64,000 nt of DNA from Octopus vulgaris. Taxonomy: Eukaryota. How positions within the stretch are numbered: position 1 is the first letter of the stretch; each line of letters opens with the position of its first letter. The position numbers and the translations under genes were made by a program. Positions 1-64,000 of this stretch are shown piece by piece. The stretch is from assembly GCA_951406725.2 (NCBI GenBank), contig OX597821.1, forward strand, positions 44,640,001 through 44,704,000, in the 5' to 3' direction. The notes below the pieces were generated by a model. It worked only from the letters and a program-made list of their open reading frames with translations. It had not been told where the DNA came from and did not search any database.

Positions 1-163
1 ATTAAATTAGAGATAAAACCACTATTAGGCAAATCAAACAGTGAAAATCATAAACCAATACATAGAAATAAAATTAATTAATAAAAAATATATAAAATAT
101 AAAATTATGTATTGGTTTATGATTTTCACTGTTTGATTTGCCTAATAGTGGTTTTATCTCTAA

Positions 164-169
<6 letters not shown>
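1..169. repeat. Perfect 64-bp inverted repeat with a 41-nt spacer
   Basis: 1-64 is the exact reverse complement of 106-169. Confidence 0.95.
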
Positions 170-204
<35 letters not shown>

Positions 205-271
205 AATTAGATTTAATCCTAAATCTAATTTTTCCCTGTAAGTTTGGATTTACTCCCTAATATTATTATTA

Positions 272-274
<3 letters not shown>

Positions 275-315
<41 letters not shown>

Positions 316-446
316 TACATATACATTTATATATACATACATATATATATACATATATATATACATATATATGTATACATACATATATATATACACATAT
401 ATATACATATATATGTATACACATATGTATACATATATATGTATAC

Positions 447-477
<31 letters not shown>

Positions 478-582
478 TATACATTTATATATAAATACAT
501 ATGTATATGTGCATATATATGTATGTATATATATATATATATATGTATGTATATATGTGTGTGTGTGTGTATATATATATAT
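275..582. repeat. Compound (TA)/(CA)/(TG) microsatellite
   Basis: Directly visible. Confidence 0.95.
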
Positions 583-789
583 AAGAATATAAGTGATGGT
601 ACCATTTTACGGCAAGTGGGGTTCCAGTTTTGTTATATCTCCTATTATTTTTATTAATCTTGTTTTACATTGTAGTATGATGGTATTTTATTATAATCTT
701 TGATTTTTTTCTCTAACCTTCTCTTTCGTCATACATACAATAATTTACAAATTTCAGCATTCTATTTCTCTCTATTTTGTTAGGCTATA

Positions 790-1441
790 ATGGGTAACAA
801 GGTGGACAAGGACCCAGCATCAGAAGGTATCAATGATGAATGTTCCGACAACTGTAAGGAGACTTTTGCTGCTACAAAGTCAACTGATGGAGATGAAACT
901 CCAACAGCAACTGAAGTCAAATTAGGGGAGAACACCTTACAACCTGTTGTCCACAAAGAAACTGAATGTGATATTGATGATGACTTTGACTCAGGTGAAG
1001 ATGTCTTCTATGATGCTGAAGAAGCAGACAAGAGTCAACTGGCTTACGTTGACTCGAACGCTGAAGCTGAAGAGGAGGAAGAAGAAGATGAAGAAGAAGA
1101 GGATGAAGATGGTGATGATGAAGATACCAGCAGCAGTTCACATGAACTCTTAGCTGAAACATTACGTTCAATTCGTGAACGTAAATTGTTAAAGACTAAA
1201 CAAATTGAAATAAAACATCTCAATTTGTTGAATACGTCATGGGTAGATGGATCAACCCAAACTGATGCAAGTCTAGAGACTAGCCAACATTCTGCTGATT
1301 GTGTTCCTGTTGAAGTATTAGCCAATTTGATAGCTCAAGTCGAAGAATTGTTGTCACATATCTCTGATGGTGGCCAGGATTACCAGTCGGCGCTCTCATT
1401 AACTTTACGTCTACAGTTACAGAATATGGCTTCTCCTGCCT
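790..1441 (+). CDS. BIVM: BIVM-family gene, coding exon 1 (acidic low-complexity N-terminus)
   Basis: Acceptor ttttgttag ends at 783, ATG is at 790, donor gtaagt is at 1442. Phase 1 joins exon 2 in frame. The frame is open back to 784, so a coding exon upstream of the window cannot be excluded. Confidence 0.75.
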
Positions 1442-3663
1442 GTAAGTAACATCTGCTGTATTTATTTTGTTGTTTAACCCAATATCAGCTTTGACCAAGC
1501 AGACCTATAGTCAGAGATAAAGCAGACATAATACATCTTATTTTCAGACTCTGTAATATCTAAGACTACACTATTAATTGTTTTCTTACTTTTTTTTTAA
1601 GATGATTGTGTGTGATTAAAAGCAGTTTGGCTACTACTTGTTGCAGGTTGAGCAACAATGTAGAGGTTCCCTCTTTGGCTCATTGTCTTCATAAGCAACT
1701 CTATATATTGTTTTATAAGTAATGTCTGATCTACTTCTGATCTTTAAAAGTAAATGTTTGGTCTATTTGCTATATGTTATAGACTTGTTGTCTTTAAAGG
1801 TAATGTTTGATGTATTTGTTAATCTATAAGTAATATATGAATGCTTATTTATAAGCAATATCTACTTTGATTATATATTTATAAATAGTGTCTGCTACAC
1901 TTTTTGATATAAGAGTAATGCCTGTTCTATTTATTGACTTTCAACTCTTCTAATATATCAAATAATTACATCCAAACATCCAGCTCAAAAATTAACTAAT
2001 TTTTTTCAAAATACTTCCAGGAAAGGGTAAAGAGTGTCTATGTGGGGGAGGGTAAAGTATATGTGTGGGAGAGGAAGGCAGTGTATGTGAATGGATTGAG
2101 TTAGAAATGAAAATATGACAGCAAAAATTAGCATAAAAGCGGGAGGTAACTCCCCCTATCTTTCTCTCGTCTCTCCACTATCAACTGGCCCCTAATCCAT
2201 TCTCCAGTTTAACACAACCTGCTGACCTTTAATCCATCATTCAGTTCAACACTGGCTCTTTCTTGATGCTTGGATGTCTTTAGCAGATGCTTTCTGTTGC
2301 AAGCATTTAGGTCAAACGTTACCTCTCAAAATAACTTCTTCATTACCTGCTATCAGTTTTGGAAGCCCTAAAAATTGTCATGAATGTTCCCTAATTACTA
2401 TGTCTAACCTATAAAATAGATATAAATTTAAGTACATTCCATTTCCCTTCAGTAGAGTTTTACAGTTGAGTCTTAACTGTGTAAAATCAGTAAACTTAGC
2501 TGCAAGTGATGGCAGTGTGTGAGGTTAATATTTATGTTTCGGTGGGTATCATTGATTAGTCCCAGGTCAGCCCAGGTCACACCTAACCTAGAATGAAAAT
2601 CCATGACCACCCTACCTTTTTAGGATTTGTATTAGATGACCATGTCCAATGTCCATCCAGTTTTAAGATTAGAGAGCATCATTTTAGGGAAATTTAGCTA
2701 CTATATCTATCAAGTGGAATGATATGCTAGTAACTGTTGTGGCTTTTATAGCAGAAAACAGAAATATTTCTGTTGGGTGATTATTCAATACTTTATAGCT
2801 TAAACATGATTTCTTGATTGAATTTCTAAAGTATACCGACATTGTTTGACGTTAGTGTAGGTAGGTAATGTAGCTAGCTAACTACAGTTAGTTATTATAC
2901 ACATTATGATGTGAGTGTAGCGATACTGATATAGCTAACTATATCAATGTATTTCTCTGCAAACAGACACATGCATTGTGGTGTGTATGGAGGTGATGTG
3001 CAGATATACATATTATGACATGTGTAGATAGGGGATACAGGTAACTAGCAATCTAGATTTCCAAAAATAAATACACATTGTGATGTGTATAGGCAAATGA
3101 TGTAGCTAACTAGCAATATGTTAGTTTGCAGTTACACACACAGATGTAAGTAACAATAGAGGTTTCATGTTGCTTAAATAACATTATTAGTGGTCAACTT
3201 TTCAAAACATCTTCTTGTAACAATTGTTGTTTGACTAAACAGAAAGCCTTGTATTCTTCACTGACTGGTGTAATCAACTAAATTAAATAAACCCCTATTG
3301 ATTATTAATATTTAGTTTATTTATACTTGTTCAAATGTTAAAATTGACCTCACAAAAACCTAACACTATAAATGTACTTAATTTTATGTAATGTACTTGA
3401 TTTAATGACCCAAGACATTTTCATACCCTAAAAATGACATTCATAGTGTGGATAAGAAAATCAAAATGTAAATGACTAACTGGTCACAAAAGTAGGGGAG
3501 ACAATCCTAGAATTTTAATTGATGAAAATTGATTATAGCAATGAAAAACAATGGTGAGCAAATTTGATACAGTGACCACTATGTCCATGTTTCCATCTTA
3601 AGTTTATTCTCTTTATATTTTCTCTATTCATTCTAATTTGTAGACGTAATGGGTATACTATAC

Positions 3664-4256
3664 TTGTGGTTCTCAAACTTTATGAAGAATTTTATGTGCC
3701 AGTCCCCATAGAGGTTTTTTTGATGATTCATGGTCCCCTATAAAATGCAAGATAATCTGCATGGAGAAAAAGAACATGCATTTATGTACCATAATTTCCA
3801 GGCTTTGAACCGCACTGCTCATAGACCCGCAGCCTCAAAATCCACAACTTAATTTAGACAATGCCCCATTGGGATACAATAAATGCTTGTGAAAATACAG
3901 GGAATCAGTTGATTAATTAGTTACAAAACAACAAAACAAATGAGAAACGAAAAATACCAACAACACATGCATGATCAACTCTTATAACCGCATATTTTCT
4001 GTCAGCCAGTCACACTTGTGTGTATATTCACACAGGTGTGAATAGCAAATGAGTGTGTAGGAGTGACATGGGTTTTTGAGGCCAATGACAAAAAAGGAGG
4101 ATAGCATGCAAAAAAAAAATTGAAAGTCTTGAAATTTTAAAACTTAACTGTCTCAAGCCACCCCATTTTCACAGTACTCCACTGTCTCTTCGTGGGCTCC
4201 CTAAAATCACTTCACAGTCCCCTAAGGGACCACAGACCCCAGTTTGAGAACCACTG
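3664..4256. mobile_element. hAT-type MITE
   Basis: TIR (tt)gtggttctcaaac / gtttgagaaccactg with an 8-bp TSD tactatac / gactatac (7/8 match). Confidence 0.8.
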
Positions 4257-6464
4257 GACTATACGTTACTGATGTGATTTAATAACATAAAAATATATTC
4301 AGAGTTATATCCATACTGTCCTACATAAAATCCATTCCACTTTATTCTAATTTTAATTAAATAAAATTTTATGGTTGACTCCCATCTCTAGACCAGAATT
4401 AATCATAAAGGTATTGTTTCTTTTCACCTGTCTTGGCTGTAATTTTATTAATTAAAATTTCTTGGTTCACTATATTCGTTATGGTAGCACTCATGTTACT
4501 CCTCAGTTTTTGCCATTCATTCTAGGATATTCATTTACCAGTGTTTCTGTAAACTTACTCTTCTCCCACCCCTTCTCCACTCACACACACACACAAAAAA
4601 GACATTTTTTCAGTTGTATGATTTTGGTAGGATCAATTGAATGAAGCAAAGTAAAGCCGTCTTTGTGGAAATTTGGACTTAGAACCTGGAGATTCAAAAT
4701 TAAATATTGTAATTCTTCTAAAAAATGAAAATGATATTAAGTTAGAACTAACACACACACACATACACACACACATTAGCTTTTCAATGCTCTCTGCCTG
4801 AAACATCTTGATGCTAACTTCCCAGTCTCTATGTCTATCTGTTTATATTTCTATACATTTATTGTTAGTTAGCTTTTTAATGCTCTAAAGCATTAAATAT
4901 GTTAGCACTTAGTTACCGATTTATCTCAATACATACTTATTTCTAATTAGTTCTTTGATGCTCTGACTATTAAATATACTAATACTTAATCTAACTAATG
5001 TTATAGTCTGAAATGTTACTATTTTTGCCAACTTCTCTTAATTCAACAAATACTAAAATACAGGTCTTAGAATTCTGCTGAAAACTTTCTGAATCTACAA
5101 GCTCCTTATTTTTGTTATAACACAACTACAACTACTTAATTATAGAATTTCAATTATACTTTAAATCACTAAGCCCCTCTCTCAGTGTCTCCCTCTTTCT
5201 TACACTCCTTCTTAGCATATGTATCCAAAGAAAAGTGTTTGTAGACAAAGGAATGTTCACAGATAGCAACAACAACAATAATAGATTATGAATCATTCAC
5301 TCCTCATTTTCCACATACCAGCAGTAGATCTCTTCAAATCTTATTGGTACAAGTTGATTTGTAGTTAGATTGTAGCACATGGTCTGTGAGCACTGGTTTT
5401 AAATAGAACAGCTATTTAGACATTGAGTATAACACATCAATCAATATAAGTTTACATAAAATGTCTTTGAGAAAATGTATGTCGTTGTGTTTTACCAAAT
5501 CAACTGTGTAATTTGTATTTTAGAAAAGGTGTTAATCATATTTCCATGTTTCTACGATAAACTGTCTACAAGCAGATAATGGCTATCAATAAAGAGAAAA
5601 AGCAGATAACATGTTTTTAGTCGAAATAACAAATGGCAAATGATTTCTCATGTGGTTTAACAGGCTTTGTTAATTAAGGCATCTGTTTCCATTCTGTGGA
5701 GGTGAAACCAGAAAAAGTAGACGGGTGGATCTAAGAGCAGCTTGTTCATGAACGGTTAATCAAAGAAAGAGGAAAATTCTTTAATGTTCAAAATGGTCTC
5801 CAGTTATAGCTAACTTAAGGCAACCCTTTTTAGAACACTTTAATTAAACTGTAATTAAATTGATTGCAAAGACTGATAGGCAAAATGCTGGCTTTTTTCT
5901 TTTACTTTCTAATTATGTTTGGCTTTTACCAATGGTGCCTGAATCAGTGCATGGGGGCACACCATTAATCTAATGAATGTATCATAGTCCTGATTTTCTG
6001 CTAGTTTGCCAGAGATTCCCATTGAACCTGCTGGGTACATGGTTTGTGCAAAAAGAGCAAAACTGTTTCTCTGTTCCCAATGGAATATAGGTCTATATTA
6101 TTTTTATTCTTGTTACTATCTACTATATTGATTACAACAATATTCACCTTAAGATCATCTAAATCAGGTCATCCACTCTTTTAAGTTACAAATTGATTTT
6201 TCTTTAATTCTGCAAACAGAAATTTCCACAGACTTAGAAATCCTGAATGAATTCCAGTTTGAAGAGAAGGCACATGTTAAATTTGTCACTAAGCTTCACT
6301 TTCTGATAAGAGCCCTAATTTTAGATCATGTGGATTGGTAATTAGTTCATAATAAATGCAATAATGTGCATGTACATGCACACGCACTTTCTTTCTCTCT
6401 CTCTCTCTCTCTCTCCACACACTCACTCAGCAGGCTTCCATATGATTTCTCTCTTTCTCTCTCT

Positions 6465-6517
<53 letters not shown>

Positions 6518-6669
6518 ATGTAACAGAATTAAGTGAATAGGTCGCAAGAATGTGATGAAAGCATTTGGTATTGAAAACCACATTAAAAACAAGTGAACGA
6601 TTTCTACAAATCATTAGATGTGTGTGATTCTATTTATCTTAACCGTTACTTAATTATCTCTATGTGCAG

Positions 6670-6834
6670 TGTTAGCGAATGCTGATTCATCAAATACTTT
6701 AAAGCAGCTAAGACGGAAGTCTGAAGAAGTGGAACAAGCAAAATCTTTTGACACAGAAGGCAGCATGGAATCATATGACATCACGTGGGATGTTGGAAAC
6801 TCTGAATGGGACCCCATCAAGAAACAACATACAC
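6670..6834 (+). CDS. BIVM: BIVM-family gene, coding exon 2
   Basis: Acceptor tgcag at 6669, donor gtatgc at 6835. Encodes ITWDVGNSEWD, resembling human BIVM LAWEIDKSEFD as recalled. Phases 1/1. Confidence 0.8.
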
Positions 6835-6898
6835 GTATGCATTTGAATTATATTCTATTTGTTATTGTTGGACACTCTCTCTTTCTCTCCCATGTGTA

Positions 6899-6972
<74 letters not shown>

Positions 6973-6980
6973 CTGTCAGA

Positions 6981-7313
6981 AGTGGATGGCTCAGTGGTTA
7001 GAGCGTCGAGCTTACGATCGTGAGGTTGTGAGCTCGAATCCCGGACCGGGCTGCGTGTTGTGTTCTCGAGCAAGGCACTTTATTTCACGTTGCTCCAGTT
7101 CACTCAGCTGTAGAAATGAGTTGCGACGTCACAGGTGCCAAGCTGTATCGACCTTTGTCTTTCCCTTGGATAACACTGGTGGCGTGGAGAGGGGAGGCTG
7201 GTATGCATGGGCGACTGCTAGCCTTCCATAAACAACCTTGCCCGGACTTGTGTCTAGGAGGGTAACTTTCTAGGTGCAATCCCTTGGTCATTCATGACCG
7301 AAGGGGGTCTTTA

Positions 7314-7315
<2 letters not shown>
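6981..7315 (+). mobile_element. tRNA-derived SINE (young-looking, CpG-rich)
   Basis: A box tggctcagtggtt, B-box-like gagctcgaatccc, and CORE-like tcgagcaaggcactt. It sits in (TA)n. A decayed relative lies at about 22015-22250. Confidence 0.85.
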
Positions 7316-7397
<82 letters not shown>

Positions 7398-8934
7398 ATC
7401 ATGATAAAAAAAGACAAAGAAAGAATCTGGCACATCTTTAATTACCAGTTAAAATTATTTCAGTACCATCCTGTTTTTAATGTCATTGCATGCAAAATTT
7501 TCATATGGAAAGTTACACAATACTTTACATAACCAAGGTATTATGTAAAAGTACTTTTTATACATTAGAGTGGCAAAGACTTGCATCAAAATGTGTGCTT
7601 TTATATTGTGCAATGGTTAATTGTTGTATGTTGCTTATACAGGGACGAAACAACACTCCAACTTTCTACCTTATCAGGACCATAATGTGTGTGTCGTTGC
7701 ATTTGTTCCCCACTGCCACCACCACCACCACCATTTGACATCCAGAGTTGGTTTGATCATATCCCTATAACTTAGTGGTTCAACCAAAGAGACTATAAAA
7801 TAAGTACCGAACCTAAAATTAACTGATGAAGGCAGTATTGTTTGACTAAACCCTTCAAGGTAGTGCCCCAGCATGGTCACAGTTCAATGACTGAAACAAT
7901 TAAATCTTCATCCAAGACATAAAAATGAACAATGACAAATGTAACACACATTACAGTTAGTATGTTTAAATATCATCAACATCATCATTTTAACATCTAC
8001 TTTTCTATGCCTGCGTGAGTCGGACAAAATTCTTGAGGCAGAATTTTTATGGTTGGATGCCCTTCCTGTTACCAATCCTCACTTGTTTCCAAGCAAGTTA
8101 TTATTATTTCCCTTTGCCAACTTGTTTTCCACTGGAAGACTGAGAACAAACAACATCACTTGGATGACAGTGGTGTTCATTTACAATATCACATTATGTG
8201 GAGACAAGCTTGCACAGTACAAACACATACATGCATGTGTGCATATGCGTGCACACACATACACACACAGAGCCCAGGGCTAAAGTAGAAGACACTTGCC
8301 CAAGGTGTTGCACAGTGGGACTGAACTCAAAACTACATGGCTGTAAAGCAAGTCTCTTAACTACACAGTCACACCTGTGTCTCAATATGTCTAAATATAT
8401 TTAAAGAAATTACGGAATCCAAATTTAATATTACAATTTTGGCAATATTCTGAGATCGGACCAAGTCTGTTGTGTAGTTTATGTCTCACAGTTAAACTAA
8501 ATATATCTATGTATATCAAGAGAGTCAAAACTTTTGAAAAGGTTGCAAGACACAACAAAAATTTTAGGAAAATAAAAATAAGAAAAAAGTGGAAATTTTA
8601 CCGGTGAGTGTGTTACATTATAAGGCAGAAAACGAAAATGACTCTCCCCAAACACAACAGTGTATATCAAGCATTTAAAAGAAAAGATATATATAAACAA
8701 TTGAGAAATATATCTAACCACAACAGGGTGGAGAAAAAATATTTTTCAGAACATAAACATTAACTGCTTTAGAGAAAAGAAAGACAAGTGCAATATAGAT
8801 TAACTCGTGAGTTTATTCGTAGTTTATCTGTTGTGACTCTTCTCAAATATAACAGTATTGGTTTCAGCTCATGGTTTCAAATGAAAATTGTTGCAAAGCA
8901 AAATCAGAATTAAATATATCATATGAGCTTTTAT

Positions 8935-9295
8935 CTTTTACTTGTTTCAGTCATTTGACTGCAACTATGCTTGGGTACCACCTTGAACAGTTTTTAGTTG
9001 AATGAATCGACCCCAATACTTATTCTATTGGTCTCTTTTTGCTGAAGTTACAGGGTTGTAAACACACCAACACTGGTTGTCAAGCAGTGAGGGGAGGCAA
9101 ATACAGACACAAAGTCACACACATACATGTACACAACGAGCTTCTTTCAGTTGCCATTTGCCAAATTCACTCATAAGGCTTTGGTTGGCCAGAGGCTATA
9201 GTAGAAGACACTTTCCCAAGGTGCCACACAGTGGCACTGAACCCAGAACCATGTGGTTGGGTAGCAGGCTTCTTACCACACAGCTACACCTGCAC
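8935..9295 (-). mobile_element. tRNA-headed SINE with an internal microsatellite and a gactgaaacaagtaaaag tail
   Basis: Head gtagctgtgtggtaagaag...ggttcagtgccac, body cttctactatagcc. Partial copies lie at about 7700-7905 (+), 8270-8385 (-) and 27665-27760 (-). Confidence 0.8.
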
Positions 9296-9692
9296 CAGTA
9301 GATGTTTACATTTCTATAATTTTCATCAGAACTAGTGTTGAGTTTATATGAATGTTTAGTTTTAGACAAAATTCTATTAAGAGAGATCATGGTGCAATTA
9401 GTATTTGAAAGTATGTGATGATAATATGTTTTATACATCTAATATATACTTTATACATCAATATATTTCATATAATATATTTTAACTTTGTACATTTAAT
9501 GTAATTTATTTTGTGCACCTAATACAATCTGTTTTCTATATCGAATTCAGTATAGTTTATACATCTAGTTTTATTCATCTAACGTACTTTATACATCTGA
9601 TACAATATATTTTATATATTTAATATAATCTATTTTATACCCCTAATACATTGTTTTATATATCTAAATCCTTTTTCTTTTCTTTTTCGTAG

Positions 9693-9798
9693 TCCTGTCA
9701 CCTATGACTGCTGAGTCATCTGAATATTCCTTCCTTAATGATGACAATAGTCTATCTCAGATAATCAATCTCAGAAAGAATCTCGACATTAAACGATG
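9693..9798 (+). CDS. BIVM: BIVM-family gene, coding exon 3
   Basis: Polypyrimidine tract and cgtag acceptor, donor gtgagt at 9799. Encodes SLSQIINLRKNLDIKRW (cf. BIVM IKQRKVLDLRRW). Confidence 0.9.
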
Positions 9799-10559
9799 GT
9801 GAGTTTTCTTAAATAGTTGGGTTTTTACCCCCCCCCCCCACACACACACACTCTTCTTAACTCTTTTGCTACCATATTTCTGTTGAAATGCACTGTCTTT
9901 GTTTCAGTTAATTTTGAAAATAATAAAGAATCTGGTAAAATAACTTTTCTTCATTAAGCTGGTGTTTGGAACATGAATTAGCATGAAATTTTGATGAAAG
10001 CTTTTAACTTAGATCACTTTAAAATGCATATTATGTTGGGTAGTTTAGTCTCAGAATGGTTAATTGGGTGATAATATTTATAATTACTCTTAGGTGGCAA
10101 GTTTGCAGGATCATTACTGTGTTGGGTAATAATGCTCAGTGCTATTTCATCTGTCTTTACATTCAAATGTCACCAAGGTCAACTTTGCTTTTGATCCTTT
10201 TGGGGTCGATAAAATAAGTACCAGTTGAGCACTGGAGTTGATGTAACCAACTTATCTCCTCCCCCAAAATTGCTGGCATTGTGCCAAAATTTGGAACCAA
10301 TATTTATAATTACCTTACTATATTTATTACGTCTGCTTCCATTTACACACCAAGTAGGTAATTCACATTTAATTTGTCCACTCTCAAGACCCTACAACTT
10401 TTGTAGTGGACATCATATCTTCAGCACTGGTGGCAGCAATCATCTGCTGTTTGGCCATAAACTCCAAAAATCTCCTTGGCTTCAAAATTTCTGACCTCTC
10501 CAGTTTCACTTGTACTACTTATGTCCAAGATCTGTGTTTAATCACAGGCAAGATCTATT

Positions 10560-12900
10560 TCCAGTCACCAGACTGGTGTACTGTCATTCCTTTCAACAGA
10601 TACTCACTGCATTTGTGAACACGGTGATGACATATGTCTTGCTGGTGTCACCACTTCTATTTAAGTAGAATATTTTGCTTTATTTGTTATTTAATGGGGT
10701 GAGAACACTTGAAAAAAGCAAATAACTGCTATTCTGAATTCAATGTTGGCAACACCTCTTTCATATTTGCTTCTAGCTGCACCACTTTGGACCCATCTTC
10801 CCACTTAGGATGCAGAACAGACATGTTCAGGTCTAGCTATAACAGCCCATTCTTGAAATGTAGATCCTTTCATTTGAGCTCAAACTACTCCTGATTCTTA
10901 GGCAGTATCATGTACACCTTGAGCTCCACCATATTTGTCCCTTTGCTTTTTTACCTGTTCCAAAATACCAGGATGCAACAGACATATAATAAGAAGGATC
11001 ATATGTAAAATTTCTCTAAACTTTAGCCAAAACTTCTTCCATGGTCCTAGTTCTCTTATTATAATCATCGTCATCAAGGAGTATAGTTGAAGTGTTACAT
11101 ATTCACTGCCTTGGAATATATGCAAGTCCTGATACAAGGTTGCACTTGTTTTGTGATTGCATAATTTGCAGATAATAAACCTTAACTTAGACACAGCTGA
11201 ATGAGATTGTTAGGAAGATTTAACCATCAGCTAATTATTCTCATTCAGCTTTTTGTATCTTTGCTGCACTTTATCCTTCCAGATAGATACATGGAAATGG
11301 GTAGAAAACATCTTGTACTTCAGTTATCAGAGCAGCTTCTCAACAAGAGGCTCTTTGTTGTGAAACAGTAACTGGTAGACTCTTCAGAAAGACTGGCTGC
11401 TTAACACATATCATGCATTGGTAAAAATCCTATCATTATCTACTTCTTCCATTTCCCAGGCTCATTTCTGAAAGTAAACGTGACCTGACTCTTCTATTAT
11501 TTATAGACATATTTCACAGCCTGGACACTGAATTAATGTGGCAAGAAAAGGAGTAGATAGTATGATATAGTCCACTGGTTGTCCAGTTTGATCTTCTGCC
11601 CATCTCTCTGGCTTGATTTCATGGACGTGGCCTCCCTTCCTGGCAGATCTTTATTGGCATTGAAGATATGAATTCTTGCCTACAATTGTGAAGTTTCCAA
11701 GAAACTTTGGGAATCTTTTAGTGCAGTGTCAGTTTTGACCTTAATCCTCCAATGGAAACTTTTTGGTTAGATAGAAGCACGGGGGTCATGCATGATTTTT
11801 TTCTTTCTTTCTCTTTTTTGCCAAAGTGGTGGAATACTACTTCAAGATTCTTCTTCTTTTGTCTAGAATTTCACTGATCATTACCTTGTTTGTCAGTCTC
11901 TTTGAGTGATTTTTATCTTCATCAAAAAGACTACCATACTTTGTTCTGTAAGTTCTTACACAGATTAGGTTAATCCCTGACCTTCCTTTTTGGATTGACA
12001 GTAGTTGTCATTTCTTGTCACTTTAGGTGGTCTTAATAATGAAGAAAGTTGGTTTGTCATAGTACCAGATGACTGTCATTCAGTTTTAGAAAAATCCATT
12101 GTAAAAGAGTTTGTTGTCATATAATAATGGTAACAGGATAATCTCTTGGCCAACATTGACAGTATCATTTCATCAAACAGACCCATATTGCAAATTAGTT
12201 GTTTTTGGATCAGGACAGTTTGTTGTACTCAATTTTTACCTGTTCAATAACTCAATATGGCTGCATGGATTGTTTTCTTCATGGTAGTACTGAAATAATC
12301 CTGTTACATCTGGAACCAACATGATATCAAATGTATTGATATCAAATCGTGATTGATGATCTTCTTCAGTCCAAACTGCTAGCCATCATCACCATGTAGG
12401 AAGAGCAGTACAAAACAGAGGATTGTAAACTTGGTGAAGCTGATTAATTCTCTGGAATCTTCCATCTCAGCTCTGAACCTAACATCATTGTTGCCAGCAT
12501 TTATCTCTAGCATGATTACTGCCACCTCTGAAACCATGGGCAAGTTGTATGTTCTACAGTGGACAGCAGATTGCTCCATGTACTTGTCTGCAAACAAGTC
12601 AACATCTATGCTTTGTATATCAATGATCTCAGTGCCTGCTTTGAGATTTTTGATGTTGGAGTTGTGTTCATGTAATGATTATTCATGAAATATCTCAAGA
12701 ACTAGATTAACATCTCTTCTTCAGATTAAATCAGGTCTGGTTTAACACCAGCGCCTGGTCGTTCGATTTTTTTAATGGTGTCTGATTTAACACCAACATC
12801 TGTCCTTGGTTACCTATAAAGGATTTATCCTTCTTGAAGTGTTCAGCCAGATGCTACCTCCACAACTCACTGCTCTTGTCCCCTTTCTGCCTATGATTTT
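10560..12900 (-). mobile_element. Highly degenerate Helitron Rep-helicase remnant
   Basis: RTYNLPMVSEVAVI, a YYDKPTFFI-like motif (about 12045-12070) and SVQAVKYVYK (about 11500-11532) on the - strand. Boundaries are approximate. Confidence 0.7.
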
Positions 12901-14339
12901 CTCATGGAGCTTGTCTCTCTTTAAGTGGGGTTTTGTCCACATCAGGCTGGGCCTGCAAAAATAATGACTGTTATTATGACTAACATATTTTTAAAATTAA
13001 CAGTGATGAAATGCCTTGCAATATTTAGTTCTAGTAAGGTGGCATGCTGGCAGAATCATTAACATGTCAGGCAAAACGCTTAGTGGCATTTCATACATCT
13101 TCATGTTCTGAGTTCAAATTCCACTGAGGTTGACTTTGCCTTTCAGGACCAATAAAGTAAATACCAGTTGAACACTAGGGGTTGATGTAATTGACTTAAC
13201 CCTCTCCCAAAATTGCTGGCCTTATGTCAAAATTTGAGATCAATATTTAGTTCTAATACTTAATATTTTAAATCCCATTGAAGTCCATTTCCATCCTTCT
13301 GGGATCAATATGTACCAGTCTAATACTAGGGTTCTCGTAGTTTCTTAAAACAAAAGACTGACTGAGAATTAGAAACAATTTTTTACAATGTTGCTTATGT
13401 TTTAAAGACCCTTGTATTCCTGTAAGAATCAATAAACCTCATGGATTATTATCTTTTAGAAGTACATTGATTACTCAAATCTGGTAATTATCAAGATTTG
13501 GCTCACAAATTCTGTGGTAGGTTTGTCATTGTGTCTGACAACAGAAGATACATTCCTTTGCTAGATTTGAGTTTTAACCTAAATTGTATTGTGATATAAA
13601 AGGAAGTTTCAGTATTCTGTCTTAGAAACCGGAGAAATAGAATATTTTATTCTCTTTATCCTATTTTCATTTGTTTACCTAATTAAGCAAACAAGCAAGT
13701 TGTATATAGCAAATAAATAACAATAAATTGATGCAAAAAATACATTGTCTAGGCATACGTTAGTTGAGCAGTCTGTAAGAACTGATTGTGAAGCAGTTTA
13801 AGGATAATTGATGATGACAGTAAATCTTTGTGTCAACATTACTAGCTCTACGCAGTTTTGCTTCAGAAATAGTTTTTTGTTTATTTTGTATTCTTTTTAA
13901 AGTTTTTTCATGAAGAAATTCTTTATAGAGATCTAATTTTCTAGCAAGTTTGTATGATTGGGTAAATAAAAAAAATCTATTTTTGTTGCAATAGTACAAG
14001 ATTCCGATACATGTGGAGCTTAAATTGAATTGGAAATTATTCTACAACATGAACAACAACTGATAACAATTATCTTTTCTTGTTTTCTTTTTACCATTTT
14101 TCTGTGGAGAATATATTCATAGAAAACCTGTCTTTATGGTTCTGGTGATGATGTCTGCCTGAAGTTGAACTGATATCGTGAGAATTACTAACATTAGATA
14201 GAAGCTTAAATATAGTCTATGGGGTAGAAGTGGCTGTGGCAGTTAAGAAGCTTGACCATCTAATATAAAGAATGTCTAAGATATATGGTTTACTCACTCC
14301 AAGGAGTCATTTCACTCAAAAATATCATTAGCAACATTT

Positions 14340-14498
14340 CTTCTGATTTTGCATTCTGAGTTCAAATTCTGTTACGGTCAACTTGGTTTTTCATCCTTTT
14401 GTGGGTTGATAAAATAAGTACCAATTGAACACTGGGGCCAATATAAATGACTAGCCCCTTCCTCCAAAATATCAGGTCTTGCGCCAATAGTAGTAAGA

Positions 14499-14539
<41 letters not shown>

Positions 14540-14970
14540 GGTGGCAAGCTGGCAGAATTATAACTGTGCTAGGCAAAAATGCCTTGCGGTATTTCAACTG
14601 TCTTTACATTCTGAGTTCAAATGCCACCAAGATTGACTTTGCCTTTCATCTTTTCAGGGTTGATAAAATAGGTACCAATTTAGTACTGGGGTCAATGTAA
14701 TCAACTAGTCTCCTCCCCCAAATTTGCTGACCTTGTACCAGAATTTGAAACCATTATCATCATCATTATTATTGTAGGGTGGTGAGCTGGCATACTTAGT
14801 GGCATTTAGTCTGTCTTCATGTTCTGAGTTCAAATTCTGCCACGGTTGACTTTGTCTTTCATCATTTCAAGGTCGATAAATTAAGTTCCAGTTGAACACT
14901 GGGATTAATGTAATCGACTTATTCTCTTCCCCCAAAACTACTGGCCTTGTGCCAAAATTTGAAACCATCT
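14340..14970 (+). mobile_element. Three head-to-tail copies of a Deu/Nin-domain-like SINE
   Basis: Repeated tctgagttcaaat...gactttgcctttcatc...gataaaataagtacc blocks separated by (ATT)n. Single copies lie at about 10093-10310 and 13038-13245. Confidence 0.85.
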
Positions 14971-16371
14971 GTATAATAATCTGCTTGTTCGTTTGTTAGA
15001 GAGGTATAGGTCGGGTAAAAGTGAGAGTGAGAGAGGAGGAGCATGAGTAGAGAAGTACAGAAAGATGTATAATAAGGCCAAATGCATCACATGGTTAGTT
15101 GAAGTGAGAGGCAAAGAGCAAGAGAAAAGGGTAAGAGAAAAGAAGGAGAGATAAATGTTAACAATGTGCTGTAGGGTGGGGAGAAAAATGTAATGAGAAA
15201 GAGATATGTTTAAGTATACACTTTTTAGCAGAAGGTGATGTTCTGGGTGGTGAGGTGAAAGAAAGGTAAATAGAGAGAGATGGAAAGGGGAGGCAGTTAC
15301 ATTAAGAGAGAAAGTGACAGACAGACAGACAGATAGCGTTTGCATTGTTAGAGTAGAGATACATTGACAGCAAGAAAAAGTAGATATAAACAAACAGCTG
15401 GACTGAAGTGAAATGAAATGAGCTCTATTACTAAAAACTATAGTGATGGTGGTTGTGTGTTGATAGTGAAAAGTTTTTTTCTTTTTACTGAACTAATTCT
15501 ATATTATTATTCTTCTCCCTGTTCATTCACTCTTTATGCTTTACTTTGTTAAAGAGGAGGAGGAAGTGTAGTGAGAGAAAATAAGAGCGAATGTGAGAGT
15601 GAGTGAGAGAACAGATAGCCAGCCAATGCGTTATGCTGTCACTCATGTGGTTAGTGGAAGTGAAAGATGAAGAGAAAGAGAGAAATGTTAAAGACAGGAA
15701 GAGGGAAATTACATGGTTAAAAAGTTTGTTGAAGAAGTAGAGTAAAAGAGAGGAATATAACGTGCTTAGTAGAGGGAAATTTTAAAATCAAATAATATAT
15801 TTTTGTGACTGGAAGTGAAATAACTTAGCAAAATAAAAATAAAAATTATCCTTTCTTAAATAGCTTCTCAATCTTTTTCATTCTGTGGAATTTCCATAGG
15901 TCCCACTAATTATTATTATTATTATTATTATTATTAAGGCTGAAAGGCATGAGGACAGATACATTCCTCTTTGGTAGAGCTCTCAGTGACTTCCCAAGCT
16001 TCACTTGAAAAGGAAATTAAGAGTGGAGAGGGAAATGCTGTGCTTGAGTGAGTTTATTGAAAGGTGGGTGAAAGTTGCAAAAATGGTAAGAGTGGATGGT
16101 ACCTCTCTAAGTATAGACCTGTGAGTCAGAGAGAAGGAATTGGAGAGGGCACTTGCTTTTGGGATTTCAGGGAAATCTTGGACAGTGGGGTTCCTTGATT
16201 ATCCCTAGAGGCTTTCTTTCTTTCTATATTTTTTTTTTCATCATTTCATTATATGTAAACTCCCAACACTTTATGTCTATCTTTGTATTGTCCTTCTCAT
16301 CCTTCGCCCTTGTGGCAAATAAATGAAATCATTATTATCATTATTATTAGACAAAACAAAGAGTGCAATGC

Positions 16372-16692
16372 GGTTGCAATTGATATTTTATTGGTTGAAC
16401 GATATTTCGACAGCAAGCCTGTCTTTGTTGAGTTCAAAATAAAAAGTGATAAAAACTCAAATCTAAAAGATGAACGAGAGCAACCAGCATCCATACATTG
16501 ATGGAATGACATCACCAGTCTTTTTTTCTGTCTTTTTCTTTTCGCCAGTTATAAAATTGACACTGGTTGCTCTTATTTATATTTTAAATTTGAATTTCTA
16601 TAATTTTGAATTTTTATCACTTTTTATTTTGAACTCAACAAAGACAGGCTTGCTGTCGAAATATTGTTCAACCAATAAAGTATCTATTGCAT
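16372..16692. repeat. Inverted repeat, about 90-bp arms
   Basis: ttattggttgaacgatatttcgacagcaagcctgtctttgttgagttcaaaataaaaagtgataaaaa is mirrored at about 16610-16679. Confidence 0.9.
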
Positions 16693-16944
16693 TTGCCTCA
16701 TGCTCTTCGACTTGTCTGTTTACCTTTGTGAAGAGTTACATTAATCCTTTTAAAATATTATTATTATTATTATCATTATTTTCTTTTTTTTTATTATTGT
16801 TGATGTCACTTTTTTGCTCCATGTAAATTCCCTGCTGATTTTTATTTATTGTTTCTAAATATTTTGCATTTATAATGTCCCCAACAAGTTATGACTTACT
16901 ACTACAAATAGTAGTAGTAGTAGTAACTATAAAATAGTGATGAA

Positions 16945-17684
16945 ATCAACTTTGTCTTTCATAACTCCAGTTCAAATTCCACCAAGGTTGACTTTACCTT
17001 TCCATCCTTTTAGGATCAATAAAATAAGTACCAGTTGAATCCTTGGGTTGATCTAATCAACTTACCCCCTCCCTAAAAATTTCTGGTCTTGTGCTAAAAT
17101 TTGAAACCATTATTATTATTATTATTATTAAGAAAGTAGCGAGCTGGCAGAATCATTAGCACACTGGATGAAATGCTTAGTGGTATTTCACCTGTTGCTA
17201 CATTCTGAGTTCAAATTCCACCGAGGCCAACTTTTGGGGTCAATAAATTAAGTACCAGTGAAACACTGGGGTCGATGTAATCAACCAGTCCCCTCCCCTA
17301 AAATTTCAGACCTTATGCCTTTAGGAGAAAGGATTATTAAGGCAGCAAACTGGCAGAAGCATTAGCACACTGGACAGAATGCTTAGCATTTTTATTTGAT
17401 TTTATGTTGAGTTCAAATTCCACTGAGGTCGATTTTGCCTTCCATCTTTTTGGGGGTTGATAAATTAAGTATCAATAATTGACAAGCTGCCTCCCCAAAA
17501 AATTTCAAGCTTGTGCCTATAGTAAAAAGGAAGGCAGCATTTCATCTGTCCTTATGTTCTGAGTTCAAATTTCACTGAGGCCAACTTTGTTGTTCATCCT
17601 TTGGGGGTTGATAAATTAAGTACTAGTGAAAGATTGGGGTCAATATAATCAACTAGTCCCCTCCCCCAAATTTCAGTAGAAAGG

Positions 17685-17725
<41 letters not shown>

Positions 17726-17936
17726 GGCAGCAAGCTGGCAGAATTGTTAGCACGCTGGACAAAATGCTTAGCGGTATTTTGCCCATCGCTACATTCTGAG
17801 TTCAAATTCTGCCAAGGTTCACTTTGCCTTTCATCCTTTAAGGGTCAATAAAATAAGTACCAGTTGAACATTGGAGTCGATGTAATTGACGCACCCCCTG
17901 CCCCAAAATTGTTGCCCTTGTGGAAAAATTTGAAAC

Positions 17937-17987
<51 letters not shown>

Positions 17988-18040
17988 CATCATTATTATT
18001 ATGGCAAGCTGGCAGAATGGTTAGCATGCTGGATAAAATT
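16945..18040 (+). mobile_element. Array of at least five head-to-tail copies of the same SINE
   Basis: Units start near 16945, 17135, 17341, 17533, 17726 and 18001 (partial), several joined by (ATT)n. Confidence 0.85.
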
Positions 18041-18350
18041 CATTCATCTTTTTATAATTGTTGTCATCATTGTTGTAGTTGTCATCATCATCATTAGTTT
18101 TTAGTTATATTTTTTCCCACATTGGTGTGGGTTGGGCAGATTTGTAAATACAACATACTTCCACACAACTCAATTCTGTGTTTTCCCTAACTTCATCAAT
18201 ATCTGGTGGTGTCCTAATATGATCAGTGTCCAGTGACTAAAATCAGGGTCTAGATAAAAGAAATCAATTGGTAGTAGCAACTAGCCATATTTAATATAAA
18301 TATTGAACTTCTTCAGTTTTATTATCTGTCTTACTTTGTCTATCAAACAG

Positions 18351-18446
18351 GTATTGCATGTCTCGACCCCAGTATCCTTCATCAGCAGGAATTTCAGCAC
18401 TAGTATCCTGTTGGAATTACCTATACAGTACCCTTGGTCAAGGAAA
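18351..18446 (+). CDS. BIVM: BIVM-family gene, coding exon 4
   Basis: Acceptor aaacag, donor gtaggt. Encodes [31 protein letters not shown] (cf. BIVM [31 protein letters not shown]). Confidence 0.95.
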
Positions 18447-19206
18447 GTAGGTACATCTGATTTATTATTTCTCTGCCTCATCTTCCTTCTCTCTTCACTT
18501 ATTCTTTGCCTCTTTCTGCATTTCTAATCTAATATTTCAAATTTAATTTCCTGATGATATAGTTTATTCATCTCATTCAAATTAATTGATTATCTTTTTT
18601 TATATATTAATTATGTAATGATTATGTTGATGATGATGTTTTGTTTTTGGACTATGGAAACAATTGCAGAACTTAGCATGAAATTATGAAATATCTGTGA
18701 AATCTTTACTTTTTATTCTTCTAAATATTCTGCTCTGAACATTTGGTTTCATCCAAATTATCTCTATGCAAACTCATTCCTATTGTGGATATTGTATTGA
18801 AGTCTTGATATATTGCAGTTTAACAATATCTTAAGCAAATGAGATCTTAAATTCAGTGAATATATATTTAATAGTGCTTATGCACTTATTGAATATATTA
18901 ATCTAATAACCTCTAAAACTTGGTCAGCTGTGACTAAGCTGATCAATGATCTAAACCTTTCCTGTCATGCTCAGCCTACCCTCTTGATTTTGTATATCTC
19001 TGTCTACTGTTTCGAATTGAAGTGAACAGTTAAAATCTCAATATCCCTACTCAAAAAAAAAAAAAAGAAAAAGTTTATCAGAGTAATTCTTTAGAAAACA
19101 GCACTCCCCTAGTTTTCTGTTGTTTGTTAATAATTGATTTTCAGTGTAAAACTATTCTCATGTTTCTGAACAAAAGTACAGTAGTTTAAAGTTTAAACAA
19201 GATATA

Positions 19207-19455
19207 GACAGGAGTCGATTGAAAAGTTCATAGGCTGACAAAGATGCTTGCATGGAGTGTGACCAAATGAGGTTTATTTTTCGACATGGTCCTCCATGTA
19301 GTCTACACACTCCTTCCATCAGTGTTGCAGTGTTTGGATCCAATTGGTAAAAAAGCTTTCATTCTATTGGTTAAAAAAAGTCATCACCAGTTGATAGTCA
19401 GATGGAGCCTAATCAGGGAAATAGGGAGGGTGACCAACCAGTTCAAAGCCACAGT
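19207..19455. mobile_element. Mariner-like terminal fragment
   Basis: gagtcgattgaaaagttcataggctgac resembles a mariner TIR end. No partner TIR was seen. Confidence 0.5.
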
Positions 19456-20741
19456 CGTATACAGCAGCCATTGAAACCAATGGTAAAATTAATACAAATT
19501 ATTTAAGTATAATATAACTAGAAAGTTTATTCTTGCGAATACAAGCAACTGAAAGGGGTTCCTCTGAAGGGTCTCTTGAATAACATTACTTAACAGGGTG
19601 TGAAGCTCAGATCAAGGAATCACTCCAGGTCAAGCCACTCCTTATCTTCGTTGAGAGATCACAGCTCTGGTATGACATTCATGATTAGAATGTCACAGGA
19701 AAGACGAACAAGCTGGATTCTTTAAGATGAGCTAACTATCAGGATACCTTAAGGTTGTCCAAGAAAAAAGATACTTGAATAATATCCTTAGTCTCAGTTG
19801 GTCATACTTGGGAATCTAACCAGAAAGTTTAATGATGGTTGTTTCTAATTAGAACAGCGGAAAAGATATATGATTGGATAAAACTGTCAATTATAAAAGG
19901 TAAAATTATGGCTTTTAGTTATAATTAGTAATTATTACTGAATGCAATTAATGATTGAACTACATTTCTACAGAAACATTAAATTTAATAAATTTTCTTG
20001 ATAACAAGAATTTATTTCTAATTATACAATAAAATTATTATTCACAGCAGAAGCAGTATTAGTATTACCAAAAAGCAATCTTTACATCTAACTTAATGAA
20101 TCTTGTTAAAATGCCAAACACTGTAATATTTGCCTTGAAACACATGGTACATAAAAGCACAGATATGTATCATAGCAGATGAGAATCATCTGTTATGGAT
20201 GCTGGAATTGTTGGATCTCATGATTTCAGTCTGCTGGAGTTGCTCAGTGGCAGGCATCCAGCAATTATACTTATATATATTAAAAGATTGTCAGGCTTTT
20301 ACAGACTATTCAGAGAAGTGAACTGATGGCCATAGGTGGGTGGCTGAGTTGTAGGATCAGTAAAGCGTTGGACACATGATTTTTTGCTCTTAGTTCAAAT
20401 CCGGCATATGTCAAGTTTACCTCTGAACCTTCAGAAATCAATGAGATAAGTAACAGGGAATGAAACAAGTTATGAAAACAATGTAATTGATTATAAGGCA
20501 ATAATGCTGCATGGCCAAATGATCCTATGACTGAAATTTGTAAAACCAATGAACTAATTTTTATAACAAAATTAAATTTAAATCAAATTTTAAAATATCA
20601 TGAAATATATTTCACCTCTTTCCTCTCCAACATAAAATTGGATGGATGCATATATGTATGTACATGTGCATGTATGTGTGTGTCTGCCAGCAAGGAAGAC
20701 AAACAGTAAATGATAATGATGATGAATGATATATATATATA

Positions 20742-21625
20742 CGTGGTCTGATCAATAAGTATCCAGACTGTTGCCATAGTGATGAAGCTAAAGCATGCAG
20801 AGTGAAGCCGCTTGGCACTGATTGACCTTGAACTCTGGTGTACATGTACACTAAGTTTTAACATTCTAGCTCACTTTTGCTGTTTACAGCAATGCTTGGA
20901 AGGAAGATGTGTAGCATGTGATCATCACATTGACAATAACAAAGAAAGTTTAGCAGAGAATCAGCATCAAATTTTGCCAAACGCTTGATGATACCTGCGC
21001 AGAGACCTATGCAAAATTTTCAAAAAGCTTTCAGCGTTCTCAACACAATCAAGGACATTTTGTACAGCTGAAAGATGAATATCTTTTTGGTCAGCTGAAA
21101 GCAGTTTTGGCACAAACTTGATGGACACGCATCTCATACCCAAATCTTCAGTGATAATGGACTGAACTGAACCGTAACTAATCTACACATCCTCTGATAA
21201 CTCATGGATAGGGATTCACTGATTTCCTCTCACAGGTGCACGCACATCTGCAATGTTCTGCTGTCTGTGGGGCTCCCTGTACGTTTATCAATATTGACAT
21301 TTTTCAGCCATCTTGGAAACATCTGAACCACCCATACACTTGTGTGCAGCTTAAACACTCCTTTCCATACACTTTCTGCAACTTTGCATAGGCCTCTGAG
21401 CAGGTATCACCATCACAACTTTCTCTCTCATGGTCAATGCAATGATCACACACTACACACCTTCCTTCCAAGCACTGCTGTAAACAGTGGAAGTGAGCTA
21501 GAATGTTAAAACTGAGTGCGCATGCACAGCAGAATTCAAAGTCAATCTGTGCTAAGAGGCTTCACTCTGCATGCTTTAGCTTTGTTACTATGGCAACAGT
21601 CCAGATACTTATTGATCAGACTTCG
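20742..21625. mobile_element. Mariner-derived non-autonomous element with long inverted arms
   Basis: TA|cgtggtctgatcaataagtatccagactgttgccatagt ... actatggcaacagtccagatacttattgatcagacttcg|TA. The arms stay similar for more than 200 bp. Confidence 0.85.
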
Positions 21626-22639
21626 TATGTGTGTATGCATATATGAATGTGTATATGTATGTACATGTATATATATGCATATATGTGTGTATGTATGTAT
21701 ATATATATATATACATGTATGTATATATATATATATATATATACATGTGTGTATATATATATACATATATGTGTGTATGTATATGTGTATATATATATGT
21801 ATATGTGTATGTATATGTGTGTGTGTATGTGCGTGTGTATAAAAGCATATATATGTACCAACTAAACAAAATGTAAGAGCAAAATCAGTCTACAGTCAGT
21901 TTTGTTTGATCAAGTTGCTTCAGAGTTATCTCCCTTATTACACGAAAAATGCCTTGTAAGAGAAATACATTTTATATACTAAATAATGAAAATCCACACT
22001 AATGTGTGTGTGTAGACACGTAGCTTAGTTATTAGGGTGTTGGACTCATGATCATAAGATTGTGGTTTTGATTCTTGGACAGGGCATAGCATTGTGTTTT
22101 TGACCAAAAGCCCTCAGTTCACGTTGCTCCTGTCCACTCAGCAAGTAATTGTAATGGACTTGCATCTTGTCCAATGAGGAATATGTACCCTTCGGAAACT
22201 GGGATACCCACTTAATGAGTATATATGACATGGAAAGCATCTTATGATATTTTTCATGTAACAAGAAGTTATAAATTTCGAGAATATGTAAAATATTTCT
22301 TTTTTTTTTTTTCTTCCTTCTGGAACAAAGGAAATAAAGCTATATATAACTGCATGTTACTATTGGGCTGAGAACCCTTTGCATAGCAGGTGAAATAAAG
22401 GCAAACTAAATAAAAGCAATTTTCTTCCGTATCTTAAATTTTTTGGGTCGTTTTTATTTTTTTATTTAGATAATTTAATAATTACATATATAACACATGT
22501 ATATGATAGATATATAACAAAAAAAACGCAAAATACAAATCCAAAGCTGAAAAAAACAGAAATATGAGTGAAGAAAAAAAAAAGAAGAGGAAGAAAGAAA
22601 AAAAGAAAAAGAAAGAAAGAAACATCAATTCAACACCAA

Positions 22640-24629
22640 TTGGTCTCACACCACAAGGTTCAACGGAATCTACTGAAACAAGTCAACATGCAACATTACC
22701 ATGAGTGATGGTAGGGCTAAGGCATTGGAACAGCCAAGCACCTTCACAGGTTTCACCTGACACCTCTGTAAGATGAGCTGCCATTTGTCTACAATATCAA
22801 GGTCAGCCAAAAGAATGTCTTTGTCCAGGGAAAGAGAGATTGCTGCGGAAAGGGAAGCATGCCAAGAAATGAACTGACTGTACACTACAAAAGTCAGAGC
22901 ATCTCAAAGTGATGAACAGAGGTATGCACGACTGACAAGGAATAGGATCTCCACTGCAGAATGAAGAGCAGTTGCAACAGCTCAGAGAAGCAACTTCTAT
23001 GAAGCAGTTCATTATGCAGATGATGCTAGAATTTCCATTGGTGCAATGACAACTGAGTGCATTCATTGTAAAGCAAATAAGTAGTCTGGAGAGACACCTG
23101 CACTGTGCTGCAGTGATGAAAAGGTTAAACTCCCTGCAATCCTCCAACCTCCAAAGCCATTGAAGAAACTGTTGTCATCAACTGATCAAAATTCCAAGCA
23201 CTTCCAAAACAAAATTAGACAATACAATGCTGCACTACAGATGACATCATTTGGAGCCACAAGAGATTTAACTGAGCCAGGATTCGTACAAACTTTCAAG
23301 ATCCAAGGTCAGATTTATCATTAGATTGGCTCTCTACTACCTCTGTCAAGTGAATCACCAAAATTCCTTTAAATATATTTTATGGGTGATTCTCAACAAG
23401 AGCAAGAGAGGTGCAAGAACATTTCTGGCATCAGGATGAACATTGTAGTGTCTCTGCAAAAGATGCTGCATAACAACAACAACCTGATCAGAAGCTTCAT
23501 GACTGTGCTTGAAACAATTCCACCCGATACCATGGATTACAAGGTAGTTATCAGATTAGACAAGAAACCATCAAGTCAACATGAAGGGAGGTTTAAGGGG
23601 CCAACAGCAAATGAAATAGCTGTGTTTCTGGTTGGGCAAGAACATGACAAGCTTGATATTGTCCTCCATCTCAGAGACAAATGGAAGCACCCAAAAATAT
23701 CACACAGCATTCTTCAAGCTCTGTCATGAGGATGAATTTGCTTCAAGAGTGCTATACAATGAAGTTCCACAATTCTATACCTGGTACTAAATCAAATGGA
23801 AAAGACTTGCACTTGGAACACTCACGCATCATCTGGAAATCAAGAAATCAGACACACTTGGCAGAGTCTATGTTGTCCATCACAACTTCTCAGAGTGCTA
23901 CTATCTAAGAGTCAAGGGACCTACGTCATTTACAGCCTTACATATGGTTGATAACAGTATGTCAAACATATCGCCAGGCTTGCCATCTCAGAGGTCTTCT
24001 GGAAGATGAGGCACACTGGGATGCCACTCTGACAGAGGCACAAATGTGTGAGTCTCCTACGCAGCTGAGAAACCTCTTCTCCATCGTGGCAACATGATGG
24101 GTGAGAATGTTCTACACTTCAAGATGAAAAGAACTTCTACATTCTCAGTGATAAACATGGCAAGACAGAAGACATAGGACATGAAGAAGCACTTACATGA
24201 ATCATACGTCTATGTCATATACAAAAGTGTAAAACCATTGAGTGTTACAGTATTACTATAACACTTTCACTTTTTGACTGACATGCGTGAATATATATCT
24301 GTGTGTATATAAGTGAAACAATAACGTGATATATTTGCTGTCTGTTTGTGTGTGTACTCTACACACGGCCTTTCATTGTTTATAATCTGTACCTTTGTTT
24401 GGCTACGAAATAAGTTAGACAAATGTGTATTTACTTTATATACATATATGACTTGAAAATTTTCTTTTCACATTTCATTTCATGTCTATGATCTGTGTTG
24501 GCATGGGTTGCAGAGTTATGTAGAAAGTTGGTATTTCAGCTACTAGCAGTTAAGACCTGTGTAATCTAGACAGCGTTTTTAAATTTCATTGTTTTCTTTA
24601 ACCCAGGTAACGTCAGATATTTCTGCTAG
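22640..24629 (+). mobile_element. Degenerate Helitron (Rep-helicase remnants plus 3' terminus)
   Basis: IRQYNAALQMTSFG, FKIQGQIYH, PTANEIAV, VKGPTSF and GLLEDEAHWD with frameshifts. The 3' end is acccaggtaacgtcagatatttctgCTAG|T. The 5' boundary is approximate. Confidence 0.88.
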
Positions 24630-24668
<39 letters not shown>

Positions 24669-24813
24669 ATAATATATAAGCATGTATATCATTTGTTGTT
24701 TTCTCAAAAAATCTCATTTCTTGCACTTCCTTTTCTCTAACATTTCTAAATCAATTATTTTTGCTTGTTATCTGTGATGATAAAAAGCTAATTTACAGTT
24801 CCTTTTATTTCAG

Positions 24814-24918
24814 CCGTGATCCAGTAAGTCAAGAGGTTGCTTTAACGATACTTGGTTATCAACCACCATTTTCAGAAATAGATTCTCAAGACATTGTAAC
24901 GAACCAGGGTTTGATAAA
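24814..24918 (+). CDS. BIVM: BIVM-family gene, coding exon 5
   Basis: Acceptor tttcag, donor gtaagt. Encodes RDPVSQEVALTILGYQPPFSEI (cf. BIVM [21 protein letters not shown]). Confidence 0.93.
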
Positions 24919-24966
24919 GTAAGTCTCTTTGACCATTAAATTAAAGCAATTTTTTTTTTCTTTCCG

Positions 24967-25002
<36 letters not shown>

Positions 25003-25639
25003 TGTTTTAACAGACAAAGACATCTTTTGCTATAATTATAATGAGCTTATTGCATACAGAGCTCAGGTGCTCTATAATTCATCAGAAGAGGTTAAAAGAG
25101 GGAAAAGTAAAGAACAAATAATCTAGTATACAGAATAAAACAAAAATATGTAAAAGGGAATAAAAGAGGGAAAGGTTCATTCGTACCCCAGGAATAGTGT
25201 TGGTGAATTTTGGGAAGCATGGAATTTTTTGAAGTCTATAGTGTTCTGATAACTAACAACTGATGCAAGTAGTTGATTTCATGCTTCAGCAGTTTTGTGC
25301 ATGAAAAAAGATGTTTCAAAATATCATGGGAACTTGTTGGATTTTTTCCTAATTTTATAAGCATGTCCATAAGTGGTAGGAGTATTGAATTTAATAAGTG
25401 ACTGAAGTTGTTGGAAATATAAAGGATAATCTTGTGAAATTCAGCCAAAGTCAGCTGTTACACATTGACCCTTTATCGTGTCAGTGCCCAAAGAAACAAT
25501 ACATTCAAAGTATAAGTAACTGACAGTGGATACTTATCTGATTGCATGTCTCATGATAGCTTTCAGTAGATCAATATTCTGCCTAAGATGGAGGTTCTGA
25601 GCTGGAAATGCAAGCTGCAAGATCTACCATAGCCATTGT

Positions 25640-25825
25640 CATCATATTCACTTAAGTCTGTTTTTTATGCTGGCATGGGTTGGATGGTTTGACAGGATTC
25701 AGCAAGCCATAAAACCATGTTGAGCTTCAGTGTCAGCTTTGGCATGGTCTGCAGCTGGATGCCCTTCCTAATGCCAACCACTTTACAGAATATACTGGGT
25801 GCATTTTTTTTGTGCCACCTGCACT
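25640..25825 (-). mobile_element. Old RTE 3'-end fragment
   Basis: gctggcatgggttggatggtttgac and gctggatgcccttcctaatgccaaccac are the reverse complement of the RTE tail. Similar minus-strand relics occur at about 7975-8085, 26975-27060, 27945-28090 and 45155-45280. Confidence 0.7.
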
Positions 25826-26393
25826 ACCAAGGTTACCAAGTAACTTGCAAGAATAGAAAGGAACAAGAAAAAGGAAAAGAGAGAAGTGGGAAAGTAAAAA
25901 GGTCTCTCTCTCTCTAAGAAATTGATGGTGTTTGTTATTTAACCCCAGGTCAGCCCTGATTGAGAAGACTGATCAAAATATTCCAGCTGTGATCATCCCT
26001 TATTATTTTTAGACAATCCATCCAAGGCAGCTTTCCAAATTGTGTCTTTCTATTTTTTAAGATGTTACTGTTTAGTTTGAGGGAATTTAGCTGCTTTTTG
26101 TATTAGATTATGTTAGCTCCCAAACCATTTCTCACCTATGGACCCCTTTGATTCCTATTTTACTCAGATGGACCCATGCTATTCACTGTATATGAACAAA
26201 AAAAATCTAAGTGTATTTTATTAATTAAATAATTATATAAAAAATTTTAATATTTTGTGTACTGTAGAAATATAACTAATATATTGCACAAAAGTTTTGA
26301 CAATAAAATCTTATATAGACCCCAGTTGAGAACCCCTGCCCTAGAGGCTCCCTCGTTGTATTAATATAAAAATTGTTTTTATTTTTATTTCAG

Positions 26394-26618
26394 ATCATTT
26401 CAAAAATTAAATGAACATTTTGAGGTTGCGGGTCGTGGTGGTGTGTTCTTAAAACTGCAAGGAGCTGATGCAACAAACTTAAAAGAAGATTATGCTCTTG
26501 CTTTACTCAAGAAAGGACTGAAAAGTAAGCAGACAGCCTATATTTACCACTGTGAGAAGCATTTCTTGTGTCCAATTGGTTATGAAAATACTCCATTGAG
26601 AGCTACTGATGCATATTC
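26394..26618 (+). CDS. BIVM: BIVM-family gene, coding exon 6
   Basis: Acceptor tttcag, donor gtaagt. Encodes FQKLNEHFEV...AYIYHCEKHFLCPIGYENTP (cf. BIVM [20 protein letters not shown]). Confidence 0.95.
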
Positions 26619-27517
26619 GTAAGTAGTAATTTTGTATAAATATTGTTTCGGTAACAATTATCTTTGTTATGGCTGGCTGGATGTGTGAACAAACAGAAAG
26701 AACTATTCTAAGTGCACCATAGCCAATAGAACCTTTAGAAAAATAAGCCTTTAATTTTTGTCACCATTGCTGTCATTGTTACAGATTCTTCATGAACCAA
26801 TCACTGTTTAATTGTATTTCTGATAAGCAGAGTGACACAGGAGTATCTGTTACTTGATGCAGAACAAATATCACTTTGTTAAAAAAACATCTATTTTTCA
26901 GTTTTCTCACCTGATGAGCACATCTTTGCCAATATACTTACTGAATGACATACCTATCATGATAATTGTTTTCACTTCCACTTATCCATGCTTGCATGGG
27001 TTAGATTGAGACAGACTTTCAACAGTCAGATGCCATTCCTGTCACCAGTCCTCACATATTTCCAAACAAGATGATGATATTTCCCATAGCTAGACATGTT
27101 TTCACAAAATATTGGAAATGTATAACAGTGCTTGTATGAAAGTGACACTCATTTGAAACTACCATGCGGTGTTATGATAAGGAGACACATGCATAATACA
27201 TACACATAAACATATATATATAAAACTATTTTCAGGATCTAATAGAATCGAGGTATTTTAATAACAAATGCACCAAGGTAGAGTCAAGGATAGCATACCT
27301 GTAAATTAACAGTGTGTATGGATGCTCATGTACTTACTAAAACATATACGGATTTGTCCTTCCAGTTACACATACATCCACAAATACAAATACATGCAAT
27401 GTATACATAAAATCTTACAAGAGTATACTCCAGCATGCAGTCCACAGTCCACTGTAGGCTCAAGATCTAACACGGAAGTTTACGAGTGTGGTGTAGTATA
27501 AATAGTAACATAAGAGT

Positions 27518-27641
27518 GCTGAGGTTCACTACAGCTGTTTCAGACATGTTTTTGTTTTGATGAACAAATCAATTACAATTATGTAACTGATGTGTTCATC
27601 AATAAAAAAACATGTCTGAAACAGCTGTAGTGAACCTCAGC
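27518..27641. repeat. Palindrome: 36-bp perfect arms plus imperfect inner arms
   Basis: gctgaggttcactacagctgtttcagacatgttttt / aaaaacatgtctgaaacagctgtagtgaacctcagc. Confidence 0.95.
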
Positions 27642-28154
27642 CCATTTGTGTGTGTGTGTGTACATCCACTCACAAGGCTTTGGTTAGCTTGGGACCAAAG
27701 TAGAAAACTCTTTCCCTAGGTGCCACACAGTAGGACTAAGCAGAAAACCATGAGGCTGGAAAGAAATATGTTCATACATATGTGTATGGATTCATAAACT
27801 TTTGTTTACAAACTAGAGAAAAAGTACTCAGTATGCAGACTAAGTATATTTTATTAGAAGTTGAAACTTCTTGAATCATAACTCTGCATGTCATATTTCC
27901 AATTATTCAAACTATTGAATTAGAAAGGTTGTGTAATAATCATCACCATCATTTAACATCCTTCTTTGATAGTGGCATTGGTTGGACAGTTCAATGGGAT
28001 CTAAGAAGCCAAAGAACAGCATCAAAGTTGAATGTCAGCTTTGACATGGTTTCTATAGATGGATGCCTTTCCTAATGCTAGCCACCTTACAAAGTGCAAA
28101 AATTGCTGTAAACCCATTGAAGTATGACTCATCACTAATATATCAGTATCTAAT

Positions 28155-29196
28155 CAAGGTAAACAGCACATGACCTTGCAGGTGGGGCCCAGTTAGAATT
28201 TTATTCAGCTAAGTAGCCCATCCCACTCAAAAGGTCCCTGAATAAGGGTTGTTTAAGGATGTAGAATGAAACACCCATGTTCCCAGAGGTGAATTATTCT
28301 AACTCCAAAGAATTCATCTCAACACATGGCTATGATGCTCCCCCACTACTTCTGCTCATGATCAGAGAAGCACATATCGTCTGTCACTAAGGGACATGCT
28401 CAACTGGTTATGGTCAAACAAATGACAAGCAAATCTGTGGTATTGAACAGAATATTTGCCGTAGCCCATCTTTTATACCTAGATAAAAAAAAAATGTACA
28501 TGATATCACTTTCAATCAGTTAAGATCAGAAACCATGAAAGCCACTGCCTGGTACTGCATCAGGGCATTTATCCTCGTCGTCGTCGTGTTTATTGTCGTC
28601 ATCATCGTCGTCATTATTATTATTATTATTATTATTGAGTGAGCGAGCAGAGCATGCCATCAAAGTGACACTGGGGTAAAATATACGAAGCCCAGTATAC
28701 CCATCATGACTACCCGTCTGATAAGGGTACACCAGGCACATGCATCACAACCATATGTGCACAACATGGTGATCTCATATCAAGATAAACAGCACATGAC
28801 CTTGCAGGTGGAGCCCAGTTAGAATTTTATTCAGCTAAGTAGCCCATCCCACTCAAAAGGTCCCTGAATAAGGGTTGTTTAAGGACGTTGAACAAAACAC
28901 CCATGTTTCCAGAGGTGAATTATTCAAACCCCAAAGAATCCTTCTCAACACATGGCTATGATGTTCCCCCACTACTTCTGCTCGTGATCAGAGAAGCACA
29001 TATCGTCAGCCACTAAGGGACATGCTCAACTGGTTAAGGTCAAACAAATGACAAGCAAATCTGTGGTATTGAACAGAATATTTGCCGTAGCCCATCTTTT
29101 ATACCTAGACAAAAGAAAAATGTACATGATATCACTTTCAATCAGTTAAGATTAGAAACCATGAAAGCCACTGCCTGGTACTGCATCAGGGCATTC
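28155..29196. repeat. Two near-identical tandem copies of an interspersed element (about 415-bp overlap)
   Basis: 28155-28570 matches 28781-29196, from taaacagcacatgaccttgcaggtgg to gcctggtactgcatcagggcatt. The second copy extends left to about 28637. Trinucleotide tracts flank both. Confidence 0.9.
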
Positions 29197-29222
29197 ATCA
29201 TCATCATCATCATCACCATCAT

Positions 29223-29254
<32 letters not shown>

Positions 29255-29293
29255 TCATCATTATTATTATTATTTTTATTATTTTTATTTTAG

Positions 29294-29377
29294 GTCTGAT
29301 TTATGTTCTGGTGACCTAGAGACATGGATTATTTTGGGAGACACCAGCAGCAAATACCCCAGTTTACAGTGTAAGAA
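29294..29377 (+). CDS. BIVM: BIVM-family gene, coding exon 7
   Basis: Acceptor ttttag, donor gtaagt. Encodes ETWIILGDTSSKYPSLQCKK (cf. BIVM [20 protein letters not shown]). Confidence 0.93.
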
Positions 29378-30530
29378 GTAAGTAACTCATTATTTTTATA
29401 ATTTATCTTTGCAATGATTATTGTGTTAACATACACTACACACCGCTCAGTTTACCTTTTAATAAAAATACACTTATTCTCTACAGCCTCAATCTCATTC
29501 ATAAAACATAACATTTTATTTCCTCGATTACTTTTCTTTCCTAAAAGACTGCAATTTTACTATATCCATTCTTTGCTAAAATCTGACTTCTAAGATTTTT
29601 CAGCAGGCAATTAATTTGTCGTCATCTTTGAATGACATAAGACCAGGAAATAAAAAATATTTAATGCAGCTGACAGGGCCAAGACTGGAATAGATAGCGA
29701 TATAGAGATTTGAACAGGTCAAGAAATATGGAGTGATGTTGTGACTTTATGCAGCAACAATTTTAATTGTCATTTTTAACTGATATTGATTACAAGCCAT
29801 ATTAAAGGCTTTACATCACTTAAATCCTGGTTATTTTTCTTATGTTCTTATATAATAATAGTGTATGTTTAGGGTAAATAGAACTGGTTGGAGGTGAAAT
29901 TGGTGCAGATAATAGGTAATTGAAGCATAGTGTACAGCAGAAATCTATGAAGAGAAATGGAATTTGACAACTGCTTGTTTGCAAAAATGGCAAGGCTCAT
30001 CATGGTTTGAATTTAGGTAAAGACTGTTTGGAACTTTACCTTTTCAACTAAAGGCACAATTATTAATATAATTCATGGGAATATGACAAAACATTTTCAT
30101 TTCTAATTATTTATTGCAATAGAAAGAATTACAGAATTATTTAGTACCAATTAAAATTCATTTGATATTTTTTCAGATTCCAGAAATCTAATTTTTTCAT
30201 ATATTTACAAAATATGTTTGTCAGTTCTATCAGTTTGCTTTATTAAGAATTTATTCATGTGTAAATGTTGCTTATTTTTTCACATTCAATTTTACTATAT
30301 CCATTTATTGATTCTTAACTAGTAGAACTTTCCTGGAATTTGTCCCCTTGTGACTAGCTACTGATATAGCAACAGTCTTGTTCTTCCTCAATGTAACACT
30401 AAAGACAGCAGAATCAATAAACACTAGCCACATGATTCGCTATAATTCATAAAACCATTTTAATTTTTGAACATTTATGCAAGTTAATCAAAGTGTTTTG
30501 TGATGATGAATTTTTGTCATTTCTCTTTAG

Positions 30531-30951
30531 GTGGGACCACATTCTAACAGATCTCAACTGTAAAGCCCCAGACTTTCTTGATATTCGCAGACTGGAAAGA
30601 GGGATTCGTCAAAGAAAAAATCTACAGAAGCTTTTTGATAGCAATGACCATTGTATTCTAACATTCCAGAAGTGCCAAAATGACCAGGAAATGGTAGCTG
30701 AAGATGCAGATGATGACGATGACGATGATGATGATGGAGATGAAGAAGAAGAATATGATGAATCTCCACCACAAGAGATCATTGGTTTAAGTGATGATGA
30801 TGAAGAAGATGAGGAAGAAGATGAACAGTGCCTATTAACTACTACAAGACCTCCAAAAGAAAGTCAGGATGGTGACCGTTTAGAAAAAGAAGAAGAGGAA
30901 TTATTAGAAGGAGACATGGATGCAGATGAAGATTATGATAACATTCTCTGA
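30531..30951 (+). CDS. BIVM: BIVM-family gene, last coding exon (conserved domain end plus D/E-rich tail)
   Basis: Acceptor ctttag at 30530. Encodes WDHILTDLNCKAPDFLDIRRLERG...HCILTFQ (cf. [24 protein letters not shown]...HCIIAFQ). Stop TGA at 30949-30951. The joined CDS is 1854 nt, 617 aa. Confidence 0.95.
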
Positions 30952-31014
30952 AACCAATTCTCAATAAGTGACTGTAAATGCACCGTTCAACCGTCAGTGA
31001 CTTCCAGTGATTGG

Positions 31015-31020
31015 AATAAA
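31015..31020 (+). promoter_or_regulatory. Candidate proximal polyadenylation signal of the BIVM-like gene
   Basis: First AATAAA after the stop codon. Weak evidence in AT-rich DNA. Confidence 0.3.
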
Positions 31021-33026
31021 CTCCATCCTAATTTGTATGCAAGAACACCAATAAGGAAATGGTTCTTCTTGTATTCTTGTTGCAAGGATAATATTGTTTA
31101 CAATATTTTCTTTTTGAATTTTAGTTTGTATCAAAGCTTTTATTCCCCCAGCAATTATTATTTTTAAAAGAAAATTAAAGGAGAAATTATACTAATTTCT
31201 CAGCAAAAATTTATTTAAAAAAAAAAAGAAAATTTATAAAATGTATTTTATCTTTATCTTAGTGAAAAAAGAAACATTCTAAATTCATATTAATTAATTT
31301 TTTTATTAATTCTAAAATATTTAGTTTATTAATCTGTTTTTATTGCCTAAATAATTCTCTGATATGAAGATATCTTATTTCTAAACAGTTTCATTACATT
31401 TATTTTACGTAATTTCTGAAATACTGTAATTTTCATTGATATACATGAAGAAATTAATGATAACTTTTCTTCACTAAAATTCCCTGATATATTTTTCCCT
31501 GCAGTTAATTTAACTTTAAAATGGAAGTTGCAAGAATTTTTTTTGAAAAAAGACCAAAGAAAAAATTCTAATTGCATCAAAGAAAACATCATACAGAAAT
31601 GATGTTCTTGTAATGTCCTGTTAAAATATTACATATCGAAATTCCAAAAATGTCTTTTCACTAGAATAATTCTACATTTTCACCCTATTAACTTTACTTT
31701 GTTTCTGCATTCTACAATAAGTTTTTTTATTGGTCTAGTCTTTCAGCTAGGTGGCTTTTATTCTTTTACACACACACACACACATAGTTGTCCAATAAGT
31801 TTTCATGTCAGGGAAAAATAGAACAAGCACTCATATAGTAGGTTATAGCATGGGTATATTATATATATATATATATATATGAGAGAGAGGGGGAGAGGTA
31901 CATGTTCATCAGTATATTAGGTTCACTGAGAACCTTTATTTATTAACTCCTTAACATTTATGTTATGTTACAGTCCTTGTAAGAATATATAAATAAATTT
32001 TGCCTAAGGATACAAATGTATGTAAAAAATGGCTACCTGAAATTAATTTTCAAATCTAACAAATACTGTGGAGCTTGGAAACCTGACAATAAGGTGCTTA
32101 GTGCTTTGGAAACTACTTCTTTAGACCAGAATTAGTGATGAGAAATACTTAACATTATTTAGCATATATATAAAGTTAAAATCTGATCTTTGTTAAATAT
32201 AAATTCAATAATAACAAGTGTCAATACCCTGTGATGTTTTTATGTCAGAGATGATAATAATTTTTTTAAAGTTTGATATTGAGTGAAAGGTTAGATTTTA
32301 AAAAGATAAGTTTTACCTATTGTAATGCTAACAATATATTCCTGTGGTGTAAAAAATCTCTTATGATGAAGAAAGGGAATGCGAAATGTGTGTGAGAGAG
32401 AGAAATAGAGAGGGAGAGGTTCAAACAAATTCTGCTGACACATGTACATATATGTACACTATTTGGGCACACACATGTAGACAACAATTGGCTGTGTGTG
32501 TGACAGAGAATAGGGATATGTTTGTATGTGCACACAGTATTAGTGTCCATATGTATGTGTGAGGAAGGTACCATATGATGAAGCTAAAGTTAATAGGGAA
32601 AAATATAATAATTGTTAATCAAAAGAGAAGGCAAAATATGAGTGATGATGATTGGCAAGAATATTTTGCTCAAGCCAGAATGACAAAACAGGCTTGAAGG
32701 AAAAACATAACTAAGGGGAATAGACAAGAATTCCTGAGAATTCATCAAAGGATTGTGAAAGAAATCACAGGATGTTTTTACTGAGTGAGGAGATGTTTAT
32801 GACTGACTCTTTACTATAAATTAGGCCATAGAATTTCTACAGATAGTGCTAATCAATGTTAAATTAGAAAACCTTGTTCAATCATCATAAATAATGTTTC
32901 GTTTAAACAAAACAAACCTGACAGAAATGTTTGTTATATGCACAAGCTGACCACAGGCTCAATGGATTTTTAAAGGAAGATTGTTTTAGTAATCAACATA
33001 AATCTAGTAGTGAATGTCAAAAGCCA

Positions 33027-33052
33027 AATATATATATACATATATATATGTT

Positions 33053-33124
<72 letters not shown>

Positions 33125-33382
33125 TATATGTATATATATACATATATATATGTATATATATACATATATACATGTATATATATACATGTATATATGTATA
33201 TATATACATGTATATATGCATATATATACATATATATGTATATATATACATATATATGCATATATATATATACATGTATATATGCATATATATACATATA
33301 TATGTATATATATATATACATGTATATATATATGTATATATAAATGTATATGTATGTATATATATACATATATATATATATA
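33027..33382. repeat. Compound (TA)-rich microsatellite
   Basis: Directly visible. Similar tracts lie at about 21630-21855, 33925-34150 and 59703-59860. Confidence 0.95.
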
Positions 33383-34084
33383 CTACTAATGGAGGATGAA
33401 GTTTTTTTACAGAAAAAAAATTCCATCAAAAAAGTGACAGCATATTAAAATACCTTTAAAGGTTAAAATTATAAACAACTTAAAAACAAGGGCAAAATAA
33501 AATTATTTCTATGCCAATATGTTGATAACAGACTTTTAAATCGTCAATTTCCACATATTATTATACCCACTACAGAAGTATGTTGTGCTGAAATCGAGGA
33601 AAGCTAACCAACAGAATTTTTTTAAAAGTTCATTATTTCTATATTGAATCAATTTCGGAATTAATCTCATAATAGATTTTTTCCTCTTCAGTAGAAAATA
33701 CGAATAGAAATAAATGAAATACTTACATGCGCAACCAAAGGATTTTATATTTAGATATATCTGGGGTACTAATATGTACTCATGACTTTTGCTTCAGCTT
33801 TTTTTTTCCATGGGCACATGTAAGTATTTCATTTATTTCTATTCATATTTTCTACTGAAGAGGAAAAAATCTATTATGAGATTAATTCCGAAATTGATTC
33901 ATTATAGAATCATTATAGAACCATGTGTATATGCATGTATATATTTATTTATACATATATATATATATATACATGTATATATGTATATATATACCTGTAT
34001 ATATTTATTTATATATATATTTACATATATATGTATATACATGTGTGTGTGTATATATATATACATGTTTATAAATATATACAT

Positions 34085-34132
<48 letters not shown>

Positions 34133-34512
34133 CACATACATACATACATACACAGTTACTGTTATGCAGAAGTGTTGCAAATCCAATGTTACTTTTTCAG
34201 AAAACGAAAAAATAGTTTCACCTCTCCATAGAAAACGATTATACTACTCTTGGCATTTGAAGTGGCTGGATATATGATAGTTTGAGCAAAAGAACCAGCT
34301 ACTGCAAGCATAAATAAATTTTGAAAAAAATGCATTTGGCCAAATCTGCACATACTACAGGTTAACATACATGTGTGCACACACATACAGTATTCTAGAT
34401 AAAGATTACCTAGTAATAAAATCTCTGTAAGGGTATGCAATTTGAAGGGAGGTAAGTCACAGATCTTTATCTCCCTTTAATAACCTACCTCTGTTTCTAT
34501 CTCTCCCTCCCT

Positions 34513-34544
<32 letters not shown>

Positions 34545-35043
34545 CTCAACTGAGCAAAGTGAAATATCACTTAGCTTTCAATTAACAGCAAATTTTACAT
34601 TTTCAACTGCCAAATTATTCTTATTCTGCTTCATAATAAAATACTCATTGACTCTCATTATAATGCAAAATCATTTTACATTTAAAAAATAGACAAAAAA
34701 AAAGACAGCTTTAATAGTTGCAAGTATTTTGAGCCTTCCTATTTCAGTTAGGAGGGACAATAAATACAGAAATATTTTTATTTTAAAATCAGTTTTACAT
34801 TAGTTCCTAAATGAACTCCTATAAACTATGTTACCTTATCAAACATTTAAGCAAAGAATTAGCCAATGCTTTACTAACAACTATAATAATTTTAATTATG
34901 AAATGAAAAATAAAGTATATCTAGAACTTTTCTATTTTGATAAAAAGAAAAACATTGGTAGTCTTATCTGGTGTTCCTTAAATCAAACAAAAATAAAATG
35001 TGACTAAAATTAAAAGGTATTGTTTACTTACCATATATGTATG

Positions 35044-35080
<37 letters not shown>

Positions 35081-38000
35081 TTTTATTCTATGTAAAGTTG
35101 AGCATATTATGGCATTTGACATTCATGTCTTTCCACTTACTGATGTCTTACATGTTTAAAAAACCCCAGATTTCCAAAATTTAATGCTCCTATGTTGTTT
35201 GAAGAATCAAAAAAACATAGTATTTGATCAGTCCAGTTGCTTGCCATAGAAACAAAGATGTTTTGTGTTCACACTACTGTAAATGTAGTGAAACCAAACT
35301 ATTTATAATTAAAGGATCACTAACTAGGATTCAACTCCTAAAACCATTCTGGTAAAAATAATTGTTTGCTAAATATTTTAAATGAATATAAATTATATTT
35401 CTTAAAAATAATGTAATTTTTCTAGATAAAATTTTAATTTTCAAGAATAATCTATTGAATTTTTTTTTTTCTTGTACACAAACAAATAACACAGTCTTCA
35501 ATTACATTTTATTAAGTGACCGTTTCACACTTTCCTCAGGTGTAAACTTCAGTTTTTCATTCCTTATATGGCTGTCTTGTGCAGTCACATACATCTAGCC
35601 AGCTCACCTTGTTGATCAAAGCCAAGCCTTTTCTTTGTTCCTAATTTAGTCAAGTTTCATTTTCCCATCAACTCTACTTTCTACACCTACTTCTTGTCTA
35701 ATTATATCCAGCCACAATCTCTATTATATGCAAATGTTTGAAATTGCAGGATGCAATTTTAATAACATTTGTCCACTGTCTCATAACAGAAAGTTTCAGT
35801 AGGCTGGATTAATCTTGAAATACATTAACAGTTAATCCAGAATTAACTAACTCTTAATTGTTTTCGTTTTTTGTTTTAACCTTTAATTGTTGTAGACAAT
35901 CATCATGGTGTTATGCTGGATGTATTATTAGTCAAACGATATAATAACACAACCCAGCAGTGATTTAGTGTTACAAAGGGTCATTACTATTTGCCTTATA
36001 TTAATGGTAGTCCTTACCTGTTTGTTTGTTCCCCTTATATAAAGTAAATTGTGAAAGTAGATCTACTCAAAACCTTGGAATTGGTAATTCCATATCCACA
36101 AGTATCTGTGATTATATTTCCAACAATGTTCAGTCTTAAAGTGATGATGAGATCAAACACTATGGATGGCAATGCTAATAACTATCAAGATAATTACGAC
36201 CTACAATAAAAATCATTTATAGTCAGGGGTTGCTCTAGTTAACCAATAAAGCAAGCTCTACATCAGTCTTGCCAGTCTTGAGCATAGTGTTTCACAAATA
36301 TTCACTGACTGTCAGACAAATGGATGGACATTTACTAGCTGAATAATTATAATCTGAAGGCATCTTGGCCACACTATTCCACAGACATTGAACATCTCCT
36401 TATGTTTCTAGTGAGATAAGGTATTTGAATAAACTAAACTTTCACACTGCATTTGCCTGTGAACATTTATGTTCCACCAAATAAGTGAGAAGATACTTGT
36501 CTCTATTGCAGCAAGTATTGAGTGGACATCTTCCAATACAGAGTCTGTGTGACTTATTAATTCCATTGAAGTAGAGACTAAATATTCTCTACAAAAGTGC
36601 CAAGATCAGTCATCCAACCCCTTCACTACATAAGTCAATAATTTTCTGAACACAGGTGAGTTATGGTCTATTATTTTCCATTACATTATGGAGGGGAACA
36701 ACATACTCTCTTGAAGTGTTTTAAGGACTTAACTTTTCTCTAGGTCAATGTTTTACCTTGAATACTTGGTAAAATTTCTTCACAGTGTGAAGAGTAACTG
36801 TGAATTTTTTTAAATAAGCTATGTTTAGCACAGTATTTTTTTGAAGCATCAGTAATACCTGTGAACAAAACATGTTTGATTGACATCTGCAAATTTGATT
36901 TGATCAGAAAGACTATTATAAATTGTTCACTTCAATAACATAAGCTATTTGTGGAATGATCATGTGATTCATTAATCTGTTTTTCAGATAATAACAACAA
37001 ATTTATTGACACTAAATAGTTTGGATGCTGTTCTCTGTCTCTAATATTCTTCTGAGAAAACACACTATTGATGCACAAACTGATGAACACATAGATCACT
37101 TCCTCAATAATTTCACCCCCCCACACACACACACATTTTTACTATCAGCTGTTTAATAATCCACTGTTATTCTTCTGTCTTATTTTATGAAGAGTAGATG
37201 TGTTGGTGGAACTGATCTTTGTCTACATGAACTTCATTCCTTTTAATTCCAAGGGTAGCAATGTAGAATTTCACCTTAAAGAATCTTCCTGTTAGAATAT
37301 AAGGAGCCCTGACTTTCAGAGTTAGGTGATCTATTGTTTGGCAGACCCAGTGAGACTATGGGTCAATATATACTCTTGATGACTTCCCCTAAAGGGATGG
37401 CCAATCCATTTGAGTTTACTCTGCATCAGAGAGTGCTCTTGGTATACTCAAATTGCTAAAAAGAAACATTAACAAAATTTACTTGAGTTACAAAGAGTAC
37501 AATGGTTGTGAGTGTAATGACAAAACAATCTGTGTAACTTCTTGTGTGGACTGATCAATAATTAGTTAGCTAAGTTGATTGGTAAAAACATCATGATGTT
37601 AGTAATGATAGTGTCAGCTTCAGTAATATTTTTTATCTAGGCAACTCATGTTTACCAGCTTACAGTATTATTATTATTGGTTTAAAATTGTGGAAGTGGA
37701 TGGGATTCATATTTTAATCTCTTATCTGAAGTAAACTGTTAAAAATTAATTTTTTTGTTTTTTTTTATTTTGTTAAATTGTTCATTCATAATGTTGTTAC
37801 TGAATTTGGCACTTTAGTAAAATCATAATTTCAGCAAAAAGTTATTTCATTTCTTTCAACAGATTAACATCTTTTATTGCCTCAATGTGTTTTACTAAAG
37901 CTGATAAGTCTTTCCTTTTTATGCAATTATGGTTCTACCATTTGTAGAGCTTATTTTTTGTTTTTTGTCATAGGCTTTTGTATAGCCTTTGAAATGCAGA

Positions 38001-39489
38001 AATGGTTTCCCAGTAGAAACCAAGTGTTTGTATGGAAAAAAAATGCATTTATTTTGTCACTGAATTGAATTGCTTTCATTGAATGTCAGCATAATTTCAC
38101 ATATCCATGGACTCTTTCACTGTATGAGGTACAAATAAGCCTCTAGTAAACAGATTTGAGAACTGATTGTGATATTGTCCTGTGATACCTCATGATAGAG
38201 CTACATTTTAAAAATCCTTAATTAATTGCTACATTTTACTTGCTATATTTTGCAATTTGCTTCTCAGATGTATTGATGATGTGCCAATATTGAAAAGTTC
38301 TTGTACTCACTGTGATATATAAGAGAATGTGTTGGCATAGTTATATGCTAGCTGCAAGACAACCAACCACAATTGTTTTATGTCATACGTTCTAAGTGGT
38401 TAATGTAAAAAGAAAACCCCCAGAGATATATAATTGTTGAAACCAGTTGAAAAAAAATTAAACACAAAAATAGATGTATATCTTAATATTAAAAGAAACT
38501 GGATTGTAAATACTGTACTTTATTGAAGACATAAAGTGGAGTATCAATGGATTGTAAATAAATTTCGAAATTATATGTTGAAAAAAACAATTTAGGAAAT
38601 GTGATTTAAAAGATTTTAATCTTTTTGTATAATTGAAGCATTTCAAATTGTCTTCAATTATTTGCTTAATTTTTTTTTTATTTGTTGTATATGAGTCCCA
38701 GCTGGGCAGTTGACAATTTATACATCTTCATCATCAACTGAATTGTATCCATAAGTAACCCACTTCACTGTGACATGGCTATGTAAATAGGCACCTTAGG
38801 CAGTGAAGAGGACCAGTAAGCAGCAGGAGCACTGTAATAATTAACAGGTGTTTATATTGCTCAATAAGTACTTTGGAATTGGCTCCATCAAGTTGTGTTG
38901 TCCTTTATCAGTTACATGAGGACAAAGTCTTCACTATGGTGCAATGCATGAGAGGGCTGTCACAATTATTGTTCACTATTACTGTATCGGACTTCTTTTT
39001 TTTTTAAATTTAACTTATATCTGACTTTTAGTCTGTTTGTCTTCTTTACTTTTCTTAATAAAACAAATTCTTCAATCCACTTTGTTTTCTTCCATTTATA
39101 TTTGTTCTTCTGGTTTGTATTGAATAACATTTGTCATTTCTAAAAACTTTTCAAAATATAATTGATTGGCTTATATTCATAATCTAGTCTAGTTATTCTC
39201 TATATTAGAAATACACTGAATTGATCTATAGTGCAAATTCTTCACATTGTGTAAGTGTTTATTCATGTTGTATTATTAATATGTTAATATATAAGTATAT
39301 ATTTTCATATGATAAATGTAAATTTTATATATATTGTATTTTGTAAAATGATGGTATATGTTTTGTGACTGGCTGGAAAAGGAAGATCAGGAAGCTGCTA
39401 GGTCTCTCAGTAATATGTTAAAGCAGTACCAGGTGATCCCCCGCCACACACATGCGCATGCACACACACATACACCTCTATTGAGTGGG

Positions 39490-40960
39490 GGGAAGCCTCA
39501 TGACATGGAAAACAACTGGAAATTTCTTGAGGAGTCATTAATCAGATCTGTGGATGGACCATGTTTTCAACAATGCAGAAAGTGAGATGTTAGTGAAATC
39601 ATATGGTAGAAATGTGTCTAGCAAGGAGAGAACCTGAATGTAAGAAATTTACCCATGTTCTATTCTGTGAGGACCAGAAACATGAAATATTCCACATGGC
39701 AAAATCAGTGTGGATCAGAAAATAACCCGTGAACAATGTGTATGGAATGATTGCAGAATGCTCAGCTTCCCAGAGCCAAGAAGACTGATATGAAAATGTC
39801 ACTATGTGTCATGGGCGAGAGAGGGGTAAACTCAACTGAGTAAACCTACCTGTGAAACCTGCTATAAAGGCTGACAGATGGTTGAAAGTGGTTATGAAGG
39901 AGATGAAGTCAAGGAAAGCAGCAGGACCATCAGCATTAATTGCCAAGATACTGAAAATCTATGGCAAAGTAGGATATGTATGAGTCACTTGTATTATCAA
40001 GTAGATAAAGTAGGAAGTGAAAGGTAGACTGTATGAGGCATGTGTGCGAACTGCCATGCTACACTGCAGTGAAACATAGGCTGTAACTGCTGAGGACATG
40101 CGTAAGCTTGCAAGAAATGAAGCTGGTATGCTTTGCTGGATGTGTAATGTCAGTGTGTATACATGACAGAGTGTAAGCACTCTGAGAGAAACGTTGGACA
40201 TAAGAAGCATCAAGTGTGGTGTGCAAGAGAGACAACTGTGCTACTATGGTCATGTGTTGCATATGAATGAGGACAGCTGTGTCAAAAAGTGTCACACCCT
40301 AACAGTGGCGGGAACCTATGGAAGAGGTATACCCAGGAAGACCTAGGATGAGGTGGTGAAGCACAACCTTTGAACTTTGGGCCTCACAGAGGCAATGACA
40401 AATGACCAAGACCTTTGGAAATAGGCTGTGCTTGAGAAGATCCAGCAAGCCAAGTGAACATAACTGTTGTCTATGCCAGTGCCACATAACTGGCTCTAAG
40501 AGTACCCTTCAATCATTGGGCAATGTATTGTGCTTGAGAAGACCTGTTGAGTCAAGTGAAATCATTGGTGTGGCTAATGCCTGACTGGTACCCATGCCAG
40601 TGGTATGTAAAATGCACCATACGAACATGGTCAATGCCAGCAGCACGTAAAAAGCACCATTTGAGTGTGGTTGTTACCAGTGCCACCTGACTGGCTCCTG
40701 TGCCAGTGACATGTAAAAAGCACCATTCAAGCGTGATCAGTGCCAATACCACCTGACTGGCCCCTGTGCTGGTGAAATGTAAAAAGCACCCACTACACTT
40801 TCAGAGTGGTTGTCATTAGGAAGGGTATCCAACTGTAGAAATCTTGCCAGATCAGATTGGAGCCTGGTGCAGCCTCCTGGCTTGCCAGTCCTCAGTCAAA
40901 CTGTCCAACCCATGCCAGCATGGAAAGTGGATGTTAAACTATGATGATGATGATGATGAT
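39490..40960 (+). mobile_element. Degenerate, internally deleted RTE LINE copy
   Basis: Blocks are collinear with the intact RTE (e.g. gcatgtgtgcgaactgccatgct, gatgaggtggtgaagcac). It has the shared 3' UTR and (GAT)n tail. Confidence 0.85.
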
Positions 40961-41962
40961 GTAACAGTCTTATCATCAACTGGTACAAGGACAAAGAAAT
41001 TGCTTTAAAAAAGAAGTAATTTTGGACATCAAATTGCTGGACCATATCCTGAATGTTTAGATAGGCCAAGCTGTGCCAAGAGAATGTACAACTGATGCCT
41101 TCTTTTTAACAGTACAGCTACAGAAGTTCTTTGCTGAGGGCTGACTACTATATCTAGCAGTCTTTGACAGGATACCACACTCTATAATAAATAGCTGCTA
41201 ATAAAAATAGATGGGGGCTGAGCAAGCGAAGTGAGAGTTGGTTACAAGTTCAGTGAGAAATTTAGCATGTAGAGAGATATCCATTAGCACTTGAGTTTCT
41301 GCCCCTCATACATATTATGGTTCTCCAGGCTATCACAAAAGAAGTTCAAGTCTGGCTGAATGCCTTTATGCTGGCAATCTAGTTCTCATAGCTGAATATG
41401 TCTGATATTTAGAGAAGAATTTTTAATTATAGAACCAGGGCCTAGAATCAAAAGGTCTAGTAAACCTAGCAAAGTCTAAAGTGTTAAGAGGTGAGAAAAG
41501 TAAACACCTTCTGGTAAGTTGCCACATTCAATATTCAGAAAAGGAATAGGCTGGAATTCTACTCTGCGTGTACCTAATGTAAAAACTATAATGAGCAACT
41601 ATTTAGCATTGATAAGTTTTCATATGCTGGATACTTTTCCTTAAAGGTCTAAAAAAGTGCGAAATGTAATGAAAAACGATATTTATTAAGCATATATTGA
41701 CCTAGAAGTGAATTTAAACAAAGTAGAATTCAAAGAAACTTAACTACAGAATGGTCATAAGCATCAACCTAGTGCTTAATCTAGGCCCAGCTCTCTTGCT
41801 TCATTATAATTTTCTTATAATAAACATTTATGACTAGCCATGCTGTTGTAGCCTAAATTAGAAGCCACATACACTTCTGTCACTCCAGGGTCTTTTACAT
41901 TCTTTACTTGCATAAATAATTGCAATTTTTCGTTTTTAGAGATTTCTATCACCCTTTTTAAA

Positions 41963-43135
41963 ATGAGCAAACCAAGTAAAGTGAAGATTCATCAGTATTC
42001 ATTGGAAATTTTGAAGTTTGGGTTTATTCCCACTGTGCACAGTAAACACACACCATTCTGCTTATTGTGTCATGAGACATTGACTAATGAGCCAATGAAG
42101 GGAGGCTGACTGAAAGTACACCTGAGAGTAAAGCATCCCAATCTCGCCAATTCAAATTTGGAATATTTTAAGTCACTAAAAGAAAAATTTGAAAATTGAT
42201 AAAAAAAATCTCTAGATTATTCTCTGTACAAAATGCAACCCACAATCATACTCTTGAAGCAAGCTATGAAATTCTTCTGATCATAGCAAAGCCTGGAAAG
42301 AATCATACTATTGGAGAGGAATTGATTAAACCAGTTATCTCAGTATTTTTAAAAACTGATACAAAAGGATGATAAAGATCTTATGGCCATGCTGCTGAGT
42401 AATAACACTGTCTGCAAAAGAATTGATGACATGGGGAAAGATGTTGAAGAACGGCTAATTGAGAAACTGAAATCATTGAAATTTTCAATACAAATGGATG
42501 AAGCTACCTTTAAGAATAGTGATGCTCTGTGATTGGCATATGTGAAGTATATTGATCAAGAAGAGTTTCAGGAAGAGATGTGGTTTTGTGAATCAGTAGA
42601 AATGACTGTTACTACAGCTGATTTCTACAGCAAACTGAAGAAATTATTTGGATTCAAACAAAATGCCAAAAGGAAACATTATATCATATGCTGAAAACTG
42701 ATGAAGGAGGAATATCCAAACATGTTGACTGTACATTGTGTTATTATCCACTGAGAAAACTTGATTGCCAAGAAAATTTCCCCTGTTCTTCACAAGATTC
42801 TGCAATCTGTGATCAAGTGTGTTAACGCCATCAAATCAAGTGTTACATTTGGATGTCTTTTTAAGCTGTTCTGTGTGAATCAAAGTGCAGTACATGTTTG
42901 ATCATTACTTCATACAGAAATTGTCAAAAGGAAGTTACTTGAAGAGATTCATGGAGTTATTTAATGAGCTCAGTGAGGTTTTGAACACAAAACTGAAAGG
43001 AAGTTTCTGTCAACAACAGATAGCAAGGCATATGTCAGGTATTTGACAAACATCTTTGAGAAATAAGCAACTTAAACAAACAACTCCAAGGAGCAAATAT
43101 AACTCTTGCTGATGCAAAAACAAAGATTTTCAGCC
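41963..43135 (+). mobile_element. Degenerate hAT transposase of Buster/ZBED5-SCAND3 type
   Basis: PFCLLCHETLTNE (BED-like finger), KNHTIGEELIKP, LSNNTVCKRIDDM, FSIQMDEAT, HCVI and LLLHTE, with stops and frameshifts. Confidence 0.88.
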
Positions 43136-44082
43136 ATTCATTTTCTAAATGATAGGACACTTCCCTATAGTTTGAACAAAATTTCTATAAATCCTTGCAC
43201 AGAAGCCTTTAATCAATATCTATAAAGCTGAAATGTGAAAAAGTTGTTTGATTTCTTGGTTATTTGTTTCACTTTGGGATGGGAACGGTTTAAGGGGTGG
43301 TAGATGGGGTTGGATTGGCACCAAAATTTACACTGGGGGGTAAAATGGGGTGGGCAATGGTGTGAGGAGGGTTGCAAGTTGCTCGGGGCTACCATTTTGT
43401 TGCCATCACCACCAAAACCCGAGCAAAGCAAGGGTCAAAATAGTTTATTTCTATTTTTCATTTTAAATTGAATTTTAACTGTTTGCATCTGAAAATTTTT
43501 CAGAAATCTAACATAGAAAATACTTTTCAAATCACTTTATCAAATGTTGTTTGAAATTTCTGGTGAAATTATTCAAAAGGCTAACCAATTAGCTTTTTGG
43601 ATCTAGTGTAATATTAAAATTACATAGCATCTGGTATATACAAGGACAAGGCCTTATGGTGGAACATGTTGGAGAAATATATCATTAACAACTGCTATTT
43701 TATAGTCAGGCCTGATAAACTACTAACGAGTTAGCTTTTTTGAATCCAACATGATGCGCTACATAAAATATTTAGTGTAAGTCAATTAGGAATAGACTGT
43801 TGAGGAAAGGGCTTCTTTGAGATTGACAAACTACAAAGTACAGATTCAAAAAGATTATCACAAGAAATTCAGGAGGTAAGATTAGTGCCCAGAATGAAAG
43901 GCAAATTATGATTTATGTACTTAATTTTAAACATATTTATTTTGGTTAATTTTCAACAGTTAATTAAACTCATCAAATTTATATGATTAACAATCAATTG
44001 AAATGACATCAGAGAAGTACTAACGTCTTAATTTGATTGCTTAATTGATCAAATGTTGTATATTTTTATTGAATTTTGTGTT

Positions 44083-44160
44083 CTTTGTATTGAATTTTGA
44101 CTTTTAGATTGTTTGATATTTCAACATTTAGCTCATTAGAGTTTTCTGACAAATCTGCAT
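44083..44160 (-). pseudogene. Decayed second ubiquitin repeat
   Basis: MQI follows GG directly. After a frameshift another frame reads [18 protein letters not shown] (cf. ubiquitin [21 protein letters not shown]). Confidence 0.7.
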
Positions 44161-44388
44161 ACCACCTGGCAGTCGATAAACTAAGTACAGTGTTGTCTGG
44201 TTTTCAATTTCATAGTCAAAAAGTGTTTTGTCATTTTCTAATTCTTTTCCATTATAGAGCAAATGTTGTTGATCTGGTGGAATACCTTGGTGATTTTCAA
44301 TTTTAGCTTTTACATTTTCAATAGTATCTGAAGTATGAACTTCTATAGTAATAGTCCGGCTTTCCCATGTCATTATAAAAATCTGCAT
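44128..44388 (-). CDS. Divergent ubiquitin paralogue (76-aa unit ending RLPGG plus 10-aa extension)
   Basis: Ungapped alignment to ubiquitin, 46/76 identical by hand count. A splice acceptor (ttttttatcttgtag) lies 4 nt before the ATG, as in polyubiquitin genes. AATAAA on the - strand at 44065-44070. Confidence 0.85.
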
Positions 44389-44534
44389 TTTCCTACAAGA
44401 TAAAAAAGAAAAATTTAATTAATATACACATTTACACATCCCTACTGAGAATCGCTGTATAAACATCAAAAGAATAAATTTGCAGTAATTAAGAGCTCAA
44501 TTAATAATAGGTCATTTAAACTCCAATCCATTAT

Positions 44535-44573
44535 TACATTGCAGTAAATCCCAACAGGATTTACTGCAATGTA
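44535..44573. repeat. 17-bp perfect hairpin
   Basis: tacattgcagtaaatcc-caaca-ggatttactgcaatgta. Confidence 0.9.
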
Positions 44574-44631
44574 TATGTATCATTTGTAAAAAACATAAAT
44601 CTGAAAGAAGCACACTGTAAGATGTAGAGCA

Positions 44632-45038
44632 ATATATATTGAAAATGGGGAGGGCTGGTTTATGGGATTACCTTGGGTTTCCAGTCCATAAAGGGATGCT
44701 TTGTGGCATACTCCCAGATCCCAAAAACCTGTTGGCCCAAGACCTCTTAAAAATACGGAGGAGGAAATGTCTCACTACTCAACGGTAACAATTGGGGATT
44801 ATCTCCCTTTGCTATCAGCTACTGACTTCTGAGTATCGACTTCCAATAGCTGATAGCGAAGGGAGATAATCCCCAATTGTTACCTTTGAGTAGTGAGACA
44901 TTTCCTCCTCCATATTTTTAAGAGGTTTTGAGCCAACAGGTTTTTGGGATCTGGAGGTATGCCATAAAGCTAAACCCTTTATGGACTGGAAACCCAAGGT
45001 AATCCCATAAACTAGCCTTTCCCATTTTTAATATATAT
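44632..45038. mobile_element. Fold-back/MITE-like element: about 190-bp inverted arms with a 25-nt loop
   Basis: 44632-44821 is the reverse complement of 44847-45038 apart from scattered substitutions. It is flanked by TA runs. Confidence 0.85.
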
Positions 45039-45822
45039 ATATATTTCCCTAGAATAGCTTAACATATTCACAGACCCCCACCACCCAGTACTACATTTGT
45101 GGACCATCAGAGATCTGCAGACCACAGGTTGGGAAGCACTGATATATATATCATCATCGATAATTAACATCCATGTTCAAAGCTGGCATAGATTGGACAG
45201 TTTCACAAGGATGCAATGGATCAAAGGCCTGCATCATGCTCCAGTATCTACTTTGGCATGTTTTCTGTGGCTAGATGCATGTATGCATGTATACACACAC
45301 ACATGTACATGCGCGTGCACACACACACACGCACACATACAAACAAACAAACAAAAGTCAGGAGTTACGAGAAGTGAATATCTTTATTTAATCATTTGAC
45401 ATCCTTGAATTATTGATATAACTATGATGTTCTGGTGATCTGTTGAGCTAGCTTTCTTTATTTGTACTGATTTGTGAATATACAGTTGTACTGTATAATG
45501 GTCAGCATACATTTTAATGCAAACATATATACATAATTTCTTCCATACTAAAATCATGATTACATATAGAATGCTGCAAAATGGTTGCAATCCTAAAGAT
45601 GTCACGTAGTTAAATAGATATATTCACTTCTCATACCTCCTAACTATTTATGTCTTATATACTTCTCAGGAAATAGTTTCATCTATCAGATCTTCTGGAT
45701 TTCAACTGTATAGTCATTCTGTGTTAAACTTCTCTGTATTGGACTATTATTACAGTTAGCCAAGTCTGTAAGAGGAACTTTCTGTGATAGCCATACAATT
45801 CCTTGAATCCCTATCTTAAACT

Positions 45823-45870
<48 letters not shown>

Positions 45871-45872
<2 letters not shown>

Positions 45873-46191
45873 GCAAGTGTCTTCTACTATAGCCTCGGGC
45901 CGACCAAAGCCTTGTGAGTGGATTTGGTAGACGGAAACTGAAAGAAGCCCGTCGTATATATGTATATGTGTGTGTGTCTGTGTTTGTCCCCCCTAGCATT
46001 GCTTGACAACCGATGCTGGTGTGCTTATGTCCCCATTACTTAGCGGTTCGGCAAAAGAGACCGATAGAATAAGTACTGGGCTTACAAAAAGAATAAGTTC
46101 CGGGGTCGAGTTGCTTGATTAAAGGTGGTGCTCCAGCATAGTCGCAGTTAAATGACTGAAACAAGTAAAAGAGTAAAAAAAGAGTAAAAGA

Positions 46192-46193
<2 letters not shown>
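45871..46193 (+). mobile_element. 5'-truncated copy of the same SINE family
   Basis: gggcaagtgtcttctactatagcctcgggcc...ggtggtgctccagcatagtcgcagttaaatgactgaaacaagtaaaagag. Confidence 0.85.
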
Positions 46194-46234
<41 letters not shown>

Positions 46235-46300
46235 GGAGTAAGCACATATATGTGAAACAAGGTGGAAAAAAGAGTACTCAAGTACCGGAGGTAGAGTAAT

Positions 46301-46404
46301 ATGCTTTATTTAAAAGCAGCAGAAATATAGCAAAAGCTGTTACACAGAGTTTCACATGAAACTCTGAGTAACAGCTATATTTCTGCTGCTTTTAAATAAA
46401 GTAT
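46301..46404. repeat. Palindrome in a short (TA)n-flanked element
   Basis: ctttatttaaaagcagcagaaatatagc...gctgttacacagagtttca / tgaaactctgagtaacagc tatatttctgctgcttttaaataaag. Confidence 0.9.
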
Positions 46405-46725
46405 ATATATATATATTACTATTACGATTCTGCAATTTAAATTCCCAGTTCAACTTACTTTCTTCTTCAATTTCAACTCCCGCTCGATGACCGCAGCAAG
46501 TTCTTAAAAATTTATCTTACTATATTTTTTTATTCGTTGTTACTACGTTTATTCATACACTGTTACGAAAATTTAACCTTTTTAGGCTACTTTCAAGCCT
46601 TCGCCATAACTTGATTTATCTTCCTATCTCTCTCTCTACAATATTTAACCGTAGGCTGCCTCAAGCCGTAATCCCATCTTTTTCCCATCTTTCAGCCATT
46701 GACGGTGCATCCGCCCCCCCACCCC

Positions 46726-46911
46726 CACCACCAATACCGTTGAACACTGTTCTCACCCCCACCACCAATACCGTTGAACACTGTTCTCACCCCCACCACC
46801 AATACCGTTGAACACTGTTCTCACCCCCACCACCAATACCGTTGAACACTGTTCTCACCCCCACCACCAATACCGTTGAACACTGTTCTCACCCCCCCCA
46901 CCACCAATACC
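46726..46911 (+). repeat. 34-bp tandem repeat, about 5 copies, in the RTE 5' UTR
   Basis: Unit ccaataccgttgaacactgttctcacccccacca starts at 46731, 46765, 46799, 46833 and 46867. Confidence 0.95.
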
Positions 46912-47000
46912 AGTATACCCCGTTCTCTCCATCTACACCGGATACGCCTTACTCATCTACACTGGGTACGCCCTACTCCCTCCTCCTCCCCCCACTACCA

Positions 47001-47298
47001 CTTCTCCTCATATGCTTAAGACAAGCTGCTAGCGCCATAGCTCATCAACTGCCCACCGATCTTACGCTTCCTCCTGACACTGCCTCAATCCGACCATCCC
47101 CTTTTAGTACCCTCCCGCCTCGTCAATCCGACCATCCCCTTTTAGTACCCTTCTCCTCATATGCTTAAGACAAGCTGCTAGCGCCATAGCTCATCAACTG
47201 CCCACCGATCTTACGCTTCCTCCTGACACTGCCTCAATCCGACCATCCCCTTTTAGTACCCTCCCGCCTCGTCAATCCGACCATCCCCTTTAGTACCC
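47001..47298 (+). repeat. 149-bp direct duplication in the RTE 5' UTR
   Basis: cttctcctcatatgcttaagacaagctgc... starts at 47001 and again at 47150. Confidence 0.95.
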
Positions 47299-47509
47299 TC
47301 CCGCCTCGTAATATCCTACGTTTTTATTTCTTAGGAACCTACACCAACCCTTCCTGCCATCGTTCCTCCTTACCCCAACCTTCCCCACTGGTTGCTCCCC
47401 TATATTACCCGCCTCAACTGGACCTCCCCAACTCAACTCTAGAATATCTGTATTTCTTTCCTCTACCTAATTACGTTACTCAGTGACGATAACAAATGTC
47501 CACTGCTAA

Positions 47510-50500
47510 CACCAGCTCCTGCCCACGGCGTGGTCAGGTTGGAAGAGAGATCAAAAGAAAAATACCACGAAAACTATCACCACCACTACAACCCTCCTCT
47601 TCTCAGGCGCCGAATCCCCCTGTCCCCCCCACATCTCCTTCCCAGTTTTCAGAGTTGGCACTATCAATGTTGGTACATTGACAGGCAAGTCTAGTGAGAT
47701 TGTAGAGATGCTAGAGAGAAGACAGGTTGATGTATGCTGCATACAAGAGGTAAGATGGAGAGATGCTTCGGCTAGGGTCCTCACGGGCAAGGCACTTAGA
47801 TACAAACTCTACTGGCAAGGTAACGCGGAAGGTGTAGGGGGTGTAGGCATTCTCCTTGCGGAGGAATGGGTGGATAAGGTCATAGAGGTTGTCAGGGTTT
47901 GTGATAGAGTGCTTAAGCTCAGGTTGGTCCTACAGAGTGGCACAGCTATGATTATCTCAGCCTATGCCCCACAAGCGGGACTACCAAATGATCAGAAGGA
48001 CAACTTTTATGATACCCTTCTGCAGGCTACTTCAAAGACTAGTAACAAGGACCTCATCTTTGTAGGTGGAGATTTTAACGGGCATGTTGGGCGGGAATCG
48101 GGTATCTTCACTGGGGTACATGGTGGATATGGTATTGGCACCAGAAATGATGAGGGAACTAGACTACTGGAATTCTGTGATGCATGTAACCTTTCAATCT
48201 GCAACACTAACTTCAAGAAGCCAGTCTGCCACCTTATAACTTATCAGTCAGGAGACTCCGCTAGCCAAATAGACTTCATCCTCACCAGACAACGGGATGC
48301 AGGGTTGCTCTTGAATACAAAGACCCTCCCGGGTGAAGAATGTATCCCTCAGCATAGACTAATCATCAGTGACTTTAAGCTTGAGGCCAGAAGGACTCCA
48401 AGAAACAAACCAATCCAGAAAAGAAGGATTTGGAGGCTAAAGAACCCTTCGCATGGTCAGAAATTTAGGGACATACTCATCAAGAAATTTGATGAGAGGG
48501 AAGAGGAGCTTCAGACGTCAGACATAGAAGGTAGCTGGGAATTCCTACGGGACAGCTTGTTGAGTGCCACAGACCAAGTTTGTGGATGGTGCAAAGTCCC
48601 TTCCAGACCTAGAATTACGTGGTGGTGGAATAGTGCAGTAGATAAAGCCATCTGTGAAAAGAGACGGGCCTGGAAAGCCTGGAAGGATGGGGGCAGCAGG
48701 GAACTGTACCAGATAGCCAAAAGGGAGGCTGGGCGGCAGGTATACATTGCCAAAGATGTAGCAGAAAAGAAGAAGTTTGCCAATGTCCAGCGTCGCGAGG
48801 ATCAAAGAGCTGAAGTATTTCGGATTGCCAGACAGTGTGTCAGAGAAAATAGCGATGTTATAGGAGAGAAATGTGTCCGCATGGATGATGGGGCACTTGC
48901 TTTTACTACTAGTGAAAAGAAAGAGGCTTGGAGAAGCCATTATGAAAGACTGCTAAATGAGGAGAATGAATGGGAGGAGGAGAGCCTGCCAAATGTTGAC
49001 CCAGTAGAGGGACCAGCTACCCGAATAGACAGCTCCCTTGTAGATAAGGCAATTAAGGATATGAAACCAGGCAAAGCCCCTGGCCTATCAGGAATCACTG
49101 CTGAGATGCTTAAAACAGCTGGCTATGTGGGCCATGCCATAGTCACCCGCATTGTAAACCAGGTAGTTCACAATGGAGCCATACCCAATGACTGGTGCAG
49201 CAGTACCATAGTCAACTGCTACAAGGGTAAGGGTGATGCTCTAGATAGAAATAACTACAGAGGTATCAAACTGTTGGACCAGGTGATGAAGGTCTCAGAG
49301 AAGGTCATAACCAATCTCATTAGGGAGAGAATTTGTTTAGATGAAATGCAGTTCGGTTTTGTACCAGGTAGAAGCACCACTGATGCTATATTCCTGGTCC
49401 GACAACTGCAGGAGAAGTACCTAGCTAAAGATAAACCCCTCTACATAGCTTTTGTAGACTTGGAGAAAGCCTTTGACAGGGTTCCCCGTTCCCTTATCTG
49501 GTGGTCGATGCGGAAACTGGAGATTGAAGAATGGCTAATAAGGGCTGTACAGGCTCTATACAGAGAGGCTGTTAGCAAGGTTAGGATTGGCAACGAATAT
49601 AGTGAAGAATTCCGAGTAGAAGTAGGTGTGCACCAGGGCTCAGCCCTCAGTCCCCTTTTGTTCATCATAGTCCTTCAAGCAATAACAGAGGAATTCAAAA
49701 CGGGATGCCCCTGGGAGCTCCTCTATGCCGATGACCTAGCTCTCATAGCAGAATCACTACCGGAACTAGAAGAGAAATTTCGGGTATGGAAGCAAGGGTT
49801 GGAATCAAAGGGCCTTAGAATAAATGTAGCAAAGACCAAAGTATTAGTAAGCAGCAAGAGGTACTCAACACACATCCCCTCGGGTAGGTGGCCCTGCTCA
49901 ACCTGTAGGAAAGGTACAGGTAGAAACTCCATAAGATGCACCCAATGTAAGTTATGGACACATAAGAGGTGCAGCAACATTAAAGGGAAATTAACAGATA
50001 AGATAGCTTACATGTGCGGCAGATGCACAGGGACAATAGACACAACAGACACTCAGAAAACAGATTCCATCACACTCCAGGGAGAGAAACTAGAAGTAGT
50101 TGATAGTTTCCGCTACCTGGGAGACCAAGTTAGTAGCGGAGGTGGATGCACAGAGAGTATCACCACTAGAATACGAATAGCCTGGGCAAAGTTCAGAAAG
50201 CTCCTACCCCTACTGGCAACAAAAAGCCTCTCCCTCAGAGCAAAAGGTAGATTATATGATGCATGTGTGCGAACTGCCATGCTTCACGGTAATGAAACAT
50301 GGGCTGTGACTGCAGAAGACATGCGTAGACTTGAAAGAAATGAAGCTAGCATGATCCACTGGATGTGTAGTGTCAGTGTGCACGCAAAACAGAGTGTAAG
50401 TATCCTGAGAGAAATGCTGGATATAAGAAGCATCAGATGTGGTGTGCAAGAGCGACGCTTGCGATGGTATGGTCATGTGCTGCGGATGGATGAAGAGAGA

Positions 50501-50815
50501 TGTGTGAAGAAGTGCCACTCCCAAACAGTTGAAGGTATCAGGGGGAGAGGTAGACCCAGGAAGACATGGGATGAGGTGGTCAAGCATGACCTCAGAGCAT
50601 TGGGCCTCACTGAGGCAATGGCGAAGGACCGAGATCTCTGGAGATATGCTGTGACTACAAAGACCCGGGCTGCTTTCTGCAGCAATTCCACATACCCCCT
50701 ACCCATTCTAAGTACCCCGGATCCCCAAAGTACCCCGGATCCCCAAAGTACCCTGGATCCCCAAAATACCCCGATCCCCAAAGTACCCCGGACCTCGTTG
50801 CCCCCGTGCCGCTGA
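47510..50815 (+). CDS. RTE LINE ORF: AP endonuclease, reverse transcriptase and PHD-type Zn finger
   Basis: Stop-free frame from 47510. Motifs: GTINVGTL, CCIQEVRW, GGDFNGHVG, NYRGIKLL, QFGFVPGRST, FVDLEKAFD, GVHQGSALSP, YADD (49724-49735), FRYLG and RGRPRKTW. Confidence 0.95.
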   Translation, partial: HQLLPTAWSGWKRDQKKNTTKTITTTTTLLFSGAESPCPPHISFPVFRVGTINVGTLTGKSSEIVEMLERRQVDVCCIQEVRWRDASARVLTGKALRYKLYWQGNAEGVGGVGILLAEEWVDKVIEVVRVCDRVLKLRLVLQSGTAMIISAYAPQAGLPNDQKDNFYDTLLQATSKTSNKDLIFVGGDFNGHVGRESGIFTGVHGGYGIGTRNDEGTRLLEFCDACNLSICNTNFKKPVCHLITYQSGDSASQIDFILTRQRDAGLLLNTKTLPGEECIPQHRLIISDFKLEARRTPRNKPIQKRRIWRLKNPSHGQKFRDILIKKFDEREEELQTSDIEGSWEFLRDSLLSATDQVCGWCKVPSRPRITWWWNSAVDKAICEKRRAWKAWKDGGSRELYQIAKREAGRQVYIAKDVAEKKKFANVQRREDQRAEVFRIARQCVRENSDVIGEKCVRMDDGALAFTTSEKKEAWRSHYERLLNEENEWEEESLPNVDPVEGPATRIDSSLVDKAIKDMKPGKAPGLSGITAEMLKTAGYVGHAIVTRIVNQVVHNGAIPNDWCSSTIVNCYKGKGDALDRNNYRGIKLLDQVMKVSEKVITNLIRERICLDEMQFGFVPGRSTTDAIFLVRQLQEKYLAKDKPLYIAFVDLEKAFDRVPRSLIWWSMRKLEIEEWLIRAVQALYREAVSKVRIGNEYSEEFRVEVGVHQGSALSPLLFIIVLQAITEEFKTGCPWELLYADDLALIAESLPELEEKFRVWKQGLESKGLRINVAKTKVLVSSKRYSTHIPSGRWPCSTCRKGTGRNSIRCTQCKLWTHKRCSNIKGKLTDKIAYMCGRCTGTIDTTDTQKTDSITLQGEKLEVVDSFRYLGDQVSSGGGCTESITTRIRIAWAKFRKLLPLLATKSLSLRAKGRLYDACVRTAMLHGNETWAVTAEDMRRLERNEASMIHWMCSVSVHAKQSVSILREMLDIRSIRCGVQERRLRWYGHVLRMDEERCVKKCHSQTVEGIRGRGRPRKTWDEVVKHDLRALGLTEAMAKDRDLWRYAVTTKTRAAFCSNSTYPLPILSTPDPQSTPDPQSTLDPQNTPIPKVPRTSLPPCR
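50710..50792 (+). repeat. 18-bp tandem repeat at the end of the RTE ORF
   Basis: agtaccccggatccccaa, about 4.5 copies, translated as STPDPQ repeats. Confidence 0.9.
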
Positions 50816-51075
50816 CACGTTAAAATGCTCGAATCCGATCGTGACGATGCCGGACCCTCCGGCCCCTGTGCAGGTGGCACGTAAAAAGCACCCAATCCAC
50901 TCACGGAGTGGTTGGCGTTAGGAAGGGCATCCAGCCGTAGAAACTCTGCCAGATTCAGACTGGAGCCTGGAGCGGCCCCTGGCTTCCCAGACCCGGTCAA
51001 ACCGTCCAACCCGTGCTAGCGCGGAAAGCGGACGTTAAACGATGATGATGATGATGATGATGATATATATATATA

Positions 51076-52103
51076 CAGGGGATTGGACAAAATAATGGAA
51101 ACACCAAGCATCATAGCATCATAATTTTGAAATATCTATAAAACTGTCAAAAGCTTGTTTATTTTTATGTTTTTTTGAGTTATTATTAGTGTTGCTGAAT
51201 ACGTTTTGCTAAAATTGCTGTTTCTTTTCAGATATCATAAGAAAAAGGTAATTGAAATTCATTAAAATGACAGATCTATCGGACTTTCAAAGAGGTCAAA
51301 TTGTTGGTGCTCGTATGGCAGACAATAGAATAATGAAAACAGCCAAAATGTTTGGTGTATCAAGAAGTACTGTCTTGAAAGTAATGACAGCTTTTGAGAA
51401 AGAGGGAAAAGCCTCCTCGACAAAACAAAACTCCCAAAGAAAAGTAAAATTTTCAGATAGGGACCATCGGACTCTTATGTGAATTGTTAGAAAGAATCAT
51501 AAAAGTACAGTTCCCAAAATTACTGCAGAGCTTAATGACCACCTCGAGTGGAGACTGCCTTCTTCCAACTGTTAAACATGGAGCAAGATCTGTGATGAAG
51601 GGGGCTGTATATCTTGGAATCCACTGGCCCAATGGTTTCCCTTCATGGTAAAATTAATAGTCAAGACTATTTAAGCATTTTATTTGATCAAATTCATCCT
51701 ATGTTTGCAGAACTGATTCTGGAGGGAAACGCAATCTATCAGGATGATAATGCACCAATTCACACAGTTAAAGTTGTTACTGAATGACACAAGGAACATT
51801 CTAGTGAAGTTAAACATCTTATCTGGCCACCACAGTCCCCAGATCTCAATATTATTGAACATTTATGGTGCATTTTAGAAAAACAAGTAAGGAGCTGATA
51901 TCCTCCACCATCATCACTACAAGAACTGAAGACTGTTTTAGGTGAAGAATGGACAAAAATTCCTTTGGAAACAATTCAAACTTTGTACGAGTCCATACCT
52001 CATAGAATTCAAGCTGTAATTACTGCCAAAGGCGGCCCTACCCCATATTAAAATAAATTTGTTTGAAATTTTAAGGTATTTCCATTATTTTGTCCAACCT
52101 CTG
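51076..52103 (+). mobile_element. Internally deleted Tc1-family DNA transposon (DD36E spacing)
   Basis: TIRs caggggattggacaaaataatggaaacacc / ggtatttccattattttgtccaacctctg in a TA context. Remnants MTDLSDFQRGQIVGAR, TVKHG, QDDNAPIHT and WPPQSPDLNIIEHLW, with stops. Confidence 0.92.
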
Positions 52104-52456
52104 TGTATATACATATATATTAATTGAAGTGTACAGTATTATATATCCATTATGGCTGATCTTACCAATTGGTTTCGCACCAGAGGCTCAATGGAGTGTT
52201 AGGTAACTGTCCAATTATGTAATCCTGTGCTCTTCAGAGGTAGCCGTTATGGAATGAAATATGGCAACTGCTCTCTATTGTTGGAGATAAATAGGCACAT
52301 CCAGTTTGCGGTTGCTGTGAAAAAGATGAAACAAATTAAGCAGGGCATTAAGTATATAGTTATATCACTTGGTATGAAAAAACATCCATTCTTGGGGTGG
52401 TTTTGTAGTAAGATAGCAAGAGCTTTCCAGAAAAGAGTTTATGGGAAATGTGTATG

Positions 52457-53265
52457 ACAGAGGAATTTAATATGGGCTGCCCTTGGGAGCTCCTCTATAC
52501 TGATGACCTTGTTCTTATAGCTGAATCACTACTAGAACTAGAGAAGACATTTCAGGCATGGGAGCAAAGTCTGTAATCAAAGGGTTTTAGAGTTCATTTA
52601 GCAAAGACCAGTAAGTTTAGCATACAGACAAATCACAAATCTCTTCAGGGAGATGGCTCTGCTTGATACATAGAAAAGGTGTTTGTAAAAACTCAGTAAG
52701 GTGTACTCAGGGCTAGCTATAGACATAAAAGGTGCAACAGTATCAGACGAAGGTTAACAGTGAAAATAGTTTTTGTGTGTAGCAGTTTAGGCACAATAAA
52801 CACTAGAAAAAATACACAGAAAATACACTTCATTAAATGCCTAGAGAGAAATTTAGAAGTAGTAGATAGTTTTTAATATGTAGGTGACCAAGTCAGCAGC
52901 GGAGGAGGATGCTCGGGAGCATAGCTGCTAGAATAAGAATAGGCTGGGCAATATTGAGAGAGCCTCTAGCTTTGTTGCTAACAAAGGGCCTCTTCCTCAG
53001 ATGAAAAGCAGATTGTATGATGCCTGTGTGCAAACAGCCATGCTATAGGGCTGTGAAACATGGGTTGTGACTGCAGAGGACATGCGAAAGCTTGAAAGAA
53101 ATGAAGCTAATATGCTCCACTAGATGTGCAATGTCAGTGTCCATGTACAACAGAGTGTAAGAGACTTAAGAGAAAAATTGGGTATAAGAGACAAACATCT
53201 GGATGCCCTTTCTAACACCAACCACTTTATAGAGTGTACTGGGTGCTTTTTATGTACCACTGGCA
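52457..53265 (+). mobile_element. Degenerate RTE RT fragment followed by an inverted piece of the RTE 3' UTR
   Basis: gggctgcccttgggagctcctctatactgatgac matches the YADD region of the intact copy, with many stops. 53196-53265 matches the 3' UTR on the - strand. Confidence 0.85.
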
Positions 53266-53347
53266 TGGGTGCATTCATACAGCACTGGCACAAGTGCATG
53301 TTATGTGGTACCAGCACAGGTAAAGGACAAGTCTGTATGTATGTGCT

Positions 53348-53379
<32 letters not shown>

Positions 53380-53414
53380 TACATATAATACACATACACA
53401 CACACATACATATA

Positions 53415-53456
<42 letters not shown>

Positions 53457-55189
53457 AATTTCTACGTTAGGCATGTAATCATAGGGGTGCTATGCTGTGC
53501 TATGGCTTAACCCCACCAACATTAGAATTTAAGCCTCTCCAGTTTGAAGATTTGTGTTCGTGATATTCGCTCTTGGAAGAATGCAGTTTAAGCAAAATGC
53601 CTCAGCCTGTAGTGTTTGTAGACAGTTGAAAACAATACTTTTAACAAAAAAAAAATTTTACATCCCTTTCGTGGACAACTTTATTAAATTTTAGACACTT
53701 TAAGGACAGAAAGGTTGTTTCATCAAATTCATAAAATCTGAGGTCGCTATTCATTTGATTTAGCAGTATGTGAAAAAGTGTGGGTAATTACAAATGCGTA
53801 TGTGTGTAATTTTATCCAATCAACAGATAGCATGGCATTAGTAGCTTGTTACCATGACAACCACTATTGTCTGTGCCACACGTTGTTCTATGTTGATTTT
53901 TCATACTTGATTCTTCACACCATGAGATTCTTTTCACCAGTGTGGTTTTGTTTTAATTTTTTTGTGTGTTAGTATATTGCATATTTTTCTGTGCCTTTGA
54001 GGCAAGTTCTCTGTTGACCAGTTATTCTTATCGAGGTTTACAAATCCAAGCATGAAAATGTTACTCAACTTTGGAGTTTTGCACACACACACACACATGA
54101 ATGCATAAATGTATATATAAATTTATATATGAATATATACATCTAGATGCACTTATATATTAATGATGTACACAAATACATGACAGGTATACATAATACT
54201 GAAATACACATAAAGTAAACACATGCAAATATATTAATATAACATTTTAAAAAATAATTAAAAACATATAATCAACAAAGAGACAAAAGAAACAGTAAGA
54301 TGATACATGTTGATTTTATTAGGTATTTCTGCTTATTTAGAAACCTACAATTAACATGTGACAGACTCTAAACTATAAAGTTCACAGAGTACAACCTTAA
54401 AGTTGACACTGCTCTGCTAAACAGAAAAGATTTCTGTCTCACTACAGGCTAAAAATTCAATTTTTCTGTAACATTTTCCTCCAATTTTTTTCTCAGCAAC
54501 ATCATACCTTCATAGCAATGAGACTGGAAGACTACATCATTATAGCCAATTTTCAGATTTTTTACTTCCTGGTGGGGGGCGATGGGGGATCCCCCTCCCA
54601 TCCTGGAATCATTGGAAATTTTTTTTTTTCTGATGAAATGAACTCCTGTGACCTCCTAGTATGTTGCAAAACTCTTTTGGGGGTCCGAAAAACAGGGTGG
54701 GGGTGAGGTGGAAGCCTCGGAAATTGCACCCCCATTAATCTTTCCATCAGCACGATTTTCACTAAGAAAAAAAAAACTCGGATTTTTTGCATGGAATCAA
54801 GTACCTAAATGCATGTGAAATAGTGAAAAAAAAGTATTAACTATATACAAAAAAATATTTGCCGTGTAAATATGGTGGTGTTATGCCTTTCTTGGTGGGA
54901 GACTAAATTATTTAAAGATCAGTTTAACATTTTACTGTACAGGATCTCAGTGCATTATCAACCTTAGAGCATGACTGGTACTTTATTTTATTTTACCCTA
55001 GAAGGAAGTACAGCAAACTTGATTCAGCAAGGTTTGAACTCTGGCTGCAAGAATCCAAACAAATACCACAAAGCATATTTTCTGACCTTCTAACATGCTA
55101 TATATATATTCTTAAAAATTTTACTCACGAAAATTTATTTTATTTGCTTACCCCCATCAGCAGTTATAATTGTTTTATAATTGTTTATA

Positions 55190-55377
55190 TAAAAAGCACC
55201 CACTACACACACGGAGTGGTTGGCATTAGGAAGGGCATCCAGCTGTAGAAACATTGCCAGATAAGACTGGAGCCTGGTGCAGCCTTCTGGCTTCCCAGAT
55301 CCCCGGTCGAACCGTCCAACCCATGCTAGCATGGAGAACGGACGTTAAACGATGATGATGATGATGATGATGATGAT
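55190..55377 (+). mobile_element. RTE 3'-end fragment
   Basis: aaaagcacccactacac...aggaagggcatccagc...gttaaacgatgatgat, matching 50884-51064. Confidence 0.85.
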
Positions 55378-55554
55378 AATGTAATTAGTATTAGTAAGAA
55401 GGTAGAAACAAATTATCAAAATAGTAAAAATAATTTTTAAAATGAGAGAAAAATAGCACTTACAAAATTCACCTGAAAGCAAGCTGGACCTACACGAGAC
55501 AGGTATAATAATGGTTTGTTGTCACTGGTATAAGAGAAATACCGGAAGTTCAGA

Positions 55555-55729
55555 AATTACCTTTGATATACAGAATAAATAGCTTTTGAGAAACCTTCTT
55601 ACAAATAACCTGCTGTGGAAAATACCTGTGACAGAAATAGCAATTACCTTTGATATACAGAATAAACAGTTTTTGTGAAACCTGCTTAGAAATAACCTGC
55701 TGTGGAAAATACCTGTGACAGAAATAGCA
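55555..55729 (+). repeat. 87-bp direct tandem duplication
   Basis: aattacctttgatatacagaataaa...gtgacagaaatagc starts at 55555 and 55642. Confidence 0.9.
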
Positions 55730-56448
55730 AATAATTTCTAATCTGGCATGTGTGTGCTCGGGACTCACTTTGTTTCATCATAACTTCCAGAAAAATGGAT
55801 ATTGTTTAATGAAATTTTTTACAAATATGCTTCAGGTGGAATAGATTCAGATTATATCTGAACTCAATGTGAAAAAGTTTTTTTTTTTTTCTGAGGGTGG
55901 GGAGAAGACTTTCAGAAAATTCACATGTGTTGGCTTTATTTCTTCATAACGTTCCAAAAAAATGGATATTTTTTAATGAAATTTTCTGTAATTACCTTTC
56001 AGATGGTGTATATTATGATTGTATCTGAATTTAATATGAAAAAAGAAAAAAAAACAAAACAAAAAACCTGGAGGGCTTGCACACATATACACAGATTCAC
56101 GTCACAAAATGAAACCTGAAATTTCCCAAAAAAATTTTTTTTTTCTCATGTTAAATTCCGATATTAATGGTAATCTATGCCATCTGAAAGTTATTTGTAA
56201 ACATTTAATTGGAAAATATCTAGTGGGGCACACTTGTGTAGGTATACCTCTAATTTGATTACACGATAAGCAATTTTGACAGGAGGCAGTTGATCGATTT
56301 TATTGACCTCAGTGCAATGACTGGTAGTTTACTTTATCGACCCTAGAAGGAAGAAAAGCAAACTTGATTCTGTGAGATTTGAACTCAAATTATAAAAATA
56401 GAAAAAAATACCACAAAGCATTTTTTCCAACATTCTAACAACTGTTCT

Positions 56449-56481
<33 letters not shown>

Positions 56482-56482
<1 letters not shown>

Positions 56483-57164
56483 TCGCAGTATCGCCCGGCG
56501 TTGCTCAGGTTGTAAGGGAAATAACTATATAAGCATTTTTAGAGAGTTATAGCCAAAACTGAACACCTTTTTGATCTCCATGTGTCTAACACACGTGGAC
56601 ATGCCTACAAAGTCAGAAAACAATACAGCTCCCATGACTTTCGGAAACATTTTTTCACGCTCAGAGTTGCTGAAGCATGGAATAAACTGCCTGCGTCAGT
56701 TGTTGACTGCCATGACACTGCATCTTTTAAGGCCCTCATGCTTTCCGAAATCCGCCGAAACTTCACCTGATTATATATACACTTTAGATGAGTTGTAGTG
56801 CACCTGAGCACTGTACACAATTATTATTATTATTATTATTATTATTAAATAGCAAAAAAAATGCATTAAAAATTGAAAAAAAATTAAGGTAAATTTTTTT
56901 TAAATCGTTGACACATCGTAGATATTTTTAGAGAGTTACTTCCCTTATATAAAAGCGAAAAAATGCATTAAAATGGAAAAATATGATGGTAAATTTTTTT
57001 TAAATCGTAGACTCATTGTAGACTCGCGCTAATACCCAGAAGGGCTCGATATGAATCACGACTATAAGATACCCGCTTTTGGTTAAACTGCACCGCAAAA
57101 TGTGGGAGTAATTACGAATGTAAATCGAAGGGGACAGACACACAACTTCACTCTTATATAAAGA
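56482..57164 (-). mobile_element. Non-autonomous Helitron
   Basis: On the - strand it starts A|TCtttatataa and ends with hairpin cctgagcaacgccggg then CGAG|T (a CTAG variant). It is inserted between A and T. Confidence 0.75.
56558..56846 (+). mobile_element. CR1/L2-type LINE 3' fragment nested in a Helitron
   Basis: Encodes TRGHAYKV...RKHFFTLRVAEAWNKLPASVV, a typical CR1-group C-terminal motif, and has an (ATT)n tail. Confidence 0.8.
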
Positions 57165-57942
57165 TGCTTTTTTTTTTCAGTCATAGAGTTAGATTTATGA
57201 AGGTCTTCAGTAGAAAATCCTTCGAATTCTGACTCGCTGCTTGATATAATGAAATTCGTATCCATTTTTTGTCAGAATTACAAATTTTGAAAACACAATA
57301 GGAACAAATTTCGGAAAAAAATCTCCCATAATTCACGGAATTAAAATTACACTTCGATTTTTGTACAAAACTGTATTTGAAGTGTTTACGAAGTATAATA
57401 CGTGTTTTCACGAATGTACTAAAGAGATTTACTCTGATATTCTCATTTAAATATGAATAGGTAAATTCGGGCGGTTTGGTAACGAAAGGGTTTATATAAG
57501 TGTCGTCTGTTTATACATAAACACTGTTTCATAGTTTCAGTTTAGTCTTCCTCAAATCACTGTCGCTAATTTACTCTCTTCCAAGAACATTTTCACTCAC
57601 TGTTATCTGTTAGCTTCCCATACATTTTACTCATGTATCTATCAGCGTGATAGACAGAAACAAATATTACATTTACTTTCATTTTATTCGTTGCCCACTG
57701 TGTGTGTGCGTTTGCGTGTGGTGTAAACCAGACTAAGAAAAGCATTTGACACACACACCAGAATGTGAGTTTTCTGTAAATTTTGCTTAATTGGAGTTTA
57801 AATTTTAAAAACTGGACCTGGCATGACGCGATGCATTGTACTCTTAAAACTGCTAGGTAAATTGTAATTGAAGAAATCCTATATTGTAGATTTGTATAAC
57901 TCCCAAAGGGAGGCAGATAAAATCTGCCTTTTATAATAAGAG

Positions 57943-58073
57943 ATATATATATATGTATGCATATATATGTATGTATATATATATGTGTATATGTATATAT
58001 ATATGTATATATATATATACACACATATATATAAACACACATATATATGTATGCACATATATGTATGTACATA

Positions 58074-58129
<56 letters not shown>

Positions 58130-58336
58130 CATATATATAAACATATATATATACATATATATAAACATACATATATACATATACACACATATATATATAT
58201 ATACATACATATATATATATATGCATGCATATATATATATATATCTTGATATATAAACATACATATATACATATAGACACACACACATATATATATAAAT
58301 ATATATATATATACATATATAAATATATATATATAC

Positions 58337-58367
<31 letters not shown>

Positions 58368-58539
58368 CATACATACATATATATATACATATATATATAC
58401 ATACATATACATACATATATATATACATATATATACATATACATATATATATATATACACATACATATAGATGATGATGATATACATACATATATATACA
58501 CACGCACACACATATATATGTACATATATATATATATAT
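57943..58539. repeat. Compound (TA)/(CA) microsatellite, about 600 bp
   Basis: Directly visible. Confidence 0.95.
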
Positions 58540-59343
58540 GCTGTGCGTGAGAAGACCCAGCAAGACTAGTGAGGCCTCTACCTGGCCTCTACCTGGTATG
58601 TAGCCAGTCGACTTATACATACCTTTCCTTCTTGGGACACAAAACTCCACTTGTGAAGACCCGTTGAGGCAAGTGAAAATCAAAAAATCAAAATCAAAAT
58701 CAAATCAGATATCAGAAAGCAGAACCAAAATCGAAGTCGATCAACATCAATGGAAATTGCGGCTGTGATACCAGTGCCGGTGACAAGTAAGCGAACCATC
58801 CGATTGTGGCCGTTGCCAGCGCCACCCAGACTGGCCTCCGTGCCGGTGGCACGTAAAAGCACCATCCGTTCGTGTCCATTGCCAGCCTCGCCTGGCCCCC
58901 GTGCCGGTGGCACATAAAAGCACCATCCGTTTGTGGCTGTTGCCAGCCTCGCCTGGCCCCCGTGCCGGTGGCACGTAAAAAGCACCATCCGTTCGTGGCC
59001 GTTGCCAGCGACGCCCCGACTGGCCTCCGTGCTGGTGGCACGTAAAAGCACCATCCGTTCGTGTCCGTTGCCAGCCTCGCCTGGCCCCCGTGCCGGTGGC
59101 ACGTAAAAGCACCATCTGTTCATGGCCGCTTGACAGCACCGTCTGGCACCTGTGCAGGTGGCACGTAAAAAGCACCCACTACACTCGCGGAGTGGTTGGT
59201 GTTAGGAAGGGCATCCAGCCGTAGAAACACTGCCAGATCAGACTGGGCCTGATGCAGCCTTCTGGCTTCACAGACCCCAGTTGAACCGTCCAACCCATGC
59301 TAGCATGGAAAACGGACGCTAAATGATGATGATGATGATGATG

Positions 59344-59345
<2 letters not shown>
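58540..59345 (+). mobile_element. 5'-truncated RTE 3' end with an expanded internal minisatellite
   Basis: About 6-7 units of roughly 60 bp containing tgccggtggcacgtaaaagcacc (58790-59178), then ggagtggttggtgttaggaagggcatccagc and a (GAT)n tail. Confidence 0.85.
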
Positions 59346-59397
<52 letters not shown>

Positions 59398-59399
<2 letters not shown>

Positions 59400-59702
59400 A
59401 GGTGCAATGGCTCAGTGGTTAGGGCAGCAGACTTGCGGTTGTAGGATCTCGGTTTCAATTCCCAGACAGGGCGTTGTGAGTGTTTATTGAGCGAAAATAA
59501 AGCTCCAAAAGGCTCTGGCAGGGGGTGATGGCGATCCCTGCTGTACTCTTTTGCCACAAATTCCTCTCACTCTTTCTTCTGTTGGCCTGCTTGCTTAGCC
59601 AGCAAGGTGGTGTCATTTGAAAGCTAAAATAACGCGAAGCGCATTGTGACCAACGATGTGTAGCAACATCTGCTAGCCTGGTCAGTCATGGTGATCATAG
59701 TG
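59398..59702 (+). mobile_element. tRNA-derived SINE (second family)
   Basis: A box tggctcagtggtt and B-box-like ggtttcaattccc, between (TG)n and (TA)n tracts. Confidence 0.8.
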
Positions 59703-59733
<31 letters not shown>

Positions 59734-59987
59734 TACATATATATATATATACATATATATACATATATATATACATGCATACATATATATACATATATAC
59801 ATACATTTACATACATATATATACATATATACATATATATAAATATATATATATATATATGTGAAATAGAAAGATGAATAATCTTGTGGCAGATTAATCA
59901 AAAGTTTGACCATGGGCTCTTAGGAGCCTAGTTCGATTTGTTTTGCTCCGCCTCTGTTCTGTTTTTTGTTTTTTCCAACGGATTTCC

Positions 59988-60080
59988 TATTTCTTCCTGA
60001 AGAGAAAGACACAATATGGTCTCATTATTCAATCGGATTTTGGTAAATTGTGCCTTTCGAAACACGTGTAGAATGAAATA
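59988..60080 (+). ncRNA. Minimal type I hammerhead ribozyme motif
   Basis: Core CUGAAGA at 59997-60003. Stem II gaaag-a-cacaat/attgtg-c-ctttc. GAAA at 60059-60062. Stem III with palindromic ACACGUGU. GUA cleavage triplet at 60068-60070. Stem I tatttcttc/gaa-t-gaaata. Confidence 0.8.
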
Positions 60081-60130
60081 AAATGATTTCTGTTCAATCT
60101 TCGTTCAGCTCCATTTCTTCAATTCACTAA

Positions 60131-60172
<42 letters not shown>

Positions 60173-60199
60173 TATATACATATATATACATATATATAC

Positions 60200-61841
60200 A
60201 GCTACTGGCCCTGATGGATTCCCAGCAATCCTTCTAAAAGTATGTAAGCGAATCCTAGCAAGACCACTGCAGTTCCTCTTTCAGAGCTTCCTTGCAACTG
60301 GCAAACTTCCAAGAAAACTGAAGGAGGGTAAAATATGCCCTATTCATAAAGGAGGTAGCAGAGCAGAGGCCAAGAACTACAGACCTATCTCTCTGACCTC
60401 ACACATCAGCAAGGTCATGGAACAAATATTCAGAAAGAAACTAATCACCTTCCTTGAAGAAAATGGCTTTCTGCCTGACACCCAACATGGTTTCCGACGA
60501 GGAAGAAGCTGCCTAACTCAGCTCTTACAACACTATGACTGGGTGCTGAAACAACTGGTCAACCACTCAACTGTGGAAGTGATATATCTCGACTTTGCAA
60601 AGGCCTTTGATAAAGTTGACCATGGAATATGTCACAAACTGCATGATCTTGGCATAATTGGAAAATTGGGAGAATGGCTTCATGACTTTCTGAAGGATAG
60701 AAGTCAGGTGGTAGTAGCCAATGGGGCCACCTCCAAAGACACGCAAATAGTGAGCGGTGTTCCGCAAGACACTGTTTTGGAACCACTGCTGTTCATAATG
60801 GCCCTCTCAGACATGCCCTCAGCCACACAGAGAGCCACGATAACAAGTTATGCAGATGATGCAAAAGTTTCACAGGTAATACAGAACCCTGAAGACACTA
60901 TGCACCTGCAATGTGAGCTGGATGAAATATACAAGTGGGCTGAAAAGAATAGCATGCAGTTCAATGCTGAAAAGTTTCAAGCTTTATGCCATCAGCATGC
61001 AAAACTAAATGCAATACCCAATAAATACACTGGACCTGGAGGAATTGCAATCCCAGAGGCACAATCAGTGCGAGACCTGGGCATTTACATGAGTAATGAT
61101 GCAACCTTTCATGTGCATGTTGCTAAATTGGCAATGAAATGTAGGCAGCTGACCGGATGGATTCTTAAAACTTTTAGAACAAGAGACCAGGAAACCATGA
61201 TGATCCTCTGGAGAACACTTGTCCTAAGCCACTTTGACTATTGCTCTCAGCTATGGTCACCAACCAGTATGTCAAATTAATCTCAGAACTTGAGGCAATC
61301 CAATGAAGCTACACGAAGAAGATAGCCTCTATGCAGCATATAAGCTATTGGGAAAGACTCAAGAGGTTAAGACTCTATTCCTTAGAGCATAGGCAAGAAA
61401 GATATGCCATAATATACATCTGGAAGATTCTGGAAGGACTTGTCTCAAACTTTGGCATTGAGAGTTACACAAATACTAGAACTGGGCGCCACTGCATAGT
61501 GCCAAGGACTCCAAATTTGCCATCAAGATGTAGGACCAGATACTGCAATAGCCTGGGCTTCAGAGGTTCACAGCTCTTCAATATCCTCCCGAAAGACTTG
61601 AGAGACTTGCATGGGGTAGATGTAGGTGTCTTCAAAATAAAGCTGGACCTCTTTCTGTCAGGTGTCCCAGATGAACCAACTTCGCTGCAGGAGGTGCAGA
61701 TGAGGGCAGCTGCATCAAACTCTTTCATGCACCAAATGTCAATTGCTAAAAAGCATTCGTGAAGTAAAATCATGTAGCAACACCAAATGGCGGTGCCCCA
61801 GCATGGCCACAGCTCGTGAGCTGAAACTAGATGGAAAAAAA
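60200..61841 (+). mobile_element. 5'-truncated CR1-group (CR1/L2/Daphne-like) LINE, frameshifted RT
   Basis: GPDGFP, NYRPISLTS, QHGFRRGRSC, YLDFAKAFDKV, SGVPQ, YADD, RDLG, SYWERLKRLRLYSLE. The 3' end is ggcggtgccccagcatggccacagc...ctgaaac. Confidence 0.92.
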
Positions 61842-61864
61842 TATATATATACATACATAAATAT

Positions 61865-61937
<73 letters not shown>

Positions 61938-62063
61938 TAAATATATACATACATGACAAGAAATAATTTTTGCCTCTTTTTGTGGTGATGAAAAGGATTA
62001 TAAGACTGCAAAAAAAAAGTACTCAAATGTAATTGAGACAGAGATAAAAAAAAAACATTGATC

Positions 62064-62561
62064 AGAGAACAAACATCAAATTCAAGTCAACAACTTTATA
62101 TATTACACCACGCCTCCAAACATTTGATCTTATATAAATATTACCATGGCCCTTAAAAATATAAAGTATACATATATAAAAAAAACACAGAAGGTAAAAA
62201 ATATATATGCAAATAAAAATACAGATATACAGACCAGCCTATCAAGAAGGTATATACAATTGACTAACAATTCTAAAGTGTGTCATGTGACTAAAAATCT
62301 AAATAAAATAAAATATCAATCAACGAAAAAAAATTTTTTATTACTCCCCTCAAACAAAAAAGTATGTCAGAAAAGTTCATATCATAAAAACCATGGTAGG
62401 TTGAAGTCCAGGAGCAAAAAGATTTCCACAAAATCAAGTCAAACACATCTATGGCCATTTCAGTGCAACTCGGTAATATTTATATATTTATATATGATCA
62501 AATGTTTGGAGGTGTGGTGTTATATATAAAGTTGTTGACTCGAATTTGATGTTTGTTCTCT
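62064..62561. repeat. Inverted repeat, about 80-bp arms and a 330-nt spacer
   Basis: 62064-62145 mirrors 62472-62561 with a few mismatches and one indel. Confidence 0.88.
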
Positions 62562-62565
62562 CTCT

Positions 62566-62619
<54 letters not shown>

Positions 62620-62631
62620 ATCTACTAGTAC

Positions 62632-62674
<43 letters not shown>

Positions 62675-63243
62675 TGTACAGTTAAACACAAGAGAAAACT
62701 ACCTTTAACAGGTAATTTTTTTACACACTGGAAGAAGCAGTCAAAACGTCCAAAACCACATTTAAGAGCAATTTTCGAAATGAATGAAAAATAAAATCTT
62801 TTACCTTATTTTTTTTACGTTGTATATATATATATATATATTTATTCATCCCCACCCCACAAAAGATGAGCAATTACTTCCCCTGTCCCCGGTAATAACG
62901 ATCATCAGTTACCTCCCCTTATATTCTTCACTCATTCATTCACAAACTTCTCCACACATGACATGCACTAAAATCTTTAAGAAAATACGAAATTACAATA
63001 ATTTCAATGTAATTCATTAGTGAAAGCAAAACCAGTCGACAAACGCAATGTAAAATATATTAAAACTATATAAAGTGTGTGCATTTTCTTCTTTTATTTT
63101 ATATATATATTTTTGCAATACAACTCACCGTGTGGAGATAATAAAAATTCCTCCTTTTTTGTAACTATATATATATATATATATATATGATAGATCGTTA
63201 GCCACTACACACATTTTTTTCTCTCCTTGTTTTTCCTGTGATC

Positions 63244-63279
63244 CTTTCTGTAGAAGAGCGTAGGCTCGAAACGTAAAAG
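63244..63279 (+). ncRNA. Atypical hammerhead-like motif in a short (TA)n-flanked element (about 63188-63370)
   Basis: Reads cttt-CTGTAGAA-gagc(gtag)gctc-GAAA-cg-TA-aaag. The topology matches a hammerhead but the core departs from CUGANGA. Confidence 0.4.
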
Positions 63280-63367
63280 ACTTTTTCTATTCCTGAGTGT
63301 TATACTACTACATCTGTTTGTTTTGTACACAACCTGTCTTCATGTTTTGTTTTTTTCGTAAACTCTC

Positions 63368-63610
<243 letters not shown>

Positions 63611-64000
63611 AATCTGACATGGGTGATTCTTTCTTGTCTTGGGATTTACAGTCAAACGTCTGGGTGGAATTGTGCAAACAATTTTACAGGAATGATCCAT
63701 TGGTGATGCTGGGCTTTGTATTTTTTCATAGCTCCCATGGTTACTGAGATAATCTACTATAATAATAATAATACTCTTGTGTTTATGAATGAGAAAGGAA
63801 AGGGTGGTAGATGAATAAGGAAGGAATGAGTGATGTCATCTTGGTAGTGGGATGATGAAAATTGTACACTGAAAAAATAATCAAACAGCATTTGAACTCT
63901 GTGTGAATATATGTGTGTGTATGTAAAAGGGGGTATGTGAATGTGTGTGTGTGTGTTTGTGTGTGCGTGTGTGCATGCAATGGAAGTGGTTCATCTTTGT

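Follow-up and report, generated by a model that had tools for sequence, protein, structure and literature searches.

The locus and its transcript

The window, the whole 64,000-nucleotide stretch of Octopus vulgaris DNA that was analyzed, carries on its minus strand an 86-codon open reading frame (44388-44128), whose parts are collected in Table 1. Residues 1 to 76 aligned without gaps to the polyubiquitin units of the same genome, with 46 of 76 positions identical (60.5%), in agreement with the original prediction of an indel-free 76-residue unit about 60% identical to ubiquitin. The Pfam ubiquitin profile PF00240 matched at 84.8 bits (curated cut-off, 25.4; E value, 3.4e-24), which places the protein in the family. 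The features of canonical ubiquitin (a near-invariant sequence, an LRLRGG end, the Leu8-Ile44-His68-Val70 patch, and seven lysines) were not found. All of the substitutions that had been listed from the sequence were present (K6M, K11R, K33H, K63N, L8W, I44L, H68Y, R42H, and R74P), the alignment likewise bore out the retention of K27, K29, K48, R72, G75, and G76, and there were 21 more changes, including L71Y, G53D, S57F, and A46N. Three of the seven lysines thus remain, the patch residues are now W8, L44, and Y68, and the net charge goes from 0 in ubiquitin to -6 in the O. vulgaris protein (-3 in P0047, the counterpart described below). The hydrophobic core, which the prediction held to be kept, was aliphatic in both species at 14 of the 14 positions that we take to form the ubiquitin core. 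A single-sequence structure model had a mean pLDDT of 71.5 and TM-scores of about 0.7-0.8 to ubiquitin structures, consistent, at moderate model confidence, with a ubiquitin (beta-grasp) fold with an intact core. The prediction of an RLPGG end was wrong as regards the C terminus: the Gly-Gly is internal, and ten residues (44160-44131) follow it. A di-glycine at or near the C terminus marks type I modifiers, and in both species G75-G76 is there, but under a ten-residue cap.

Table 1. Features of the ubiquitin-like gene (window positions)
Feature	Position	Strand	Basis
Polypyrimidine tract and AG splice acceptor (AG 44394-44393)	44393..44420	-	Sequence; exon from 44392
Ubiquitin-like unit, 76 codons, no stops or gaps	44161..44388	-	46/76 identical; Pfam; structure model
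Residues 72-76, Arg-Leu-Pro-Gly-Gly; internal di-glycine, Pro at P3	44161..44175	-	Identical five residues in P0047
Ten-residue C-terminal tail and stop codon	44128..44160	-	Derived from start of polyubiquitin unit 2
Decayed second ubiquitin unit (tail plus 3' UTR); near-neutral internal control	44008..44160	-	Alignment to about nt 174 of the unit
First AATAAA, within decayed unit; contigs extend beyond it	44065..44070	-	Sequence and contigs
Second AATAAA, probably the likelier poly(A) signal	43936..43941	-	Sequence and contig ends
Putative last exon	43828..44393	-	Contigs from 4/4 compared runs

The polyubiquitin-style acceptor just before the ATG and the downstream AATAAA, both noticed earlier, were confirmed. 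The AG stands 4 nt from the ATG, the same spacing as in the polyubiquitin gene, and there are two copies of AATAAA. Contig records stopped at 43896-43922 in three of four runs and at 43828 in the other, although contig ends cannot prove where an RNA ends. The annotated 8-residue N-terminal extension of the database protein P0002, which P0047 does not have, maps 20,744 nt upstream, at G000:C8:44705137-44705156, a candidate first exon. This candidate adjoins the edge of a decayed DDE_Tnp_1_7 transposase element, presumably piggyBac-like, with a TTAA-flanked end (L019:1501-2720, G000:C8:44705135 onward). Because the annotated first exon lies at the edge of the element, a transposon-derived start of the gene is possible.

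A word search found the stretch 43900-44600 in 20 of 24 listed sequencing runs. The share of its words was 0.94-1.00 in runs X1-X5 and 0.65-0.71 in 10 of the 14 runs presumed, as a guess, to be RNA, the exonic share of the query being 0.70; the other four presumed-RNA runs had none of its words. Contigs from 4 of the 20 positive runs were aligned to the window. Those of X9, X13, and X14 fit the genome from 44393 down to 43828, 44025, and 43922, respectively, and carried 109, 109, and 91 nonfitting letters beyond the acceptor (three studies, two organism labels); the X15 contig ended at 44392. Splicing would give contigs that depart from the genome at the acceptor, and we therefore counted these contigs toward transcription. 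The proposed check for reads spliced into 44392 was answered in part: presumed-RNA contigs leave the genome at the acceptor, but they did not display a splice joint directly, and no joint from 44393 to anywhere in 43000-47600 was among the contig matches listed. Depth was 0.7-2.3 in the presumed intron bin versus 14-44 in the exon, with missing cover not counted as evidence, and the sole coding difference listed was synonymous (44176, in X15). The gene is thus likely transcribed and putatively spliced from an upstream exon. In the available portions of its main text, a gonad transcriptome study (PMC11202624) does not name the gene.

Other elements lie in the surrounding DNA. Just upstream of the acceptor (window 44625-45051 and 44420-44573) there are a long hairpin element, its arms of 127 and 64 nt being 93-94% complementary, and a short dispersed repeat that contains a perfect inverted repeat of 17 nt. 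On the opposite strand, within the presumed intron, an uninterrupted retroelement ORF of 1035 residues (window 47708-50815, plus strand) matched endonuclease, reverse transcriptase, and PHD-finger domains, and a second, broken reverse-transcriptase element lies at 60417-61762 (plus strand). Acidic, exon-like open frames without a Pfam match at 790-1449 and 30436-30948 (plus strand, opposite to the ubiquitin-like gene) are perhaps part of a neighboring gene that faces it. A frame without a Pfam match on the strand of the ubiquitin-like gene, some 80 kb upstream of it (L026:1242-1826, minus strand), encodes a hydrophobic stretch and, after it, PPxY-like motifs.

Origin from polyubiquitin and a candidate counterpart in O. 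bimaculoides

Protein, family, and DNA searches, which give lower bounds, found a single such locus in the genome, on C8. The parental polyubiquitin gene is on C3 (G000:C3) and has 11 units that are invariant in protein. Among these, unit 1 was the best DNA match (71% over 176 nt), and the match starts 19 nt upstream of the ATG. Downstream of the kept unit, 44160-44008 aligned to approximately 174 nt of a ubiquitin unit with a score that was reached by none of 300 DNA shuffles; the score of the corresponding protein fragment was reached by 4 of 1,000 shuffles. In alignments to 4 of the 11 polyubiquitin units, the remnant required 4-6 gaps versus 0 for the kept unit at gap-open penalties of -8 or -10, and 6-11 versus 2 at -5. 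Since the acceptor is kept, unit 1 is matched, and a remnant of unit 2 lies downstream, we read the gene from its sequence as a DNA-level copy of the polyubiquitin acceptor together with unit 1 and the greater part of unit 2, the latter having since decayed to form the tail and the 3' UTR. The head-to-tail second unit and the parent-like gene structure are those of a polyubiquitin-derived paralogue; the intron loss and disabling changes of a retrocopy were not found, the acceptor being kept and unit 1 being free of stops and indels. The gene resembles polyubiquitin genes of the UBB/UBC type in the acceptor 4 nt before the ATG, the intronless unit, and the head-to-tail arrangement. It differs from them in having one unit at 60% identity, Pro74, an acidic surface, and a unit 2 reduced to a ten-residue cap. 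A comparison of 204 kb around the gene with the 2.5 kb that precede the polyubiquitin ATG revealed no homology.

At codon positions 1 and 2, the distance of the remnant from polyubiquitin was 0.42-0.45 (0.75 under one mapping). With split times from PMC10700109, the duplication would be very roughly 90-250 million years old, with a wide error, and the offshoot is likely old. The kept and decayed units have 8-10 of 35-39 derived bases in common; these are clustered in codons 41-49 and include the R42H base, a pattern suggesting that some changes came before the decay, that gene conversion took place, or that both units drifted toward AT in parallel. In the parental array, units 3 and 10 are set apart from the rest by as many as 42 silent differences, and past its 11 perfect units the polyubiquitin ORF (L015) ends in a degenerate, internally deleted twelfth unit of 43 residues that finishes in LRGG plus one residue.

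The gene is already annotated automatically in two species. P0002 (labeled Octopus vulgaris) was identical over all 86 residues, and P0047 (labeled O. bimaculoides), also of 86 residues, was 87% identical (11 differences). Start, stop, and tail length are the same in the two species, the tails differ at two residues, and Arg72, Leu73, Gly75, and Gly76 are common to both, with the Gly-Gly internal in each. P0047 carries some harsher changes (E24G, P38T, and D58A). It is treated here, from its protein sequence, as an orthologue candidate. The proposed search for orthologues yielded this one intact counterpart candidate and no others among the matches listed: the best 120 of 896 matches held no relatives beyond P0002 and P0047, none of 12 candidates from a longer-protein search qualified as an orthologue, and, the two records of the query and P0047 aside, all of the 239 proteins compared had 4 or fewer of 26 derived residues. 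An Atlas search returned generic ubiquitin clusters. Elsewhere in the genome, L014 (G000:C29:8844409-8844543) is an exon for a different ubiquitin-like domain, in which Gly-Gly is internal and position 42 is His; it resembles ZFAND4/ANUBL1.

Selection on the kept unit

To our knowledge, animal ubiquitin hardly ever changes, and divergent copies are mostly dead. The presence of a kept unit beside a decayed one is a rare internal control, a natural experiment on the fates of ubiquitin copies. Neutral simulations were started from the polyubiquitin units and conditioned on 28-32 changes. The open frame was kept in approximately 0.10 of the runs and an all-aliphatic core in approximately 0.02, and runs that kept the frame open, the core aliphatic, and the Gly-Gly in place made up only 0.0003-0.0008. 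The mean BLOSUM62 score of the changes was +0.5, versus about -0.5 under neutrality (P < 0.001); for P0047 it was not above neutral (P = 0.12-0.15). Survival of Gly-Gly alone (approximately 0.3 of neutral runs) and retention of three of seven lysines (P = 0.28) were both unexceptional. The two species differ at 11 residues versus approximately 20 expected at a dS of 0.123 (P = 0.006-0.012), a result that loses significance should the local neutral distance be 0.08-0.10 (P = 0.04-0.27). The dN/dS check that had been proposed gave an approximate value of 0.46 between O. vulgaris and P0047. We rejected dN/dS versus polyubiquitin (dN about 0.30, dS saturated) as a test because the units of the array themselves differ at up to 42 positions. 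Frame and fold are likely under purifying selection.

Adaptive rewiring is another matter. The divergence of the kept unit at codon positions 1 and 2 was 0.30-0.35, close to that of the remnant and not separable from it under two of three mappings (Fisher P = 0.21-0.64); the surface changed at approximately 0.4-0.8 of the rate of the remnant. The "rewired surface" of the original prediction is therefore unproven, as the rate of surface change is not separable from neutral drift, and, because the divergence of the kept unit is close to that of the remnant, drift alone may account for the surface changes. The sites that changed on the stem gave a weak hint of present selection to maintain the new surface: 2 of 28 differ between the species versus approximately 6.6 expected (P = 0.024), with P rising to 0.13 when two ambiguous sites were added.

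These results bear on the possibility, which we regard as a less probable one, that the gene is a near-dispensable duplicate, expressed at a low level, selected only against misfolding or interference with the ubiquitin system, and having no specific partner. The near-remnant divergence of the surface, the dN/dS of 0.46, and the radical changes in P0047 all suit such a gene. It would also have a parallel in Drosophila CG11700, a lineage-specific diverged duplicate of the polyubiquitin gene Ubi-p5E, whose CRISPR mutants had no effect on fecundity or lifespan and lacked the phenotypes reported earlier (PMC11789941). The fly gene is a young tandem duplicate with male-specific expression and a product of 301 residues, whereas the octopus gene has a single unit, is on another chromosome than its parent, and is likely old. 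Dispensability is opposed by the kept unit, which took no indel or stop while the neighboring unit took 4-6 indels, by the start, stop, and tail length, which stayed equal in the two species, and, to the extent given above, by the few differences at stem-changed sites. If the gene were dispensable, it would be an ordinary fast-evolving duplicate.

Processing of the tail and function of the protein

Conjugation of ubiquitin requires an exposed Gly76 (PMC8032880). Among the hydrolases, UCH-L3 shows a strong preference for Arg at P3, but a library screen in the same paper found wide P4-P3 specificity for deubiquitinases (DUBs) overall (PMC7477763); Pro at P4 gives ubiquitin resistance to many DUBs (PMC5419743). 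E1 accepts Arg72 variants with nonnative residues at 71, 73, and 74, but a nonnative residue 74 blocks transfer from E2 to E3 (PMC3731359). No published assay of R74P was found in our literature search. Taken together, the tail, the Pro at P3, and the loss of Arg42 and Arg74 lead us to predict that the protein is processed poorly and that its transfer to ligases is blocked. Given R42H, I44L, L8W, and the charge of -6, most ubiquitin enzymes and receptors should also bind poorly, judging from ubiquitin biochemistry. Exon-wise genome searches, which miss split exons and so give lower bounds, found one E1 catalytic-domain (PF10585) locus and three UCH (PF01088) loci, and no extra or private E1 or UCH locus was seen among them.

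Predicted poor processing and binding, the ubiquitin fold, and the lack of any sign of private enzymes therefore favor a free, uncleaved protein. In the reading that we prefer, at a probability of about 0.5, the gene is a single-copy polyubiquitin offshoot that encodes a small, folded, acidic protein of 86 residues, which would remain unattached and act by noncovalent binding. The first coding exon of the polyubiquitin gene would have been duplicated at the DNA level, the transcript would be spliced from an upstream exon, and translation would start at the ubiquitin-type ATG. The ten-residue tail would not be cut off, since Pro74, together with the missing Arg42 and Arg74, takes away what ubiquitin hydrolases read; any molecule that was trimmed could load E1 and E2 via Arg72 and then stall before the ligase. 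The hydrophobic patch (Trp8, Leu44, Tyr/Phe68, and Val70), ringed by acidic residues, may bind partners other than the ordinary ubiquitin receptors, and Lys29 and Lys48 could accept chains, as in human UBB+1. Like the octopus protein, UBB+1 is a ubiquitin fold with a C-terminal extension; it is not itself conjugated but accepts chains, and it is reported to be trimmed even so by UCH-L3 (PMC8032880), which tells against a tail that stays on. It differs in being a product of mRNA misreading with G76Y and a native surface, whereas the octopus protein is genome encoded, with Gly76 retained and the surface altered. UBL5/Hub1, a small free ubiquitin fold outside E1-E2-E3 attachment (PMC8431670), may serve as a model for the mode of action; Hub1 is ancient and has no Gly-Gly.

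A short removable tail is the usual design of modifier precursors, and the original prediction had suggested a modifier or a DUB-resistant or decoy ubiquitin. Under such a scheme, which we consider doubtful, octopods would have a private second ubiquitin: a tolerant protease would cut the tail, E1 would activate the product via Arg72 and Gly-Gly, Pro74 would make it a DUB-resistant tag or a sink that ties up E1 and E2, and Trp8, Leu44, and Tyr68 would have readers of their own. The constancy of Arg72, Leu73, Gly75, and Gly76 across both species and the tolerance of E1 for Arg72 variants fit this scheme, but Gly-Gly also survives in a substantial share of neutral simulations, and the Pro at P3, the loss of Arg42, Arg74, and Ile44, the net charge, and the absence of an additional E1 or UCH locus in the exon-wise searches tell against it. 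A precedent is UbKEKS, a variant from the human polyubiquitin copy UBBP4, formerly taken for a pseudogene, which is conjugated (PMC7066184); UbKEKS carries 4 substitutions, whereas the octopus protein carries 30, including tail and patch residues. Conjugation is not supported so far, with Gly-Gly capped and poor cleavage and blocked E2-to-E3 transfer predicted. Should the protein prove to be conjugated, animals would have a further, new modifier, and the engineered DUB-resistant L73P ubiquitin would have a natural counterpart.

It is highly improbable that the gene is a pseudogene or retrocopy that chance has left intact: the single copy away from its parent and the fast change would suit one, but the intron acceptor is kept, the contigs look spliced, the gene is intact in a second species, and neutral decay was rejected by the simulations. 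A dead retrocopy is therefore rejected, in agreement with the original prediction. Our literature search found no paper discussing the octopus gene, and the parts available of PMC7703385, PMC5706963, and PMC10531186 contained nothing on it. Divergent ubiquitins occur in Plasmodium too (PMC10457151).

Follow-up and report, generated by a model that had tools for sequence, protein, structure and literature searches.

The window analyzed here is a 64,000-nt stretch of Octopus vulgaris DNA, in which a short noncoding insertion carrying a hammerhead ribozyme motif lies between two TA repeats. An earlier note on this DNA had placed a TA-flanked element at 59861-60136. Both TA arrays are real, and the sequence between them consists of two arms that match the terminal repeat (pLTR) of a Penelope-like retrotransposon (PLE). 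The features of the locus are listed below, with signed positions counted from the predicted cut site.

59703-59860, no strand: left target tract of (TA)n type, from a tandem-repeat scan
59861-59911, minus strand: inverted arm, the last ~50 nt of the long 3' end with its tail to about +216 (52/54 identity to the tail at locus L013)
59897-60136, plus strand: sense arm, pLTR from -173 to about +66, ending in the short 3' end (237/242 identity to L013)
59988-59996, plus strand: 5' strand of hammerhead stem I, inner 3 pairs invariant in 9/9 aligned copies
59997-60003, plus strand: catalytic core CUGANGA, from the descriptor (core positions 11/11 the same in subfamilies A and B)
60004-60015 with 60047-60058, plus strand: stem II, 12 positions of which 11 are paired (7/12 pairs changed on both sides)
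60059-60069, plus strand: GAAA core and 8-nt palindrome, predicted by cofolding to form an intermolecular stem III
60068-60070, plus strand: GUA triplet, with the cut predicted after 60070 from the hammerhead consensus position
60071-60080, plus strand: 3' strand of hammerhead stem I, with a bulge at 60074
60133-60198, no strand: right target tract of (TA)n type, from the tandem-repeat scan

Other features occupy the remainder of the window. A 5'-truncated LINE reverse transcriptase (RT) fragment (60199-61762, plus strand) directly follows the right TA tract and has a longer relative at locus L049. The APE-RT LINE frame at 47510-50815 (plus strand) is stop-free over 1,101 codons and apparently intact; we take this LINE to be RTE-like. 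Probable host-gene exons with acidic stretches are found at 784-1449, 6654-7001, and 30436-30951 (plus strand). The tandem array at 58770-59176 contains 6.4 copies of a 61-bp unit, and a similar unit of 66 bp is present at 40647-40790.

Using a motif descriptor scan, we recovered all core nucleotides of a type I hammerhead as the earlier note had described them: CTGAAGA at 59997-60003, GAAA at 60059-60062, and GTA at 60068-60070. Its account of the stems was also accurate. Stem II is opened by the G10.1-C11.1 pair, contains 11 pairs in 12 positions with one A-C mismatch, and closes a loop of 31 nt that contains a small apical hairpin (60004-60058, plus strand); stem I consists of nine pairs and one bulge (59988-59996 with 60071-60080); and the self-complementary segment of stem III is the 8-nt palindrome ACACGTGT (60062-60069). 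A strict form of the descriptor, with thresholds of at least 10 for stem II and at least 8 for stem I, matched once in the 64-kb window and in none of 200 locally resampled windows. The folding stability of the hammerhead monomer is ordinary compared to shuffled sequences (z -0.22). The note had suggested a check with covariance models, and here Rfam returned no hammerhead family at the gathering threshold (whole window) or at the E-value threshold (59500-60500), probably because of the long stem II with its loop and the split stem III.

Two candidate features were rejected. The AATAAA motif to which the earlier note had drawn attention is present, but we gave it no weight because it is absent from subfamily C and from copy B_L045. 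A role as poly(A) signal was rejected given this lack of conservation and the position of the long end and the ORF downstream of the motif. A second, loose hammerhead match on the minus strand near 33690 was rejected because it has no palindrome and falls within an inverted-repeat element. This element (33383-33921, ~540 bp) is flanked by TA, contains a long internal inverted repeat (about 33630-33710 vs 33840-33920), and is MITE- or fold-back-like.

A genome search with 59861-60136, as the note had proposed, yielded abundant copies that led outward to a coding element. The 276-bp stretch gave 1,558 candidate genome matches, 40 of them scored, and a 26-nt motif spanning the core, stem III, and cut site had 1,489 exact matches in the genome, compared to 0 for the reversed control. 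The coding element forms head-to-tail arrays of a 3,622-nt unit (tandem period 3,622 to 3,625), in which the ORF is followed by the 3' UTR, the hammerhead, a tail of ~150 nt, and the next ORF, whose ATG lies at +268 after the predicted cut site. The hammerhead sits in the pLTR on the sense strand. Along with pLTRs and tandem units, we found an inverted 5'-truncated copy and a one-ended tail, which are features of endonuclease-bearing PLEs (EN+). None of the listed sequencing runs is recorded as RNA; contigs from four runs that we guessed to be RNA cover the PLE but cannot reveal its ends, strand, or level.

A stop-free frame of 899 to 908 codons was present in 7/10 fetched regions, and RT-region copies of subfamily A are 98 to 99% identical. 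For the 895-aa protein, the predicted structure (AlphaFold, pLDDT 80) best matches telomerase RT (E 1e-9), and the motifs DKT, RW(K/R/L), YRDD, R/H/E/N, CxxC, and CxH align with those of 14 relatives. The C-terminal domain, which is confidently folded in the model, contains a two-strand GIY-YIG-type motif with R, H, E, N, CxxC, and CxH, and the catalytic Y, G, R, H, E, and N are kept in subfamily A frames. Pfam returned nothing relevant on the 895-aa ORF or on 16 aligned proteins, a PDB sequence profile search with the protein gave no match below E 0.1, and the listed fold matches of the model include no GIY-YIG structure; the assignment of the endonuclease is based on motifs because none of these searches names the domain. 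Judged from its sequence, the parent is an autonomous PLE that encodes, in one ORF, a telomerase-like RT and a C-terminal domain that is of GIY-YIG type by motif. Rfam misses hammerheads of this kind, as Pfam does ORFs of this kind. We rejected identity with Naiad because the endonuclease is C-terminal here, whereas Naiad/Chlamys PLEs have an N-terminal endonuclease and no canonical hammerhead (PMC8557442). Another PLE family, with a different C-terminal GIY-YIG and a CxxC linker, occurs at L042:6919-8859 as an inverted pair beside a tandem array.

Given this parent, the earlier note's proposal of a nonautonomous element at 59861-60136 is not supported; that stretch joins two pLTR segments from an autonomous PLE of 3.62 kb, and these segments overlap by microhomology at 59897-59911. 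We consider it highly probable that the window copy is a 5'-truncated, two-armed PLE pLTR insertion carrying a hammerhead that is predicted to cut only when paired through its palindrome. With TA on either side, a target-site duplication is unreadable in the window; a 15-bp duplication is visible by eye at locus L005.

Of the 30 loci from the 276-bp search, 16 share the layout of the window copy, as would be expected if the 276-bp stretch were a self-standing, nonautonomous retroelement (retrozyme- or SINE-like) that is transcribed whole and propagated by the PLE protein. The same microhomology junction position is found in 6 of these 16 copies, 13/109 mapped arms start within -180 to -150, and animal retrozymes have been argued to derive from pLTRs (bioRxiv 10.64898/2026.07.22.740005), all of which agree with that explanation. 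However, there are 13 different junction sequences among the 16 copies, the recurring junction is found on three subfamily backgrounds, and the window copy is only the small end of a continuum because arm lengths run from 37 to 3,933 nt. Retrozymes are defined as tandem hammerhead units, yet no same-strand neighboring motif was found within 1 kb among the first 100 matches listed on contig C1, indicating that there is no retrozyme-type short tandem array, and the window holds a single hammerhead copy. On these sequence comparisons, a self-standing element appears largely refuted, and we regard it as very improbable.

We mapped insertions at 70 loci drawn from among the first 100 matches to the motif listed on C1, in order of position rather than score, leaving out a known tandem array, the L028 site, and the last three insertions. 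The map comprises 62 insertions with 109 arms, and the sampling requires that one arm spans the cut site. Both outer ends were in view in 47/62 insertions, and every one of these 47 pairs a short end (+62 to +70) with an inverted long end (about +216); there were no short+short or long+long pairs among the 47 two-armed insertions on C1. The other 15 insertions have only one end visible (nine short, six long). The same short+long pairing was found, at their own end positions, in 5/5 two-armed insertions of subfamily B (29 loci) and 4/4 of family D (30 loci). No arm 5' end fell within -4 to +6 of the cut site (0/109, of which the 14 partner arms starting downstream of the cut provide the fair test).

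Overlap between the two arms of an insertion reaches 2.4 kb, which implies the use of two RNAs or displacement of the first cDNA by the second RT. Near-symmetric junctions account for 8/37 simple two-arm junctions, compared to 1.9 expected (p 0.00025), an excess that hints at a fold-back step in joining. The arm 5' ends that cluster at -180 to -150, including that of the window arm, lie around a short palindrome that precedes the ribozyme. Single arms of at least one unit length (3,635 to 3,933 nt) were observed at L081, L090, L114, and L118, a length expected if the RNA template is multimeric or circular.

The presence of short+long pairing in all 47 two-armed insertions points to priming from both target strands on uncut RNA. 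In the mechanism we propose, the RT-endonuclease would cut a TA tract on both strands, and RT would then be primed by each of the DNA ends at one of two fixed positions within a template RNA left uncut by the ribozyme. The two cDNAs, stopping at variable points, would be joined head to head, in many cases through microhomology. A minimal product of this process would be the window copy, in which the long arm was cut to ~50 nt and the short arm extends from -173. In tandem read-through transcripts, two hammerheads could pair through an intermolecular stem III of 8 bp and trim the RNA to unit length; trimming of multimeric read-through RNA is the likely role of the ribozyme. By analogy, this mechanism fits the data for the anole PLE, for which RT starts at two adjacent internal sites, both strands are cut and extended, uncut RNA is the template, and ribozyme cleavage needs protein (PMC11167929). 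A tail at one end only has already been noted as frequent in PLEs (PMC8557442), so the short/long rule sharpens a known pattern. The strict pairing of ends provides a genomic readout of how PLEs prime on the two target strands, a question that the first in vitro study did not settle.

To examine conservation of the hammerhead, we aligned nine rows chosen from 56 distinct matches to span subfamilies A, B, and C. Both-side changes were present in 8/19 pairs, compared to 0 to 1 in slid controls and with none of 500 shuffles reaching 8, although these counts come from three related subfamilies and, as the tool warns, kin can exceed shuffles. The changed pairs comprise 7/12 stem II pairs and 1/4 palindrome pairs. 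Covariation in stems I and II had been put forward in the earlier note as a test; stem II covaries, and the three stem I pairs counted are all invariant. The note had also named conservation of the core among genomic copies as a criterion, and all 11 core positions are indeed identical between subfamilies A and B, whose overall identity is 73%. The cleavage triplet changes from GUA to GUC in subfamily C, which stays within NUH, and the palindrome center changes from CG in subfamily A to TA in subfamilies B and C. Because the center bases of the palindrome are adjacent, they can pair between molecules only. As judged from these substitution patterns, the hammerhead structure is under selection.

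When two copies were cofolded, the minimum free energy structure was a hammerhead dimer with open cores and an 8-bp joint stem III (-42.7 kcal/mol vs 2 x -14.9 for the monomers), and the stem III pair probability in the monomer was 0.03. The cofold and the palindrome change support the earlier prediction that this Penelope-type, type I hammerhead needs a dimer, and PLE hammerheads with palindromic stem III are known to behave as dimers (PMC4209133; reviewed in PMC6765202). We conclude that the hammerhead is real and, according to the folding model, predicted to cut only as a dimer paired through the palindrome. The lone hammerhead in the window, which has no partner in cis, is likely to be inactive unless paired in trans.

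The insertion anatomy would hold equally well if the hammerhead were slow or vestigial and its fold were kept for protein binding or for positioning both RT start sites, which would be in line with the lack of arm ends at the cut site. Published observations point the same way: PLE hammerheads are weakly active in vitro even as dimers (PMC4209133), the anole element has no RNA-seq ends at the cut site and its insertion is unaffected by ribozyme mutants (PMC11167929), and Naiads spread without a hammerhead (PMC8557442). Against this, the catalytic core has remained intact at 11/11 positions while the flanks drifted to 73% identity, the triplet varies only within NUH, and the palindrome has changed on both sides at once. 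This sequence pattern fits selection for an active dimer, and we therefore consider a slow or vestigial hammerhead unlikely, while still giving it real weight.

Almost all of the mapped ends lie at TA repeats, bearing out the earlier suggestion of a retroelement that inserts in TA microsatellites. After four of 58 short-end rows were dropped as internal copies mis-sorted by the script, (TA)4 was present within 25 nt of 53/54 terminal short ends and 53/53 long ends, compared to 5.3% of random positions. Taken together, 106/107 ends in this young subfamily abut (TA)n, and most subfamily B and C ends also run into TA. The insertions at L055 and L107 sit in a common host repeat, empty copies of which carry TA at that position (24 and 29 matches among the loci compared); because the empty copies already carry TA, the tract pre-exists the insertion.

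The CxCx5C linker zinc finger has been associated with TA targeting (PMC8557442). It is present in 70/73 database relatives with an endonuclease core and in family D, and it is absent from subfamilies A, B, and C, of which B and C are older sister subfamilies. In subfamily A, the linker is a Ser/Asn/Gly-rich stretch of ~130 residues (residues 633 to 765) that is predicted to be disordered (AlphaFold). In the subfamily B ORF, the linkers at L141, L150, and L136 contain expanding asparagine runs (AAT repeats) of variable length, in frame. The subfamilies without the finger still land in (TA)n. We tentatively propose, rating it just short of an even chance, that this Hydra-related PLE lineage has kept near-absolute (TA)n targeting after a disordered stretch replaced the finger, so that aiming does not depend on the finger, and that PLE integration is an obligate double priming on uncut RNA, with one target strand always priming at the upstream RNA site and the other at the downstream site. 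If true, a single mechanism would account for both the tail at one side and the inverted 5' arm of PLEs.

Targeting in trans would give the same pattern of ends: the fingerless RNA may be mobilized, or its target nicked, by the finger-bearing family D, in which case TA targeting would be uninformative about the finger. With 63 scored matches that are almost all stop-free, family D is both abundant and intact; it also keeps the CxCx5C linker and ends in TA. Subfamily A, however, has many near-identical intact frames (98 to 99%) that retain the catalytic residues Y, G, R, H, E, and N; it is only ~35% identical to family D, and the end positions of the two differ. Furthermore, all three of subfamilies A, B, and C are fingerless, and the low identity between their C-terminal regions (50 to 58%) suggests long independent survival of this state. 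Help from family D is a decidedly unlikely explanation.

Family D itself (L151-L180, e.g. G000:C27:15433926-15436052) is a 727-codon Hydra-type PLE, abundant and largely intact; it has the CxCx5C linker and a small hammerhead, its two 3' ends are separated by about 70 nt, and it constitutes a natural control for the fingerless lineage. A terminal piece of this family (~125 bp, 88% identity) is present in the window at 46229-46353 (minus strand), beside TA at 46193-46232. The fingerless family offers a test bed because it is young, has intact frames and ~1,500 copies of the ribozyme, and has naturally lost the proposed targeting finger.

Among described PLEs, the Hydra clade (Craig et al. 2021, PMC8557442) is characterized by DKT, RWK, the lack of CCHH, a CxCX5C linker, hammerheads, (TA)n targets, and a length generally <3 kb. 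Like the elements of this clade, the octopus family has a single ORF with RT and a C-terminal domain that is of GIY-YIG type by motif, DKT and the RW motif, CxxC and CxH near E and N, no CCHH, a pLTR hammerhead with palindromic stem III, (TA)n targets, and an inverted 5'-truncated arm. It differs in having RWL for RWK, a length of 3.62 kb and 895 aa as opposed to under 3 kb, and a Ser/Asn/Gly-rich stretch in place of the CxCx5C linker. Its hammerhead, with a 12-position stem II, a 31-nt loop, and an even 8-nt palindrome, also differs from those in the Hydra rows of File S2 (PMC8557442), where stems II and loops are much shorter. Hydra-1_Obim (2,507 bp; PMC8557442) is a different octopus family with another N-terminus and another hammerhead. 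We therefore file the subfamily A family, on the basis of sequence motifs, as a PLE that works like Hydra and not as a full member, because the CxCX5C linker is absent; its RT motifs resemble Hydra by eye.

The octopus hammerhead resembles the metazoan PLE hammerheads of Cervera and de la Pena (2014, PMC4209133), which are type I, have G10.1-C11.1, a long stem II, and a palindromic stem III needing a dimer, and are mostly dispersed single copies from truncated PLEs. Unlike those hammerheads, it has no extra base between positions 9 and 10.1, and its stem I is longer (nine pairs with a bulge in subfamily A). Two internal RT starts that define the tail, AT-rich targets, and a template that is probably uncut RNA are shared with the Anolis Poseidon element PAc (Frangieh et al. 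2024, PMC11167929). The octopus tail measures ~150 nt, compared to 30 to 40 bp in PAc, and the hammerhead is 268 nt upstream of the ORF, whereas that of PAc overlaps the ORF start. Short+long pairing is strict in the genomic insertions mapped here, a pattern for which we saw no count for PAc. Non-LTR retrozymes (bioRxiv 10.64898/2026.07.22.740005) are likewise noncoding, derived from PLE repeats, and equipped with a type I hammerhead; they consist of head-to-tail tandem hammerhead units, in contrast to the single head-to-head truncation of a coding element in the window.

Hammerheads in PLE repeats and TA targeting have already been published for the Hydra clade (PMC8557442), so the core finding is ordinary. 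The repeat library of PMC13282606 includes 31 recently active Penelope-like families and may already hold the subfamily A family unnamed. Our literature searches, which covered few subscription papers, returned nothing on this family, on PLE twin priming, or on finger-independent TA targeting. Overall, compared to known systems, the hammerhead itself is an expected PLE part, and the less ordinary features are the fingerless TA-targeting lineage and the strict pairing of short and long ends.
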